From positions 106,950,001 to 107,014,000 of the forward strand of contig OZ320314.1 in the NCBI GenBank assembly GCA_976226885.1: a stretch of 64,000 nt of DNA, given 5' to 3'. Made by a program: the position numbers and the translations under genes. Positions 1-64,000 of this stretch are shown one piece after another; positions within the stretch are counted from its first letter, which is position 1, and every line of letters starts with the position of its first letter. The notes under the pieces are model-generated. The model saw nothing but the letters and a program-made list of their open reading frames with translations, was not told the origin of the DNA and did no database searches. Origin of the DNA: Iphione sp. A-MEVVRFRX5 (lineage: Eukaryota).

Positions 1-204
1 GGAGAGAGGCAGGAAGAGGGGTCAATATCGACAGAATAGAAGCAGTATAAAGAGAGAAAAAGAACAAAAGGGATAGGGAAATAGAGAGTCACTGAAATTG
101 CCATACTGAAAGAGAAAAATTAATATGAAGATAATCATGTAACTCTGTAGAAATAGGAGAAAGCATTAAGGACGTGTGCCTTTATTTCGGGATGAGTGAC
201 TTAC

Positions 205-640
205 CGAGCAGGTCGGCGACCGCCAGGTTTAATAGGAAGTAGTTGGTGACGGAGCGGAGCGCGCGGTCGGCGACGATGACGCCGATAACGAGGATATTTC
301 CCAGGAAGGCGAGCAGGAAGACGGGCACGTAAATGGTGATGAGGACGACGGTGCGGGGCTCCCTGAACGTGTAGAGGCTCGCCCGAAAGTCCGCCAGCAC
401 GTCCTCGAACAAGTCCGAGTAATCCTCACCCGACATGTTGGCCTGCCGATCGCCCGACGACGGCGTCAGGTCGTCAGTCAGGCTGATGTTACCGGCGGCG
501 GCGCTACTAGTGCTTCCGGTCATGCCGACGCTCAAATAGAGTGCCATCAGTCGCTGGGTTTGGAGGGTCGTCGTCGACGATGCCGACGACGCGATCGTCA
601 TGTTCGACGGCCAGGAAACACCCGTCGCCATGATTATCAA
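205..640 (-). CDS. First coding exon of a rhodopsin-like (class A) peptide GPCR: N-terminus, TM1 and start of TM2
   Basis: The ORF reads ...EPRTVVLITIYVPVFLLAFLGNILVIGVIVADRALRSVTNYFLLNLAVADLL, with the TM1 GN motif and TM2 NLAVAD motif. The N-terminus has sequons NMT, NIS and NMS. A phase-1 donor CTCG|GTAAGT lies at 205/204. The start could be the ATG at 640 or a downstream ATG. The subfamily (orexin/QRFP/CCK-like group) is not resolved. Confidence 0.88.
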
Positions 641-650
641 TCTTCAATTT

Positions 651-684
651 ACTTCCGGTCACACTTCGGGTCGCACTTCCGGTT
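651..684. promoter_or_regulatory. Three tandem ETS/GABP-like sites just upstream of the GPCR ORF
   Basis: ACTTCCGGTC (651-660), ACTTCGGGTC (663-672) and ACTTCCGGTT (675-684) at 12-bp spacing; CCGGAAGT is the ETS core. Confidence 0.4.
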
Positions 685-2166
685 TAGGGGTGCCTAGATG
701 GCGCTTCGATCAAGAGCCTCGTCGGGGGCAGAACTTTGGCCACGTGAGCTATCACCTTCCATTCCTCCTGTGTCCTCGGGATAAAAATCGGAAGCTCTAT
801 TTAAGATTTCAATCAGCACAAATTACACTGTAATTAAGTGCTTCAGCCCGCTGGGGAACTGTACACGAAGGTTTATAAATATATTAACACTATATGAATA
901 CATATAGGCCAATACGTATTATCGTCTGCCAAAACAGATCCTGTTTTGTATGCAAAGATACGGTGGTTCTTCTAAATAGGATCTAGGAGTCCTTGATGAA
1001 GCAACAAGAGGATAACACTTTGTCACAGTTAAAGGACTAGTAGTTCTTGTTGTTTCCAAAGCCGTACTGTTGTAGTTGTAAAAGTCTTCATCGAGGTAAC
1101 TAGAGAGTAATGTCCGTTTTTGTAGTCGTAGAAGCAGTCATCTCCAAAGGTGTAGTAGAGTAATAATTATCTCAATAGCAGTTTTAATTCTACCACTTGT
1201 CCTTGTTATCTGACGTAGTTCATGAAGTCCCTTATGGGTGTATGTAGTAGTTATAACTCGAGGAATATTGGTATTGCCAGCAAGAGTGGTGGATTTAGTT
1301 GCATAAGTAGCAGCAATAGAAAGAGTAAAGGCTGGGCGAGTTTTCAGCCCTCTAGGCTGATAGGTGTCGCCTACGTCTCTACGTAATGCGTGCGTACGTA
1401 ATGCAAGTCTCTACACTTCGGCTGCCGCCTGTGTTTCTGACTGAGGGACCCTGTCTCTCTCTCCCTCTCATCCACAGCTTCCCCCTGCCCATCCAGCACT
1501 GCTGCTGCTCCGCGACTCTTACCGCCTGGCTTCTTCACCACCGCCACTACCTGCAAGACACGCGATCGAGCTGACGGCTGCTGCCACCTACAGGCCGTCT
1601 CACGCATTAGCGGCGCCAGAGGGAGAGACTAGGGATGGATAGGCAGCTGGTAAAAAAAAGCGTGACATTCGCAGAAGAGTGACAGAGAGTAGGAGCTAAG
1701 GAAAACGTAATGGGGAAGATCAAGGGGGACATAGGGATGATATTTACTACAAGGGAGAGAGAGATGGAGTTGGAGAGGAGAAAGAACTACCACATATTAG
1801 AGAGACAAGAGGGGAAATGACATGAAGTTGTGGAAGAGGCAACGACACTGTCAAGGTGGTGTGAAATAAAACGAACGAGAGAGAGAGGGAGACATGGGAC
1901 AGAGGGATAAGTTATAGCAAAAGGGCGGGAAAGGAGAAGGGGACAAATATTGGGGACCGAAAAAGGACTGAGGCAGGAAAAGATGTAGAGAGAGACGTGA
2001 AAGAGCGAGGTGGGCATAAAAATATGGCAGAAAGAGACAAGGGAGAGAGAAGAACCATCTCTTTGTCCACATCCCTTCATATTTAAAGTTCTCTCTCCAG
2101 TTAACCCTTCATCAACAGCACTTTGTGGCATTCCGAGAATCTACATCTGCTGGCGTGACAGCGAGT

Positions 2167-2240
2167 TGACGTCATAACTGTTGCGACATCCTGTAGATTA
2201 CACACGCCTCGAATTAGTATTCTGTTTACCAGGGGGCGCT
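2167..2240. promoter_or_regulatory. CRE palindrome and CTCF-like motif
   Basis: TGACGTCA at 2167-2174 and CCAGGGGGCGCT at 2229-2240; motif match only. Confidence 0.3.
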
Positions 2241-2707
2241 CCAAACAATCGTGTCTTGTTGTTGCTGGTATGGGCGATAATGGAGGGGAAATGAGTACAA
2301 GATAGAGAAGGTCATAAAGCCAGCATTAAGGAGGTGTTGTAGCACATCATCATTTTGACCTTATCACACGAGCATTCAAACATACACAAACCATTCACAC
2401 AACACTGTGATAGACTGAAGTTATAACTAGGTCCCACCAGAGTATTTCACACCGGGATAGAAATCACAATATGACAAAGTCACACAATATCATGTCACTA
2501 TACAGTCACACTGTGAGCAACTCCTGTCATGTCTATATGGCCAATCATTCCACAATCGAATGGCAATATAGCAATATCATACTAAGTGAAATAATCATTC
2601 GATAACCAACGATACCACGATCAGATCACACTTCCTCACTGAAAGAGGTCTTATGTACAAACTCTAGTGTCTTTGTTTTTATTCCCCGCTTGTCAGGTAC
2701 ACTTTTC

Positions 2708-2870
2708 ACAAGACCGTAGCCTCATAGCTTGCATTTCTGTGACTGCATACCGCAAGAGCGTATGGTATGAGGCATTTGTTTTCGCATACCGCCCTCCACC
2801 TACAGCATTGTGCGGTATGTGAAAACATAATTATGCTGATTGTTTCACCACCATTTCGTAGCGGTCTTGT
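2708..2870. repeat. Palindromic MITE-like remnant
   Basis: ACAAGACCG (2708-2716) and CGGTCTTGT (2862-2870) are inverted. An internal inverted pair TTTTCGCATACCGC / GCGGTATGTGAAAA has one mismatch. Confidence 0.4.
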
Positions 2871-4388
2871 CTAATTATGAAATACACATCATACATTTTG
2901 CTCCTGGAACTATAGTGATATAGGTATATAGTGACCTACTGTCTCAAGCCACCGTGTCTGTGATTTATTCAATAGGAAATGAAACTATGGCATATAGATA
3001 CTTGATATTCAAAATATAACAGGCTCATATGTTCTAAATGTACAGTGTGAAGGTTCTAGCTCATGTCTAAATAAACACTTGATTTATAAGCGGTTCTTTA
3101 AAGAATACTGGCCATCTGCAATTGTCAAGTATTGCTAGGACTAATTTTAAGTATCATTCATTAGATTATCATACCAATTGCATAGGTGTTTAATAATGAA
3201 CTATAGACATATGTTTTCTCTGGAGACCACAATATACAAGTTATTGAAAGATGTGTTGTAGAGATTAAGAGCAGATTGGTGTTTAGGGGCAGCACCAGCC
3301 TTAGCTAGCTGCTGTTTGCCCAAATCTATTCCATTCAAAACACTTTAATTTACTTATCATAAATGATATGAATTGTAAGCAACATTAAGGATGCGAGCTA
3401 GTCTACAGTGTAAAACTGCCACATCAAACCTTGCATAAACCGATGTAAAGCGTATTGTTTCCATGACAACTGGCAGCAATATATGATCATACAAAGATAG
3501 ACAACCCGTCTGATTAACCACTTAAACTTATTTGTAAAACGAAGAGAAACACTTTACTCCAAGATGCGAACATGTATGTTTTTTTTACCGGATTTGACAT
3601 TCGCAGACCAATCTCTATGAACCTAAAATGTACTGACAGGAGGCTACTCAACACATCCTAATGAACGCCTGGGTGGCACACACAGGACAGATTAAAGATG
3701 AGCGCCGAGACAATAGTCATGTCACAGCGTAGGTAATTAGTGAAGCTAGCTTAATTAGAGCTTTGACAGTGATGAGAAGCGCCACCTGCAGTTCTCGGCC
3801 GCCGATTTCATGCCAGTATACGAATTACCGCATTATGTGCGACTGTGTATGCTGTGTCTGCGAGTGTGTATCTGTGTCTGTGAGTGCGTGTGTATGTGTG
3901 TGCAAATATGCAAATAAATTCATTTCTCGAGTCGCTGAAGATAGCATATGTATATCATACGTACATCACGTCGTCATTATATCATACTATATAATCGGAA
4001 CTGTAAAGGGTTTATCAAATCCTCTGAATCATTCTGTGAATCACTCCAATTGCTATTGGTTTCTTCCTTAAGTGACTGGTGACCTGAACGGAATTTGTGG
4101 TTTATCCAACGAGAAGAGTAATACCTAAAGTGAAATATCATTCATGCTAAAAAGTAAACTAATAGCAGCATCACAATAGTCAGTCGTCAGAAAACAGATT
4201 ATGAAAATCTGCATTCCGGGACATGATTCCTCAAACCACTATCCTTCATCCCTCTATCCCGAATGGCTGCATGAACCTATCTATTACACCTCCTGAAAAG
4301 GCAATAACCACCCTGTAGTTGAAAGGTGCACGTGGAATTGCGTGAGTTAACTTCAAAAGACATTTTTCATCACAGGAGGTTTTTCCTG

Positions 4389-4438
4389 ATATATTATCTC
4401 TGTAAAGGACACAAGAGGTGGTGGGCTTAGAAGACTCC
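4389..4438 (-). repeat. Element 1 terminal repeat B2 (50 bp)
   Basis: Identical to 4608-4657. Confidence 0.95.
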
Positions 4439-4462
4439 TTTATTAAGAAAAAGGAAAAAGAA

Positions 4463-4657
4463 AAAATTTTAACAGCTGTGACGGTTATGAACAGATGGTA
4501 ACGTCATACAAGAACATTGTTGTCTTGGTGCTGTGGTTACCTTAGTATCATCTCCAAGGGAATCAACAGATATACATATATTATTATAAATATACTATTT
4601 ATAATCCATATATTATCTCTGTAAAGGACACAAGAGGTGGTGGGCTTAGAAGACTCC
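4463..4657 (-). repeat. Element 1 internal B1-A2 junction (A2 about 4463-4609, B1 4608-4657)
   Basis: A2 matches 8480-8626 and B1 matches 4389-4438; they overlap by AT at 4608-4609. Confidence 0.95.
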
Positions 4658-4666
4658 AAACCCCAA

Positions 4667-5683
4667 CTAAGGGTCAGAAAATAAGTTAGCATCACAGTCA
4701 AGCATAGAGTTAACATCAAACTCTAGATAATCATAAATACTTTTGGATTTCCAATCACCACAAAATCTCAACTCCTGCAAAGACACACCATGCTTAGAGA
4801 GAAAAGTTGCACCACCTCGTCTAAACGAATGTGATGATACTCCGACTAGGCCACAGGCCAAACACGCACTTCTTAATCTGTCTCTAAAGGTGTTATAAGT
4901 TAAACATTTAACATTTTTACCTTTCCTAAACGAAAAAATCAAATCGCTAGGTATAGGCTCGCACAAAATTTTCCATGCCTTGAGCCAAGTGACTACACAC
5001 ATGGCCTTACAACCACAAAAAGATAAAGGCACACATACCTCTCTCCCACTACCGCCGAGGGTCTTACCCCTGCAAATCCTCACCAAAGCTCCTCTTTTTA
5101 CAAACTTAACGTCCTCCCACCTCAGACCCCGGGGCGTGGTGTATAACTCCTTTCTCAAAAGGCAACGATAGGCCAAACTACAGGCCAACCAAATAATTCG
5201 GTCCCAAACAACATCCATTGAAAAACAACTAAACAGCGCTAACATATCATCAAGAGTCAAAGCCAGTGCTCGTTTAACTGGTCTGCTGTTCATACGCTTA
5301 ATACCTTTAAGAACTTCTTGTACATAAAAGTTCTTCTCATAATTAAGACTGTAACCTCTTGACTTGCAGTTGAAAACAAGCGCAGACAGATAATTCCTCA
5401 CCGAAGAATAACACATTTTCCTTGCTAAAAATGTGAGGTACATGCATAAATTAATCATACTACAAGGTAGCAGGGAAACACCTATGGAATTACAGAAGTT
5501 CCTATATGACTCCCACTGCGTACATCTCGCCTTCTTAGTGTTCTCTGCAGCTGAATTCTCCATCAATTTGGACATCTCCTTCAGCAGTGCCTCTCTCTCT
5601 CCTGCAAAGACATTGAAGGACTTCGCTACAACAACAAAAACTTCCCCATGGTGAATCGCATAGCTTTTCCAATATATTAACAT
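4667..5683 (-). CDS. Element 1 tyrosine recombinase (intact frame; true coding start may be the splice acceptor at 5601)
   Basis: Catalytic-type motifs CLLRK, RGKT, SHSFRRGGAT, GDW and IYDY. The ORF overlaps the RNase H end in the +1 frame. Confidence 0.93.
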   Translation of the reverse strand: MLIYWKSYAIHHGEVFVVVAKSFNVFAGEREALLKEMSKLMENSAAENTKKARCTQWESYRNFCNSIGVSLLPCSMINLCMYLTFLARKMCYSSVRNYLSALVFNCKSRGYSLNYEKNFYVQEVLKGIKRMNSRPVKRALALTLDDMLALFSCFSMDVVWDRIIWLACSLAYRCLLRKELYTTPRGLRWEDVKFVKRGALVRICRGKTLGGSGREVCVPLSFCGCKAMCVVTWLKAWKILCEPIPSDLIFSFRKGKNVKCLTYNTFRDRLRSACLACGLVGVSSHSFRRGGATFLSKHGVSLQELRFCGDWKSKSIYDYLEFDVNSMLDCDANLFSDP

Positions 5684-7592
5684 CGTACAATCTAGAGAGA
5701 CTATCAGCTATTACATTCTCTTTACTTGGTATATAATCAACAACAAATTGTATGTTAAATATACATGCTGTCCAAAAAATTTCTTTTAACCATCTCTGAC
5801 AACATCTATCTCTACTCCGCCCAGTTTTAAGCATATAAAGGACGCACATATTATCAGTGATGAGACGTACTGTACAATTTTTTAAAAGATGACACCATCT
5901 TTTGAGTGCAATAACTACAGGCCATAATTCAAATACGTTAATGTGCCTTTTATATTCGTCCTGACTGGGAACATCTTCATAGTGGCCAACCAAAATGTCT
6001 CGGGGGATGTTACAATTCTCCCACTCTCCAATGAACCAGTCATCGCACATATATCCACCAAACATACCTAATGATGAATCAGTAGTTATACATTCTGTTG
6101 GCTCTCTCGGATTAACAATTTTTCTTTTACCATTGAAAATGTTTATGAAAACTTGCCACCATTTAATTTCACTCATTACAGCTTCATCTAATTCTTTTTT
6201 CATTTTATAATTTACAAAAGAGTTAGTGAACTCATACAAACTCCTCGTAAACGTGCGACCACCTTTCACCACTGTCGAACAATGAGCAAGCAAACCGGTA
6301 AGCTTTTCCATATCCTTCTTACACACTTTCTTTGCTGACAACACATGGTTTATCTTCACTTTTGTTTCTTCCACTTTGCTCAAAGGAAGTCTCAACTCAA
6401 GCATACTTGAATCAATTTCAATACCCAGAAATTTACAAATAGTGTTAGGTTCAGTTACTTTTTTGATTGAAACATCAAAACCAAAGTTACTTATTACTTT
6501 CATCATAACTTCCTTATAAAAGTCACATTCATCATAGCTTTTACCCACAACAATAAAGTCATCCAGGTAATTTACAGAAAAACCACCGCATTGACATTCA
6601 AATTCCCCTTTGATTACATCTGAGATTACAGAAAAAATATAAGGTGCACATTTCAATCCAAAACATAGCTAATTGTTAATGAAGTATTCTTTACCTTTCC
6701 CTAAATCCCAAGAGAAACCTTGAAATTCTCTATGCCCGGGATACACTTGGACACTGCGATAAGCATTCTTTATGTCAACTACCGACATAAATTCATCACC
6801 TTCCAGAGCATAAGCAACATCATCAACAGAATTGTACTTAAACGCATGGTGGGTAGAAGACATAAAATTGTTAATACTGCTGCCCTCAGGCATAGAACAA
6901 TCAGTTATCGGACGGAGTGATCCATCACTTTTCTCTACTCCACCCATAGCGTTTACACATCTAGGTTTTGACTCACATCGAGAAATAAAACCCTGATCAA
7001 GCTCAGTAATTAATTTTTCTGTCATCTGTTCAGAAAAATCATCTGTGAGAATAGATAAGTAGTTATTACAGTCATAGGAAGTATTACATTCTTCATCAAC
7101 AATTCTGAAGCCTTGAGTAACACCAGACCAAACTAATCTTATTTTTTCTTCACATAACTGGCTGCAACACAACGCAAATAACCAGCGGCACGGCTTCAAC
7201 TTGCATTCTACACCACCTATAGCATAGTTACAAGCACAACTACCTAGGATACATTCCCGGTACTCACGAATGATGGCATCACCATCTTCATCCTTGCCAG
7301 TTACCACGTAATTTTCTAGCATGCCTTCCTCTACTGAAATCAGATTCCTAAGGCATGACTCAAACATTTTCATACGATAGAAAACAACATCTTTTTCATG
7401 GGGGTGCTCTGCGTAGCTCTCATCATGACCTATCGTCACTATGCTCTCCTCGGTTGAGCAACTACTATTGTCCGCATCCAGAAGCTCAACATCGTCAACA
7501 TTATCTGTAGATAGAACAAATCTATTATTCAGTTCAATCACAAATACCTCGTTGTTGTATCTCGAAGACTTCTCAGCGGATGAAGCACACCG
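5535..7592 (-). pseudogene. pol: Element 1 pol (RT-RNase H) with one in-frame TAG at 6669-6671
   Basis: Motifs KSDGSLRPITDCS, DIKNAYR, FGLKCAP, NYLDDF, FLGIEIDS, TDSS, INVFELWPV, TDN and NVIADSLSR. ORFs 6669-7541 and 5535-6656 are in the same frame. Confidence 0.92.
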
Positions 7593-8452
7593 TCAATGTT
7601 GTTTTGACGTCGTCTTCATCTTCCTCGACTCGTCTCCATCTACCGGTTTAGAAGCAAAACACTCGTACGCTCTATGTCCGCCAGAGCTGCAATTCAAACA
7701 CTTATGCTGATAAATACAACTACTGTCGCTGCATTCGCCTGCATTATATTTGAAGCAAATTTTTTCTCCCTTCCACGACTTCTTCGAGGTCTTGTTCTTC
7801 GCAAACCCTGTCGTTGCATCCACACCCATATATTTATGGATCGCTTCGGTGTCGCCGTAGCTAAACGCACTCGTTCCTTGATGTGCTGCCCTTCTTCTCA
7901 ATTCTGCATCATAGCTCACCAACGACTTGATACTGTAGACACGAGTCGAGGCTTTTGTGGCCAGGAAGGACAAGTGCTCCACGTAAGACGAGACATCCTT
8001 CTTCTTCTTAATCATCTTCTGCAGTAGGCCTAATGACCCAACCATTAGGTGCTCGAAGCTCGAGATGCTGTCTTCATCTGTATAACGGATAATATCATAC
8101 TTCTTCACCCTCTTACCCTGTTTCTTTTCTTCTTCCTCTCTAGCCTCTTCTTCACCTCAGCATCTTCAAAATCCGAATCGGAAAAATCGTCTTCATCACT
8201 GCTAGAGGAAGAAACCGAGGAAACACTTCTAGAAGGTGACTTTCTCTTCTCTTTCTGCTTGTCGCCTTTGCTGTTCACCAATGCCTCCATCAGCGACTCC
8301 AACCTCAACAAACGGCCCTTAACGTCATCTCTTGGATTATCTGGCTGCTTATCAGCATCACAATGTCCATCAACGTCATCTTGAGGTAACGAGCAACCTT
8401 TTCCAACTGGAGGCGGATGGTTGACTTTACATCTCTTGCAGTATTTACCCAT
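7593..8452 (-). pseudogene. gag: Element 1 gag-like ORF1 with one frameshift near 8120-8135
   Basis: N-terminal CxxCxxxH-x7-C (CKRCKVNHPPPVGKGC) and C-terminal CCCH+CCHC fingers (CFKYNAGECSDSSCIYQHKCLNCSSGGHRAYEC). It aligns with the continuous gag of element 2 if one A is restored in an A-rich run. Confidence 0.85.
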
Positions 8453-8479
8453 CGTGGCATCAATACGTGTGTCGTCAAC

Positions 8480-8626
8480 AAAATTTTAACAGCTGTGACG
8501 GTTATGAACAGATGGTAACGTCATACAAGAACATTGTTGTCTTGGTGCTGTGGTTACCTTAGTATCATCTCCAAGGGAATCAACAGATATACATATATTA
8601 TTATAAATATACTATTTATAATCCAT
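8480..8626 (-). repeat. Element 1 5' repeat A1 (147 bp)
   Basis: Identical to about 4463-4609; TATAAA on the minus strand at 8615-8620. Confidence 0.95.
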
Positions 8627-11347
8627 GTATACGACGTTTGTAAACCATTTATTTCTCCCTCATTCTTGTCTCCTCCTCCTCCGTTTGTTGCAATTATCTC
8701 CTATTATTTTACGTACCATAAGTAGTTATGTTTCGTTGTTGTCCCTTAGCGGGTTGTAGTTTCTTCCTTTCACCCATCTTGCTTCTACGTTGAAACCTAC
8801 AGCTAAGGATAGGACGTGGACCAGTTAATGGTTTCCTGAGCAGGGAAAATACCAATGAAGTAGTCATCTGTAATATATTTAGCGCCAAACTAAAGCTATA
8901 GAACAATTCACTAAACACAACTTTACGCCATTAGGCTGTTTACTGTTCGTGGAAGATTTCCTGTAAAAAGACGTCATTTTTACCAGGAATCAGTGGTAAA
9001 ACGTTACAAGGCTGCAACCACCTTGCGAATTAATGTAGAAAGACAAGCTATAGCTCATCTTCTTCCTTAGATCCTTTAGTTTCATATGAAGTTTGTTGCG
9101 TGAAAATCGGGCAATTAAGAGTCGTGTTCTTTGCTTGAGAAGGCAGTTTTCCTTAGCGTTTTACACATGACAGCCAGCAGAACGTAAACACTGTCGTCGG
9201 TTGACCTATGTCATTCACATAATCTCATTGGTTGCCACTAAGTTGTGGTATCATATCGACGTTGGTTAATCAAAATTGGACTAGCCTCCCAGAGATGCAG
9301 TCCAGCTGAAACAAAACACGATCAGGCACACACGTGGAAATACCAATATATTTGTCTCATATGGATTAATTTATAATGCCTCGTTGAATGAGTGTGCATT
9401 GGGAACTATTGCTAGTGGTTATTCCAGCAATATTTGATGACTAGTACCTTAAGAGGTGCCTCCGCAGAGAGGCGATCGCTAGGAAAATCCCGACTTTAAA
9501 GCAAAAAAGTCAAAAGATTACCTCATTAAAATCTGGTCTAAATTCACAAAATAAATCGATAGATCAACTGTTTCATCAACTAGATTTGTACGTAGGTTGT
9601 TTATGGGGGAAGAATATCAAAGATTCCGATGGGAATGAGACTGAAATGGAAACGACTACGGTTCAAGTTGACAAAAAGACAAAATGTTCTATGTGATAAA
9701 AGACTAAAAACCGACATAGTATCATTCCAAAAAGGAGCCATCTCAGCCCTTAACCTGATTCTATAAATGTGCACTGATAAACCAACGATTTTCTGGATCT
9801 ACCTAACATTTTACCTTGTTATGTGTTTCAAACCTAACCCTTTCTCTAGAGACATCTTGTTAATGATGGCATATTTCTCTCGGTGATGCTCCATCCAAAC
9901 CACTTGGTGAATATGTGTAAGTTAGGCTGAGAGAGAATGTCAACAGTTCATCAAAAAATAAGTCCGACCCAAAACATGTCGCTAACCTTAAGTGTACTGG
10001 GTGTCCGTTTAGTCAAAGACATTCATTCCCGTTTAAGTATCTGATGGTTAACCCTTCTTCACACCCTCACCCCCTACGACCACCCACCCCCCTGTCAGGG
10101 GGAGGGGAGACTGTGTCGTCACTGGATGGGTGGGTGGGAGCCGCGATACGTGCACTGTCGTCGGGATTTGCTTCACCTACAGATCCGCAGCAACTAGTGT
10201 TGGCGCTTACATGACTAGCTTAAATGGAAAAAAACCTAGTATCTGGTATCTCTACTTATGATACTTTGTCCCGGTAGTTCTGTCTTCACATTAGTTGGTA
10301 TATTTTATTGGTAACACTTGGTATCTTTATCCATTGCAGGTAGAAAAATTAATTTACCTTCATCAATTTTGCCGAAAAAAACACAAACGATTAATATCTT
10401 TATTATGGTACAAACTCAGAATTATGATCAACCTTTGGAGCAAGTAATTTTGCCATCTACACTGAGCTTCCCTGCTACCTATATTGGTTGTGGTATAAAA
10501 GATAAACCATTGGGACCAGTCGAATATATGAATTGAATACAAACTCATGAAGGTAGCCCTTGCACCATCCTGGTGGAAGAAAACTACGGGGAGTCTTCAT
10601 TTCACACATCAAAAAAACGCATTCAACAAAAGATATTCACGTACGCCCCGCACCGATGGAAGCAGTTCTGGGCACTCACATTGGCCATATTTCCTCACAA
10701 TCATGCACCAACATGCATGCCACTCATGGAAACATCGCTTTGCTTTGAGTACAAACTCACTTCTTGGTAATGCACACTTTCAGTGTGCAATACAGCAAGC
10801 TATAAGAATGACAAGTATTCAACAAGTACACAGTAAAACCGCACCATCCAGGTTTAGTAGAAAGCTAATCATACCATTTACTTTTGACATCCGACCAAGC
10901 GGCAAGAAAACAGCTGCATAAATGGACGATGCCAGAAGAAAGCCACTTGCTTGAGCTTAGTTGTTGTCTATTAAATTTTCAGCAACCAACAATTGATACA
11001 TTGCCATGTGACATGTTAAAATGATGTACGCCCATAATACCTGTCAATCAAAATGGTATTTGGCCAATGATGCAGTGTAGTCAATATCACATGTCACAAA
11101 TGTCCAACAACATTTCAGACAACATTTCATTGACGTCGTCACTCATATGTGCCAGGTTTTGTCTTGAATGGAAACACATCAGTTCTCCTGTGAAAAGAAT
11201 ACAGAACTGTGATGTTTCTGAGTAGAATTTTTTTTCTATTTTAACATTCTTTGTGACCATGTTAAAATTATGATTATCACAAGTCATTAATTATGCGATT
11301 ATGTCTATATGTAGATATATATCTATTGGAACATTGTAATGAATCAA

Positions 11348-11445
11348 TATTTATTTTCAAAGTACATGACAAAATATAGTACCTTAACACTGTGAAGACC
11401 ATTAAACTCTTGAACATTGTATGTGACTGTAGTAAAAGTATGATT
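11348..11445. repeat. Dispersed repeat fragment, similar copy at 55993-56096
   Basis: Shared blocks TATTTATTT(T)CAAAGTACATGA and ATGTGACYGTARTAAAAGTATGATT in the same order and orientation. Confidence 0.5.
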
Positions 11446-12039
11446 GTTTCATGTCATTACATGGTTGAGTTATGTAAATGTATGGAAATAAATCCATATA
11501 TTAAAGGCAAAAATCACTTGATTGGAGCCTTCTCATGAAAGATGCATGGCAACTGTTGACAAAACAGCTTGAAATAGTTGGTATAATATGCCATGTGATG
11601 GGTTGGCCTGGCTTTGTGGCTGTATTGCAACGTGTCAATTGACCTTTCGCTAAGAGGCTAAGATATTGTGAAGGCTTTACTTCCCTTTGGGAACTAGTGT
11701 CACTAAAATCTCTGGAAAATTACAAGGTGCAGATAATATTCAACATTTCAGTGAAGTTTATTCATTGGAAAAATATATTAGTTCAAACTGATCATAGTCA
11801 CCTGAAACTGGGTCTTGTCCAAGCCTTCCCGAGATTATTTGTTTTTATTCAGAGATTTCACCTGGCATGCCATTTGGAGCCACGATTTCACCACACAGTG
11901 TGGTGATCTTTCTATGTACACACCTTTATGCATGTATGTTATATAATTAATATATTTGTATATTGCATAATATGGAGGAATGTTGACTCTATTGGGTAAC
12001 TGAGCAACTGATTTATTGATACATGCTATAACGACATAT

Positions 12040-14640
12040 GCTTGTTTGATTTTGACGGAGCATGATATACTATGCGAGCAGCTCAATTCGGAGAAGTTTT
12101 GTTGTAAATGTGACAAAAAAACACGTCTCTCCAGCCAGTAGAAAATATAGAAGAGTATCCTCTATACCTGATGAGGCAGTTAAATCAAAGAAACTGATTT
12201 TTCAGACGATTAAGAGGTGAACAAGCGATTTGAAAATAAAACAAGTGCATGCTGAAGGTTTTGATGTTGACGAGGGCTGATACAAGTTTGGTGCCCGTGA
12301 AGAAGACTACAGATGCAGATGAGTGCTCTACCAATGATAGTTTGTCATCCTCAGATGATGGTTTTGGTATAGTGGATGATGACTGTCAGATGTCATAGTA
12401 TTGTAAAAATTATAACTCTAATTTGAATGGCGAATCTAAGAAACAAATGAGTCGAAAAATAGAGTCTGAGGTGATGGAAGGTTTATTACTGAATGTAAGG
12501 AAAAGCCTCATGGTGTGAATGCTTTTTGGGGGGGGGTCCCAAAAGGTGATGGAAGCCTGCATCCTATAACGGACTGTTCTATGCCCCAAAACATTTTGAT
12601 TAACAATTTTATGAACATTACTCACCAAGAGATTAGGTATCATTCAATTGATGATGCAAGTAATGTACTAGAGTTAGGTGACTGGACGAGCACATGTGAC
12701 ATTAAGAGTGCCTACCGTTCTGTCGTGCTAAACCCTAATTATCATCAATTTCATGGTTTCAGTTGAGAAGGCACAGATAGTATATATATATTTTATGTGA
12801 ACAATACATTATGTTTAGGTTTAAACATCTTCAATGAAATCTCTGAATTTATTGTATCAGAGCTCAGGCATAGGTGTGACGGTTTAGTAATTAACTACCT
12901 AGATGATTTTATTGTGATAGCTAGTACTGAAAATAAATATGATGACATGCAACATGCATTGAAAGAAGTTATCAGTGATGTTGGTTTCACAGTGTGTCCC
13001 ACCTACGAGACAATGTTAATTTTTAGGTATCGTAGTAGATTCAGCTGAGATGGAGTTATCCCTCCCTAAAGGGAAAGTAGTGAGTGTGAAGTGTAAAATC
13101 AAGGAGGCCATTGAGAAGGGAAAGTTAAGGAAAAAGGAGTTTGAAAGTTTGACCCACTCCCCGTCACACTGTGTTTCTGTAGTAAAAGGAGGCCAAAGTC
13201 ACACAAGGAATCTATAATGTGATGAAAGAGTTGAAAGGAAGTAAAGAAACTGTAACCATTAATGAAGAAGTTATTGGGGATTTGAAGTGGTGGTTAAAAT
13301 TTATCAGTATTTTCAATAGTAAGAAGTGTATAATCAAAACCAGGGCAGTCTCAACTGTAACTGACTCTTCCTTAAAAGGGTTTGGTAGGTGGTTTGACAG
13401 AAACTGGTATTATGGAAAATAGGACAGTGAGATTTGACTTATTGATTGACCATCACCTCGAGACTCCACCTACTTTTGATGTATTTGACAAATACATTAA
13501 TAATTCTGAACTTTGGGTTGTCATGCTAGCGCTAAAAATATACTAAGATAGTGCTCTTCCCTGTGGATAATTAATAATCAGTATTATATATGCTGAGAAT
13601 GAGTAGAAGTAGAAATAGGCCTTGTATGAGAGGGCTTTGTGAAATTTTCTGGTGCTGTGTCCTGAGGAACATTGTTTTCAAAGTAGAATATATTTCTTCT
13701 GAGAGCAACTACATAGCTGATGCCATCTCAAGGGCCTATGATATACAGATTGTTAAAAGACTGTTGGATGATCTTTGGATCTGTCATGCATGCTGTGGAT
13801 ATAAAATCAAATTTATTTGCAGAGAAACTCTGGTGTCTGAAAAACGAGACGTCCATGCTGAAAGAGGAAGCCACATCAAGTGACACGAAATAATGCAGGA
13901 AACTTCAATTACAGTGATAATCAGATGATGCTCTTCCCTTGTAGATCATATTATGATCTGATCAGTTTTCCATGCTCATCATTTCAAGCTGAACTTAATT
14001 CAACGTATCTTTGCAGGGGGATGTGTTATAGCTCAATTACAACTACCTGTCTGGTCTTATTTATGGGTGTTTTGAAGTTATTTCACCAAGTTATGACGAT
14101 TTCAGTATTTCTCAAATTTTATCCGGTTTAAAAAGGTGTACTGATAGAAAACTTGTTTGTGCTCATGCCTTGACCCTGTTGCATTTAAAAATAATTATTG
14201 ATATCTCATTCTGACGTATTGGACCAGTTTTGCTGGTTAGCATGTATTGTTGTCTTCCGTTGTTTATTAAGGAAACAGATTTTCACCTCAAGTGATGGCT
14301 TGAGGTAGGGTGATTTTGAATTTTGCGATTTGAATGTAAACACCTATGTATGCAGAGGAAAATGTGTATCTTCTTCTTTGTAAATCTTATCAATTTTGTG
14401 TTGTGTCTTGGCTAAAAACTTGGCAAGTGAGACACCATTTGAGTGATGATCAACTTTTCTCATGTATCACTATTTTCTCATGTACACAATGGTAAAACTT
14501 TGGTCGTTGGTATATTTGCCTACAATTCATAGCAACCTCCTTATACAGTGGAACTAGAGCTCATAGTGGAGGCACAGTGAGTATAGTATGTGCTTCGCAG
14601 TTCAAATGGTAGTATATTATTCTTAGATAAGAGTTCACGA
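12040..14640 (+). mobile_element. Element 3: decayed, internally deleted Ngaro-type YR retrotransposon
   Basis: Remnants occur in order: gag start (KFCCKCDKK/HVSP), RT (PKGDGSLHPITDCS, DIKSAYR, NYLDDF), RNase H (TDSS, NYIADAISR) and YR (CYSS, WLAC..FRCLLRK, CVVSWLKTW, AHS-GG). Many stops and frameshifts; no 3' repeats found. Confidence 0.88.
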
Positions 14641-15044
14641 TCAGAGAGAGACCTTCCCCAAACTGTACTAAGTGCTTTCATTAGTTGCGTCTCCAATTTG
14701 TGAAGTATGGGCTTGGAATAACAGTGTATTGACCTTAGACTGTAATCGAGGTAGCAATGAAATATGACCTCAGCACAGTTGCAGCAGCTGAACTATTACT
14801 CTGTCATTTGACGTACCTTAGTAGGTTTGTAAGGCCGTAGGTTTTCTTTATCTTCCTTTTCAATTCCAAGTCCATACATAGTTACTGTCTAGTAAGAAGC
14901 CAATTCATGTTGAATTCTTCACCTGCGTTAATACATGACCATCTATTGCTATATTGATCTTGTACATGCTTCTACTTGAAGGGAACAACATTGACTCGGT
15001 CCTGTCCTTGTTAATCCTGATACCATTGACGTGGCATCACTTGT

Positions 15045-15393
15045 TTAGTGTAAATAGTTCTTGATATAGGACTGCATTGATATGTAAAATTTACATAAGC
15101 CCAATAGCATAGTTGAAACCTGATGCTTGGTCGATTACTCTCTAGCGCCCAAACCTACTATTATTACAAAAACGCTCATTGCCTATGACTACCATGGTAT
15201 CTCTCCAGGAAACATACTTAGTGTAAATAGTTCTTGATATAGGACTGCATTGATATGTAAAATTTTACATAAGCCCAATAGCATAGTTGAAACCTGATGC
15301 TTGGTCGATTACTCTCTAGCGCCCAAACCTACTATTATTACAAAAACGCTCATTGCCTATGACTACCATGGTATCTCTCCAGGAAACATACTT
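15045..15393. repeat. Near-perfect tandem duplication, unit 173-174 bp, 2 copies
   Basis: Units start TTAGTGTAAATAG at 15045 and 15218; the only difference seen is one extra T. Confidence 0.9.
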
Positions 15394-18300
15394 TTTTCAT
15401 GTCTGTGTCTTTATTCCTATTCCAGAGATATGTCCTTAAATACATCCCTGCATTTATCTAAGCCCTACAGCAAAGGACCCTCTGTAATGCCACCCTTGTC
15501 CCTATACCTATCGCTACTAACTCGGCATCCTCTATCTCAACACCTTTGTGCATTTTTTGTATAAGCCTGCACCTCTGAATCTTCTGGAAAGCTTATGTTG
15601 TACTGCAACGTAGACGTTGATTAATAAACAAATTCAAATTCAGAATTCACCATTTATGTCTAACCTCCGCCAAAACCATGACAGATAATACTCAAGAAGT
15701 ACTCCAGGAAGCAGTAGCGTGCCTCCTGCACTACAAGCTCTTACCCCCCTCCCCAGCGACGCCGTATGCGTTTAAGATGAAATATTCAAGGCCGATGGGT
15801 GTTGGTTGTGAGCAGGGGTGGGATGAGGCAGGGAGGAAGTGGGTCGGTTGCAGAGGGGTCGGATGGATTCTCGGGTTTTGTTACATTCATCAGTGGTATG
15901 CACCTTCGGCAATGGCCATTCGCTCTGCTTTAACCACATGCTCTTTCGCTCTTTCGGTCTATATTCAGCTCCGCAGCCGCTCATACGAATTTTGTTTGTG
16001 CGTGTGTGTTTGTATGTCAAAACATTAATATTAGACGTGCTATTTACCGGTATATATGCTGCTTAAACAAGAATACACTGAAGAATGGATAAAAAAAAGT
16101 TGAATAAACCTCTTACACTTCCTCTTTCTTTTCCCTCACTTGGCGTTCACGAATCTAGACTTCGTATCTACGCTTACACACTACATGAAAAAAGGCCTGA
16201 AGGGGGGTCTGGCCAATACAAAGAAACCGGTTAATTGCGTGAATAATAAATGATTTGTTTCAATCATTCATATATTTGGAAATCATTGAAAATTGATGCA
16301 CATTTTGTGTGTTAACGTAGACTGAAAGCAACCGGCAGTTTTAGTCCTACATTTGCAAAGCTAAGTTGGAACCTCACTCGGTATCTAAGCTGCACCAAGC
16401 AGAACTTCACCTCACGTCGTTACGATGAGTGCCTGTTAGCAGCTAGTGTCGGTGCAGGTAGAAAGACATGGTCATAAGGATGGGGTGTCTGATAGGAAGA
16501 AGTGAACATGCCTCTATTATCAAAGACAACAATTTTACTACAGTGTCCCGGGTTAATAATTCACAACATGAACGACTTGCAAAGGTAACAGGACAAAGCT
16601 GCTAGTATGGTAGATAAGAAATCGGTTTATACATATTTCAAATGTAATCTGTTGTCACTACAGGGTGTCGTTATTGACAAATAAATTATTGTTAATTGTT
16701 GGTCTATGTACTTGATACATGTAATGCCCTTTACATGTTGATATATTGTTGGTTGATATGCCATTCACATGAATGAAACAATTGCATGACGGTGTTACAA
16801 AGTGCAACTTGGAAATGCTTGACGTTTGATTCAATGCGTCTATATTTATTGAACACTAAGCAGCACAAGATCAGAGAAGATCAAAGAATGGTGTTGGCAT
16901 TGATGCATTATATGAAGAGTGATTGGATATAATTAACACTTCGATTTTTGAACTCCGACTTAGGTGAACACCAATGTTACCTCTCACCCTAGTTCACAAA
17001 TCCACCTTCTAAGATTGAGTAGCCATTACATTTGATGCTATCTTTATGAACTTCTTGCTGATGCCTACATCTTCCGATATTCCGTCAACTTATGTCAGTT
17101 TTGTGGGTGTCATGACACTTAAATATGCGCTACACCTACATATCACCTTTTGGCAAACCCTGCGTGCCTACAGATAGGATCTTGCTGTATCTGCTTTATA
17201 TAGAGATATTAGTACCTATATCTTTACAGTTTAAAAAAGACTGCCTTTATAATAAGCTTATTTTATTAACTTAATCTTAAGTTTATCAACTTTATCTTAA
17301 AGCGAAACAGCTGTTTACAAGAGTCAGTTCCTCAGTTAGCACATTGCCACCGTGCCTTTGTTCTCTCGCTCTCTCTCACTCGCTCTCTCTCCTTTTCTCT
17401 CTCTTCTCCATTTCAGGTAATTTCCTTTAACACCCCTTTGCATATTGTAGCATTTGGGCCTTGAATAATGGGTGCAGCTGAAGATATTCCCTGGTGCATC
17501 GTATTCGTAAAAGAAGAAAAGAAATCTACAGAGGGATGGATTTACGCCAAATGAAATGTTTATTTATAGTTTCCTGCATTTGTGTACAAATTTCACCTCA
17601 ATGACATGGCAAAGTAAGTTTGGAACTCAATTTTTATTTTACTTCAACAATTTCTAATTTAAAGGTCTCAAAGGTTTTCCTTGGCCCATCAAAAGGCTTA
17701 CCAACCTGCAGCCAATGGACCGATCACCAAATTATGTCATTTTGTAATAAAATGATGTTGCTTACACTCGCAGTAATTTTTACTATAAGTCAGTGACAAA
17801 CCTTTACATGGCAATGGAATCCTTTCAGTCATGGCTCATATTTTTTTGTAGGACCCCTGTTAATATATTAATGTCTTTTATGATATGTACATACACAGTT
17901 TAGGCTTAATTAAAAAACAAAGAATCTAAATTTCGATCTAAATGATGATTGTCACTCAGATTTTTCAAAAGTACATTCAGTGTTACCATACTACCTCTCA
18001 CATGTCAGCCTGCCCGCAGGGAGGAAGATCCATAGGTTGGCATGTGAACTTGGCTCTGTGAACTCTATGATTACTGGTGCCTACAGCATCGCAGGTATTT
18101 CCTTGCAAAATGTACTTGGTGAACTCTAGGACTAAGGGTGTCTTTGGTACGATAGACAAAGTTAGGGGTAGAGGTGACCTTGAACCCTGGATTCCAAGGC
18201 ACCTGTTATTTTGTAGCTAGCTGCTTTAAGCAGATTTGTATAGAACAACCACACAAGTGATATTGTATTCATGGTCACCTGACATTCACATTTTGTATAA

Positions 18301-18654
18301 ATATGGGCCCTGTGTGGTCAATAAAACAATCTGCACTTGGAACTACTGAGTAGAACTTGTTGATCTGGGGATGCTAAGCAGAAAAAATCCACTTGGACCC
18401 AAGGGTTGACACTTGGAAAAAACTTCTACGTAGCAAACTGTTGTAATGAAACAGTTTGACAAGTGATAGATACATATCGATTAGAGGGCTGTATGCGATA
18501 TATTGTCACGGTAGGGATTAGCACGAGGCGCACCCGAGTGTGTAGCCCTGCTGTGACAATGTATCAAGTACAACCCTCTACAAGGTATGTATCTCACTTA
18601 AAGTCATGGCTCCTCTCCCTCTGTTGCAGTATTACAGTGTTACAGAAGGAAAAC

Positions 18655-18885
18655 AACAGGTAATAGACAGCTCTACAGAGCATTACAGGGTACACACAAC
18701 AGGTAACAGAAACCTCTACAGAGCATTACAGGGAACACACATCAGGTAACAGACACCTCTACAGAGGGTTACAGAAGGCAGACACCACAGGGAACAGACA
18801 CCTCCACAGACAGTTACAGTGGGTTACCGGAGACCTGTACAGGGAGTAACAGTAGAGACACAATAGGTAACAGACATATCTACAA
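18655..18885. repeat. Degenerating 43-bp minisatellite
   Basis: A(A/T)CAGGTAA unit starts at 18655, 18698 and 18741, then decays. Confidence 0.75.
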
Positions 18886-18909
18886 CATATGTCCACCAAC
18901 TACAGTCAG

Positions 18910-18985
18910 GTCTCTGTGGCCTAGTTGGTTAGACTGCCGACACACCTTGGTAGAGGACCTGCGTGGGTTCGAGTCCCCTCTGATG
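18910..18985 (+). mobile_element. tRNA-derived SINE head or tRNA pseudogene
   Basis: A-box TGGCCTAGTTGG at 18917-18928 and B-box GGTTCGAGTCC at 18966-18976; cloverleaf stems are broken. Confidence 0.6.
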
Positions 18986-21072
18986 CTTGTTCAGTTGTGA
19001 TTGGGAGTGGTTTAAAGACAATTATGGGCCTGTCATGGTCTCATACCTACAAACGCTAATCCAAACAATGACTTTACGCGGTATATTAGCACACTTTGCC
19101 ATATAGGCCTAAAGAGAAAAAAAGATGGCCGCCATGCTTTAATACAGTTTAACACATATTCTAATTTCAATGGAAAATGAACTTGAGACTACTCATGTAG
19201 ATTGTTTCAAACTACAGGTATCATAAATAAATAAGCATTTATGTCAAGAATATGAACAAAGCATTGCTCTGCAGTTATACTACTTGCCATACAGATTATA
19301 ATAAGCTCCCGCTTAATTAGACAGATTTCATGAAAAATCAATGTAAAAGTGCAAAATTTGTAGATATGAAGTAATATCAACATGACTGAAATCATTTAGT
19401 ACACACTATAAAATATATAACGCATTGTAAAACCTTCTATCGGCTACTCAGTCTAACAGGTGTTCATATGAAAAGCACTATGAAAGTCTATGATCTAAAC
19501 TGACAGCTTGGAGACGATTATCAAGCGATTGAAAGCCAGAAATTCTGTGCATTGCTTTTGATCAGATTCAGATACAAATAAATACCATAAAAATCAAGAT
19601 CAATTGATAGATGTTTGTATTGGTACTTCGCAGGTGCCCGATGTACATCAGATGGCTTTTTATGTCGGAGTACTGGAGTACTTGCATTTCTATTAGGACT
19701 TTTCTTATACAAATAATTGTCTCTGTTTCAGTCCTTCGTTGGTGGAAATAGACCCTCTGGTGAGTACCTATATCCTCTACCTTCTGTTAAGGCTTCTCTT
19801 GTGCTTAGAAAAGACACTGAATTTAGTCTTCAAGCAGTTTAGGTGACCACGGCATCCGGGAAGGACAGACGTGACTATTGTTCATCACATCCACTGAGTA
19901 TTAGGCCGGGCTGAGAGAATGCGTCTTCAATGTTGCAGGTCTTGCGGCAGTGGTAAAAGCCCTGGCTGAAAAGTGAGGGGGGAAATGAGAGGCGAAAAAA
20001 ACTGTGTTTCTCATACGAAACATATCAAACATATCAATTTTGTTCGTAGTCGAATATAGTGTGTTCATGTCTGTGCAAATTGCTGAAGGACCCACTGACT
20101 AGGTGGATGAGGGTTAAAATGCAAGTGTAACAAGACACAAAACAGAATTTTATTCATAGCAGTGGACCCGTTGTGCAAGCCATCCAGCTACAGTGCAGCT
20201 TTTCCTGACAGCATGGTGGTTGCTGCATCACTTAATTAAATCCCTGAATTTGGAACATTCTCAACATATCGGCTGCAGATAGGTTGATCAGATCGCGGAA
20301 TTATGAAAAATGCCGTCACACTTATCCTATGTGGCAGAGGTACTGGCACAAGAGGCTGAAGGCCTACTTTTAAGATGACGCCTATTGGGCTGTAGTAGTA
20401 CATTCTCAGAATTCTCGTCTTCGCCATCGACAAGCGTCACTGCACAGATGTTAATGCTAGATGTCATGACGAAACCCATCTCACACTGGCTCTGGATGCA
20501 GTGACTGTTCATATGGCCTTTTTAAAATCAACAGCTGCACTGGATGCAATGTAAACGAAGTGACGTATAGGAACTGTCGTGATTGTCTGCCGTATTCATA
20601 TAATCCATTCATATATCTTTACACTGTACATACATGCGGGCCTCACTGTCTGCAAAACACAATGAAGCATAAAAGAGCTGTGGAAACCTTGCTCTAAAAA
20701 GTCGCCTGAAATGGTATAACCGTGCATGCATGTTCCTATATCATCGATATTTAAGTCTGGCTTTAGATCAAGCTGAAACACCATACCGCATACCGCTTAT
20801 AGAAACCAATGAAGGCATTTCGGAGCAAGTAGGACTGTATACTAGACATAGAGTACATAACTTGTAGACTGTATATCCAAGGGGAAGCGTTGATGTTTAC
20901 AAACAAGGAATTGAACTTCAGGAAGTTTGCAGCAATAATAGACTTCGCAATACTTGGATATCACTCCACAAAGGAAAATTTTATCTATATGTGCCCGCAA
21001 GCCACAGGAGTACATAGCATGGGACTATTTCGTTCTGAAAGGAGGTCTGGCATCAAATTGATATTTACTCAG

Positions 21073-22119
21073 ATGTATATGAGCAAATTCCAAGATATAA
21101 AAGGATACATTGCTGGTATTGTTGCAGGTCTACTTGATACTGTTACAAATGCATCTGCACAACTGCTCAATGATACAGTGCCTGTATTTCAACTTTGTTT
21201 CGGACGTTTATTTTGTCAGCTTCTTCTCTGTGCAGTGTATCTATTGTTAGTAAGAAATGCTAATCCCTTTGTGTATGGTTCACTAGTAAATGTACCATGG
21301 TTAATACTGACATTTGTTTTTAGTATGGTAACAAACATATATTTTATTAATGCCGTTTTCTACTTACCAATAGGAACCTTTTCCTTTTGTGTAATGGTAG
21401 GACAGTTATCATTTATCTCGGTCCTGATGCGTACCTTGTTTCACAAGAGAATCTCATCTTTTCAGTACATATGTTTTTTGTTTATTGCCGTTGGGGGTTT
21501 TCTACTTCTTCAGCCATTGCCTCATTTTCACCGCAACATTCACATGAATTGTTATGAAGTTCCTCAGCTTAAGCTCAGGCTCAACTTAAGCAGCTCAATA
21601 GACCATACATCAAATATCACTCCAAGAACTCCGACACAAATAGCCACTATAAAACAAATGAGCATTGGTGTCATTTTCGTCATCATTGGAAGTGCCTGTT
21701 CAGCTGGACGCACTGTCGTATTGCACAACATCCTATGTGAAGTACCAACAATTGTAATTAACTTTTGGGGCGCTACTTTTGGTTGTATTAGCATGCTACT
21801 ACTCCTGCTGTATATGGATGAACCTGTTGTTCCCCACAGCACAAGGGTTGTGTTCCTCATACTTGTATACAGTTTCTCAACCTCTTCTATGTCTATGACG
21901 TTTGTGTATGCTACACAGATGCTACACCCTGTTGCTTGTACCCTCCTGCTTAACATGTCTTGTGTATATAGTTTTATACTGCAAAATATTTTTCCTTGTG
22001 TCCTTATGAGTGGATATCGAAACATAGGTGAAGTGGTTGGGGCCGTCATTATATCTGGCAGCACAATTGCCTGTACCTATCTATCTCATATCCAGCAGGA
22101 TAATGTGCTCTTACATTGA
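21073..22119 (+). CDS. Intronless EamA/DMT-superfamily transporter, SLC35G-like (ORF open from 20890; start ATG uncertain)
   Basis: About 349 aa with about 10 hydrophobic segments in two repeats (VPVFQLCFGRLFCQ..., YLPIGT..., LFHKRIS..., GEVVGAVII). AATAAA at 22392-22397. Confidence 0.8.
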   Translation: MYMSKFQDIKGYIAGIVAGLLDTVTNASAQLLNDTVPVFQLCFGRLFCQLLLCAVYLLLVRNANPFVYGSLVNVPWLILTFVFSMVTNIYFINAVFYLPIGTFSFCVMVGQLSFISVLMRTLFHKRISSFQYICFLFIAVGGFLLLQPLPHFHRNIHMNCYEVPQLKLRLNLSSSIDHTSNITPRTPTQIATIKQMSIGVIFVIIGSACSAGRTVVLHNILCEVPTIVINFWGATFGCISMLLLLLYMDEPVVPHSTRVVFLILVYSFSTSSMSMTFVYATQMLHPVACTLLLNMSCVYSFILQNIFPCVLMSGYRNIGEVVGAVIISGSTIACTYLSHIQQDNVLLH

Positions 22120-22631
22120 TTTCATAATGGCAATTATAATGTAAAACAAAACAGTTGAACTGGTTTAATTGGATTTCAAAATAAATTATACCTTGCAATG
22201 TAAAATGATGGTACATTTTGTAATGTTAAGCACTCCAACGCCATCGTGTGATGCACTATTTCAATCAAGAGATTTACGTCCACCGAGTAATTAACTTGAT
22301 GAGGTCTCATTTGAAGAACATAGATTACATAAAGTACATACATTACATACATTTTATATACTATATACACATAAACATTACAATATACATAAATAAAATG
22401 GAAGGGGCAAGGAGGAAATAAGTAAAAGACGGAAAGTCAACCCACGTTTTCAGTAGGAGGCAATTTTCACAACAGGAAATTGCAATCAATATCTGACAGA
22501 AAGCAATCTTCTCCAAGACCATTGTATTTTTTGCTCTTCCAAGAACTTGCTTAACAGTCCCAGCACAGGTGCACCGACGGACTAGTTACCTTAGACTGCA
22601 TCGGGAAAAGGGACCTGAGCACCGGGAAAAG

Positions 22632-22790
22632 CATGCCCGTAGCCAAGGGGGTATCGGGGGTATCGTCTGATACCCCCAGAGCAATCAATATCTACTGGGC
22701 TTTGTAGGGATAGAAAAAAAATAGTTCCATCCCTGTGGTATCAGGGGTATCTTCCGATACCCCCCAGAAAACTTCCTGGCTATGGGCCTG
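22632..22790. mobile_element. 159-bp MITE with 14-bp imperfect TIRs and 5-bp flanking duplication
   Basis: CATGCCCGTAGCCA ... TGGCTATGGGCCTG (2 mismatches); AAAAG on both sides (22627-22631 and 22791-22795). Confidence 0.75.
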
Positions 22791-25329
22791 AAAAGGGACC
22801 CGAGGCTCTGTGTCTATGTTTATATTATTCTAATCTACGTGTAACAGAGGATATTCCAAATCTGAACGATCGCCGTTTCTGCCGAAATCATTCAGATTTC
22901 TAAAAATTAGGATTTCAAATAGCGAAAATTTATAGGGAAAATTCGGTTTTCGAGTGTTCAGTTTTGGAGTAACCTCTGTATTTAATATTGTTTGCACTGC
23001 TGCACGATAATATAATTGGAGTGGTGGAAACAACTAGGGAATGGGTGTGAAAAATACTGTATTCATACTTTCAAAACTGTTATATTTCTATTCCAAAAAC
23101 TATTGTGTTTTTTTATCCCTGATGTGCTAAACGTGTTCTCCAGATCACCCATGTAGAAGCCCAAAGATATTTGGCTATGCGTAATTTTTCATCTTTCTGT
23201 CAGTCGGTGAAATTATCCAAAAAGAAATCATATTCTTGTTATATTTGTGATTTATGTCTTTATACATATTAAGAGGAAACAAGTTCGGTTGCCCTGTAAG
23301 GGAGGATGTCTCCTGTGACCGGATACAAAGTCTCTGTTTAATAACTGTATATGAGGAATTAATTTCACGAGACAGACATTTCCTATAACACTCTAAGCAC
23401 CATAATCAATAAATTTGAATACATGATCTATCATTGTTGATTTTACAACTAGTAAAAATAGTTTATGCTCTCACACTGAATTCATTCTGGGACACCCCGG
23501 TTACATGCTCATCCGGTTCGATCTGGCGAAGGGGTTGTAAAAACCGCCTTTCTAGTCTATGACCACTATACATCAGTTTCGTCCCTGATGGTCTAATGAG
23601 GGACCAAATAGGCAAAGTATTTTTGTCGACTGCTCGACATTCACAATGCACAGAATATGATACGATTATGTATAAATTTACTCTGAATGGAGGCAGGAAG
23701 CAAATGGTACTCCCATGTGCTGTAGAAATCGTTCACCTGCTGTGAACCGAGATCCTGATTCGCCGAGTAGATGCATGCATTTAGGGCATTTGAATGCAAC
23801 AAATTGCATTTTACATAAATTTGCATGGTTGATACACAAGGGACAGACAATGCATTAATGATACGCTCTCATTTGTGTTGCTGAGCGATGGTAAAAATAT
23901 TGGTATTTTTATATATCAAATGGACTTTCCAGTACTTTTTTTATTTAAATGGGAGTATTTTCTAAGGAGATGTGAACGAAATCAACGGTTATCTTGTTTA
24001 CCTGTTTTTTGTACCTCTTCATGAATAATCATGATTCAAATACCCTGCAAATACAGATTAAGGTGAACTAGTCGGTGCTGAACTCTCATATTTGGTATGT
24101 TCAATTTAAGGTTGAATCAGACTGTTCATAGGGAGTTTGTGTGTAATTTATCTCGATTATACGTTTTATTAACCACATTCAGTAATAAACATGGAAACTT
24201 TTTAAAACTCAATTAGTGCTTCCTTGATTGCTATTAGCAAACAGTTTTCAAGCAATACTTGAAGTATTTAAGTAATAGATTTAACCATATATACAAGTGT
24301 ACATTACATTTCTTTTATCGGTCAGGATAACAAGAGTGTCCTCTGTGTATTCAGAAAAGGTAGAATACACTCACTTCTAGCTGACTAGATGAGACCTCAA
24401 AAATAGATCCATTAATCGTTAAGTAATCACGTTCTGCCTAGAAACAGCGGTACTTGCACGACTCCAGATACTTGCCTCTCAATGTGTGAGTCGCAATAAA
24501 TATGCATGCGTCTTTATTTGAATAAACAGAGTTCTATGATTCACCTTTGTTGGGAGGAGGTTCGTATATGGAGAGGAACTAGATGTGTGCATTAATTGTC
24601 AGGAGTATGAATAGTTCATTTTCCAATAAATCAATTTTTCTTGTAGATGTAACCTTATAGATATGTCAAATAAGATACGTTTATTTGGATATTGCTATGG
24701 ATCCAAGACAACGCATCACATGTACCTGGCAACTGACTTCATAGTTCATGACGTACTGTATACCAAGGAACGTATTGTACTAACCGTCATTCCACTCTGA
24801 TTTTTCTTTTATGATTATTAAAGCCTAATTGTGGGCATCTAACCCCCAATTGGTTTTGTCTGATCATTCAATATATATATATATATGTTTGTAAAGATGT
24901 GCACTCGAGCCAGAAGGTTTGTCAAGATACATTACCAGGGGCTTAGTTAAGAGAGATATATCTGTACATTTCTGCACGTTTCTTTGTGCTGGGGAAAATG
25001 AACAGCAGTCATACATTTCTTTCAATTTGTGCGGTAGAAAAAGATATGTCAGAATGCACCACAGCCATCTTGCCTTTTCATGTTTTGTTGCCTCCGACTG
25101 TATGTTAGGTGATCCTCCATTCATTTGACTTTGCTTCTGGTTACATTAGTATACAAAATGCTCACACTCAGGCGGTATTCAACCAATGACCAAGCAACTA
25201 TATACAATACATAGCATATGATCTCTCTGCCATATTCATAATGACTTTCATATTAATTTAGCGTTCAATAGAAAGTCTCTAATGGTGAACCTTGCCCCTA
25301 GACATGTCCATATTGGGCCCATTTCTTTA

Positions 25330-25800
25330 AAATCCCTCGTTAACATATTAATTTTGATTTGCTGGTAAGTCTGTATCTGGGAAACAAACTGGACATTATT
25401 TTAATTCTTCACTCACAGTTTGATACGCAAGGGTGTAGTCTTTGCTAGTTATGAATGTGACTGTACCGTCTGCATATATTTATACTTCACATCCTGTATA
25501 TAACCTGGCAAAGAGTGCATGTCTATCAGGAAACAAAAATACAGGTACATTGTTTTCTGTTGATGTGATCATTGAGCAGTCGATTGAAGGCATCATTTTA
25601 ACACAATAATGTCACAATTCATAGTATTTTATGTGGAACCGCTTCTCAAGTGTGTTTGTTTAGAAATGGTGGAAACTTATACATTTTCCCGTTCACAAAT
25701 GCTTTGAATAATCCTTTCTGTAAAATTAGCACAGCATATCCATTGCTGAAGAGCCTTAATTTTCTATATCCACCTTGTAGGTCACAGAGTCTTTCAATTC
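25330..25800 (-). mobile_element. Decayed CR1/L2-type LINE RT remnant
   Basis: Minus-strand fragments LCDLQGGYRK, VPHKIL and CEV*IYADGTV...AYQTVSEELK (YADD-like) in the expected order. Confidence 0.55.
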
Positions 25801-28800
25801 TCCAAATAAAGATTATCAAAAAGAAAAAAGGTGTTATCGTAGGAGTCTGTCATTAATCTTTCAAAAGATATTAGCAGCGTTCTATAAGGAGTAAACCTCG
25901 GTCGTTAGGGAAACAAGAAAAGCTAATAATTTATTAGGCCAAAGAGATGAGTTAAAATGTGACACCCCGACATTATATGAAATTATTATGTGGCCTTCTC
26001 ATCTTTGTTCAGCCTACCTGCCAAATAACTAACTCAGCCTTTACAATATGTAGTTCATGACATAGCGGGAACTTCAGTCTGGTCCAAGGACATGCGGGAA
26101 GGGCGGATGAGGGGCAGCTGCAGGGAACTTTGACGTCAGCACATTTTATAATAAAAATATTTCGTGTAGTAGGAGGTACCTTAGTATTGCTCAAGTGCAA
26201 GCATCTGCTAGACTGTCCAAGGTTGGTTCCACTTGGCTGACAAGTCTGTGTCATACTTATTCTCTGAACAAGGTTACCAATTTAAATGGAGACACTTTCA
26301 CTTGAGCTAAGTGTGTCCCGCTTAATGAGGTTTTAGTATATATAAAGCATTATCATTGGTTTTTGTTTAACATCTTATGTATTCCCTCTGTATGATTAGA
26401 AATTATTACCTTTTATGTTTAATGTTGTACTTGATGGCCATTATGCACAGCCTCTGTATCTTCATCTCTTTGCTGGGAAATTCTGCTAAACAAGTCAGTG
26501 TGTTCAAGGCTAAGCACAGTTGACCATTACGAACTTGTATTCACCTTGTAATTCATTCACAATATTACTTGGAGGGTTATTTCATGAGAAAAGTGTATGT
26601 GAGGTTTTCAGCTGGTGGACCTTTAAGTAGGTTCGGGATGTTGTCACAGATATTTGAACAATAAAACATGCTATCACATCTGTAACGTGTGCATTGAAAA
26701 CACTTGAAAACAAGGCATACTGGATGATGAAGCCTTATGCAATAATCGTAAAGTTTGAGTAACATACATCTCATTTGATGTAAAACTGGAATTGGAAGAG
26801 CATTCAGGACATATATATATTAATATACCGTGTATATATGACAGTAGCTTTGGTTATTTCTTTGTTCTGGTCTTCCTCAGTTATATAATGGAATCGTACA
26901 TGAATATACATGTACCTAGCAATGTCTAAACGGAATAAACGGGACTTGAGTGCTGCTTGTACAACCGAATATTATTAATAAAAGCAAAAAACACTCTCTG
27001 AAGTCCAGGTCCATCTGAGTCCTATGTCTGCTGATGCATCATCCATCGCTTATTCATTATAGCAATGATTTGGTTATCTTTCATAATGTCTGAAAATAAA
27101 CTAGGTTACAAGTCATTTCGAATTTTAATGTCTACTGAGACCCTTTATATAGCTCCCACTCCTATCTTCATATTCAGAATAAAAATGATACTATATCAAT
27201 GAAACTGTCAATATTATCGTCGCAGTTCCCTTTAGGAAAAGAGAGAATGAACATTGTCTAATTTTAATATGAATAATAAGCTCATCTTTGCTCGGACTTA
27301 AACTTCGCCTCTGTGAGACACATGTAGCTCTCCGTAAGTTTAATCTGTATTTGATCTTCCATGAGTCACCTTTCAGGAGCTGGTTGTGTTGTGTACCTCG
27401 TTGCTCAGTGCTCAGCCATTGTTTAAATAGCCTTAATAATTATATACCTTGGTCAATTTTTTACATATATTGGTTAGAGTGTTGACCAGCACTAGTCCAC
27501 TGATTGAGAAGTTGCAGCCTTAAACTTTGGCCACGGACTCATGATAAAGACAAGAAGGATTTACTATAGCCCCATCCCAGAGAGGACAACAACTTGTAAC
27601 AAAGGACATGGGTGCATAGGGTTCTGTCCCTAAAAGACCTCAGAGACCTGTTCAAAATAAGACTAGGGGCAACTCTGGGTATTCAAGGCACTCATTTCTT
27701 AATAACAAATTGTAGTATGCTACCACAGAAAACTTAAAGGATAGCTAAATATCTCGTCCATGTTGAATATACAATGAAACGAACATATACTATTAAATAT
27801 TACTCTCTTGAACATGTGCTTCAGTCTATTTGTCAACATTCCTAACAAGCTTCAAATGACCTTGTGTTTTGAAATGATATTAGAACTATCATTGATTAAG
27901 GTAACACATGGCTCGAATCAATGGTTATTCAATAATGTTACAGTATTTGTGGTCTAATTGTTACAATATCTTCATCACTAATTATCAGTACAATTAAGAT
28001 AGGAAACATAAGGCAGATGGCTGTATACACATTTCAAAAGAGTACCTTTTAGATACTTCAAAATGAGGTAACACTGAGTTCTTAGAAACTCTCTGACGGT
28101 AAAACATATGACAATAACTGTTTGACAACCTTAAATTAATGGTCATATCCAGATCACATAATGTTTGTGTGTCTTGTTTGTAAAAGGGTTTAGCATATGG
28201 AAGAGAGTTACTCTGATGCTGTCATTAGACTCCCCCACACCGACACTGATGCTGTACCATGATGCTGTGAAGAATAAAGGCTGATAATTAAACCTACTGG
28301 TGTGGTGTACCATTTATTGTTACACCTGCACTTGTGACTAATTATGCAAGACACATCCTAAGGGTCATTCAATTGACCCTTGGTGTCAACCGGGGTACTC
28401 TTACCCAGTATTCCAATAATTACAACGACGTACCAGGTGTTTTTCTTCCTTGGATTAACATTGAGATGGTGGTTTCTGTATACTGAGAGAGCATATTGAT
28501 CTATCTACTACACTGCTGCAGATGGACTTTCAAAGTCGACTTATTTTCCTTCGTAGTATATTATGTTCCATTCAGACATTTCATAAAAAGACTTCTTTTT
28601 CATCTGTCTCGGCCTGCGTATTATCCCTACACATTAGATTACCCAATCATTTGAATACTAATCTTTTAAGTAGTGTATTACGTCGCTCCTACACTCAAAG
28701 AAACATACGTAAGATAGTAGATGGGGCCTTCGAACTAACTGCACTGTGGCAACATCGGTATCAGAGGGACACTGCTTGGGCAGTACTTTTCAAGACCTTT

Positions 28801-29499
28801 TAGTTTGATACATGCTATTGTGAAAACGTAAATGATTTTTGTGCATTAATATTTCGCCCATTTCTTTTTCCTCGGCGATTTAAAAACAAACGTTTCGTAA
28901 GTAATGACTTCGGGCTGTCTACAGGGCCATCTGCTATATACAGAGGCACCTATGAAGAGACTTTGTTCTCAGAACAATCTTTAACAGATATATCCCTCAG
29001 TCTTCATGCTTGTTTCCGAAAATCGGCTTTTTTTGCAATTGAAACTTGACTCCTCTTTAGGAAGCTGTAACAATTGATCCATTTACTACTCATTTCTGAC
29101 CAGTAATTTTTGGAGCCTTGGGGAATGTGATCATTTTCCCTTAATTTCATCACATCACTGGGGATGTGCATCTTCTGTTGTCAGGCAAAATTAGATCTAA
29201 TCTATCAGCTTGGTTCTGCTATGGTAGTTAGAAACATCTTGATAGTTTTCTGCTATAAACAAGATTAACTGAAGTTACTTTAACGTTCTGTGCAATAAAG
29301 CGATGAAGAGCTCAGCATAAAATGCGAGTATTACCCTGTTGTGTAACGCCATAAGCACCTTTTTTAGCTATCTAAAATATCAAAAAATAAAATCTAGGGA
29401 CCCAGCAGAGCATATATTAGGCATTTTAATCGGTGAATTTTCATTTATGTGAGATGTGATAAAATGGAAAGATAATTGAGATGCAAGGAGCATGGTCCG

Positions 29500-29930
29500 T
29501 GACCTGTGTTATTTCAAGATAACTTGATATCATATGACCAAAAATTTCAGTCATAATAAGAATGTTATATTCAAGATATACCAATGAGGAAAACATTGTT
29601 ATGCCATTGTCATTTAAACACTACATAGTTTATATTTGAAAATCCACACATGCCCTCTTAAAACGACTGATATCATAACAGAAATATTTTCACTATATCA
29701 AAAATGTCATTATACGGTAGGGGAAAAAATTAAGTTACAATCATGTTTTGTTGTCTTAGGAGAGGTTATAACAAGAACTGGTGATATCAAAATCAGGGAT
29801 AAATTATTACCCCAAAACAACAAAGCAAAAATTTTGGATGATGTTATAGATGAAGGCTTAACATGGCTTGACTCTGTTTATAACCTGAAAAAGACAATTT
29901 CAAGACTACATTTCAAATTACCTTTGTAAA
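29500..29930 (+). mobile_element. Possible Penelope-like RT remnant
   Basis: DNLISYDQKFQ followed by QDIPMR resembles the DNI..F....Q..GIPMG region; heavily decayed. Confidence 0.3.
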
Positions 29931-31770
29931 GTTATATTGAAAAATGTTGTCTTAACTTTAGTTAAACTTCAGAGAAATTATTTGCTTGAAAATATTCCAT
30001 TTATGAACCAAGGTTGTAAAAGGTTAAGTAAAACCACTTCACTAGTTGTACCAAAAACAATGTCTTTCATTGTTAGTGAATTGTCCGTGTATTAGCCTAA
30101 AACGGTGGAACAATCTACAAAAAAAACAAAGCCAAGGTCATGCTAAGATAGTTCAGAAAATGTATTCAGTTTTGATTATTTATGTTTCTTATGTTTCTTG
30201 TTTCTTTTGCATTAATTCTGTATTATTTCTATAAATGTGTGTAAAAGCGTAACAAAAATAGATAAAAAATGGTTTGATTTATGACATGTAAATATGCTTT
30301 GTAACTTCTACATAATCAGTAAGCAACCACATTTGGTCACATACAAAACAGTCTGTTTGTTAGTAATGAGCTGGACTAACATTTTCCTTCATACATCGCA
30401 TGTTGAATCTATTGTTTTCTCTTGTTTTTTTCTCAGTCTTATTCAGAAGAACATTTACCCTTATTTTAAAAGATATCTGAGATAAAATAAGACTGTCACT
30501 GCAGCCAGACCGGCGCACATAGACAAGGTGTTTTTGGGGTCATTTGATTAAGTTGGGTTTTCTATCTTAACTGTAAAATTATTGAGCGGTAATTTTACGT
30601 AGTGATCACCAGTATTCTATAACTTAAGGATCCAAAACATTAAACCAAATTAACATTATAATAATAGATTTTTAATTGCAGTTAATTCCATTAGTAGTGT
30701 TAGATTATGCAGTATGAAGTCTTATAAATTCTTTTCCTGAACACATTTTGCTATTCTTTCCTGATTATATTAACTATGTCCATCTCATCTCATATCATTT
30801 CCAAGAACTGTGTTGATACCCAAGCTGGTTACAAAACATACATTGTATACTGATCCAGTGAAAATAAAGATTAAAAAAAAAGACTTAACACTCTTCTTCT
30901 TACTATTATTATTTTATATGTGTTATTTTGGATGGAGATCCATATAACAATGCATTTGTACTGTCCCTACTGACAGTTTACTGAAATAACTGCATATATA
31001 ATCAGATAAAATATCTTACTATATCTTTTTTTACCGAATGTGATTTAATAATTTTGCCTTTGAATCTATCAATTACCTTTGTAATAGGATGAAAGGAACG
31101 TTTGCTGGAATATTTGCTTCATCTACTCTCTGACCACAGTCTTGAGCCCTTTTATCCTCAGGCATAAAAAAAGGAATGTGATTCCATTAACATTTTGAAA
31201 AATCATAATGTCAGTGAGTCGGTGTTTTTTTTCTCTCACAGGAATTATAAAGTTAAAAGCCTACACATCACCTACTTATCATATTACCACCACTTCTCTT
31301 GCTTGGATCTTAATGACACATATATCAATATGAATGCTAGAAATCAAAGGAAATATTTTGATACATTGTATAAATCTGTAGCTATATCCAGTCCACAAAT
31401 ATAGGCAAAAATATTATAAAACAAAAAAGTCCAATAGGCCAAATATAGGGTCAGTCGGGTTACTGGAAACAGATTTTTTTTATCAGGCCTTGGGAGACGT
31501 TCATCCTGAACTAATGTGCAGGAGGACATTGGCTGCCCTGGGTAGGCCATACAATCAGACTGTACCATCCTTCGTCCCTGATTTGTTTATCTATGAGAAA
31601 TGAACTGATTATTTTCGTATTGATATATGAGTGAATTTGCTAATCACCCCTACCAAGGTGGCACACCGTGTTTAAAACTGTTTTATAATGTTCCCATTTG
31701 GTTATAATGCAAACAACCATTTTAAGACGTTTTATTATTGTTTCTTCTAACATTTATAACAGGAAGACAG

Positions 31771-31985
31771 CCAAGGGTGGGGGCAAAACTTAAGAGATCC
31801 GGGGACTTCTGAAATGGACAAGAGGTTGGTCAAGGGTGGGGGCAAAACTTTAGAGATCCGGGGACTTCTGAGATGGACAAGAGGTTGGTCAAGGTTGGGT
31901 AAGCACTTGTAGAGGTGTGGGGACTTTCGAAGGCGACAGGAGTATGGCCAAGGACAGGGGTAGCACCTGTAGAGGTGAGGGAATG
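31771..31985. repeat. GC-rich minisatellite, unit about 59 bp, about 3.5 copies
   Basis: CCGGGGACTTCTGA recurs at 31799 and 31858; later copies diverge. Confidence 0.8.
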
Positions 31986-32418
31986 ATGTTGACACCTATG
32001 TGCAGCCCCTCTGGTGCAGTGGAAAGTATAGCTCCAGCCTTCACATAGAAATGGAGAGACTGCTCATCTTCACAAACCCAGACCCTGCTGTCACACTTTT
32101 TTCCAAAAAAGGTCTAATTTTTTTCCAAATGTTCAAAAGTATTTTTAGTACTGGCTAGCAGACCATAATTCAAACTTTCATTTAAAAGATTTTGATTATG
32201 GTTTTGTACATAAACCTTACTTTGTTGGCTGGTCACCTACTTATCACTGAAGACCGACAAGTCTGAAGTCTAAATTTATGCAGTGACTTTAGTTATGTCA
32301 GTAGTATTTTAAATAACTACAAGCGCCTTTGCCGCCTGTACTCTAGAGGTTGTTAGGCATGCTGTACTTTGACCCCTCCCCCAACTCTTACCCGCCCCCG
32401 AACTCTTTCTCTTTCAAG

Positions 32419-33228
32419 TTTACAACCCTCAGTTCTGCTTGACTGAACACAGGGGTGTAGGAATACACCTAACTGAAAAGGTAGTCCCAAGTAGCACACT
32501 TTTTCATTTTCTTTGTTTAGTTTTTTGTGTATGGGACATCATATATCATTCTATATCATTTTAAAAAGTATGACCAGAAATATATGAAAAATAAACAAAT
32601 TATATGACTTTAAAAACATCTCACAACAATGAGACCTCCTCCCCATGGCCAGACTACTTTCGAGCAACGTTTTATAGGGGTAGTGTAAAAAGTAACTGAA
32701 TTAACTGCCAAGGTAAGCAGGATTCTACATTCTGTTTGAAGTGAAAATACATGCAGATAAACAGTATTGTACTATTGAAACATCTTAACTTCTTAGTGAT
32801 TGATAAATTTGAATCAACATAAGCATTGTATATCTATAATATAATCTTAACCAAAATGCTAATTATCTCGATGTCTTTGCGTGAATAAAACTAACATTGT
32901 GTCTTGTATAGGAATGTACCCCTTTGTCCCGCAGGTGCCACTAAAGCCCTAGTCGGCGTGTTGTTACACTACCTATATAAAACGTTGCTTGAAAGTAGTT
33001 CGGCCATGGGGAGAGGTATCATTGTGGTGTGATTTTCCAGATTTACCTTATTTTTGATGCTGATTGATCCATGAGGATATTTTAAAGCATGACAGAGATA
33101 GTTATTCACCTTTAGTGTATGTAAAATGCTTATTACTAAAAACATATGACATATGTAGCCCTACTTTCTACACAGAGTGCTGTATTCCTACCCCCTCTGT
33201 TCAGTCAAGCAGAACCAAGAGTTGTAAA
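32419..33228. repeat. About 49-bp imperfect inverted repeat pair 0.7 kb apart (possible non-autonomous DNA transposon)
   Basis: 32419-32467 is the reverse complement of 33181-33228 with a few mismatches. CTGTACTTTGACCCCT also occurs directly repeated near 32363 and 33242. Confidence 0.6.
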
Positions 33229-36200
33229 AGGCCAGATGAGTCTGTACTTTGACCCCTACCCCACTCCATCTCTGAGTGCAGGCGCGAAGGCCCTTGTCCA
33301 GTAAAAAGTGCACGTCAACACTGGGTGGCCGTTTTATGTCAGAGGACTTATACATTAAGGCGTAGATAGGCTTGAAGGACTTCAACACCACCCAACTCTT
33401 CCTTTCATTAAATCAAATTGGTTTTATTGATCAAACCTGTATCCACCGTGTGGAGTTTTTTTCATGAAGTATCCTTTCTTCGTGTTAAACCCAGAGTAGT
33501 AAATTGGCTTCGGACTCATGCAATGAGCAGGTAGACTGAAGGTAGCATCGTGACCACACTGGCCAGCAATTATGTGTCCCATAGGTGATAAAACCAACCC
33601 AGCCAGCAAAGACATAATTGAATAATACACATACTGATGAGTGTTTATCTTGGACCCAGGCTAGCCCCTTGACTACATAGGGTGTACACACCTGCACTTT
33701 AGATTAGTTTTAAATGAAAATAATATCGTGTAAAAGCCAGTGACCAAGGAGCAAAATGGTGTATTTTTTGAGTTTGTAGCATTATCCATTCCACATATTT
33801 TAACGAAAGAGTCAGTTTAAAAAGCTGCATGAGCCCAATATATAGGGTCGGTCAGGTTATCGAAAACAAATATTTTTGTAGGCCTGAGTATGTACACATT
33901 TCTCTCTTGCTGGCTCTACCGACTTCTGTCTCCCTAGCAGTGTTTGTTTGCTGTCAAGCCTCCATCTGTCACTCGAGGCCATGTATTAGACGTCCTCCAA
34001 TGAAGATTTAGCCCTGGGTAGTGTCGTCGTCACGTTACATAAATTGTTAAAAAAAATTAACAATTATTCCTGTTGAAGGAAAACCTTTGATAAAGAAACT
34101 GTTCCATATCCAATTTACTGTCTCCGCGTTTGTTAACGCTGATATGACGTAATTCTGGTGCTCTTTCACAATGCGCCTCTTGGATAGGTACATGTGGCAT
34201 CAAGCTAGGAGTGCATACTGCCCTTTAAAACGGCACGCGCTCTCTGGGAGGGCAAAACCGAGGAGACACAAAGCAGATGGAATTTTCCCCAGCTCCTTAT
34301 TATATGAAAAAATACGCCAGGGAACGCACTAACCGGAATCAAGACCCAGTAGCAGGAAATGGTATTTGTCAACAACTAGATGCGGGAATACACCATTTCT
34401 GGGCCGAGTTGTGTGCCTTGTTCTGGAAATGAGACACATTTTGATCTCGCTGGCTATTCATTGATGTTATGGTAACCCCGACAAAATCCATGGAAAAAAA
34501 CATGAATGGGATATTAATGAATTCTGTTTAAACTGAATTAGAATATTTGGAGACTTAATCTTGTAGTATGCTAGCTAATGTAGTGTTATCAAAAACCCTC
34601 CCTCATCCGCCTATTCTTTGTAAAGAAAATAATTTACGCAGGCGTTGGGTTCCAGGGCAGATGCGATGTTTCATTCCGGATTTTCCGCTCTTTTATATGA
34701 AACTTCCCAAAGGGCATGTGCAATATCCCTCTTATCAGATTACAGATTGAAAAAACATTATAGCTTCTTGAAATCTGAGACGAAACACAGAATAACACAG
34801 TGGCCATGTCAGGCAGAGTAATTCGATCTACAGGCAGTTTAAAGGCGCATACATCACATTACTATTTACGCTTTCATTCAATCACGCAAACAAGTAAGGA
34901 CAAATATTGAGATGAACAAATAGCAGCCCTTCATCTGTGCAGGTAATGTTTCGGGGACTGAAGCGACTGTCCAATGGACATGGACACAAGGGACCAGTCG
35001 ATCTGAGGTCACAGGGCCAGTCACCTCAAACGCCCTGTCACACAAGCTCAGAGAGCATGGGCAAACATAACATAGGACCCGAGCATGCGCAAATGGAGTC
35101 GGAAGGAGAGTAGGCCCTCTAGGGGCGTAGGACAGGCGACCGGGCTAAGCGGCTTCTCGTGTGCGAACGCGCATTAAGACTGGAGGTAGGTTACATCGTG
35201 AAACCAACGAGTGCAAAGGTGGCCGGTTAACATAGAGATCAATCCTATCCAGAGCCGTAACTCCGTCTGTGTGTGTGTTTGTGTGTGTGTGTGTGTCTGT
35301 GTCGGTGAGTGACAGTTTTTAGGCTAATGCGTTCATACGGTAATTGAATTTTAGATGAAAAATATCAGCCTGAAATTAAAAGAAAAAAAAAATGAACCGT
35401 TTACATGCTGTATATTATACTTATGTTCCGCACAAGGTAATACAATGGTTCCTTAATAACCAAGACTTTGGTTCCCAAGGATTTTATCAGATAAACAGAA
35501 TTGTTGGTTATGGAGACTATTTAGGTTGCCTTTTCACATTAGGTTCTGTTCGAGTGTGTCCGTTAAGCAATAATGTCAAGAATGAAGTTGTCAGATAAGG
35601 GGTGGGGGCACTGTATAAGTAACTATAACTTGAATGATGAATAGAGTCAATCTTTCACCAAATCTAGCTCTTACTGAGCCATCTTTTACCATGAATAAGT
35701 CGTACTGGCCTATCTCTAATTACATGACCAATCTTGTATCAATCTAGATCCTAATGACATATTTTATACCACATATAGATCCTACTGATCAATCCCTCAC
35801 CATCAATAAATCACACTGACCAATTTCACACCACATATAGGTCCTAATGAGCAATCTTTCTGTAACGCAGTGGTTCTTTTCGATGTATCTTATTAGCCAT
35901 GGCTAGGGTCAGCAGGTTTCAGCAGTAATATCTGAAAATGTCTATACTCCACAATAATATATACAGTATCAACTCGCTTTGTGGGCAACTGCAATAAAAG
36001 GCCAACACAGGATTATGGGCAATGTTGGTTTGTCCAAACTGTATATTTTCTGTAATATAGCAACTCAGATAGGAAGGAAACGTGCAGCTAAGGGCAGTTT
36101 TGGTTGGTCCAGTTGGCGGTCTTAATTCTAAGTAGCTACTGTATATGAGATGGTTACCAGAAATATCTGAAACAATTTGGTATTTCCGGCTGTGTAAGTC

Positions 36201-36438
36201 CTGCATCATGTGCTGTTTATACATATCCTGTACTTTATGTTTTGAACATAACCAAAGAGAGTAGAAATAATGAAGCAGATTAACTGGTTTAATTAGTTAG
36301 GACTATTTTTTGAAGTATGGCGATCACAGTAGGCAACCATAATCCCGATAATTACACATTAGTTCAATAAGTTGCTGAAGTGGGAGGTTTTTTCACTAAA
36401 GTGATGCTACATAATTTGAGTATGATATCAATATGTAT

Positions 36439-36493
36439 ATATTGAAGGAACGTGACAAACACACAAATTGGGGGTTTACACACAATTTCTGGC
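36439..36493 (-). repeat. Element 2 terminal repeat B2 (55 bp)
   Basis: Identical to 36667-36721. Confidence 0.95.
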
Positions 36494-36513
36494 TTTATTC
36501 ACTTCACAAAGAA

Positions 36514-36721
36514 AAAATTTTGAAGCAAAGTGGCGGTTGGTACTAAAGACATTCCATTCTACATGGGACGTCATCACAGAGCTAAGCATATTGCTGATGT
36601 TGGTAGGGTTACTGGAATACAGCATAATGGTTCCCAAGCAATATCCACATAAATACTTTATATGGCATATTGAAGGAACGTGACAAACACACAAATTGGG
36701 GGTTTACACACAATTTCTGGC
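36514..36721 (-). repeat. Element 2 internal B1-A2 junction
   Basis: A2 36514-36670 and B1 36667-36721 overlap by ATAT. Confidence 0.95.
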
Positions 36722-37688
36722 CAACCCCAAGGAGGAAGAAAAAACATAATCCTGCTTAAAAAGCTGTTCATCAACACATCTAATGTAAGAGTAAACAGCA
36801 TCACTCTTCCAACCACCCCTGTCCCTTATAGCATGAAGAGGTAGACCAATCCGAGCCATATGTGAAGCACCAGCCCGTGTGAGGTAACTCTCCCAATAAC
36901 TCCCCCTAGCTTGCTATAATGCTTAAGTGAAGCTTGAACCTCTCGTACTCAAAGAGACAAATAACACCTCTCTTCGAATATGAAAAAATTGGATCACATG
37001 ACACAACCTTAGTCAAGGAAAAAACCAAATTAAGCCAATACAATAAGCAAAACCTTTTATCACTACATTCAGAAATAACCAACTTCCTTGGATTCTCCCC
37101 AAACTCGTCAGTCTTCGACCTACGAATCATGACAGAAACTCTGTCACTACCTAAGACCACATCACTCCTCCTAATAACTGAATCGCCAGTATACTGACAC
37201 TTCCTAACTAGACATCTAAAACCAAGAACTACTGCACACCAAAACAGGTATGAATACAACTTTGAAAAATCCAAAACATCATAAATTCTAACTAGATCCT
37301 CCACTCGAAGGCCTTTAGAAACGTGGCTAGTAAAATATGCTGATCTCTTCAAACCAGCCACCATCCACCTAACAACAAAATCCTGTACATCAGGAAAGCT
37401 CATACCCTTACGTTTATGCTCATAAATCAAACCACTCAAGTAATTCGACACTGAAACTGGTGCCATAGAAAAAGACAAATATGCACAATATCTTCTGAAC
37501 TGTAGTTGACTACATGGAAAGGCCACTAAGTTGTACTTTTTACAAAAACCTCTATAAACTTGCAGTTGCCTCTCCCTTGTCCTGATGGTGTTGACAGAGA
37601 AAGCAGACGACTTGAGAGACTCAATCCGATCATCCAAACATCTAATCCGACCTGAAATCAAAGAGACACTCCTTACAACAGGCCTCAT
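36704..37688 (-). pseudogene. Element 2 tyrosine recombinase, disrupted near its 3' end
   Basis: Open to 36906 (FRCLVRK, RRSKTD), then a frameshift. VTSHG has lost the LRR of the HxxR motif with a second shift; GGWKSDAVYSY follows and the frame ends inside B1. Confidence 0.9.
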
Positions 37689-39588
37689 CCAACCATTCGG
37701 TCCATCTCACATCATCACATCTAATTATTCCATCAAATCTAGACAAGCTATCTGCTACAATATTATCCTTGGTATTCACATACTCACAAACCAATTTGAC
37801 ATTGTGCACCATGCATGACCAGAAAACCTCTTTCAACCACCACATACATCTCAGGTTTACACTTCTCCCCGTCCTAAGCATATACATAACTTAAGTGTTA
37901 TCGACCATAAACAACACTACTGAACCTCTCCACATCTGGCCCCATCTCTTCAGAGATATCACCACTGGCCATAGCTCCATCACATTGATGTTCTCATCGA
38001 CATCCTCCATTGAAGGCTTTTGTTCCAGATGACCACAGCCAAGACCATCCAGAACATCAACCCACGAACCCAAGAACCAGTCCTTGCCACAAAAACCTGC
38101 AAAGCCTTTGAACGATGAATCCATGTAACACACAAATGTAGGGTCACTCAATTTCATGATTTTACCTTCCCCATTGAAGATCCTCGAGAATGACCTCCAC
38201 CAGCTCAAATCCTCCAAGACGAGGGCTTCCACCTTACATTTCCTGTTATTCCTTGGTAAATGCTCAACCTGATCATAGAGACTCCTGCTGAAAGTCCTAC
38301 CACCGCTTATTATTGTCGAGCAGTGAGCCAGATAACCTGAAAGCTTCTCTCCTTCCTTCCTAGACATTTTGCCACTCACTAGAACATCATCAAGCATATT
38401 ACCCAGCTTCTCTAATTTCCCTTCAGGCAGTCTCAGGCGCATACAGATAGAATCAATCTCAATACCTAGGAACACACAGCAAGTGCTCGGGACTGTAACC
38501 TTCTTCCAAGATACATCAAAGCCCAAGCCCTCAATGATGCCTGTCAACAGATCCCTATTACGTAAACAAGCTTCATACGTCTCTCCTACCACCAAAAAAT
38601 CATCTAAATAGTTCACAATACCTGCATCTGACACCCGCCTATAATTCTCCACTACAAAATCGGATATTTGCGTGAATATATAAGGGGCACACCTCAAGCC
38701 AAATGTAAGCGTGTTATTCTCGAAATGCTGCTTCACACCATCCAAAACCCAAGAAAAACCTTGGAAACTCCTACAACCTGGGAGAACCGATACTGAACGG
38801 TAAGCATCGCTTATGTCAACAACTGCCATATATGTGCCAGTCTCCAAAAACTCACACACATCCAAAACCGAGTTATAATTAAACTCTTTAAACAATCCTT
38901 CCATGAAATTATTGATAGAGATACCATCAGGCTTAGAACAATCTGTAATCGGTCTTAAAGACCCATCCGACTTGGCAACCCCACCCATAGCGTGCACACA
39001 CTGGGGGACATGGTCTACCCTCCTTACAAAGCCTTGAGCCATCTCACATCTAATTTTTTCCGACATTTCCCTTCGAAACTGGTCCGTATCCAATGACTTA
39101 TAGTTCTTACAATAGTATGAATTACAAAAATCATCATTAACAATTTTGAATCCACAACAGACACCGGACCAAATATATGATCTCATCTCTAGGCTCTTGA
39201 ACCCAAAAGCACAACCTTTGAAAAACCTGCATGGCAGCAATTTACATTTCACACCATCCAACATGTGACTACAGTTACATGAATTTAACATACATCTCTC
39301 ATAAATATCAATGACTGTAACACCATTGAATACCGAATATAACAGATCTTTCGCTACCTCAGCGGGGTAGGATATTGATGCTTCATTCACAACATCACGC
39401 CAATCAATCAACAACCACTCCATACTATCTGTTGCAATCTCATTGAAAATATCACCCAACATAGCATGGCGATCCTCAGTCTCATCCACAACCACATAGT
39501 AAGAGCATTCAACATGGTCAAAACTTGGGAAGACAAAAATCTTCCCCACGTTCACTGTATTGCACCCAACAGGCACAGTACCATCTAG
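37642..39588 (-). pseudogene. pol: Element 2 pol (RT-RNase H) with one in-frame TAA at 37891-37893
   Basis: Motifs KSDGSLRPITDCS, NYLDDF, MDSS and INVMELWPV. DNT*VMYML is probably CAA>TAA of DNTQV; NIVADSLSR follows in the same frame. Confidence 0.92.
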
Positions 39589-40536
39589 TCACTTCTTGCT
39601 CACTTTCGAATCCTTACTTTTATCCATATTGTTGACATTTGCGGGACACTCATAAGCCTTGTGTTCGACTGAACCACACACCAGACACATGTGTTTTAAG
39701 TTACATGAATGATCATGGCATGTACCATTGTTAAAGCGGTAGCAGACCTTATCTGATTTACGACCATCAAAAGCTTTCTTCGATTTAGTTTTCTGCTGGC
39801 CACTTCTGCTATTACCACCCGTCGTCTGAACCATCATATCAAAGCTAAAATGACTGCGAATTAAGTCATCATTGCCAAAAGTAAAATATGAAATACCTTT
39901 CATCTCGGCTTTCTTACGGATATCATGGTCATAATCAATGAACGATGCATCTTTATACATGTTTTTAACGCGTTTTTCAAGCATAAACAGGATGTGATCA
40001 AGGTAACCGGAAACACACTTGCCTCTCTTCAGGTGCTGCTGTACCAATTTGACCGATCCTAGCATCAATTCATCAAAATTACTAATTTTCTTAACTTTCG
40101 CCGCAGAAGTCACATTAAAGTCCTTCTTCTTACCACTTGACTTTTTCTTGCGACTCTTAACAGCAGAATCTTCATCCGAATCATCTTCTGACGAACTCTC
40201 ATCAGAACTCGATGATGAAATGCCAGGCTTCTCCTTGGAAACTGCATCATGTTGCCGCTCCCCAGACATTGATGAACTCTTATCACCATTCGATGCCAAA
40301 AACATCGCAAACATGTCTTCCAGACGGCCCATACGGGAAGACAAATCCTGGCTATCACCATTACCATTACCATTGTCAGCCGACAAACCACAACAAGTAC
40401 CATTCTCCTCAGAAACACCATTAAATTCAACGAAATCCTCCGATGGGCCCATATCGGCCACCTGGAAAGCCATACGACAATTCTTCCCAATGGGGGGGCT
40501 ATGCCTCCTTCTACACTTTGAACAATGTCTGCCCAT
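39589..40536 (-). CDS. gag: Element 2 gag-like ORF1 (intact; ATG at 40536)
   Basis: N-terminal CSKCRRRHSPPIGKNC, an acidic Ser-rich tract, and C-terminal CYRFNNGTCHDHSCNLKHMCLVCGSVEHKAYEC. Confidence 0.9.
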   Translation of the reverse strand: MGRHCSKCRRRHSPPIGKNCRMAFQVADMGPSEDFVEFNGVSEENGTCCGLSADNGNGNGDSQDLSSRMGRLEDMFAMFLASNGDKSSSMSGERQHDAVSKEKPGISSSSSDESSSEDDSDEDSAVKSRKKKSSGKKKDFNVTSAAKVKKISNFDELMLGSVKLVQQHLKRGKCVSGYLDHILFMLEKRVKNMYKDASFIDYDHDIRKKAEMKGISYFTFGNDDLIRSHFSFDMMVQTTGGNSRSGQQKTKSKKAFDGRKSDKVCYRFNNGTCHDHSCNLKHMCLVCGSVEHKAYECPANVNNMDKSKDSKVSKK

Positions 40537-40607
40537 CCTCGATAGCAAAGACACAATGCTCAGAAGAGGCTAACGAAGCACACAGCAAAGGTACGTGTTG
40601 ACTCGTC

Positions 40608-40764
40608 AAAATTTTGAAGCAAAGTGGCGGTTGGTACTAAAGACATTCCATTCTACATGGGACGTCATCACGGAGCTAAGCATATTGCTGATGTTGGTAG
40701 GGTTACTGGAATACAGCATAACGGTTCCCAAGCAATATCCACATAAATACTTTATATGGCATAT
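40608..40764 (-). repeat. Element 2 5' repeat A1 (157 bp)
   Basis: Matches 36514-36670 with two substitutions; TATAAA on the minus strand at 40751-40756. Confidence 0.95.
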
Positions 40765-43700
40765 ATAGGGCAGAGTTCCACGAGAAGAAAGAAACAAGTG
40801 AAGAAAGAAGGTGTAAAGCAGTAACAGATGGAGACAAAAATAGCAGGGGCAGGGTGAGTACACACGAGAGAAGGAGAGAGACAGAAAAATGGAAAAACGC
40901 AAGGAATAGTGTTACAAAGTACAGTGTGCGACAACTCAGATCTGATTGAGCTGACTTTATTGCATGAAAATGTTGTGCAGACCACAAAGGCTTCGCTATG
41001 CAAAGCTCTTAATACAGAGTCTAACTTGTACCTTTGAACGACTTTGTAATGGAAATTGTGAGCTCCAACATACATGTCCAGTGTATTTCTGATTCCCTTT
41101 CACCTTATTCAGGGTTGCTCTTCTTTCCAAATTCAGGTATCTATGTATCATTCTTATCAGGATCACCTCCTGTCGTACACAATCTCTGCACTAGCTGGGT
41201 ACAAATAGCTGTCTGCAGGTTAGATTTATCGACTTGTTCCCCTGTGAACAACGAAATGTTAACACCGAATAATTAACAGTGAACCAAATTTTAAGCTATG
41301 CTACAGTGGGGAGCGTTAAATATCCAACACTTTGTTACCTTGTTGAGTCTTGCTCATTTATATGATGCATGCCTTTAAACTCATAACTGCACACTTAACA
41401 AGTTATGCGCTTTTCGTTCATGAAAGCTCTCGGTCATCAGATAAATAAGGATAAGAAATCGCGACTGTATTACAATGGAGACTAGAGGAGGGTAAAGGGA
41501 AGAAAGAAAGGTAAAAAGATACGAGAATAACAGAGAAAAAAATAAAGAGATCATGGGGAACGAGAAACTGCCTCGGGTTGCGTTTAAACATCTCCTCAGA
41601 GGTAGAATTAGGGTAGTATAGGGTCTGTAGCAATGTCTGACTGCAACAAACCGTTATCTGACAGTAACATGCACTTAGTCCATCGGAAGCTGCTGCTTGG
41701 GTCCGATAACACTCTTCATCATGGGAGAGACTAGATCAGGAGTATGTACGTCAGAAAAAAAAACTTTCCTTTTGTAGGACAAGAGGACTGTGTATTGATG
41801 TCAGAGGGGAGCAGAAGGGAGAAAATGAGGGAAAAAGAAAAATGAGATAACAAGAGGTGGATAAAGGAGGGCAAGAGGACAGAGAGGAGGGTAGGGGAAG
41901 GATAGAGAAAGGAGGAGAATAGAGAGGAAGAATGGTGGGGAGGGAGCTAGAGGTGAAGGGAGAGGAAGAGAAGAAGGAGAGGAAACCAGAGGGAAGAAAG
42001 AAGAAACGTAGAATGTGAAAAATAGGAAACGGATCCAGTAGGCTAACGGAGAAAAGAAAGAGCAGATATTGGTTCTGAGGTAAAGAGGAATTAATCATGG
42101 AAAACTAAAGAGGGCAATAATTACTGTCAAACAACTAGATTTGCTAGACCATCTCATATATAATAACACCTGCTTTATAAGCCTTTCCTAGGAAAACTAA
42201 AAATGCCTGCAATGTCCCAGCTGTTTTTGACTGTTTTCCTTCCCAGACTATCCACTATGTTATCTAAAACTAAGCAGACTCCTCTTTGGACTTTTCTTAT
42301 AACAACTGTCAATGTCAACCCTCTGTCTGTCATTTCAAATCTATCTCCTATCTTATATGTACACGTATATACATAAATCCTTAAATATATATAGTATTCT
42401 CATGATAACGATAGTACTATGGACAATCTAAACTACTCTGTTTACAAATATCGATTCATGTTGTAGATACATGCTGTCACATGAACTACTCACTATAATA
42501 TATTAATATTTTCTGGATACTTCATAATACTTTCAGAGAGGGCAGTTGACGAATTTTGACATCCTTCGACAAAGACTGGGTATAAAGTAGTATATAGTGC
42601 AATAAGGCTTTTATACTCTCCCAAATATCCTTCTCGTGAAGAGAAGTCGCTGATGTTCCCAGCAACAAACCCTCGCCGTACAGTGAATCGTTGTCTGCAG
42701 CAAGTAAACTTTTAATTCAAAAAGTTTTAATTAACCTGGCCATACTCTAGCCAACAACATGTCTATATAGAAGAAAATGAATCCTTCAATTTTACAATAG
42801 TAATAGATCTTAAAGACTAAGGGATTTGTCTGACTCTTACCTCAGACTCTTACCATCCTTAGTAGTATGTGTTGAATTTCAAATCACAGCTCACAGCTCG
42901 TTCAGTAAGCTCAGGCATATTAGGGATGGCAACAGAAAGCACACATATCAAAATCAAAGGGGTTTCTTCTATTACTTTCCCATATGTTTATATATATTAA
43001 GGTATCCTCCAGTTTTCCTTATTAATTTTAACTTTCGTTAATTCTATGACAGCGCTTTGATAGGGGCACTCAGATAATTGGGAAGAATGGACAATATGCA
43101 AGTCTCCCAGCGATTGAAGCAGTCAACTGAAGCATTGTCATACTGTAAGTGACTCTCCTAGGAATCAACCTTTTCATTGCCTGTCATGATGTTTTGACTC
43201 GAATCCAAGTACGTTGTCTGTTCGACTGATTAGTTCAAAAGGTCGAATTGTAAAAGTTCTTTTACCATCGGTGGTACTTTAATTTAGGAGAACGTAACAA
43301 AAATAAAGTAAAAAAGATCATCTTACTCTGATGACCGATGGGGAAATTGACACTTTAATAAACTCGTATAGAACTTGCCCTATAGCAGCATGCTTTTCCA
43401 GCGGAGAAACGTAGTGCAAGGACACCCTGACCTGGGTAAAGATCACGTTCCTGACTACCCCGAGGGGAACCTTTAAGATTAGACTAGCAGGGTCTACATG
43501 TACGGGTCTGCTTGTCCTGTCCAAATGGGGTGCCACTGATATCTTTATTATATCATTATTTACCTGGCATCCCAGGAAAGGTCAGTTAGGAAGCACAACC
43601 GGCGAAGTTTACTGCCAATGGCGGTCCTACAGGTGTCGTAAAGGAGGCTTTATCGATGGAATCACTATTTAATACTCCTATAAACCAGCACCTAAGCTTC

Positions 43701-44264
43701 TCGTGGCTCCAGAGGGCCAGACTAGCAGAGGTGGGGGAGGGGGGTATTGGAAGATGATCCAGTCAAAGGGAGTTAGTTATACAGAGAGGGGAGATGTAGA
43801 CACAGACAATGAGACAGGCCGAGAAAGACGGTAGAGGAAGGCAGGAGAGGGGAAGAACGAAAAAACTAGAAAGGTAAAGGGAGCGAGGAAAAAAGAGCAG
43901 GGGACTGAAATTATTGTATTATGGAGAGAGAAAAAGGAAGGGAACCATTGTAAGGGAGGAATGGAGGTAAAGTGAGGTAGGGAAACATGAAAGAGAATAA
44001 TGGAGGGCAGGGTGAGGAAGACAGCTAAGGAAAAAGGTGGGCAGATAAGATGAAAATGTAAAAGAAAGCGATGGATGCAAAACAGAGGATCTGTGAAAAT
44101 AATTGAAAAAAAAACGAAAAAGGGGAGCACGAGAGAAAAGATGAAAGAAAGAGGAAAGTGCAAAAAAAAGTAGACCAAAAGAAAAACAAGAAAGAGAAAA
44201 AAAGGTCAAAATCAGCAAAAACAAAGGTATTGATTCGGAGGGCATAGAAAACGTGTAAATTATG

Positions 44265-44640
44265 GATACGGAGGCGGATACCATTTTATTGGCAAATGAC
44301 GGCATGAGGTATTGATAATGAATAGCAGATTTTGCAAAGTGAGGATGTGAGGTATGAGTATTGAGGTGGATACCAATTTATTGCCAAATGAAAGTACATG
44401 TATGATGTATTGATAGCTAGGACGTCACAAGTTGTCACCATGTGAGGACATAAGGTATGCAAAATGGATAGGACGCTAGTGTATGGCCACATGAAAGTAG
44501 GAAGCTCTGATATGGAGGGGCCAATGAGGTGTATGCTGTTAGGAGGCGGTTTCCAAATATGAGCAGGTTATGGATAAGGAGGTGGATACCAGTCTCTAGC
44601 ACCATGGACATTATTATGAGGTATTAATACAGGAGAGGAT
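44265..44640. repeat. Degenerate minisatellite-like array
   Basis: GAGGYGGATACCA and ATGAGGTATTRAT-like blocks recur near 44271, 44364 and 44578. Confidence 0.45.
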
Positions 44641-45449
44641 AGTTAACTGTGGGTAAGTCAGTGTACGAGGCATGAATATGGATAAGGATGGCAAGCTATG
44701 GCGTCATGAATGTAAGAGCATTAATAAGTAGTGGAACTTAAGCTGTGGCCAAAGGAGGTAACGCGGCATGGAAAAGGGGGAGGGCGGGAAGGATTAAAGG
44801 ACAGTCTCTTTCTACCATATGCGGTAGATGCAGACACTGAATGGCTGCCAAGAGCAGTAATAACGCTAGACCCTCAACTCGAACACAGGATTGGATCTCT
44901 TTTTATTGCCTGGTTTGGTCTGGAGCCAATGGCCCCTCAGGCTTCAGCTGGATATCCATTGGTGGTTGTTTTCGTCACACACGTCAAGATCGCGCGGTTC
45001 AGGTAGGCTAAGCGAGGTACGAGCTGAGGTGAGTGGTAAAAGAACCGCCCATTTTACTATGCAAGCATAAAAAAAACAATTTCTGGAACTCATGGTGCCA
45101 AATACGATCGATTTTCAGCGAATTAGAGTAAAAGGTCACTAATCCAGTGCCCGACGGTTAAACTGCGAAAATATACCATTAGACAATCACTCTATTGGAT
45201 GAGCTTATTTTCATATGAGGTGTCTATGTATTTCATCCATGTCTGTTGCATCACCCTACCTATTTAACTTCCTAGGTGAGTACATTGTCGATGTATCATC
45301 ACTTGCCGCTAAGGCAGCAGGTCTATAGACAGAGAGTCATGGTACATCAACAATGGAGGAACAAATCTACTTAAAATAAGATCTTGATATCTTATGATAC
45401 TTTATAATCCTTTTTGCAAATACCATGCACGTCTTTTTTTTTAAGTCGC

Positions 45450-46030
45450 CCCCATTTTCGTGTTTACGTTTCGAGTGCAGAGTCGCTTGACCAATGCACA
45501 TATTTGCTATTGTTGCAAATTAGGAAGCGCATTGACAGCCAAATAAGGACTTCTTTAAAAGACCTGCTGCTCTCTGAAGCTTTATCTGGAGCTTTCCTTC
45601 TACATTGATACTCTTTATTAAGCTGTATGTATTGGAGTGAGCAGGAGGCCACTTCAGATTCAAAGTCTGGCCCTGAACTGACACCTGTCCACCACTTCAA
45701 TCTCAGCTTGGTCCGACATCCTTCAGATGGTTGAGGATGTTCTGGGAGTGAAGTCTTGGAGTTGCTCCAGTCTTCCTCACTGATCAGCAGGTGATCAGCA
45801 GATGCCAGAACCCTCTCCAGGGGGCTCCTTATGAGCCCCTCCAGGGTGCTTACACCCAGGTCCGGACTTGTCACAACAACTGATAAGGGGGGGGGGGGCC
45901 CTGTCCCGTTTGGACTGTCCCAAAACTCCATGTTTGGACCATCCCAAACTCCATTTTGGTCCAGACTCCACCTCCACTATGGGTGCCTGCATTTTTTTCA
46001 CTCTAACTTGGAAACCATTTAAGCTATTGG
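45450..46030 (-). mobile_element. Possible decayed DIRS-like RT/RNase H remnant
   Basis: Fragments NSLNGFQVRVKK, LGVSTLEGLIRSPLERV, LRLKWW and KYVHWSSD occur in the order expected for DIRS pol; weak similarity by eye. Confidence 0.3.
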
Positions 46031-47699
46031 CCTGACATCTTAGAAGTGTGCTCCCGGGACCCCTGCACAAGTTTCCTGCAAGTGGAGACCCCTAAAAACA
46101 CTTGTTTAGGAGGGAGAAGACAGACTGATTAATTGGAGCAGTAAGACAGCACGTCTGCACACTCCAAGTATCAAACACAGAATGACTAGATTGTGCTCAG
46201 CTCATCCCTTGATATTACGTCACTATTCCCACTAAATCCTAATCCTAATCAAACGTCGTAAACTTGTTGAATTAGAGTATTGGACAGTTTGATTAACTAA
46301 AAAAATACTAGGAGTGATTGTTTCCAAGCAGATGAGAGAACTTCTGTTAGAAGTCACGGGATTGATCCCTAGTTAGATGAGTTTCGTGTGGCTGCCAATG
46401 CTATTAGTACCAGCGATGGTGGCGTACCTTGCGGCGATCGATGGAGACAAAGCTAATGCGCATCCCTACGGCAACAGGTGCGCCTGGCTGCTGCCCAAGG
46501 CTCGAGCAGGGGAACGTGGGGGGTCTTTGGCCCGGCTTTGACAGGCTAAGGCCGGTTTAGACAGGATCAGACTGGTTTTGATAGGATGAGGCCGACAGGG
46601 AGGATGAAGAGGAGACAGCGATTAGTGGGAAGGCAATATGTGCGTGCGTGCGTGTGTGTGTGCGAGTGCGTGTGTGTTGATTGATTTCCAGGATTTGACC
46701 TTGTGATTAAATCGAAGGTCAGCTCCAAGACAAACGTGTGTGTGTGGTGGGGGGGGGGGTGGTTGTAGATAGTGCCAGGTTTATTTTTAGTATTCCGACG
46801 ACTGACAAAAACTTGAAAAGATGAGAAGAACGTGCCCAACGATGGGAACTATTTTTTCTGCCAGAAGCCGAGATGAAGGTTGCATTCATGCGCAAGAGAC
46901 TACGTTGACGTTACCTCGTCTACAAGATATTGTATGCACAAAATAAGTGACAACGCTGTGATAATAGTGGAGACCTTGACAAGCATATATCAAGGATACT
47001 GTAGATAATGTTCGCATCTTCCCAAGTACCAGTGAAACCAGTGTCATGGCCGCAATTGCCATGAAATTTATCATCCATGGGTCCAGTTTGTCATTAATTA
47101 GACTTATATTTTCGTACTTGACGATCCTGGCCACGTGTAAGGCAATGATTTTTTCTCTTAGCAAATCTGGAGGCATTTTTCTCGACAAGTGCGCAACAAG
47201 TCAGTTATGATTTCAGTTGGGCGAACACCACATCCTTCAATACCTACGAAGAGATAATCTGCTCACGAGAGGGAGTAAATGAAGTATCCTAGCAAGAGCA
47301 CAATAACGGATGAAACAATTAATTCAACATAAATGAAACTCAATGATATAAATCATTGGTGTTATGGCGGCGTGAGGCCGGGTCCGTGGCGCGGTCTACG
47401 ATATTCAGACAAAAAGATTACTAGCTGACTAGAGGCAACCCTAACCGTTGTACGCCTTACTTGACGCACCAGGGTGACTCACAGAGTGTCTCCCAATTAG
47501 AGAAAGGGTACAGATGTTCAGGTCGTTTATACATCTTTAGGTCGTTTATACATCTTTGACTACAGCGTTCTACTATTGATGCACTCTAGAGTAAGAAGCT
47601 GCTCGATGAGCTTGAAGCAGAAGCTAGTGGCAACGGGAACACTGAAGAGTCAAAGAAGTACCCTGTCACTTAGAAGAGCCTTTGGTATTGAGACATCTC

Positions 47700-47884
47700 A
47701 AAGAGGTAGGAAGCATGTGGTCAAGCTGACCCCTAGGCTGCTAAGGGTAGGGGTATATCGAAGTAAGGCTGTAAGATCCAGGTGGGTCGAGAGGCCACAT
47801 AATGCAGTGTATCAAACGTCCTTCACCTACGCTGGATGGGCATCATGGAACAAATTTCCAGAACTAGCCAAGGTACGAGCTTAA
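47700..47884 (+). mobile_element. Possible hAT transposase C-terminal remnant
   Basis: GWASWNKFPELAKV resembles the hAT dimerisation motif WW....KFPELAK; DP*..KGRG upstream. Confidence 0.3.
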
Positions 47885-48508
47885 TTAACTGACTATATGT
47901 TGAAGAGTGTTTAGACAATGTGAACACAGTTGAGTGTTAAACCAAAGGTATTATACCAAACTATCTCAAATCCGCTTCATTCGCGCTGATCATTGAAAGA
48001 CCTAATCTAAGTCTTTTTTGACATCACTGTTTCTGCTCACTGATCACCTGTTCGCCAGGAGAGCTCTCAATTTCAATTTAATTGTAATTTGGAGACGTGA
48101 ATGAAAGCTTTGAAGTTGAATATGCGGTAGTTATACAAACAAATACGAGGTCCGTGTCGTTCAAGAAACTGATGGAAACTAGAAAAGCAATGATTATTGT
48201 AGCGTTTGTGTAATTTAAGCGGTACAGTCTCCCAGAGAATAGCAAGGATTCTTTTGTGAAAAGAGACAAGAAACTACTCAATCTGGGTTATGCAATGGCC
48301 GAAATGGCATCTCGAAATTGAAAGTTTCGGTAGAAACGCAAAGAATACATGGCAATAACACCCTAGAAGCACAAATACAATCCATTCAATGTGACGTTTT
48401 GCACATCGTGGGAATGGCACGATTACAGGAAAGAATATTCTCAGTTGTCAATAGCAGACGAAAAATATCTTGAAACACAAAGAGTCGAGGGCACAGAATT
48501 TAATGTAC

Positions 48509-49633
48509 ATGGCGGACCCTCCTGGCCCTTTGCACGAAAGGAACGGCTTTGCGGACGATAGGAAACATTATATTGAGAGACACCGAAACATGGAGACGGC
48601 CAGAAAAACAACAAAAGATGTTGGGCGTTTCAAAGGATGGATACGGCAGACCGGTGAACAGCGAGCTCCAGAAAACACAGAACTGTACGCCGTGTAGACG
48701 GAAATCAATTTGACCTGTATTTTCAGTTCGATACGTTGGTATTTCGAAGATACCAAGAATACCAAGAAGACATTATTACGAGCAATACATTCGAAACATG
48801 TCGCCCTCAAACACAAGGAGTTGAAATCTATCAGCATGGGTAATAAACCCAACATGGTAAATAATCTGAAATTCTTAATTCACGATTACTTGAAGAAAAC
48901 TCACATAAAAAGTACTATGTACAAGCGACACACTCTTCTGTAATTTTACCACCGTCTTACCTCCGTGTTCTTTTATTCCAGCAGGGGTATATGATTACAC
49001 CCAAGCAAGAAGAAACGTTGTGGCAAAATGGAATGATGGGCAGCAATAACCTGCAAGCTTGGAGGAGCGCAATTTGGTACCTAGTCACCAAATGTTTGGG
49101 ATTAAGTCAGGCCGGCAGGAGGCTTGAAATCTCACCCAGGGCGACCTAACGTTGAAGCACAACATCGCGCTAGATGAGTACCTCGAATTCTGAAGACTAA
49201 TCAGGGGGACACTCCAAACATACGAGCATTCGCCCCCCCCAAATTTGGCGCAACCACCTGTTTCCAAGACGTTGTCCTATTTTCCTCTACAAGGAATATC
49301 TCAGCAGAAGACCAACCGATACCATGTCGGATGAGTCGCCGTTCTTTCTTTCGATTAACTACAAGCATAAAGAATCGAACCCGACATAGTATACAAAACT
49401 TCCTATGGGAGTCAGTGAGCCGAGTGATGAAGCTAATGGCTGAGGAAGCCGGATTTACAGAGAAAATCACCAACCACAGAATCAGGAGAACAGCCTGCAC
49501 GGCTCTATTGCAAGCGAACGTGCCTCCTAATATAACTGTCGGTCACCATAATGTTGGCAGCCTAAAACATTATAGCACAGCAAGTATGGGAACAACAACG
49601 CTCAATATGTCAGATATTAGCTGGCCAATGTAA
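48509..49633 (+). mobile_element. Decayed Crypton-type YR DNA transposon with a probable intron at 48857-48981
   Basis: Fragments RNMETARKTTKDVGRF, FSSIRWYF, KELKSISMGNKPN, ITPKQEETLWQNGMMG, IWYLVTKCLGL, RCPIFLYKEYLSRRP, KITNHRIRRTACTAL and VGHHNVGSLKHY follow the Crypton/DUF3504 YR pattern. Several frameshifts and stops. Confidence 0.85.
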
Positions 49634-50674
49634 TTTTTTTTTCAATGTAGCCGAGCAAATGAAGGAAGAGGGGATAAAACAAAACCTGAAGAAACAAGAC
49701 GAACAAGCAAGTATCACTTCCTCCAAAACCCAAGTCAGCTACCTGTACGATCACCAAGCCCCAGGATGAGATCAATGAATGCTCCAGTGATGCAGAAGTA
49801 ATGGAATATCCCTTGGAAGGAGTCGTAGCCCTAACCCAGAAAGCTGCTGCACCTGTAAATCCCGGTCCTCAACAAAGAAAATGGATGTTGAACTAGACCC
49901 TTGCGACATCGGCAATTTCAATCTGCACAACAGGAATTCACCAAAAGACTGGTTCTTGGTAGATAACTTCCTCAAGGAGGTCACAACTACAGCCAGGAGG
50001 AACAGTCTGGCATAGATACTACGGAATCCGAAAAATCAATTCAAGAAATTGAAGACATGGTAAAATGTTGTAGGCACGATCACAAGTACACAAAGAGATG
50101 TCCTCCAAAGAACAACGCGAAAGACCATAAAAAACACGAAATGCAGGAAAGAAACTGAATGCACTAGTTCACTCACTCAAATGTATAAATTCAATTGAAA
50201 GCAACCTACAAGTGAATATCCTACATGTGCTTTTTTCCCGCTGGTGAAGAAAAATTTAACTATTCCGATCGACGAGGATACCCCTCCTCAACAGCCCCAT
50301 AATGTGCTCCAAGCTAGATTTGGTAAGTCGCACGTTAATGCATATCGATCTGTTCCTCAGCTCCATTTTTCTGATTAAATACACACAAAAGAATACTTAC
50401 ACTGCAACGCATACAAATTTTACAATTATTTAATTGTAGACGGTCGTCGATGTGAACAGCACAGCAAGAGATGCCAGAGCAATACAAGCGAGGAAGCGAA
50501 TCTTAGACGGCTTCATAAAAATGTCGAACAATGCCAATTGCACCTTTAATATCAATTTGAAATTATAAATTTCACTTGCCATGGCTGTAACCAGCAGCAC
50601 TTTAATGTATATTAAAACACAGCGGATGTTGTGATATTTATAATATTTAAGCAATGTACCCTTCACCAGCGGTT

Positions 50675-50806
50675 GAAGTAATGGGTAGTGCAGACGTCAT
50701 TTTGTACTTGTCACAAAAATGTCGCAATTTTAAGGCCTCTGATTGGTCGCTTCTCAATACAATGCCACAATTAGTCAAAGATTATATCCGCAGTACCCAT
50801 TACTTC
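50675..50806. repeat. 17-bp inverted repeat enclosing 98 bp with a CCAAT-type motif
   Basis: GAAGTAATGGGTAGTGC (50675-50691) and GCAGTACCCATTACTTC (50790-50806), one mismatch. Confidence 0.7.
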
Positions 50807-51408
50807 CACTGCTTGCAATCGGCACATTATTCTAAAGTAACTGAAATACATACCTTGTTGTTAAATGTAATATTTATAACGCGTTTCCCATTAACACATT
50901 CCAATATGGAGTAATTGTTTACAAAGATTGATATGCATTAACGTGCGACTCACATCAAAATTTATTGAAGAACAAAAAGCACCAGTCCACGTTGTACAAG
51001 ACATTTAGAAAAAAATTCTTTCTCTTCTATCTAATAGAAAAAATGAAGCACATGCAATAAACGTGTTCATCTTCTTAGTGAATTTGTAGGTAAAAATATC
51101 GCAAAATTTAAATTCACGTTCAGTAAACATTTCAAATTGGTGGCGATAACGAAGACTGCATAGGGGACGACATTCGGTACGTAAATTTGATTTTCTGTCA
51201 TGGAATAAATACAAAACAACCATGGCGAGCTGGGTTAGGGTACATTGCAAGTTGCGTTTGGGGAAAAAACACTCAGAAACTTGCAATGCACCCTATCCCA
51301 GCACGCCATGGTGGTTTTGTGTAAATACTAGCTCCCCGGTAGGCATGACTTTGCACACAACTTACACCCCCCTCCTCCCCCTACATACACTCCAACACAC
51401 ATATACTC

Positions 51409-51409
<1 letters not shown>

Positions 51410-51439
<30 letters not shown>
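51410..51439. repeat. (TA)n microsatellite
   Basis: Uninterrupted TA run. Confidence 0.95.
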
Positions 51440-51441
<2 letters not shown>

Positions 51442-53056
51442 GGTCATCCCAAGATATCTATCTATGAACATTTACACAGAATTACACATATCCGTAAATA
51501 CCCTTTACTCATCCCTTTTTACCTGTCCTCCTTGTACATTTAAGTGGGCTTCACATATCCGTGTTGTTTACACACGGATATGATTTAGTTACCTGAGGGA
51601 GACTTAAGTCAACTAGCGCTTTCAGATGCGTCCATCAGTTATACTAACCTACACATTTGCTTTTTTGGATTCTGTCTGGAATGGGTTCTAACACAAACCT
51701 ATCGGTTTTCCCTTAGGAAAAAGCACTGCAGGAGGACTTGTCCGCACACCCGCTATTATGTCATTAACATATCACGATGGGAAGTCCAGGCACAATGCAC
51801 TATTGTGGGTCAAAATGCAATGTGTAACTGTGAAGCCCATCTTACATACAGACACTTCTACATACATCTACCAGCATAAATAGCTCTGCACATACCTCTA
51901 TGCACCAGCTCTCACGCATCTCTGCGCATGCTCTTTCGGGCCATCTCCCCTTCGGTACCAAGAGTCCCCAGCGCTGAATGGTCGGGGAGGCCAGTCCACT
52001 TCAACTAATTGACAATCTATCATACAGAGGCCGGGCCCTTCACTCGAGCAGCACGCAGCCAATGATAAGAAGGGAACATGGAGGAGAAAGCAGAATGGTG
52101 GTTGGCCGCAGATGAGGTTTAGACTCCAGTAGTAAGGATGAGTGACCGTATATTAAGGACAAGCCCCGTTAGACGCACCCATTGACGTTTGAAGATGAAT
52201 AGAATGAAAATATAGCCTAGCCTAGGAGAGCAGGTGTCCGGATACCGGTAAATAGGATTAAGGGTTCAAGTCCATTCTATGCCTGCACATTAGGAACTTT
52301 ACATAACTAACCTCTCACATTCATGCAATGAACTGTTGCGTTCCACACCATGCGAATGTCATTGCTGAATGTTCGCATTTGATTAGGTAACGTACTTTCA
52401 AAGCTGCAAATCTTTTCATTTGTTTTAATGATATGTGTAGATATTAACAAACACTTAGTTACTTAATGCAACTGAAACGATAGGGTACATATGCATAGGG
52501 GCCATTTGCAACGTCGGATGATCATGCAGCATTCCTGCACCTTTGAATGTGGACATCAATATAAACCCTGATAAACGTTGCACTTGAACCTAAGCCACAA
52601 CGTAGGGTATTGAAGGCAACTGACCAGGCTTCAGCAATCCTGACTGTGGTTATATACCCTCTACCGACAAGGGAAAGATAGCTTCATTTATTAATTGAGT
52701 TTCCTTCAGCGTGAGCTGCTCCCGTTTAAGACTGAGCCACATACGGCAGAAACAAAACCGAAAACTTACATACAGAAGAATGCTTCATAATGTCAAGGTT
52801 CATCAAGAATAAAACATCGATTTTCATTGCGTCACCGACCATCGAAGGAAACAAACGGCAAGAGGCAAACCTTGGATTTATTTGAGGTCGTTACTGCAAT
52901 AACTGCTTGTGAATTATGATCGTGCCATTGTCGGCTCTATCGCCTGTGGAATTCAACAGTTAATAATCTGGCATTCTGAATCAGGCATCATTCTTCTTGG
53001 TATGACGCTGTTCCCACCCCGAACAGTACTCCCACCTCCCCTTCACCCATCCCGAT

Positions 53057-53125
53057 AGCCGGAAGTAAAGGACCGGAAGGCAGGACGTAGGCGGAAATAG
53101 CATGGGAAATGTCACGTGAAAAAGA
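53057..53125. promoter_or_regulatory. CpG-rich patch with ETS and E-box motifs
   Basis: CCGGAAGT, CCGGAAGG and GTCACGTG lie close together; no linked gene identified. Confidence 0.25.
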
Positions 53126-56100
53126 CCATATGACTTACGGCGGGTCAAAGTAAGATTGTGGGACGCTAAGCAGACGCCGCGTTGTCGGAGACCTTCATGT
53201 AGTGTTTCACAAGGCCGTTGAGGGTCGCTCTGAAGAAGAGCTGCCATTTGGCTAACGATGTGCGCGGGCATGTCCTGTGGAAAGCTGTGGGTTGATTGGC
53301 TGCGCCGTGAATGGTCACGAGGTGGCGTTGTGGCTGTTGGAAAACATGGTCCTGAAGAAGAAAAGGGAGCTCATGAAGATGGGAGGAAAAAGGGATGCTG
53401 TGTTAGTAGCAATATTCCAGTAAATGCTCCCATTGAATATAAAAAAACGAGAGGGCTTCTCGCGAAAAGGCACGGACATTGAAATAGAAAGAGCCGGGTG
53501 TGGAAAGTAAGAATTGAAAGAAGGTGTAAAGATTGGGTGAGGAGAAAGTATAAAACATGGAGGTATAAGGAACATGGCGAATTTTAGGAACAGTCAGTTT
53601 CTTCGAGAGGACTAGATATAAACAAAGAAATGGGATGACAAGGAGCAGTAAAGGAAAACAGGAAACGGGGAAAAAATTGAATAAAGCCTATGTGGGAATC
53701 AGTAACATACTATAAAAATGAGCTCAAATTACAAATTTATATAAATAAGTATATAATGTAGGTACCTGTTTTTACTTATATGACAATGTTACTACTCGTC
53801 CCTAGCTTAAGTCAGCTTATTAAATTTTCCCTATTCAAAAGTAAGTGATTCTGTTCAAATAGCTACCTTTCCTTTAGACTTGGATGAAGTTATTTGCTCA
53901 TTTTAAGTTATGTGAATATGCTGATGAAGTAATGCTTTTTTCCTGTAGCATAGCATGTTCAGTAACGTAGCTAATTGGATACTTGTAGGCAGTGAAGTAT
54001 ATTGACATCGGTTCCCTGGATCGAATATTTCTGCTCTCACCGGCTGATTTAAGAGCCTTGGCTAAACCTTATCACAAATATACAAAAGATAATGAAATGC
54101 CTCTTAGTTCATGCCTATCCGTATTCATTTCTTTTCCCCATGTTCTGCCTTTAACTAATTGCCCTTCACAGTTCGTCTATCTCTCTGTCTGTCTCTGTCT
54201 CTGCCTCCGTCTCTCTGTCTTATCTGCCTCTCCTTGTTCGTTTGCTACTACCCTGTATCTTCGTGGCTCTGCTGCGCCCCCCCTCATGCTCCGTGTCTCT
54301 CCTCTCCCAGGCCCACTCAGCCATCTCCCACGGTGCCCTATTCCTCCATATTCCAGGATGTATGTCCGCTGATAACCAACAGATGGCGTCCAAAAGGCAT
54401 GTTAACGGGTAGAAGGGCCACTCTCTGGGATCTAGCAACGATTTCAGGACAGATTAAGTGGTCGTAATTTTCAAAAATGAGATAACACGATCAGCGATAA
54501 CGCAGCTTTCCTGTGTTAAATACGATTTATTATACAATAAACAAGGCAGTTTAACAATCAACTTCTGCGCAGGGCAGTTACTTTACGTGGCTCACACCCA
54601 CAAACACAGTCAAACAGCAATAGGGTATATTTATTCTATTTTTTTGTCCTGTATGCAACTTTTATAGCCAGCTGCAGGGACACTTTATCCTTGGGTGTTG
54701 TTAACTTTGTGAGTACGTGTGTTTTTGTGCTTTCCAAAATCATACTAAAAGAGGAATTGTAAATTCAGATTACCCCATCCATAACTGTACGTTTGTTTGC
54801 TATTCTGAAGTCAGAGACATACAAATAGATGTATCACTCATACATGTAAGTCTGTTCACATCCTCACGCAGTCTATTTGCATCTCCATCCACCAGTGTAA
54901 CTGTATACCTTTAACATCCTAAAACCACCGAAGTTAGGGCAACTGCTTGAAAATACGTATCAAACATTCTTTGTACTTAATTCAATCTGCCAGTTGATAT
55001 CGACTCTTCTTTACTTTACCAATTTATCCTCGCGAGATCGTACTCTCGATGTTGGCAACTCCATGTTCATATACTATTCTAGAAGTATGCTTTCCACAAG
55101 CAAATGTTGTCCTCATTTGTCAGTCTTCATGTTTCAGTCCAGTACAATGGAGTCCCACCTTTTAATCAGGACTTCTCATATTGTGAACAACCGCGCAAAT
55201 TGCATAATTAATCAATGCCTACATTTAAAAAAAAGAGGAAGAGATCTTTGGAGAATTGGTGGATCGCATTTAACTTAGACAATACGGGCAAAGAGACAAA
55301 ACGTATTTGAAATCATGATATTGGTTGATACTTATGGATGAACACTGACTGTTGGATTATGTGAAGAGGAACTAGTACATGTATATAGGATCAACTTATA
55401 GTTTGGTATGTGAGATCAAGGAAGGAAGGCAGAATGATACAGAGCTATACGTATTGAATGTAATTTAGGGTGAATATATACTGGACTATTTCATAATCAT
55501 ATGCTAGAAGATAAAAAAACATTGAGCTCTAGATTAGATAAATATAGCATGCAAATTAGGATAAATGAATAAAGTGAAATCGCATTAATACTGACAGAAA
55601 AAGGACTGGATAAATCTCTTGATAAAGACGGATGTCCGGAATAGCACCTGTATTTTAACATGAGTTGAAACATAACTGATGAATCACCAGATGACAGTAC
55701 AACATGTTTTATGGACACAATATCTGTCAATCAAAGTGTTACATAGCCAATGATGTTATGTCATTTTGTCACATGACTTGTGTAACCAATCCACGCAGAT
55801 GATTTTTATGCAACACTGTTACTTGCACATGAATTCTGATTTGAGTTCTTTGAATTCTGATTGTCACATGTCATTACATACTTATGTTAATGTAAGACAT
55901 ATATCAGTTGAAAATATGGTGAGGCATATTTATTCAAATTCAAATTCGATTTGAATTTTTGAATATCAATTGAAAATATGGTAAGGCATCTATATTTATT
56001 TCAAAGTACATGAGAAAATGAAATGCATTGACACTGCAACTAAAATTCCTTTTCTTTATTTTGAGCATTTTATGTGACCGTAATAAAAGTATGATTCTCA

Positions 56101-59100
56101 CATCATGTGATGGATGGGTGTGGCAATGTGACGGTATGGTGATGGGTCAATCTACTGTAAGGATTGCATATTTTCTTGTAAAGAAGCATTACTTCTGTTG
56201 CATCTGTTAAAATTTGCATGCTCTTTATTACAGCTACATGATGACAAGATATATTTCTTTGGATAAATCCTTGAAGAGCATACAAAGTATCATAATATCG
56301 ATAAAAATCAGAATACCAATGAACGGATAATACCAAATTGTGCACAAAACACGAGCGATGTGATATCTTTAAGGTACAAAGCGAAGTAAATGCATGATTT
56401 ATTCTTTAGTGAAATAAAGCATGACTCCACACATTAGGACTTCGTACAAGGTATTGTCAATAGCTGATCCTCCCACTCCAGCTCTGGCTTTGTATGTGTA
56501 TGTGTGTGCATGTGTGTTTATGTATGTTTGTTTTGACACAGCCATGAAACATTCATCTGTTTATGACCGGTGCTTACTGCGTCCACTAAAAGCTTCTAAT
56601 AACAGACACGACCCCACCTGAATACTCTGGAAGTCTGCACGCTACCGAGTTGTGGAGCAGAGTGTGACGGCACGGTCAGGGTCACTCATCTTAAGACCCC
56701 GCACATACACATACTCACACAAGAACATCTACACATGCAGCCATGCACAAACTATAATCTCGTGGATCCTATAGACTAAACTTTATTCGCAATAGGGTCA
56801 TTTTATGTAGTCATACCGCTGTTAATCCCTACCCTGAGCATACTGCAAAGTAGTCCAGGGCACTCATAACTAACGTGGATCAGCTTTTCAAGTCCTTGTT
56901 GAAAGCCATATAGCCAGCAGGCCGTGCATCTAGCCAATGTGGGATGATTATTTAGATTAGTCTGAGCGTAGTGAAACACGACAAGAGGCGGGTAAACGTC
57001 GTGAAGTGAAAATAACTAAACTAACTGCTCCTGTACAGACTGGCAGTAAAAACGTTCTGGGCCACCATAGGGGACAAAATAAACATCAGCTATCCAACGT
57101 CCTTGTGGCAATGTATAGGATTAAATGTATATCGTTAAGACTGACTGACCCCTTCTGCTGATGCCCGATGGACTCGTGTTTTCATGTCATATACTAAAAT
57201 AACGCGCTTCTGCTTAAGAGGACTAGATGGAAGTATTAAAACACACACATATATATGTGTGTGTGGACTGGGCCAGCATGATTCACAAATAAGACTGGTT
57301 TGGACTCCGGGCCAAATATAAAAATTTATCCAAATCAGTCTTTTATATGAATCATGCTGGACCATTTCCAATATCTCCTATCTGTTATTTAATTTTACCC
57401 ATATAAAAGAGGAAGAAACTGTTGTAACATATGCTTTTTATTTTACTTGCATTCTCCTGTCTGGACCTTATCTTTCTACCTTACTTCCCCTCGTTCAGAT
57501 ATGCATTTAAACACAATTCTTTTTTTTATTTTTGGGGTGGGGGGGTTGGGGATGGTGGATGATGAGGCCATGGAGACCATGTTCATACTGTGCTCTCGAT
57601 ACTGCTGGTTGCCAATTTGGAATCAGACCAAAGACCATTGACGTGGGTCTAAATTCGCCATTACTTACTGTTCAGTGGCTCCCCCATGTAGAGTTTTAGT
57701 GTAACTATACTAGGGAACAGCTGTCCCTTTGTCATTCGCTACATGCATAACTCTTTAATGACACTGTAGGTCTGACGATTTCAGTAGCAATATGAATAAG
57801 AATATATTAGTTGGGGGTGATTGCCTTCATAAACCTGGCAGAAACAATGGGATTCATGAAACCTGACCGTTGGAATGATTTTTATGAGCGTTTTTTAAGC
57901 AAAAGCCATCGGAATTTGGCCATTGCTAGAGATTCCAGTAGGGCTGGTAATATATTTAGTAATATGTTGTTAATAAACGTCAGCCTGAATATATTCAAGA
58001 GACAGCCCGCGAGGATGATCACTTCAAAGCCTGGGCCGGTGAGCAGTAAAGAGATGAAAATAGTAGCCAGGCAGTATTAATGCGACATGGCAAAATGTCC
58101 TTTCTAATAAATGTCGAGTTGAAAGGGAATCACCGTAGAAAGACATCCACCCTAGATGTCGGTGAATGAATACTCTACAGCCAGATATGAGTGTCCAAAT
58201 AATAATACAATATTGTTTTGTATATAGAACGACACAGCAGATCAGCTCATTTGTGCGCATTGTAAGTTAACGATAATCTGTGTATCTTCTCTAATAATGA
58301 CCGCTTGTCCTCACCAGGCACTGTAAACCTCTGCCTAACAGTGCTGTTATATAGTCTGACGAGAACATGACAGCTAATGTGAAAACACATGGGTAATGAA
58401 CCAATCGCCGACCATTGATTTTGCTATATATACCTTGGCTCATGTTGAAAGAAGGTCTGACATTGGTTGCTACATTGTGCTAAATAACTGTAAAGCCCGC
58501 GCGACTGTTTTATGTCTCTTATCTATTCCGTTATAAATGGAAGAAGCAGCATTTCTTCAGCTCCATGCTGAGGCTATAACGATGGATTTGTTTGCTTTAA
58601 TTTGCTATCGTAGTTGTGTTGATATACAGTAAGGAGGCGATGGGTTCTAACTCCTTAAATGTATCCTAGTAATATTTTCTACCGAGTATTATAACAACAT
58701 CAAAATGGTGCATATCATACAGCCTGTGTGCAAACAATAAAACCCGTTATTTTGGAGGAATCTGTATAAGTATTCATTACAACTGGTATTCAAAGTAATA
58801 TAGGACCACCCAATACCTAAACAACGGAGAGGCAGGGGGCCCAACTTGGAATCGAAAAGGATGCATTCCTTCAAAACGGTATTTATATACAGTTTGTTTT
58901 GTCATCGACACGGCAAAACAATGCTAGAATGTGTAAAGAAAGGCTGCCCTTCTATTTTGTACCTTTCAGCCGGCAACGTTATGTCATTTCAACTTGTTTA
59001 AAATCCCTGGGCCCTATTACTCTACGCATGTTTGCTCAAGGTTGGTCTTTCTGCAAAATTGTAAGAACTGCGCTACTAATCATATTGGGATCAGATTGCC

Positions 59101-60599
59101 ACCGAGCAACTCGAGTCTCCTCGAACTCTCAACGCAGAGATGTGCTCCCTGCATTCGAAAACAAGAATAATAAAATCTAATCTCTGAAGGATAATTACCT
59201 TCCAGGCATGTATTACAATGCAATATGTTAGGTTGGAATTCTCCCACAGAAACCTTACTGTTGCATTAAATTACTGATGTGTAATTACCATTGACAAAGT
59301 CCATAACGTGGACGTTATACAACGTGGCGTTATAGCACACATAAGCCTTCCGAAGAAAGTATTCATCTGATATTTATTATTAGGCTGTAGTTGGGGTTTG
59401 AGAGGCTGTCAAGTCTGAATATTATCATAACGGGCGCCTGGTAGGCTTCAACAATGATTCGTTTTTTAGGGATTCCATCACGGATCATTACGACGGGTAG
59501 AAAATGATCCAGTTATTATCTATTTTCAGTCCAAAGATTATTGTCATAAGTCGGAAATGTTTATAATGTATACTATTCAAGAATCAAGAATAGTTTATTA
59601 ACCTGAACATGCTTTATGATAAAAGAAGCTTTTATCCAGCTTCAGTTCATATTTAGCTAATTAACGCAGTTCTTTACTAACAAAGACGCTGTGAAAAACA
59701 GATAATGATGGCAACCTTGAGTACAATAATTTAATAGAATGTACCTATTTTGATATCCATTGCTGATATCCAATGCTCATAGTTCAGAAACACAGGCATT
59801 ACAGTATTTGACTCACTGGACGACGTCCAGTACATCTTCGATCTTAACCAATATTAGAAATAAGAGATTTTTTCGATGAACAAGGGCCAAATCCATAACT
59901 CAGGGGAGAGACCAAGATTTCTGAGACCAAATAATCCATTTCAGTCTGCATAGTGTATGTCTATGGAGACAATGGCGGGACCAAAATTAGCCATTTACAT
60001 TCTTGTTTTCCTATGCCAACTGCATACCTTCCATTCTTGGCCTCCTATCTCAACTGTATACAGTTGAATGCCAGTTTGTGACTATACGGATAAGCATCCC
60101 TAACCATTAAAATAGCCATATGAGCTCAGAATGGAAACACTGGAAGAGAATTGAGAGCAATATGTCAGAAGTCCTTGCTCAGAGCAAGGTACAACCAAAG
60201 GTGTCAATGCGAAATTTCAGATGTCTACACTCATAGAACATTTTGCTGCTGTTCAGACTTAAGTTGACAAATCTACTCCTTTTTACTTTTACTCATCAAA
60301 ATTACCCACTTAAAGGACTTAACTCATCAAATTTGCAAACTTTCATAACAAATTAACTCAGACAACTATAAAGACAATTTAAAACCAACCTTGTATTATG
60401 TTTAAGTGAAACCAAAGTTATACAGAAACGTAGAGAGCTCTGGGGGTGCTAAGTTGGAAATTGTATATGACTATGTGTATTAATAGATCCTACTTAATGT
60501 GGAATTACATGAAAACAACCTGAAAAATAGTGTACTTATAACGTAATATAAATCAATTTTTTACCCATAGGTTAGTTATCCAACTTTGTTCTTAACTTG

Positions 60600-60970
60600 C
60601 AATACCAGTAAAGCCTTACGGAGACTACAAAAAGTACAAGACAGGGCCCTTATAATGCTAGACACAAGCGATCTTAACAAACTCAGTAATACAAAAAGGC
60701 AACAAGTACAAAGCTCCACCTCTGACCCCTTTGGAATAAATAGTGGGGTAAAATAAAGTTTTGTCCTTGGCACAATACTTTGGCATATTCTTCTCTTTTT
60801 TCCTCCAACATGCCTTTGCCAACTCAATAGAAAGTAATTGATTTCCACACAAGCTCAGCCGATCAACCTCAGCCAACTTGAGGCCAAGATCAAGATTTGA
60901 AAAGTCCCAGTGAGAGATATGATAAGACTGCCCTTGTTACTCATAGCAAGGAAGAACTATTTTATTGGGA
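60600..60970 (+). mobile_element. Decayed RTE-clade LINE RT remnant
   Basis: SDPFGINSGVK*SFVLGTIL, HAFANSIE, NLSQLEAKIKI*KVPVRDM and TALVTHSKEEL match the RTE RT segment around FADD. Confidence 0.7.
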
Positions 60971-63629
60971 GCTGCCTAAGGAAGTGAACTACTTGAGAAC
61001 CTATATTGTCCCCCTCTCCCATAGATAAAGCGGAAATGGTTCATTTCTGGACTTTACAAAGAGCTGTTACTTACCACATCCCTATGGAAGGATAATATAT
61101 TCACTGCAGTTTCGGAACTTAACGTTTGTCCTGGAAGCTAGTGTTTGTAAGGAACTGAAACTATCTCCGTATGTTTATCATTGAAACGCCGTAACAATGT
61201 AGGATCAGGTTGCATGACTATAAAGAAAAGAAAAGGGAAATTGCGTGCTTTAAGGGCATTTAAGAAGTCGATGCAAAAGACACCTTTTATCAGACGCCGA
61301 ATAATTCTCCCCGTCCATCTTAACGCGAAGAGCTTTGTCCGAGATATGTGATCATAGTCAACAACGAGACCAGTATGACTGATTATCATCCAATTACTGA
61401 CACTTGTGGCATTCACTGCTGACAGTTCATTTGCATACAGTGGACTGATCCATTTCATGCCCGATGCCCGGTCCCGTGCCGTCTACTAATAACAAGCCCT
61501 GTCTGTACAGATGACCGTCACAAGTGATCGTTTGCCTCTTTTTTTCGCGCCAGTTTTGTACTCGTTGTCGTCTGCGCATATGAAAGGCGCCCCTGACGAG
61601 CCGCCATCGGGAATTCTATTCACCGGAAGTGATCGAGTTAAAGACCCCGCTCCGCCGAGATAGCGTGGTGCATGCCGGTAGAAGCCAATTGTCGTCTCAG
61701 CGTCCATCATACAATATTCCCCATGGAAGGTAGGGAAGGAGAAAGGGCCCGCCTGCAGAATCCAATAAAAGGTAGCGCCTATAGGGTCTAAGGAGTTGGT
61801 GGACGTTAGGTGGGTGCGAATGAAGTAGAGGAGATAGTACAAGATGGTTTGCACATTTGTTGGTGCGTATGCCTGTTGTTTGCATACATTTATTCTATAT
61901 CTATGATCTTTTACAGCTCGTATCCGGATGACTATCGCATAAATGCCAAGAAAGTAAAAACGAAAAATTATAGTATGCGGCTATGGGTCTATACTCCCTG
62001 TACAAGAGGGATTATTCATACATTTTATTGTCTCCTGGTCTCCTGCCTCCCACAGTGAACAATGGGATGAGGTGCCCGGAGTGTCTGGAGACTGCTGTCT
62101 GAGAGTAAAGAGGCAGGTGGTGCAGGAAAGAAAGCCAGATTGAGATGTGAATCATTGTCTGCCATCAGTTCTGTTGGAATCTAGCAACCCCCCCCCCCCT
62201 CCCTGCAGTACCTCTCCACACGTATATAACCTCTTCCCGTGATAATGCCGAATATTTATAAGGCTACCGTCCACCTTCTTTTCATCGGATAACCGTTCCC
62301 AGCACCTGTCAGCCAGCTTTTTCTCTACCAGTATGTTTTCCTTTTTTTCCCAAACCTTCGTAAACATATTCTTCCTTATAAGGCACTTTCAACCACGTTC
62401 TCTCTAAGCAATTCTCAGCAGTATCTTCCTTCTCACGCCTCTCACACCATGTAGGCTTCTCCAGCCACCTTCGTTCTCTAACCTGCTCAATTGATCCCTC
62501 GATGTATTCCTAGACTACTGCCTGATGTTCGCTTTCCCGTCTTGCCAACTTTCAATCCACGGTCTCTCAGGCACCTTAACCCCTTCACTTCCTTAAGTTC
62601 CTGCCTCCCGCCTCTTCTGGTCCGTTCTCGGACTCCCTTAACCCGCCCCCCCCCCTTTTTTTTCCACTTTTCACTGAAAACGGACACCGACAGATGGAAA
62701 AGCCCCTCATCCGGAGCTAAGCGGTTATGCGCGTGCGCACGGTGCCTTATGGGATCGACTCTGGTCAGCTGAGGTCACATGGTACAGGGAGACGCACGGG
62801 CGAGTCCATCTGTTGTGTTGAGGAGTGGATAGTTGTCAGTTGGAGAGATGGATTAGTCCCGGAGGGATGATAGAGTAGAAATTATGATGAATTAAGAGAG
62901 GACAGTAGACATTGACGCGATGAGCGGAGGACAAGAGTCGGTCAGTCGGAGTGGCTCATTGTGAGCAGATTGAGATCATGGTTGATACGAATGACAGTCA
63001 AAAGGTCCGGAGAAATGCGGATTAGTAGGAATCGTGGGCGAACGCTAATAGGTTGGGGTAAAGGGACCAGGATACGACAGTGAAGTGGACAAAGGGAAAT
63101 GCGACGAATGGGACCAGAAGGGGGCGCGGGAGAGGTCAACGACAGATAGAAAAACAAGGAGGACGAGAGAACAAAAGACAACCAAAACCTGAAGGCCCAA
63201 AATAGTTGTATATGTAAAGGACAACTACTGCGAGCGTGTCGACAGAACCGGTGAAAAAATATGTTTCTGAGGAGAATCACTAGTTTAAACAATGAACGCC
63301 CCCAACAACCCTTGACCCTATCAAGAGGATAAGAAAGCTACGGACCTGCGGATGATAACTAGACAGAAATTTGGCAGGCCAAGTCAACTCAGTGATGGTA
63401 TGTCAATACAATGACACAACAATGTTGTGATAAGTCGAGTCAGTGACGCAACATGGTAACATACAAAGTTGGCCGCATAACAATGTAGTGACATGTTACC
63501 TGGCAAAATGACAAGCATGGTAGCATGTCAACTCAGTGACATGATAATGTGGTTGACGTAAACTGGGCGACTGACAAAGTGGTGATATTTGACTTTGGAT
63601 TTGAAAATGTATATTAGGGTACAAGTCAT

Positions 63630-64000
63630 CCTTACCAGGATGATTTCATATTAGTAACTCAATTACAAGGCTCTTCAGTTAGCCCACATGGCCACGAGTT
63701 AGTATGTGTTTTCTAACCAAATGTCCAAATTCTTGGGTATCGAGGTAGATTCGAATGCAATGGAGCATATGTTACCTGGGGGGAAGCTAAAAGGTGAGGG
63801 AGAAAGTGGCAAATGCCACAAATACGGGTAGTCTGACTAAGCATGAGTTTGAAAGCCTGCCCTGTTCGCTCCCGCACTACTCCACAGTTGTAAAAAGTGG
63901 TAGAACTTATACCGGAACCTTCTATGACATGTTGAAAGCGTTGGCTAGGCCACGTAAGCCTGTACCATTGAGTGATGATGTTCTCCAAGATTTCTGGCCT
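63630..64000 (+). mobile_element. Element 4: decayed Ngaro-type pol fragment running off the window end
   Basis: YQDDFILV, KFLGIEVDSNAMEHMLPGGKL, HYSTVVKSGRTYTGTFYD and LSDDVLQD align with the pol of elements 1 and 2. Confidence 0.8.

Follow-up and report, generated by a model that had tools for sequence, protein, structure and literature searches.

A candidate spliced mRNA joining the Gag N-terminus to the tyrosine recombinase of a Ngaro-type retrotransposon

Introduction

The locus studied here raises the question of how the tyrosine recombinase (YR) of a retrotransposon is expressed when its reading frame lies +1 to that of pol. The literature covered gave no answer as to YR expression or the route of YR to cDNA and target, and no description of a spliced YR in DIRS/Ngaro elements was found in the literature searched, a coverage that leaves key Poulter-lab papers outside. 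Some YR retrotransposons are mentioned in the literature as having introns. The window, a 64,000-nt stretch of the Iphione sp. A-MEVVRFRX5 genome, carries on its minus strand the element in question (element 1, E1), whose features are collected in Table 1.

Element 1 and its class

E1 is a Ngaro-type YR retrotransposon. Its gag-like, RT/RH and YR ORFs follow one another on one strand in Ngaro-like order (matches to RVT_1, RT_RNaseH and Phage_integrase), its split direct repeats are ordered A1-[ORFs]-B1A2B2, and the YR catalytic residues R, HxxR and Y are present, all as in the Ngaro-like group of the order DIRS (PMC8547959, PMC9210276, PMC13465315); the hydrolase ORF that is optional in that group is lacking. 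Domain search found no methyltransferase family in E1 at E <= 0.1, which agrees with Ngaro-like elements and not with PAT-like ones, whose hallmark is a methyltransferase domain with split direct repeats (PMC7192593), and the element is bounded by direct repeats only, unlike DIRS-like elements. E1 pol is 25% identical to that of L002, a hydrolase-bearing element, and the YR tree comprised unnamed hits only. The gag ORF was identified from where it lies and from its Cys/His fingers; none of the Pfam families for gag scored above its cutoff. Repeat A1 presumably holds the promoter and transcript start, and an AATAAA lies at 4444-4439, between A2 and B2.

Table 1. Features of element 1 (minus strand; positions in the window)
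Feature	Position	Strand	Remarks
Repeat A1, 5' end	8480..8630	-	151 nt, 150/151 identical to A2
gag start codon, strong context, then candidate donor G/GTAAAT (8449/8448)	8443..8452	-	sequence
Gag N-terminal part, ATG frame	8105..8452	-	frame stop 8107-8105 in this copy
Preferred candidate donor AGG/GTAAGA (8117/8116), phase 1 in downstream gag frame	8111..8119	-	rank 1/69
Gag core and C-terminal Cys/His finger, second frame	7593..8156	-	38% identical to uninterrupted E2 gag
gag stop TGA-CGG, pol continuing in the same frame, site of probable readthrough	7590..7595	-	sequence
pol (RT + RNase H)	5535..7592	-	interrupted by TAG at 6671-6669
Putative splice acceptor, pyrimidine-rich run, GCAG/G at 5602/5601, phase 1	5601..5617	-	within last pol codons
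Tyrosine recombinase exon, 310 codons past split codon	4667..5601	-	intact R150, K180, H258, R261, W284, Y292
3' repeats B1 4657-4608, A2 4613-4463, B2 4438-4389	4389..4657	-	B = 50 nt

The gag ATG occupies 8452-8450, followed by G at 8449 and GTAAAT from 8448. The N-terminal part of Gag carries a CxxCxxxH(7)C motif (found also in the gag of a second element, E2, at residue 5), an amphipathic segment, a Ser/Asp/Glu tract and a Lys/Arg tract. The gag frame of this copy breaks somewhere from 8156 to about 8118. Programmed -1 frameshifting there was rejected, as E2 gag is one ORF and no slippery heptamer was seen by eye. The frame of gag continues into pol across the stop, which reads TGA-CGG in E1 and L002 and TGA-CTAG in E2, making Gag-Pol by stop readthrough plausible, as the first-pass annotation had supposed. 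Pol ends about 50 residues past the last RNase H motif.

A putative acceptor opens the recombinase frame

The first-pass annotation proposed that YR is made from a spliced mRNA in which the gag ATG and a single following G are joined directly to the YR frame. The sites on which this relied, including donor, acceptor and ATG, are all present on the minus strand, the intron (8448-5602) would measure 2847 nt, and the phase-1 join opens 310 YR codons. It was the acceptor half of the proposal that gained support. The acceptor reads GTCTTTGCAG/GA, with its AG at 5603-5602 (minus strand). All splice-site ranks given here come from approximate weight matrices of our own, with approximate base frequencies, and not from a trained tool. 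Among the 50 AG sites of 6100-5450 the acceptor ranks first, and among the 249 of 8452-5450 third. The putative YR acceptors of E2 (at 37651), a third element (E3) and L002 have local ranks of 1/47, 3/55 and 2/49, the L002 site falling below sixth place among the 360 AG sites of its whole element. No clear branch point was found near the acceptors. Each of the four elements with DNA (E1, E2, E3 and L002) has a phase-1 YAG site at the opening of its YR frame, and in E1, E2 and E3 it lies 11 codons before profile position 1. The predicted E1 YR model (pLDDT 95) begins with a helix at residues 2-15 and has Cre/Tre as its best PDB matches (TM 0.76-0.79); in this model the Cre-like fold starts exactly at the acceptor, and the exon after it is a complete Cre-like enzyme.

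The +1 offset of YR from pol, noted before for E1, holds in 4/4 elements and rules out a -1 pol-YR frameshift. The same offset would suit an unspliced route, with YR made by +1 ribosomal frameshifting near the pol end (as a Gag-Pol-YR polyprotein) or by reinitiation, as would the pol stop lying within ~15 nt of the YR start in L002 and E2, and a single RT-RH-YR record among the homologs (P0132), which may reflect a real protein or a faulty gene model. We consider such a route very unlikely. It leaves unexplained the pyrimidine-rich YAG/G site of the four elements and the phase-1-only footprint in homologs described below; the 14 nt from pol stop to YR exon in L002 are the acceptor itself; and readthrough plus frameshift would be expected to yield very little enzyme.

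The translated acceptor leaves a footprint in YR homologs, sought with patterns that were written, and later widened, after viewing the homolog N-termini, in records pooled regardless of transcript or DNA origin. It was found in 23 of 35 distant homologs, with the phase-0 and phase-2 patterns at background (5/35 and 14/35). The strict footprint is present in 26 of 41 homologs (three long-extension records dropped) versus 8.2 in shuffles (max 17; 0/2000 reach the observed count), and the widened pattern, which allows TAG acceptors, in 39 of 41 versus 19.1 (max 29). When at least 20 aa upstream are required, the strict footprint is kept by 9/18, a figure reached by 23 of 2000 shuffles. Taking ranks, recurrence and footprint together, the putative acceptor 5602/5601 is well supported, and some splicing to it is very probable. 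A conserved acceptor reduces the YR-expression question to one junction.

What would lie upstream of that junction is constrained by start codons. In E2 the YR frame has no Met before codon 63, and in L002 none before codon 80, which implies that YR needs an upstream start. The E1 frame has in-frame Met10 and Met14, from which translation could begin were the acceptor joined to a non-coding first exon, for example from the donor AAG/GTAACC at 8558/8557 in repeat A (rank 2/69 GT sites), or were transcripts to start at an internal pol promoter. Such an expression route would be that of MLV env proper. P0066 and P0090, with a Met immediately after the footprint, are in keeping with this, as are the 36 of 124 homolog records whose first residue lies at an offset of -9 to -13 and is given as M in almost every case; these M residues may stand for GTG/TTG starts that were rewritten, or for genuine start codons of YR itself. 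An own Met nevertheless seems rather improbable: an early one is present in only 5 of the 39 footprint-bearing homologs, being missing in the other 34 as it is in E2 and L002, and a start at Met10 would lose half of the first helix along with Leu6, a residue that lies upstream of Met10 and is kept (Leu at -6) in 36 of the 39. Constant phase 1 would also be unnecessary, and an ATG at 8568 would run into the pol frame across the 8558/8557 junction.

More than 60 aa upstream of YR are recorded in only 3 of 124 homologs. P0125 and P0132 have pol-like, not gag, sequence joined to YR. P0076 (a RefSeq model, Patella vulgata LOC126807879) carries ahead of YR a fused stretch of ~140 aa made up of a small helical domain and a disordered linker. 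Neither the Atlas and PDB comparisons nor the pairwise ones identified this extension as gag, the predicted model being low-confidence there, and its N-terminus as query matched itself only, among 1101 candidates.

Candidate donors in gag

The other half of the first-pass proposal, the donor beside the ATG, fared worse. In its favor, the gag ATG has a strong context, the site at 8449 exists in phase 1, donors may be family-specific with 8449 and 8117 both usable, and a minimal first exon has a precedent in the springer subclade, where env is spliced from an AU dinucleotide (PMC12992720). However, 8449/8448 ranks only fifth of 69 GT sites, a site at least as good turns up in 54% of cases when the M-G-K-Y start is redrawn 20,000 times with synonymous codons, and no GT stands at the gag start of E2 (ATG G/GC AGA C, a GC with poor consensus) or L002 (ATG G/CG); YR of E2 needs a coding first exon, which there would have to come from another donor or from the weak GC one. 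The first-pass annotation had itself named a non-conserved donor GT as a refuting outcome, and this is what E2 and L002, the two other elements whose gag start can be read, show. The site is a weakly supported donor, no more than chance given the encoded protein. E2 and L002 represent other families and are not E1 copies, so that their lack of GT weakens this donor without eliminating it. An mRNA of this kind, which would encode a bare recombinase and leave the E1 copy YR-competent, strikes us as unlikely.

The preferred donor candidate, 8117/8116, sits just before the conserved Gag core. E2 has a counterpart, GTG/GTAAGA at 40134/40133 (rank 2/90, phase 1), and the distances of the two G/GTAAGA sites from the core differ by no more than one codon. 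GGTAAG occurs at 2/2 of the Gly-Lys pairs of these sites vs 1/16 other Gly-Lys pairs (Fisher p = 0.02, for sites picked after viewing); given the encoded residues, donors as good arise in 24% and 25% of redraws for E1 and E2 (~6% jointly). The shared donor rests on these two elements, and in L002 the corresponding position behind the basic tract lacks a GT. In keeping with a donor inside gag, the top three gag donors of L002 are internal and in phase 1. Further gags of the E2 clade were sought: the E2 Gag homolog search gave 0/515 candidates at E <= 0.001, and in an Atlas search residues 1-134 of E2 Gag scored < 0.8 throughout (chance level). A plasmid search returned one unrelated protease/RT element only, and a genome scan confirmed one of 37 stretches, L002.

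Splicing might also proceed from a donor close to the gag end, so that almost the whole of Gag would be fused to YR, or from donors that vary freely among families. E2 has its best donor, slightly better than the one above, near the gag end (39618/39617, phase 1), and the best donor of L002 (1053/1054) lies in the Gag core. E1, on the other hand, has no phase-1 gag-end donor among its top 12, and we see only a slim prospect for this reading.

Proposed expression route

We favor a spliced mRNA encoding a fusion of the Gag N-terminus with the recombinase, a proposal drawn from the sequence and one to which we assign about an even chance. One E1 promoter would then serve three proteins: unspliced RNA would give Gag and, through TGA readthrough, Gag-Pol, and RNA spliced from the phase-1 donor in gag (8117/8116) to the phase-1 acceptor 5602/5601 would give the recombinase. 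Such splicing would remove ~2.5 kb, comprising the Gag core and all of pol. The product, ~420 aa, would consist of the N-terminal ~110 residues of Gag and the whole of the Cre-like recombinase. Translation would start in the Gag piece, which may also tether YR to the Gag particle, take YR to the nucleus or steer target choice. A Gag-YR fusion fits the account of Hackl et al., in which ORF1 of Ngaro elements appears to set integration-site specificity (PMC8547959).

The first-pass annotation held that this copy could still make YR despite its broken gag and pol. That would be true under the 8449 route. The gag frame break lies upstream of 8117/8116, and from the gag ATG the junction of 8117/8116 with 5601 is in phase 0 and meets a stop after 6 codons, so that if 8117/8116 is the real donor, no YR would come from the E1 copy. 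More generally, if the fusion is real, a gag break upstream of the donor would silence YR despite an intact ORF, as in this copy, and other copies would count as recombinase-competent. A fusion would also link Gag to target choice, alter ORF annotation and tell which protein form to express, and it could account for the packaging and targeting of the integration enzyme in such elements.

A tentative extension, which we hold to be possible though short of probable, is that YR of animal Ngaro-like elements is generally no independent ORF but the 3' exon of a spliced mRNA for a Gag N-terminus-YR chimera. In elements with a hydrolase ORF, that ORF may serve as another, alternative 3' exon of the same phase (L002), and the variable Gag N-terminus would be an exchangeable packaging/targeting module on a Cre-like enzyme. 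If true, the chimera would account for the ORF1-dependent target choice reported in Cafeteria Ngaros, and database YR proteins of this group would mostly be N-terminally incomplete.

Comparison with known systems

The MLV-like programme suggested in the first-pass annotation is no more than a loose analogy. As proposed for E1, MLV makes Gag-Pol by stop readthrough and its third gene, env, by splicing. The codon read through in MLV is UAG, splicing starts from a donor that precedes the gag ATG, and the spliced leader is non-coding, env being translated from an ATG of its own. E1, by contrast, has TGA as its stop, and YR exons usually have no Met of their own. Ngaro-like elements are described with three or four ORFs, separate or overlapping, and the passages covered here give no YR expression route and no spliced YR (PMC8547959, PMC9210276, PMC13465315). 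The proposed E1 mRNA would belong with the spliced Gag-fusion subgenomic mRNAs of the Cer1 CERV and idefix env type. The Drosophila errantiviruses also express a third gene from a spliced subgenomic RNA, but that gene is Env, with integrase remaining in Pol (PMC12992720), and CERV of C. elegans Cer1 likewise comes from a spliced mRNA in which gag-frame first exons are joined to a distal ORF, but Cer1 is a Gypsy/Ty3-type LTR element and CERV a five-exon RNA-export factor, not an integration enzyme (PMC10309623). Cre shares the fold of the YR exon, but is only ~20% identical to it; the E1 enzyme is encoded by a retroelement, and probably carries an N-terminal Gag piece.

Element architecture

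Element 1 (E1; 8630-4389, minus strand) is a tyrosine recombinase (YR) retrotransposon that carries a frame-broken gag, a pol (RT and RNase H) interrupted by a single TAG, and an intact YR; a domain family search of E1 found no methyltransferase family. On structure alone it is a Ngaro element, as these are structurally defined in the accessible portions of PMC8547959, PMC9210276 and PMC13465315. Its relative E2 has an uninterrupted gag (315 aa), a single in-frame TAA in pol (37893-37891), a YR broken near 36908-36877, and split repeats of 157 nt (A) and 55 nt (B). One more full element, L002, which has a GDSL hydrolase ORF, was found on contig JBEVXT010000237.1 of a bacterial MAG record, where it is probably eukaryotic carry-over in the assembly. 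A short ATAT-like core is common to the element ends and the B1/A2 junction in E1 (8630, 4613-4608, 4389) and E2 (40764, 36670-36667, 36439), as expected from recombinase-mediated integration of a circle.

Positions of elements, repeats and candidate splice sites (window positions, except for L002)
Feature	Position	Strand	Remarks
E1 A1 direct repeat	8630-8480	minus	precedes ORFs
E1 B1-A2-B2 direct repeats	4657-4389	minus	after ORFs
E1 gag-internal donor AGG|GTAAGA	8117|8116	minus	rank 1/69
E2	36439-40764	minus	second Ngaro-type element; pol 46% identical to E1 pol
E2 gag-internal donor GTG|GTAAGA	40134|40133	minus	rank 2/90
E2 acceptor TTTCAG|GT	37652|37651	minus	rank 1/47 local, 3/222 element-wide
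E3	about 12340-14460	plus	decayed third element, acceptor still kept
E3 acceptor TTTGCAG|AG	13822|13823	plus	rank 3/55
L002 acceptor TTTCAG|AT	3499|3500		rank 2/49 local; outside top 6 of 360 element-wide
RT fragment	63715-63994	plus	extends past right window edge

Elsewhere in the window are a near-perfect 174-nt tandem duplication (15045-15393), a 43-nt minisatellite (18650-18890), a 59-nt tandem repeat (31759-31981), an inverted-repeat element (32615-33036), and an open frame of 428 codons (20833-22119, plus strand) that matched no E1 protein in a comparison within the window.

Probable splice acceptor at the YR start

The first-pass annotation had proposed an acceptor opening the E1 YR frame, and GTCTTTGCAG|GA is indeed present on the minus strand, ending at 5602|5601. 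Scored with our own weight matrices, which use approximate frequencies and underlie all ranks given here, it is first of the 50 AG sites near the pol end and third of 249 element-wide. The acceptors of E1, E2, E3 and L002 are all phase 1 to YR; a scan of E1, E2 and E3 gave no clear branch point candidate near them.

A profile search for the YR yielded 150 representatives; 163 non-window proteins were scored, with 124 extending to the YR start. Translated in the YR frame, a phase-1 acceptor should leave a footprint: a pyrimidine-codon residue, S/P/T/A (NCA), then G/D/E/A. Using patterns that were derived from the genetic code yet written after the N-termini had been viewed, we found the footprint in 23 of the 35 homologs that have 17 or more residues upstream. 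Shuffled and internal controls gave 9.6-9.7 (maximum 20), and the phase-0 and phase-2 patterns stayed at background (5/35 and 14/35). With at least 14 residues, and three records with long N-terminal extensions (P0076, P0125, P0132) removed, the count was 26/41 (shuffles 8.2, maximum 17), rising to 39 of the same 41 (shuffles 19.1, maximum 29) when TAG acceptors were permitted, a version widened later still. Among homologs with at least 20 upstream residues the strict footprint occurred in 9/18, equalled by 23 of 2000 shuffles. That the YR acceptor is real and widely shared is well supported by these comparisons, and some splicing into 5602|5601 is very probable; rank, phase-1 recurrence in four of four elements and the homolog footprint all bear out the original call.

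Candidate translation start and donor site

The YR exon would need a translation start from upstream. E2 has no in-frame Met before codon 63 and L002 none before codon 80, an early Met occurs in just 5 of 39 footprint-bearing homologs, and the Leu equivalent to E1 Leu6 is conserved in 36 of these 39. From the acceptor on, the sequence is predicted to fold as a whole Cre-like enzyme (pLDDT 95; TM 0.76-0.79 to Cre/Tre), and the first helix of the predicted E1 YR spans residues 2-15. Against this, 36 of the 124 homolog records start at offsets -9 to -13, almost all recorded with M; these may be rewritten GTG/TTG starts or genuine ones. Together with the in-frame Met codons 10 and 14 of E1, such records would suit a non-coding leader spliced to the acceptor with translation from YR's own Met, which the rarity of early Met and the retained Leu6 make quite unlikely.

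The first-pass annotation had supplied the start from the gag ATG plus a single G. The sequence facts are sound: the ATG (8452-8450, minus strand) is followed by G|GTAAAT, the interval between the proposed sites recomputes to 2847 nt, and an 8449-5601 join keeps phase 1 and leads into 310 codons of YR. Yet this donor (8449|8448) ranks only fifth of 69 GT sites, and one at least equal to it arises in 54% of synonymous redraws (random re-encodings of the same residues) of the gag start. The expected conservation of G|GT beside the gag ATG is absent in E2 (ATG G|GC AGA C) and L002 (ATG G|CG), although these are different families and the site may yet serve in E1. By these measures it is unlikely to be the donor, and was probably mis-assigned.

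A stronger candidate is present within gag at 8117|8116, with a counterpart in E2 at 40134|40133. These gag-internal donors of E1 and E2 are both phase 1 in gag, lie 3' of acidic and basic tracts, and agree within one codon in their distance to the conserved Gag core. Synonymous redraws of the encoded residues produce a donor this good about a quarter of the time at each site, and at both in about 6%; GGTAAG is used at 2/2 donor Gly-Lys pairs versus 1/16 other Gly-Lys pairs (p = 0.02, post hoc). The top three gag donors of L002 are likewise internal and phase 1, none at the equivalent position. A phase-1 donor near the end of E2 gag scores slightly above 40134|40133, a point in favour of other donors, the use of which we consider highly improbable. 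The RefSeq model LOC126807879 of Patella vulgata (P0076) has about 140 residues before YR, predicted to form a small helical region plus a disordered linker; homolog, structure and pairwise comparisons found no gag identity for them, and the other two long homolog matches have pol-like sequence joined to YR.

Proposed expression of the recombinase

In the most likely scheme, held with middling confidence, unspliced RNA would give Gag and Gag-Pol, and spliced RNA a fusion of the Gag N-terminus to YR. Gag-Pol of E1 would arise by readthrough of TGA-CGG. At all three readable junctions the gag frame continues into pol across TGA-CGG (E1 7595-7590; L002 1539-1544) or TGA-CTAG (E2 39591-39585), which we take to be readthrough contexts; this suggests that Gag-Pol in the group is usually made by readthrough. 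The YR frame is +1 relative to pol, as noted earlier for E1, in four of four elements, which would also fit a +1 frameshift or reinitiation reaching YR, a very unlikely route in our estimate.

The spliced product would be a fusion of about 420 aa. Its Gag piece in E1 has a CxxCxxxH(7)C motif, common to E2, and might package, import or aim the recombinase. ORF1 appears to determine integration specificity of Cafeteria Ngaro elements, according to the accessible portion of Hackl et al. (PMC8547959); a Gag-YR fusion would explain this, and other explanations exist. The frame break in E1 gag lies upstream of the 8117 donor, so that the junction from the ATG is phase 0 and meets a stop after 6 codons. 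The intact E1 YR would therefore be silent by the internal-donor route, by which this copy could not still make YR as had been suggested.

The same spliced gag-to-distal-ORF logic is described, in the parts of the sources available, for Cer1 (CERV), with a spliced Gag-fusion product (PMC10309623), and for errantivirus env, with a donor within gag or at an AU dinucleotide depending on subclade (PMC12992720). The splicing logic is thus already known. Literature searches gave no description of a YR retrotransposon using it to express its integration enzyme, and earlier Ngaro papers, reviews and supplements outside our reading may note it.

The GDSL hydrolase ORF of L002 (4471-5022) opens at a phase-1 acceptor, 4489|4490 (rank 1/32), with an in-frame ATG five codons upstream. 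The acceptor at 5093|5094 scores still higher, and the two may serve alternative 3' exons.

Follow-up and report, generated by a model that had tools for sequence, protein, structure and literature searches.

Candidate programmed UGA readthrough between gag and pol in Ngaro-type retrotransposons of Iphione sp.

Two elements with gag and pol in one frame

Element 1 occupies positions 4389-8630, minus strand, of the window analysed here, a stretch of 64,000 nucleotides from Iphione sp. It carries split direct repeats in the order A1..B1-A2-B2, and its genes run in the order gag, RT/RNase H and tyrosine recombinase (YR):

8480..8630, minus strand: repeat A1, the 5' split direct repeat, 151 nt, 99% identity to A2
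7593..8452, minus strand: gag (ORF1), with the frame broken from about 8156 to about 8107
7590..7595, minus strand: predicted readthrough site TGA-CGG, gag and pol in one frame
5535..7592, minus strand: pol, with an N-terminal acidic linker, a Cys-rich region, RT and RNase H (ORF and Pfam)
4667..5601, minus strand: tyrosine recombinase ORF (YR; Phage_integrase, 4.9e-11)
4608..4657, minus strand: repeat B1 (repeat search)
4463..4613, minus strand: repeat A2 (repeat search)
4389..4438, minus strand: repeat B2, the 3' end (repeat search)

Gag is called by position and zinc finger, as its zf-CCHC matches in Pfam are all sub-threshold. It holds an N-terminal CxxC..H motif, a Ser/acidic and basic stretch, and a C-terminal Cys/His zinc finger at about 7757-7659. 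The zinc-finger frame (stop-to-stop ORF 7593-8156) runs on into pol across a single TGA at 7595-7593, where the minus strand reads CAA CAT TGA CGG TGT, and past this stop the pol frame is open for 307 codons (6669-7592). The first in-frame ATG of pol, at 7373-7371, is codon 74 after the stop. Rereading of the sequence thereby confirms two statements of the first-pass annotation, that the TGA is in frame with pol and that 73 open codons precede the first ATG. The RT domain matches RVT_1 at 2.9e-8 and the RNase H domain matches RT_RNaseH at 1.3e-4, just below the cut-off; no methyltransferase domain is matched by Pfam in the ORFs of element 1. Element 1 is a dead, damaged copy: its gag ATG (8452) and zinc finger sit in different frames, and a TAG lies within the RT at 6671-6669. 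Neither the gag frame break nor this TAG appears in the first-pass annotation.

The repeats, the gene order and the lack of a methyltransferase match identify element 1, on sequence features, as an Ngaro-type retrotransposon, an assignment made by published descriptions, since the RT trees here contained no named Ngaro or PAT reference sequences. In the available text of PMC3783388, PMC9210276, PMC6681497 and PMC8547959, Ngaro elements are described as having split direct repeats and RT/RNase H plus YR without a methyltransferase; the ORFs of Ngaro and DIRS elements are given there as overlapping or frameshifted, the translation route of pol and YR is not stated, and all ORFs of Xenopus Ngaro overlap, the hydrolase included. 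Element 1 is alike in its repeats A1..B1-A2-B2, its gene order and its lack of a methyltransferase match, but differs in that a UGA separates gag and pol within one frame and YR is accompanied by conserved splice signals. No hydrolase was matched by Pfam in the element ORFs scanned. Unbroken copies of pol end 26-66 codons past the RNase H motif, again without a methyltransferase match in Pfam.

A second element in the same 64-kb window repeats the one-frame layout of gag and pol:

36439-40764, minus strand: element 2, of subfamily F2, with split direct repeats A1..B1-A2-B2
39585..39591, minus strand: junction TGA-CTA-G of element 2 (AAG TGA CTA G, TGA at 39591-39589), gag and pol in one frame

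Conservation of the junction and of the start of pol

The 1.18-Gb host assembly was searched with the junction DNA, the DNA of a third, decayed element, the RT protein and a distant RT, yielding 250 loci (3895 first-look candidates for the RT protein query alone). The zinc-finger pattern is present in 227 of these and gave 149 distinct junctions; the 23 loci without it were left out. Two copies were excluded from the junction counts, L240 with a sense CGA CTA at the site and L108 with a frameshift just upstream, and in L234, which has a premature TAG, the homologous TGA three codons further on was taken as the junction. In an RT tree, for which 90 of 112 elements were usable, the subfamilies are well-supported clades with long terminal branches, F2 being weaker (0.78). 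Intact copies are nearly all separate families, forming 23 clusters from 24, 37 from 41, 21 from 21 and 19 from 22 copies in F1 to F4 at 80% nucleotide identity, and synonymous sites between families are saturated (pS about 0.8). The first F1 and F2 sets had been picked by junction similarity, and 60 further loci were therefore fetched by recombinase similarity alone.

TGA is kept in 133 of the 134 scored F1-F4 junctions. It is followed by C in all 32 distinct junctions of F1 (CGG 16, CAA 6, CTA 6, CGC 2, CAG and CGT one each) and all 49 of F2 (CTA 40, CTG 7, CAA and CCA one each), while F3 has TGA-CTA in 30 of 30. Pooled, F1-F3 show TGA-C in 111 of 111 distinct junctions, with a CGG or CTA triplet in 92. 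F4 keeps TGA in 22 of 23 junctions, the exception being a TAG in L196, where the stem described below is intact; only three F4 junctions have C at +4 and 20 of 23 lack it. The first-pass annotation had singled out a stop fixed at the homologous position, followed only by CGG or CUA, as the pattern of a readthrough signal. The fixed stop is borne out. The triplet rule holds in part: C at +4 is fixed in F1-F3, but CTG, CAA, CAG, CGC, CGT and CCA also occur, and F4 mostly lacks the C. Relatives with a sense codon at the site or with random context, which that annotation had counted against readthrough, were not found apart from L240, the single sense-codon copy among 136 F1-F4 junctions.

The ends of the other genes provide a control. 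Among 60 full-length loci, with 58 scored at each site, TGA terminates gag in 58/58 and pol in 13/58 (Fisher p 2e-20, relatedness ignored), and TGA-C closes 45/58 gag frames against 1/58 pol frames (p 7e-19, likewise ignoring relatedness). Pol ends (TAG 23, TAA 22, TGA 13) and YR-type ends both use all three stops; the latter, some of which are spurious matches, show TGA in 31/64 and TGA-C in 1/64. The codon after the junction TGA encodes Leu, Arg, Gln or Pro, yet it is C-initial throughout F1-F3; in pol only 10-11% of codons are C-initial, while CGG accounts for about 3% of the Arg codons and CTA for 10-12% of those for Leu. In the replication set picked by recombinase, 35 of the 60 loci have the zinc finger and 25 do not. 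Here F1 shows TGA-C in 25/29, with one TAA-CGG (L351), one TGA-TGG and two premature stops, and F2 shows TGA-CTA in 6/6.

Relatives beyond this genome were sampled in metagenomes, where 54 loci at 23-47% identity were found. In 23 of these, a single stop separates pol from a gag-like zinc-finger ORF in the same frame; the other 31 are cut, broken or without a recognisable in-frame gag. After removal of two duplicates from the 23, the 21 junctions comprise TGA-C in 16, TGA-ACG in two, TAG-G in two and TAA then ATG in one. Pol ends after RNase H in the metagenome loci, with a methyltransferase match in 0/7 scanned, and clear split direct repeats are present in 3/10 relatives examined. A metagenome scan with one protein, together with a viral scan, found no relative. 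A Gag-X-Pol protein query matched one distant protein; P0189, a protein from another assembly known from its protein sequence alone, has Trp at the junction.

That Trp, the sense codon of L240 and the damage elsewhere in element 1 could be taken to mean that a decayed copy has acquired the TGA by nonsense mutation, or that TGA is a sense codon in this host. Both ideas are refuted by the conservation of the same stop across F1-F4 junctions, by the replication set and by the use of TGA at pol and YR ends; in addition, TGG occurs 951 times among the 48,080 codons of open pol frames. Their probability is negligible, and on comparative grounds the in-frame junction stop of element 1 is not a chance stop of a dead copy.

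Across copies the first in-frame ATG of pol wanders from codon 3 to codon 187 after the stop. The stretch ahead of it avoids stops, with 6, 2, 23 and 0 seen in F1 to F4 against 125, 131, 97 and 33 expected, the excess of 23 in F3 probably coming from damaged copies. In 44 of 51 F1 copies no ATG comes before the motif IELxD..LSxD, whose identity by codon position (0.71/0.85/0.48) is a coding pattern; across the whole pre-ATG linker the constraint is slight (pN/pS 0.70-0.87, measured on saturated pairs). These observations bear on the possibility that pol is translated separately, by termination-reinitiation or by internal initiation further downstream, at an AUG or a near-cognate codon, with the UGA context kept for coupling. 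In the sister group F5, 11 of 13 copies could be anchored and all of these have pol in a different frame from gag, with mixed gag stops in the group (TAA 7, TAG 4, TGA 2), a contrast that counts for readthrough in the in-frame subfamilies. Separate translation is suggested by the stop-start overlaps of three F5 copies, whose ATG is in frame with pol (TAATG in L238 and L244, ATGA in L236). F4, too, frequently has an ATG at codon 5-6 (10/22) or codon 41 (7/22). These F4 sites, however, coincide with the two arms of a stem that covaries (pairing of columns 16-20 with 121-125), and other copies have AAG, AGG, ACG, GTG, TTG or GAG at the same positions. F1-F3 have no conserved start, their first ATG often standing behind conserved motifs, which weighs against the outcome, named in the first-pass annotation, of pol beginning at an internal ATG on its own transcript; nor would reinitiation require the same frame. 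We consider separate initiation unlikely.

A predicted RNA stem downstream of the stop

In F1 and F4 a stem is predicted in which about +12..+35 pairs with +100..+130 (T of TGA = +1). In element 1, a member of F1, its arms are:

7569..7580, minus strand: predicted 5' arm of the stem, +16..+27
7471..7484, minus strand: predicted 3' arm of the stem, +112..+125

The stem was tested without alignment by comparing each copy's own window pairs with pairs formed across copies, over 130 window pairs. The windows that stand out are +7..+36 with about +84..+133, in F1 and F4 only, the other 128 of 130 pairs having p >= 0.02; in F2, F3 and F5 the window-pair test gave nothing below p 0.02. Cognate versus non-cognate duplexes gave -6.9 kcal/mol in F1, where the cognate duplex is the best of 11 in 18/29 copies (p 4e-8), and -5.0 kcal/mol in F4, where it is the best of 11 in 11/20 (p 5e-5). 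The F1 stem was replicated in 28 copies picked by recombinase (-6.4 kcal/mol, best in 17/28, p 2e-6), and in a fixed register at least 8 of 10 pairs form in 18/29 F1 copies as compared with 11.5% of non-cognate pairs. RNAalifold predicted no pairs on the F1 alignment, and single-sequence folding z-scores are modest (F1 mean -1.36; 2 of 16 below -2). Codon-sized indels displace the 3' arm of the F1 stem within the alignment. Among the 21 metagenome junctions no common stem was found.

The F4 alignment is gap-free, and 85% of its cells are paired with two-sided changes at 13 of 17 pairs, a score that is optimistic because the structure was derived from those same sequences; in controls, 0-2 of 500 shuffles score as high and slid registers are 35-43% paired. 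An internal loop of this stem has GA on both strands (19/20 and 20/20) and a 3-nt purine-rich bulge. This makes the loop a candidate kink-turn, a motif in which a canonical stem is followed by a 3-nt bulge, tandem GA/AG pairs and a second stem. The sequence pattern is present in 19-20 of 20 copies, but its GA also starts Asp/Glu codons. The stem and the recombinase splice signals described below were both missed by the first-pass annotation.

A kink-turn-like element near a UGA raises the question of selenocysteine, with the F4 element acting like a SECIS. The nearly exclusive use of UGA, an X-x-Cys arrangement in many F1 and F4 copies and the tandem GA with its purine-rich bulge would suit this reading, and SBP2 and L30 bind tandem GA pairs in SECIS elements (PMC2761289, from the text available). 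In eight elements, Rfam returned no SECIS match at E up to 5 but three unrelated sub-threshold matches, and a rough SECIS pattern scan gave nine matches among 109 elements, none at a common place, versus four in shuffles. Other stops stand at the junction in L196 (TAG, with the stem intact), in L351 (TAA-CGG) and in two metagenome relatives (TAG-G), and F2 and F3 have no Cys partner. The F4 bulge, moreover, lies on the strand opposite to the bulge of a SECIS. Decoding as selenocysteine is highly improbable.

The invariant TGAC of F1-F3, which resembles an AP-1/CRE half site, might instead be a DNA element of an internal promoter giving a pol-only transcript. A precedent lies in the junction of the Tca2 retrotransposon, which holds a minor promoter (PMC2194720, in the portion available). 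A DNA site, however, needs no reading frame at the end of gag, and a pol-only transcript would meet a pol without a conserved ATG; the stem covaries, and F4 has TGA without the C. An internal promoter thus appears more improbable still.

Predicted recombinase splicing, proposed Gag-Pol expression and known systems

Predicted splice signals accompany the recombinase of both elements:

8111..8119, minus strand: predicted mid-gag splice donor AGG/GTAAGA of element 1, intron start 8116, phase 1 in the zinc-finger frame
5600..5619, minus strand: predicted splice acceptor of element 1, pyrimidines..TTGCAG/G, exon start 5601, phase 1 in the YR frame
7542..7550, minus strand: second donor-like site GAG/GTATTT of element 1, 45 nt past the stop
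40133 and 37651, minus strand: predicted donor (intron start) and acceptor (exon start) of element 2

Of 92 elements, 91 have the acceptor at a constant spacing downstream of the RNase H motif, and in 90 it is in phase 1 of the YR frame; in F2-F5 a nearby ATG is absent from many copies. Scored with splice-site weights, a mid-gag phase-1 donor about 520 nt before the gag stop occupies the same column in F1 (22/24), F2 (23/24) and F3 (26/29), and the best local donor of F4 (18/21) and F5 (10/13) is found at more variable places. The recombinase is therefore probably expressed from a predicted spliced mRNA that joins the first part of gag, at the phase-1 donor, to the YR exon at its phase-1 acceptor. 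Such a splice would skip the UGA and yield an N-terminal Gag-YR fusion.

The second donor-like site, 36-46 nt past the stop, is in phase 0 in F1 (21/24) and in phase 1 in F3 (26/29), and 20 of the 28 F1 copies in the recombinase-picked set have AG/GTAT after the stop. In F3 the site may yield a Gag-readthrough-YR form; alternatively, it may allow gag mRNA to escape decay under the 50-nt rule. Among the 60 loci picked by YR, 19 shortened or odd ones were inspected and none is a clear retroposed spliced copy: L026 and L332 retain the pyrimidine tract of the acceptor, L361 breaks inside the RT, and L363, the only odd locus that joins at the predicted exon start, is not a clear case. Open frames of 802-971 codons proved to be pol-YR fusions and not gag-pol fusions. 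The junction of element 1 (CATTGAC) was also considered as a branch point of consensus YNYTRAY, a candidate rejected since F2 has AAGTGAC instead and there is no conserved acceptor downstream.

Foamy viruses express pol from a spliced mRNA, and the strong donor in gag could in principle serve the same end here, with splicing from the mid-gag phase-1 donor to an acceptor just inside pol removing the UGA. F2 often has TTTCCAG/G in phase 1 at +61..+73, and TGA-CTA-G itself holds a YAG. The F2 site, however, tracks a Phe-Pro protein motif, with CCA/G in only 16/46 copies, and G follows TGA-CTA in just 54 of 77 junctions. A phase-1 acceptor within 45 nt is present in only 2/31, 1/49, 2/30 and 0/23 copies, and the fixed frame, the +4 C and the stem would be left unexplained. 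A spliced pol mRNA is very unlikely. Reinitiation, spliced pol, selenocysteine and an internal promoter are all ranked low because each leaves several features unexplained.

Programmed readthrough of the UGA, to which we assign a probability of roughly 0.88, would jointly explain the shared frame, the identity of the stop, the C at +4, the coding character of the sequence before the first ATG, and the stem. The first-pass annotation had proposed that Gag-Pol is made in this way, and the fixed TGA, the +4 C and the lack of a conserved pol start favour that proposal. Ribosomes would mostly terminate at the UGA to give Gag, and a minority would read through, yielding Gag fused to RT/RNase H, a step that the +4 C and, in F1, the predicted stem would promote. 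Near-cognate decoding of UGA inserts Trp, Cys or Arg, and the residue at the junction would be one of these. The likely purpose is to set the Gag:Pol ratio. Both the occurrence and the level of readthrough we infer from comparative sequence.

The subfamilies appear to use different stimulators: a strong UGA-CUA(G) with no stem found in F2 and F3, UGA-C plus the stem in F1, and the stem without C in F4. It is a more doubtful proposition that readthrough is ancestral and widespread in a deep Ngaro clade with interchangeable stimulators, and that the F4-type kink-turn recruits an L7Ae-family protein (eL30, 15.5K or SBP2) beside the terminating ribosome.

In type II viral readthrough, UGA-CGG or UGA-CUA is combined with an extended 3' stem-loop, and the VEEV stimulator has an 8-9 nt spacer, 11-12 bp and a 101 nt loop (available text of PMC3159437). 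The elements share the stop and triplets of the type II systems (alphavirus nsP3/nsP4 and the replicases of tobra-, furo-, peclu- and pomoviruses), as well as a polymerase in the fusion product, and the F1 stem is similar to that of VEEV in spacer, stem length and a loop of about 100 nt. They differ in being retrotransposons, in having more C-initial triplets and in an F4 type with a kink-turn-like internal loop and no C, and their readthrough is a prediction. In the gammaretrovirus MuLV, Gag-Pol is likewise made across an in-frame stop (PMC2194720, portion available), but there UAG-G is combined with a compact pseudoknot, while the elements here show UGA-C with a predicted long-range stem and neither a protease nor a DDE integrase. 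Candida albicans Tca2 (Ty1/copia) is also a retrotransposon with an in-frame UGA between gag and pol; it is an LTR element and a single family, whereas here the signal is kept across a deep clade. A 300 nt Tca2 junction gave no readthrough in S. cerevisiae, according to the part of PMC2194720 available. Tca2 is thus a cautionary precedent, the closest tested retrotransposon case, and it counts against readthrough here.

In the accessible main text of the literature, neither readthrough nor splicing of YR was found reported for elements of the DIRS order, though an earlier remark may exist. For readthrough this covers PMC8547959, PMC3783388, PMC9210276, PMC7192593, PMC6681497, PMC3266345, PMC2632668 and PMC12440569, and the available text of PMC5009743 and PMC13517186. 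No description of a kink-turn as a readthrough stimulator outside selenocysteine recoding was found. Readthrough itself is a known mechanism; its proposed use in tyrosine-recombinase retrotransposons is new, as far as we found.

The proposed arrangement offers a testable answer to how RT and recombinase are expressed from one transcript: Gag-Pol would come from a leaky UGA and Gag-YR from a predicted splice. A readthrough signal known from alpha- and plant viruses would then extend to an order of transposons. More than 100 naturally diverged candidate readthrough cassettes become available for the study of leaky termination, among them a covarying kink-turn-like stem without the +4 C. Elements of this type should not be counted as broken on account of the UGA at the junction. 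If true, readthrough with stimulator swapping, together with a spliced gag-YR mRNA, would constitute the full expression programme of these elements.

Further elements in the window and the genome

Besides element 1, the window holds two elements of the same order, an open reading frame and a set of repeats.

36439-40764, minus strand: element 2, Ngaro-type, with gag open and a TGA-CTA-G junction
About 11900-14450, plus strand: third element of the same order, heavily decayed
20833-22119, plus strand: 428-codon stop-to-stop ORF outside all three elements
32419-33228: nested inverted repeats of 37 and 53 nt, complementarity 89%

Element 2 carries a TAA within RNase H (37893-37891), and the end of its recombinase is broken. 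The search placed the third element nearest to subfamily F3. The nested inverted repeats are possibly a small DNA transposon. Across the whole host genome assembly the element load is very large and diverse, with 3895 reverse transcriptase and about 1830 tyrosine recombinase (YR) first-look candidates; most of the copies sampled represent separate families whose pol frames stay open over 630-700 codons.

Variant gag-pol junctions

In subfamily F4 (L123-L136, L196, L200, L210, L234, L248-L250), a covarying two-helix stem pairs +14..+33 with +105..+127, counted from the T of the gag stop. This stem, of predicted kink-turn geometry, lies 3′ of a UGA mostly without the +4 C. A single F3 copy (L240) carries a sense codon at the junction, leaving the gag-pol frame open. 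Two metagenomic relatives (L262, L264) read gag-TAG-G-pol in frame, a junction that resembles the gammaretrovirus context. In the sister group F5, stop-start overlaps occur at the gag end (TAATG, ATGA) in L236, L238 and L244, with TAATG or TGATG additionally in L237, L241 and L247; these overlaps are candidates for termination-reinitiation.

Predicted splice signals

Elements 1 and 2 each carry a predicted intron of about 2.5 kb, with donor and acceptor both in phase 1, and element 1 has a second donor-like site.

8116 to 5602, minus strand: predicted intron of element 1, mid-gag donor to acceptor preceding the recombinase
40133 to 37652, minus strand: predicted intron of element 2, mid-gag donor to acceptor preceding the recombinase
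7550-7542, minus strand: second donor-like site of element 1, conserved

The second site lies 36-46 nt 3′ of the gag stop (AG/GTAT in F1; T/GTGAGT in F3, whose loci have it at +43), and conservation of the site extends to synonymous positions. L363, an F1 copy with pol deleted, has its 3′ breakpoint exactly where the recombinase exon is predicted to begin, and could be the retroposed product of a cryptic splice. Removal of the predicted ~2.5 kb intron would join the Gag N-terminus to YR.

What the first reader, a model, noticed from the sequence alone, without database searches (positions are those of the whole stretch)
39585..39591. Element 2: an independent family has the same in-frame gag/pol junction with the canonical UGA-CUAG readthrough motif
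Seen: AAG AAG UGA CUA GAU at 39591-39585, just after the zinc knuckle and in frame with pol, with 42 open codons before the first ATG. The flanking protein and nucleotide sequence is not alignable with element 1, yet both use UGA and both have a recognised leaky context. Established: UGA-CUAG is the best-known metazoan and Sindbis-type readthrough signal. Inference: two diverged families with two different known contexts point to selection rather than chance. Caveat: each element also carries an unrelated accidental nonsense codon.
Basis: partly seen in the sequence, partly recalled or inferred. Interest (0 to 1): 0.88.

Follow-up and report, generated by a model that had tools for sequence, protein, structure and literature searches.

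The report
In-frame UGA between Ngaro gag and pol
A dead copy of a Ngaro-type jumping gene has its capsid-like gene and its reverse-transcriptase gene in one reading frame, separated by one leaky-looking stop codon; 15 related families share this layout, so the enzyme is probably made by occasional read-through of the stop, as in some retroviruses.

Summary
On the minus strand, gag (CCHC knuckle) ends AAG AAG TGA CTA GAT. The TGA is at 39591-39589 and CTAG at 39588-85. It is in frame with a 565-codon RT/RNase H frame, and 42 codons precede the first ATG. The element is a Ngaro-type tyrosine-recombinase retrotransposon with split direct repeats. This copy is dead: pol carries a premature stop and the recombinase frame is broken.

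I fetched relatives with 24-46% pol identity. All 16 evaluable families of the nearer clade, including both window elements, have one in-frame stop 6-23 residues after the knuckle. Eleven use UGA, five use UAG (each followed by G), none uses UAA. As a control, the pol/recombinase junction is out of frame in 12 of 12 families. In three families the first AUG lies within or after conserved pol sequence. One relative has Trp exactly where a related family (L002) has UGA.

Programmed readthrough producing Gag-Pol is therefore the best reading (about 0.6). The CUAG claim is weaker. CUA or CGG follows UGA only in the two window elements, in 0 of 9 other UGA families. No convincing 3' structure was found.

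Other first-stage notes report the same UGA-CUAG junction in Ngaro copies elsewhere in this genome; I could not check them. No open paper I could search links Ngaro to readthrough.

The parts
40608..40764 (-). Terminal repeat A1 (5' end of element 2)
   Evidence: 157-nt direct repeat, 99% identical to 36514-36670
39592..40536 (-). gag-like ORF, 315 codons from its first ATG
   Evidence: Open frame with a CCHC knuckle and a basic tail. No Pfam hit.
39646..39687 (-). CX2CX4HX4C zinc knuckle of gag
   Evidence: Read directly from the sequence. It ends 18 residues before the stop.
39589..39591 (-). UGA, the gag terminator, in frame with pol
   Evidence: A stop occupies the homologous place in 15 other families.
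39585..39588 (-). CUAG directly 3' of the UGA (type II / metazoan leaky context)
   Evidence: The context is defined in PMC3542737. It is not shared by other families.
39463..39588 (-). 42 open codons without ATG between the stop and the first in-frame ATG (39462-39460)
   Evidence: P(open by chance) is about 0.09 for this element alone.
37894..39588 (-). pol frame (linker, Cys-rich N-terminal motif, RT, RNase H), 565 codons up to a premature stop
   Evidence: RVT_1 at residues 235-378 (window 38886-38455), E=1.8e-14. 375 relatives found.
37891..37893 (-). Premature TAA inside a conserved pol block (copy-specific damage)
   Evidence: One search compared with the alignment consensus
37645..37890 (-). 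Remainder of the pol frame after the premature stop
   Evidence: It aligns with the C-terminal conserved columns of alignment A1.
36906..37688 (-). Tyrosine-recombinase ORF fragment in a different frame; catalytic C-terminal part interrupted
   Evidence: 36% identity over 185 aa to the PF00589-bearing ORF of L067, E=9e-33. Stops follow.
36667..36721 (-). Repeat B1
   Evidence: 55 nt, 100% identical to 36439-36493
36514..36670 (-). Repeat A2
36439..36493 (-). Repeat B2 (3' end of element 2)

Best explanation
Element 2 (window about 36439-40764, minus strand) is a Ngaro-type tyrosine-recombinase retrotransposon. Its gag and pol lie in one reading frame, separated by the genuine, inherited gag terminator UGA. 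On the full-length RNA most ribosomes would stop there and make Gag (315 aa, CCHC knuckle). A small fraction would decode UGA with a near-cognate tRNA and continue into the linker, RT and RNase H. That yields a Gag-Pol fusion at a fixed low ratio, as in gammaretroviruses. These elements have no protease, so the fusion probably acts uncleaved. In this family the leak is plausibly set by the UGA-CUAG context alone. Shown here: the anatomy; conservation of a single in-frame stop across 16 families; the contrast with the pol/YR junction; conserved pol residues upstream of the first AUG in three families; sense-codon variants at the stop position. Inferred: that ribosomes actually read through, at what rate, and that CUAG is the stimulator. 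This particular copy is dead, so the mechanism applies to its active progenitor.
For: Anatomy. In-frame single stop 6-23 residues after the knuckle in 16 of 16 evaluable families of the nearer clade: UGA x11, UAG x5, UAA x0. These families are spread over the pol tree. Their linkers range from about 45 to more than 180 codons and do not align, so many indels must have preserved the frame. Internal control: pol and YR are out of frame in 12 of 12 families, and pol-end stops are TAA 3, TAG 3, TGA 6. The open stretch between the stop and the first ATG, combined over 11 families, gives Fisher P=3.6e-6. In L059 the first Met is residue 180 but homology to pol begins at residue 95. In L003 and L022 the first Met (88, 93) lies inside the conserved RT N-terminus. 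So an AUG start downstream of gag cannot give a complete pol there. All five UAG stops are followed by G (P about 5e-4 at a G frequency of 0.22), and C follows UGA in 5 of 11. P0107 is a fused gag-pol ORF with Trp exactly where L002 has UGA. L014 has CAG where its relative L013 has UAG. Only 1 of 120 pol relatives carries the gag knuckle in the same called ORF. UGA-CUA and UGA-CGG are the defined type II readthrough contexts (PMC3542737); ONNV uses UGA CUA GAC (PMC13517186).
Against: There is no expression, ribosome-profiling or peptide evidence, and no sequencing run could be listed. The CUAG/CGG context is not conserved: 0 of 9 other UGA families have it, and five of those nine have A or G at +4. 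UGA itself is not clearly enriched over the pol-end control (11/16 versus 6/12). UAA avoidance is only marginal against that control (Fisher P about 0.07). No significant or conserved 3' structure was found: z is -1.6 to -3.3 for el2 depending on length, and it is not an outlier among windows of the element. Rfam gives nothing. El2 has an in-frame ATG at codon 43 with G at -3, so a separate pol start from a shorter RNA is possible for this family. For Tca2, an in-frame gag UGA did not give readthrough from the junction alone (PMC2194720). A more distant Ngaro clade has a spacer with stops in all frames between gag and pol, so other expression modes exist in the group. Many families come from one assembly (ERZ25767047), and phylogenetic non-independence weakens the simple probabilities.
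Confidence: 0.62

Rival explanations
1. Pol is made independently of gag: from a subgenomic or spliced RNA, or by internal initiation at the first in-frame AUG (39462-39460). The in-frame arrangement would then have no role in translation.
For: El2 has an AUG 42 codons after the stop with G at -3. The Tca2 junction holds a promoter and does not drive readthrough by itself (PMC2194720). First-stage notes propose splicing for the recombinase in these same elements (untested). The distant clade has a gag-pol spacer closed in all frames, so it must use another route.
Against: It does not explain why gag and pol share a frame with exactly one stop in 16 of 16 families despite variable linkers, while pol/YR never do. 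It also does not explain why conserved pol sequence lies upstream of the first AUG in L059, L003 and L022.
Confidence: 0.2
2. Termination-reinitiation: ribosomes finish gag at UGA and restart nearby without scanning from the cap.
For: L001 has ATG immediately after its TGA (TGA ATG). L009 has Met at residue 3 of the pol frame.
Against: In el2 the next AUG is 42 codons away, and in L059, L061 and L066 it is 143-180 codons away. Reinitiation does not require a shared frame.
Confidence: 0.06
3. The stop is incidental: either a nonsense mutation in what was one gag-pol ORF, or an unselected historical arrangement in a decaying copy.
For: This copy is dead and carries another nonsense codon. Single-ORF YR elements exist (PMC6681497), and P0107 is a fused ORF.
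Against: A stop occupies the same position in 16 families. Only 1 of 120 relatives is fused. The A repeats are 99% identical, so little time has passed for decay. Other first-stage notes report the same UGA-CUAG in further copies in this genome (unchecked).
Confidence: 0.05
4. UGA is recoded specifically (selenocysteine), or the host reads UGA as sense.
For: None beyond the codon identity.
Against: No SECIS or any other Rfam match in the window or the element. UGA occurs once in frame, only at the junction. UGA also ends pol ORFs in relatives. Five families use UAG instead.
Confidence: 0.01

Closest known systems
Ngaro group of tyrosine-recombinase (DIRS-order) retrotransposons
   Same: gag-like ORF, RT/RNase H ORF and YR ORF in that order. 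Split direct repeats A1...B1-A2-B2. No protease, no DDE integrase, no methyltransferase hit (general description in PMC3783388 and PMC9210276).
   Different: The open papers I could search describe overlapping or frameshifted ORFs and do not mention an in-frame stop or readthrough. Here gag and pol share a frame with one stop. Goodwin and Poulter 2004, the founding paper, is not held, so prior mention cannot be excluded.
Type II stop-codon readthrough (alphaviruses, tobraviruses, coltivirus: UGA-CGG / UGA-CUA)
   Same: UGA followed by CUA (element 2) or CGG (element 1). ONNV reads UGA CUA GAC and CTFV reads UGA CGG UGU, both close to the two elements here.
   Different: Type II sites usually have an extended stem-loop starting about 8 nt downstream. 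Here only a modest 10-bp hairpin starts there and folding z-scores are not exceptional. Related Ngaro families do not keep the CUA/CGG triplet.
Gammaretrovirus / epsilonretrovirus gag-pol readthrough (UAG-G plus pseudoknot or stem-loop)
   Same: The same logic: gag and pol in one frame, one leaky stop and a low Gag-Pol ratio. Five related Ngaro families use UAG-G.
   Different: Element 2 uses UGA. No pseudoknot family matched. There is no protease to release RT from the fusion.
Candida albicans Tca2 (Ty1/copia) gag-UGA-pol
   Same: A retrotransposon with an in-frame UGA between gag and pol.
   Different: In Tca2 the junction alone did not give readthrough in yeast reporters, and a junction promoter was found (PMC2194720). 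This is a caution that the layout does not prove the mechanism.

Membership tests
Ngaro (YR retrotransposon) | Reverse transcriptase / RNase H ORF of the DIRS/Ngaro type | tested here: met
   RVT_1 E=1.8e-14. 375 relatives, whose neighbouring ORFs carry PF00589.
Ngaro (YR retrotransposon) | Tyrosine recombinase ORF downstream of pol | tested here: met
   ORF 37688-36906 is 36% identical over 185 aa to the PF00589-bearing ORF of L067 (E=9e-33). The catalytic end is broken in this copy. Pfam alone gave no hit.
Ngaro (YR retrotransposon) | Split direct repeats A1 - internal - B1 A2 B2 | tested here: met
   A 157 nt at 99%, B 55 nt at 100%, in the order A1...B1-A2-B2
Ngaro (YR retrotransposon) | No methyltransferase domain (this distinguishes Ngaro from DIRS1-like elements) | tested here: met
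   Only RVT_1 was found in pol by Pfam
Type II programmed readthrough site | UGA followed by CGG or CUA | tested here: met
   TGA CTA G at 39591-39585. Definition in PMC3542737.
Type II programmed readthrough site | Extended 3' stem-loop starting about 8 nt after the stop | tested here: inconclusive
   A 10-bp hairpin starts 7 nt after the stop. z is -0.5 (60 nt), -3.3 (100 nt) and -1.75 (180 nt). It is not an outlier among 100 windows of the element. No close copies were available for covariation.
Type II programmed readthrough site | Measured readthrough product | not testable with these tools
   No sequencing runs were listed. A reporter assay or proteomics is needed.
Type II programmed readthrough site | Context conserved among relatives | tested here: not met
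   0 of 9 other UGA families have CUA or CGG. Codons following the stop are AUG, AAG, CCU, CCA, CUG, ACG, GAU, GGA, GGG.
Gammaretrovirus-type readthrough (UAG-G + pseudoknot) | UAG followed by G and a compact pseudoknot | tested here: not met
   Element 2 has UGA-C. No Rfam readthrough or pseudoknot family matched.
Selenocysteine recoding | SECIS element | tested here: not met
   No Rfam match at gathering score in the window, and none at E<=5 in the element

The most novel reading that the evidence does not exclude
Stop-codon readthrough is the ancestral, obligatory way of making polymerase in a broad Ngaro lineage. The elements lack a protease, so the functional enzyme would be an uncleaved Gag-RT fusion. 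Families have switched between UGA (often UGA-C) and UAG-G while always avoiding UAA. This would be a context-tuned recoding site evolving in a eukaryotic transposon, largely without a dedicated RNA structure.
Probability: 0.45. Interest if true: 0.6.

Novelty: new member of a known kind. Interest (0 to 1): 0.48.

Why it matters
Gag-Pol readthrough is textbook for gammaretroviruses and known or suspected for a few LTR retrotransposons. I found no open paper that links tyrosine-recombinase retrotransposons to it. If confirmed, it adds a whole retroelement order to the users of this recoding strategy. It also gives a set of natural junctions (UGA-CUAG, UGA-CGG, UGA-A/G, UAG-G) for testing how far sequence context alone sets readthrough in invertebrate or lower-vertebrate hosts. 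For annotators, it means Ngaro gag and pol should be modelled as one read-through unit, not as two genes or a pseudogene.

Tried and rejected
1. Sequencing runs: the look-up of sequencing runs listed none. I therefore could not lay reads to count copies, look for transcripts or test splicing.
2. The first metagenome scan, with the single protein, found nothing. The alignment-based scan worked.
3. Close relatives: the nearest pol relative is only 46% identical. No within-family copies were available to test whether TGA-CTAG is shared, or to test covariation in the 3' hairpins.
4. 3' RNA structure: folding of 60, 100, 120 and 180 nt after the stop in 13 families gave no consistent signal. L061 (z=-6.6) and, more weakly, el2 stand out.
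5. Rfam: nothing.
6. N-terminal linker homology: residues 1-85 after the stop are barely alignable between families, so protein conservation directly after the stop could not be used as evidence.
7. UGA enrichment: not significant against the pol-end control.
8. L044 was dropped from the in-frame count. Its sister L042 has extra stops and the post-stop peptide looks non-coding.
9. L060, L062, L063, L010, L005, L008, L018, L020 and L032 were treated as not evaluable. They have indels, tandem-repeat insertions or extra stops; several still show a gag TGA.
10. Literature: Goodwin and Poulter 2004 is not held. Searches for Ngaro plus readthrough, read-through, stop codon or in-frame gave nothing relevant.

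Full report
WHAT IS THERE

Read on the minus strand, window 39600-39580 is AGC AAG AAG TGA CTA GAT GGT. The TGA is at 39591-39589 and CTAG at 39588-39585. The frame upstream is a gag-like ORF. Its first ATG is at 40536, it runs 315 codons, and its CX2CX4HX4C zinc knuckle (39687-39646) ends 18 residues before the stop.

The same frame continues open for 565 codons (39588-37894). It contains a reverse-transcriptase domain (Pfam RVT_1, E=1.8e-14).

The element is bounded by split direct repeats in the order A1...B1-A2-B2:
- A is 157 nt, at 40764-40608 and 36670-36514, 99% identical.
- B is 55 nt, at 36721-36667 and 36493-36439, 100% identical.

A third ORF in another frame (37688-36906) is 36% identical over 185 residues to a PF00589-bearing ORF of a relative (E=9e-33). 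This is therefore a Ngaro-type tyrosine-recombinase retrotransposon.

The copy is dead. A TAA at 37893-37891 interrupts a pol block that is conserved in relatives. The recombinase frame is cut before its catalytic end.

Element 1 (about 4389-8630, minus strand) has CAT TGA CGG TGT at 7595-7590, likewise in frame. The two pol proteins are 47% identical and are sisters in the pol tree. They are related families, not independent inventions.

IS THE IN-FRAME STOP MORE THAN CHANCE?

For element 2 alone the case is weak. Being in frame (1/3) and open to the first ATG (0.089) gives about 0.03.

I therefore fetched relatives. These were 120 pol proteins at 38-46% identity, the DNA around 16 of them, and 55 metagenome loci at 24-46% identity. 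For each locus I walked upstream in the pol frame to the first stop. I then asked whether a gag knuckle lies in that same frame.

In the nearer clade, every family whose junction is evaluable has one stop, 6-23 residues after the knuckle, in frame with pol.
- UGA in 11 families: el2 CUA, el1 CGG, L001 AUG, L002 AAG, L003 CCU, L006 CCA, L009 CUG, L012/L022 ACG, L058 GAU, L059 GGA, L066 GGG.
- UAG in 5 families, always followed by G: L061, L013, L017, L028, L067.
- UAA in none.

These families are scattered over the pol tree. Their linkers between the stop and the first conserved pol block range from about 45 to more than 180 codons and barely align. Many indels must therefore have preserved the frame.

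The same elements give an internal control. The pol/recombinase junction is out of frame in 12 of 12 families, and pol ends in TAA 3, TAG 3, TGA 6.

EVIDENCE THAT THE REGION AFTER THE STOP IS TRANSLATED FROM UPSTREAM

- In L059 the first Met of the pol frame is residue 180, but homology to element 2's pol begins at residue 95.
- In L003 and L022 the first Met (88, 93) lies inside the conserved RT N-terminus, which begins at 46 and 51. A start at the first AUG would lose conserved sequence in these families.
- Combining the probabilities of the ATG-less open stretches over 11 families gives Fisher P=3.6e-6.
- Two natural variants fit a read-through product. P0107 is a fused gag-pol ORF whose sequence aligns, ungapped, with L002's gag tail up to the last residue, then has Trp where L002 has UGA. 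L014 has CAG where its relative L013 has UAG.
- Only 1 of 120 pol relatives carries the knuckle in the same called ORF.

WHAT IS NOT SUPPORTED

UGA-CUA and UGA-CGG are indeed the two type II contexts (Firth and Brierley 2012, PMC3542737). ONNV and CTFV have nearly the same hexamers (PMC13517186). But these triplets occur only in the two window elements that prompted the finding. None of the nine other UGA families has them.

Weaker regularities do exist:
- No UAA (0/16 versus 3/12 at pol ends, Fisher P about 0.07).
- G after every UAG (5/5).
- C after UGA in 5 of 11 (P about 0.05 at a C frequency of 0.2, by my own hand calculation; the scripted test used 5 of 10, P=0.033, before L066 was added).

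UGA itself is not enriched over the control.

I found no convincing downstream RNA structure. In element 2 a 10-bp hairpin starts 7 nt after the stop. Z-scores are -0.5, -3.3 and -1.75 for 60, 100 and 180 nt. The junction is not an outlier among 100 windows of the element. Rfam finds nothing, including no SECIS.

A more distant Ngaro clade (26-28% identity) has a spacer closed in all frames between gag's UGA and pol. Other expression modes therefore exist in the group.

MECHANISM

Most likely (about 0.6), the progenitor's full-length RNA yields Gag by termination at UGA. A minority Gag-Pol fusion arises by near-cognate decoding of UGA, with the CUAG context setting the leak. With no protease, the fusion would act uncleaved.

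The layout and its conservation are shown. Readthrough itself is inferred.

The main rival (about 0.2) is separate pol expression from a shorter or spliced RNA. It is possible for element 2 because of the ATG at codon 43. It is made plausible by the Tca2 precedent, where an in-frame gag UGA did not read through from the junction alone (PMC2194720). However, it does not explain the universal shared frame.

Reinitiation, accidental decay and selenocysteine are minor rivals.

NOVELTY

Full-text searches of about 8 million open papers found none linking Ngaro with readthrough. Papers on Ngaro/DIRS structure speak of overlapping or frameshifted ORFs. The founding paper (Goodwin and Poulter 2004) is not held, so earlier mention cannot be excluded.

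I file this as a new member of a known kind: gag-pol stop-codon readthrough.

The scan has flagged the same UGA-CUAG Ngaro junction in at least ten other first-stage notes on other pieces of this genome. If correct, this means the motif is a family feature and not a mutation of this copy. I could not check those notes.

LIMITS

- No read or expression data were available.
- No within-family copies were available.
- Many relatives come from one assembly (ERZ25767047).
- Family counts rest on my own clustering by tree and junction sequence.
- The probabilities ignore shared ancestry except where the control junction is used.

Noticed in passing
window 12360-13537 (+): A third Ngaro-like RT fragment, 36-43% identical to element 2's pol and split over several frames. 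It is a degraded copy of another family.
   Followed up: no
window 63730-63994 (+): A short RT-like match at the window's end (30-58% identity to pol residues 373-461). It probably belongs to another retroelement running off the window.
   Followed up: no
window 32419-33228: Nested inverted repeats (53-nt arms at 89% with 269 nt between them; 37-nt arms at 89% with 736 nt between them). Looks like a foldback or MITE-like structure.
   Followed up: no
window 31759-31876: Two tandem copies of a 59-nt unit, 86% identical.
   Followed up: no
L059, L003, L006 pol ends; L001-L067 pol/YR junctions: The YR ORF is out of frame with pol in 12 of 12 families and usually overlaps it by 4-64 nt or starts 27-42 nt after it. 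Three pol ORFs end in TGA/TAG followed by CTAC. How YR is expressed is open; first-stage notes suggest splicing.
   Followed up: partly
L061 3869-3971: The 100 nt after this family's in-frame UAG-G fold far better than shuffles (z=-6.6, -45 kcal/mol). This is a candidate 3' stimulator of the retroviral type.
   Followed up: no
L021, L024, L034, L035, L042 (ERZ17400xx loci): In a distant Ngaro clade, gag ends (mostly in UGA) and is followed by an AT-rich spacer of about 70-130 codons, closed in all three frames, before an intact pol. This implies an intron or separate initiation.
   Followed up: partly
L062, L063, L010 between gag and pol: Tandem-repeat insertions lie between the gag stop and pol.
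   Followed up: no
pol residues ~99-120 of element 2 (window ~39292-39229) and all relatives: A conserved Cys/His-rich block (C..C.C.H...KPCR; invariant P119 and C120) lies upstream of the RT domain. It has no Pfam assignment.
   Followed up: no
P0107 residue 423; L014 vs L013: Sense codons sit at the stop position in single copies: Trp where L002 has UGA, and CAG where L013 has UAG.
   Followed up: yes
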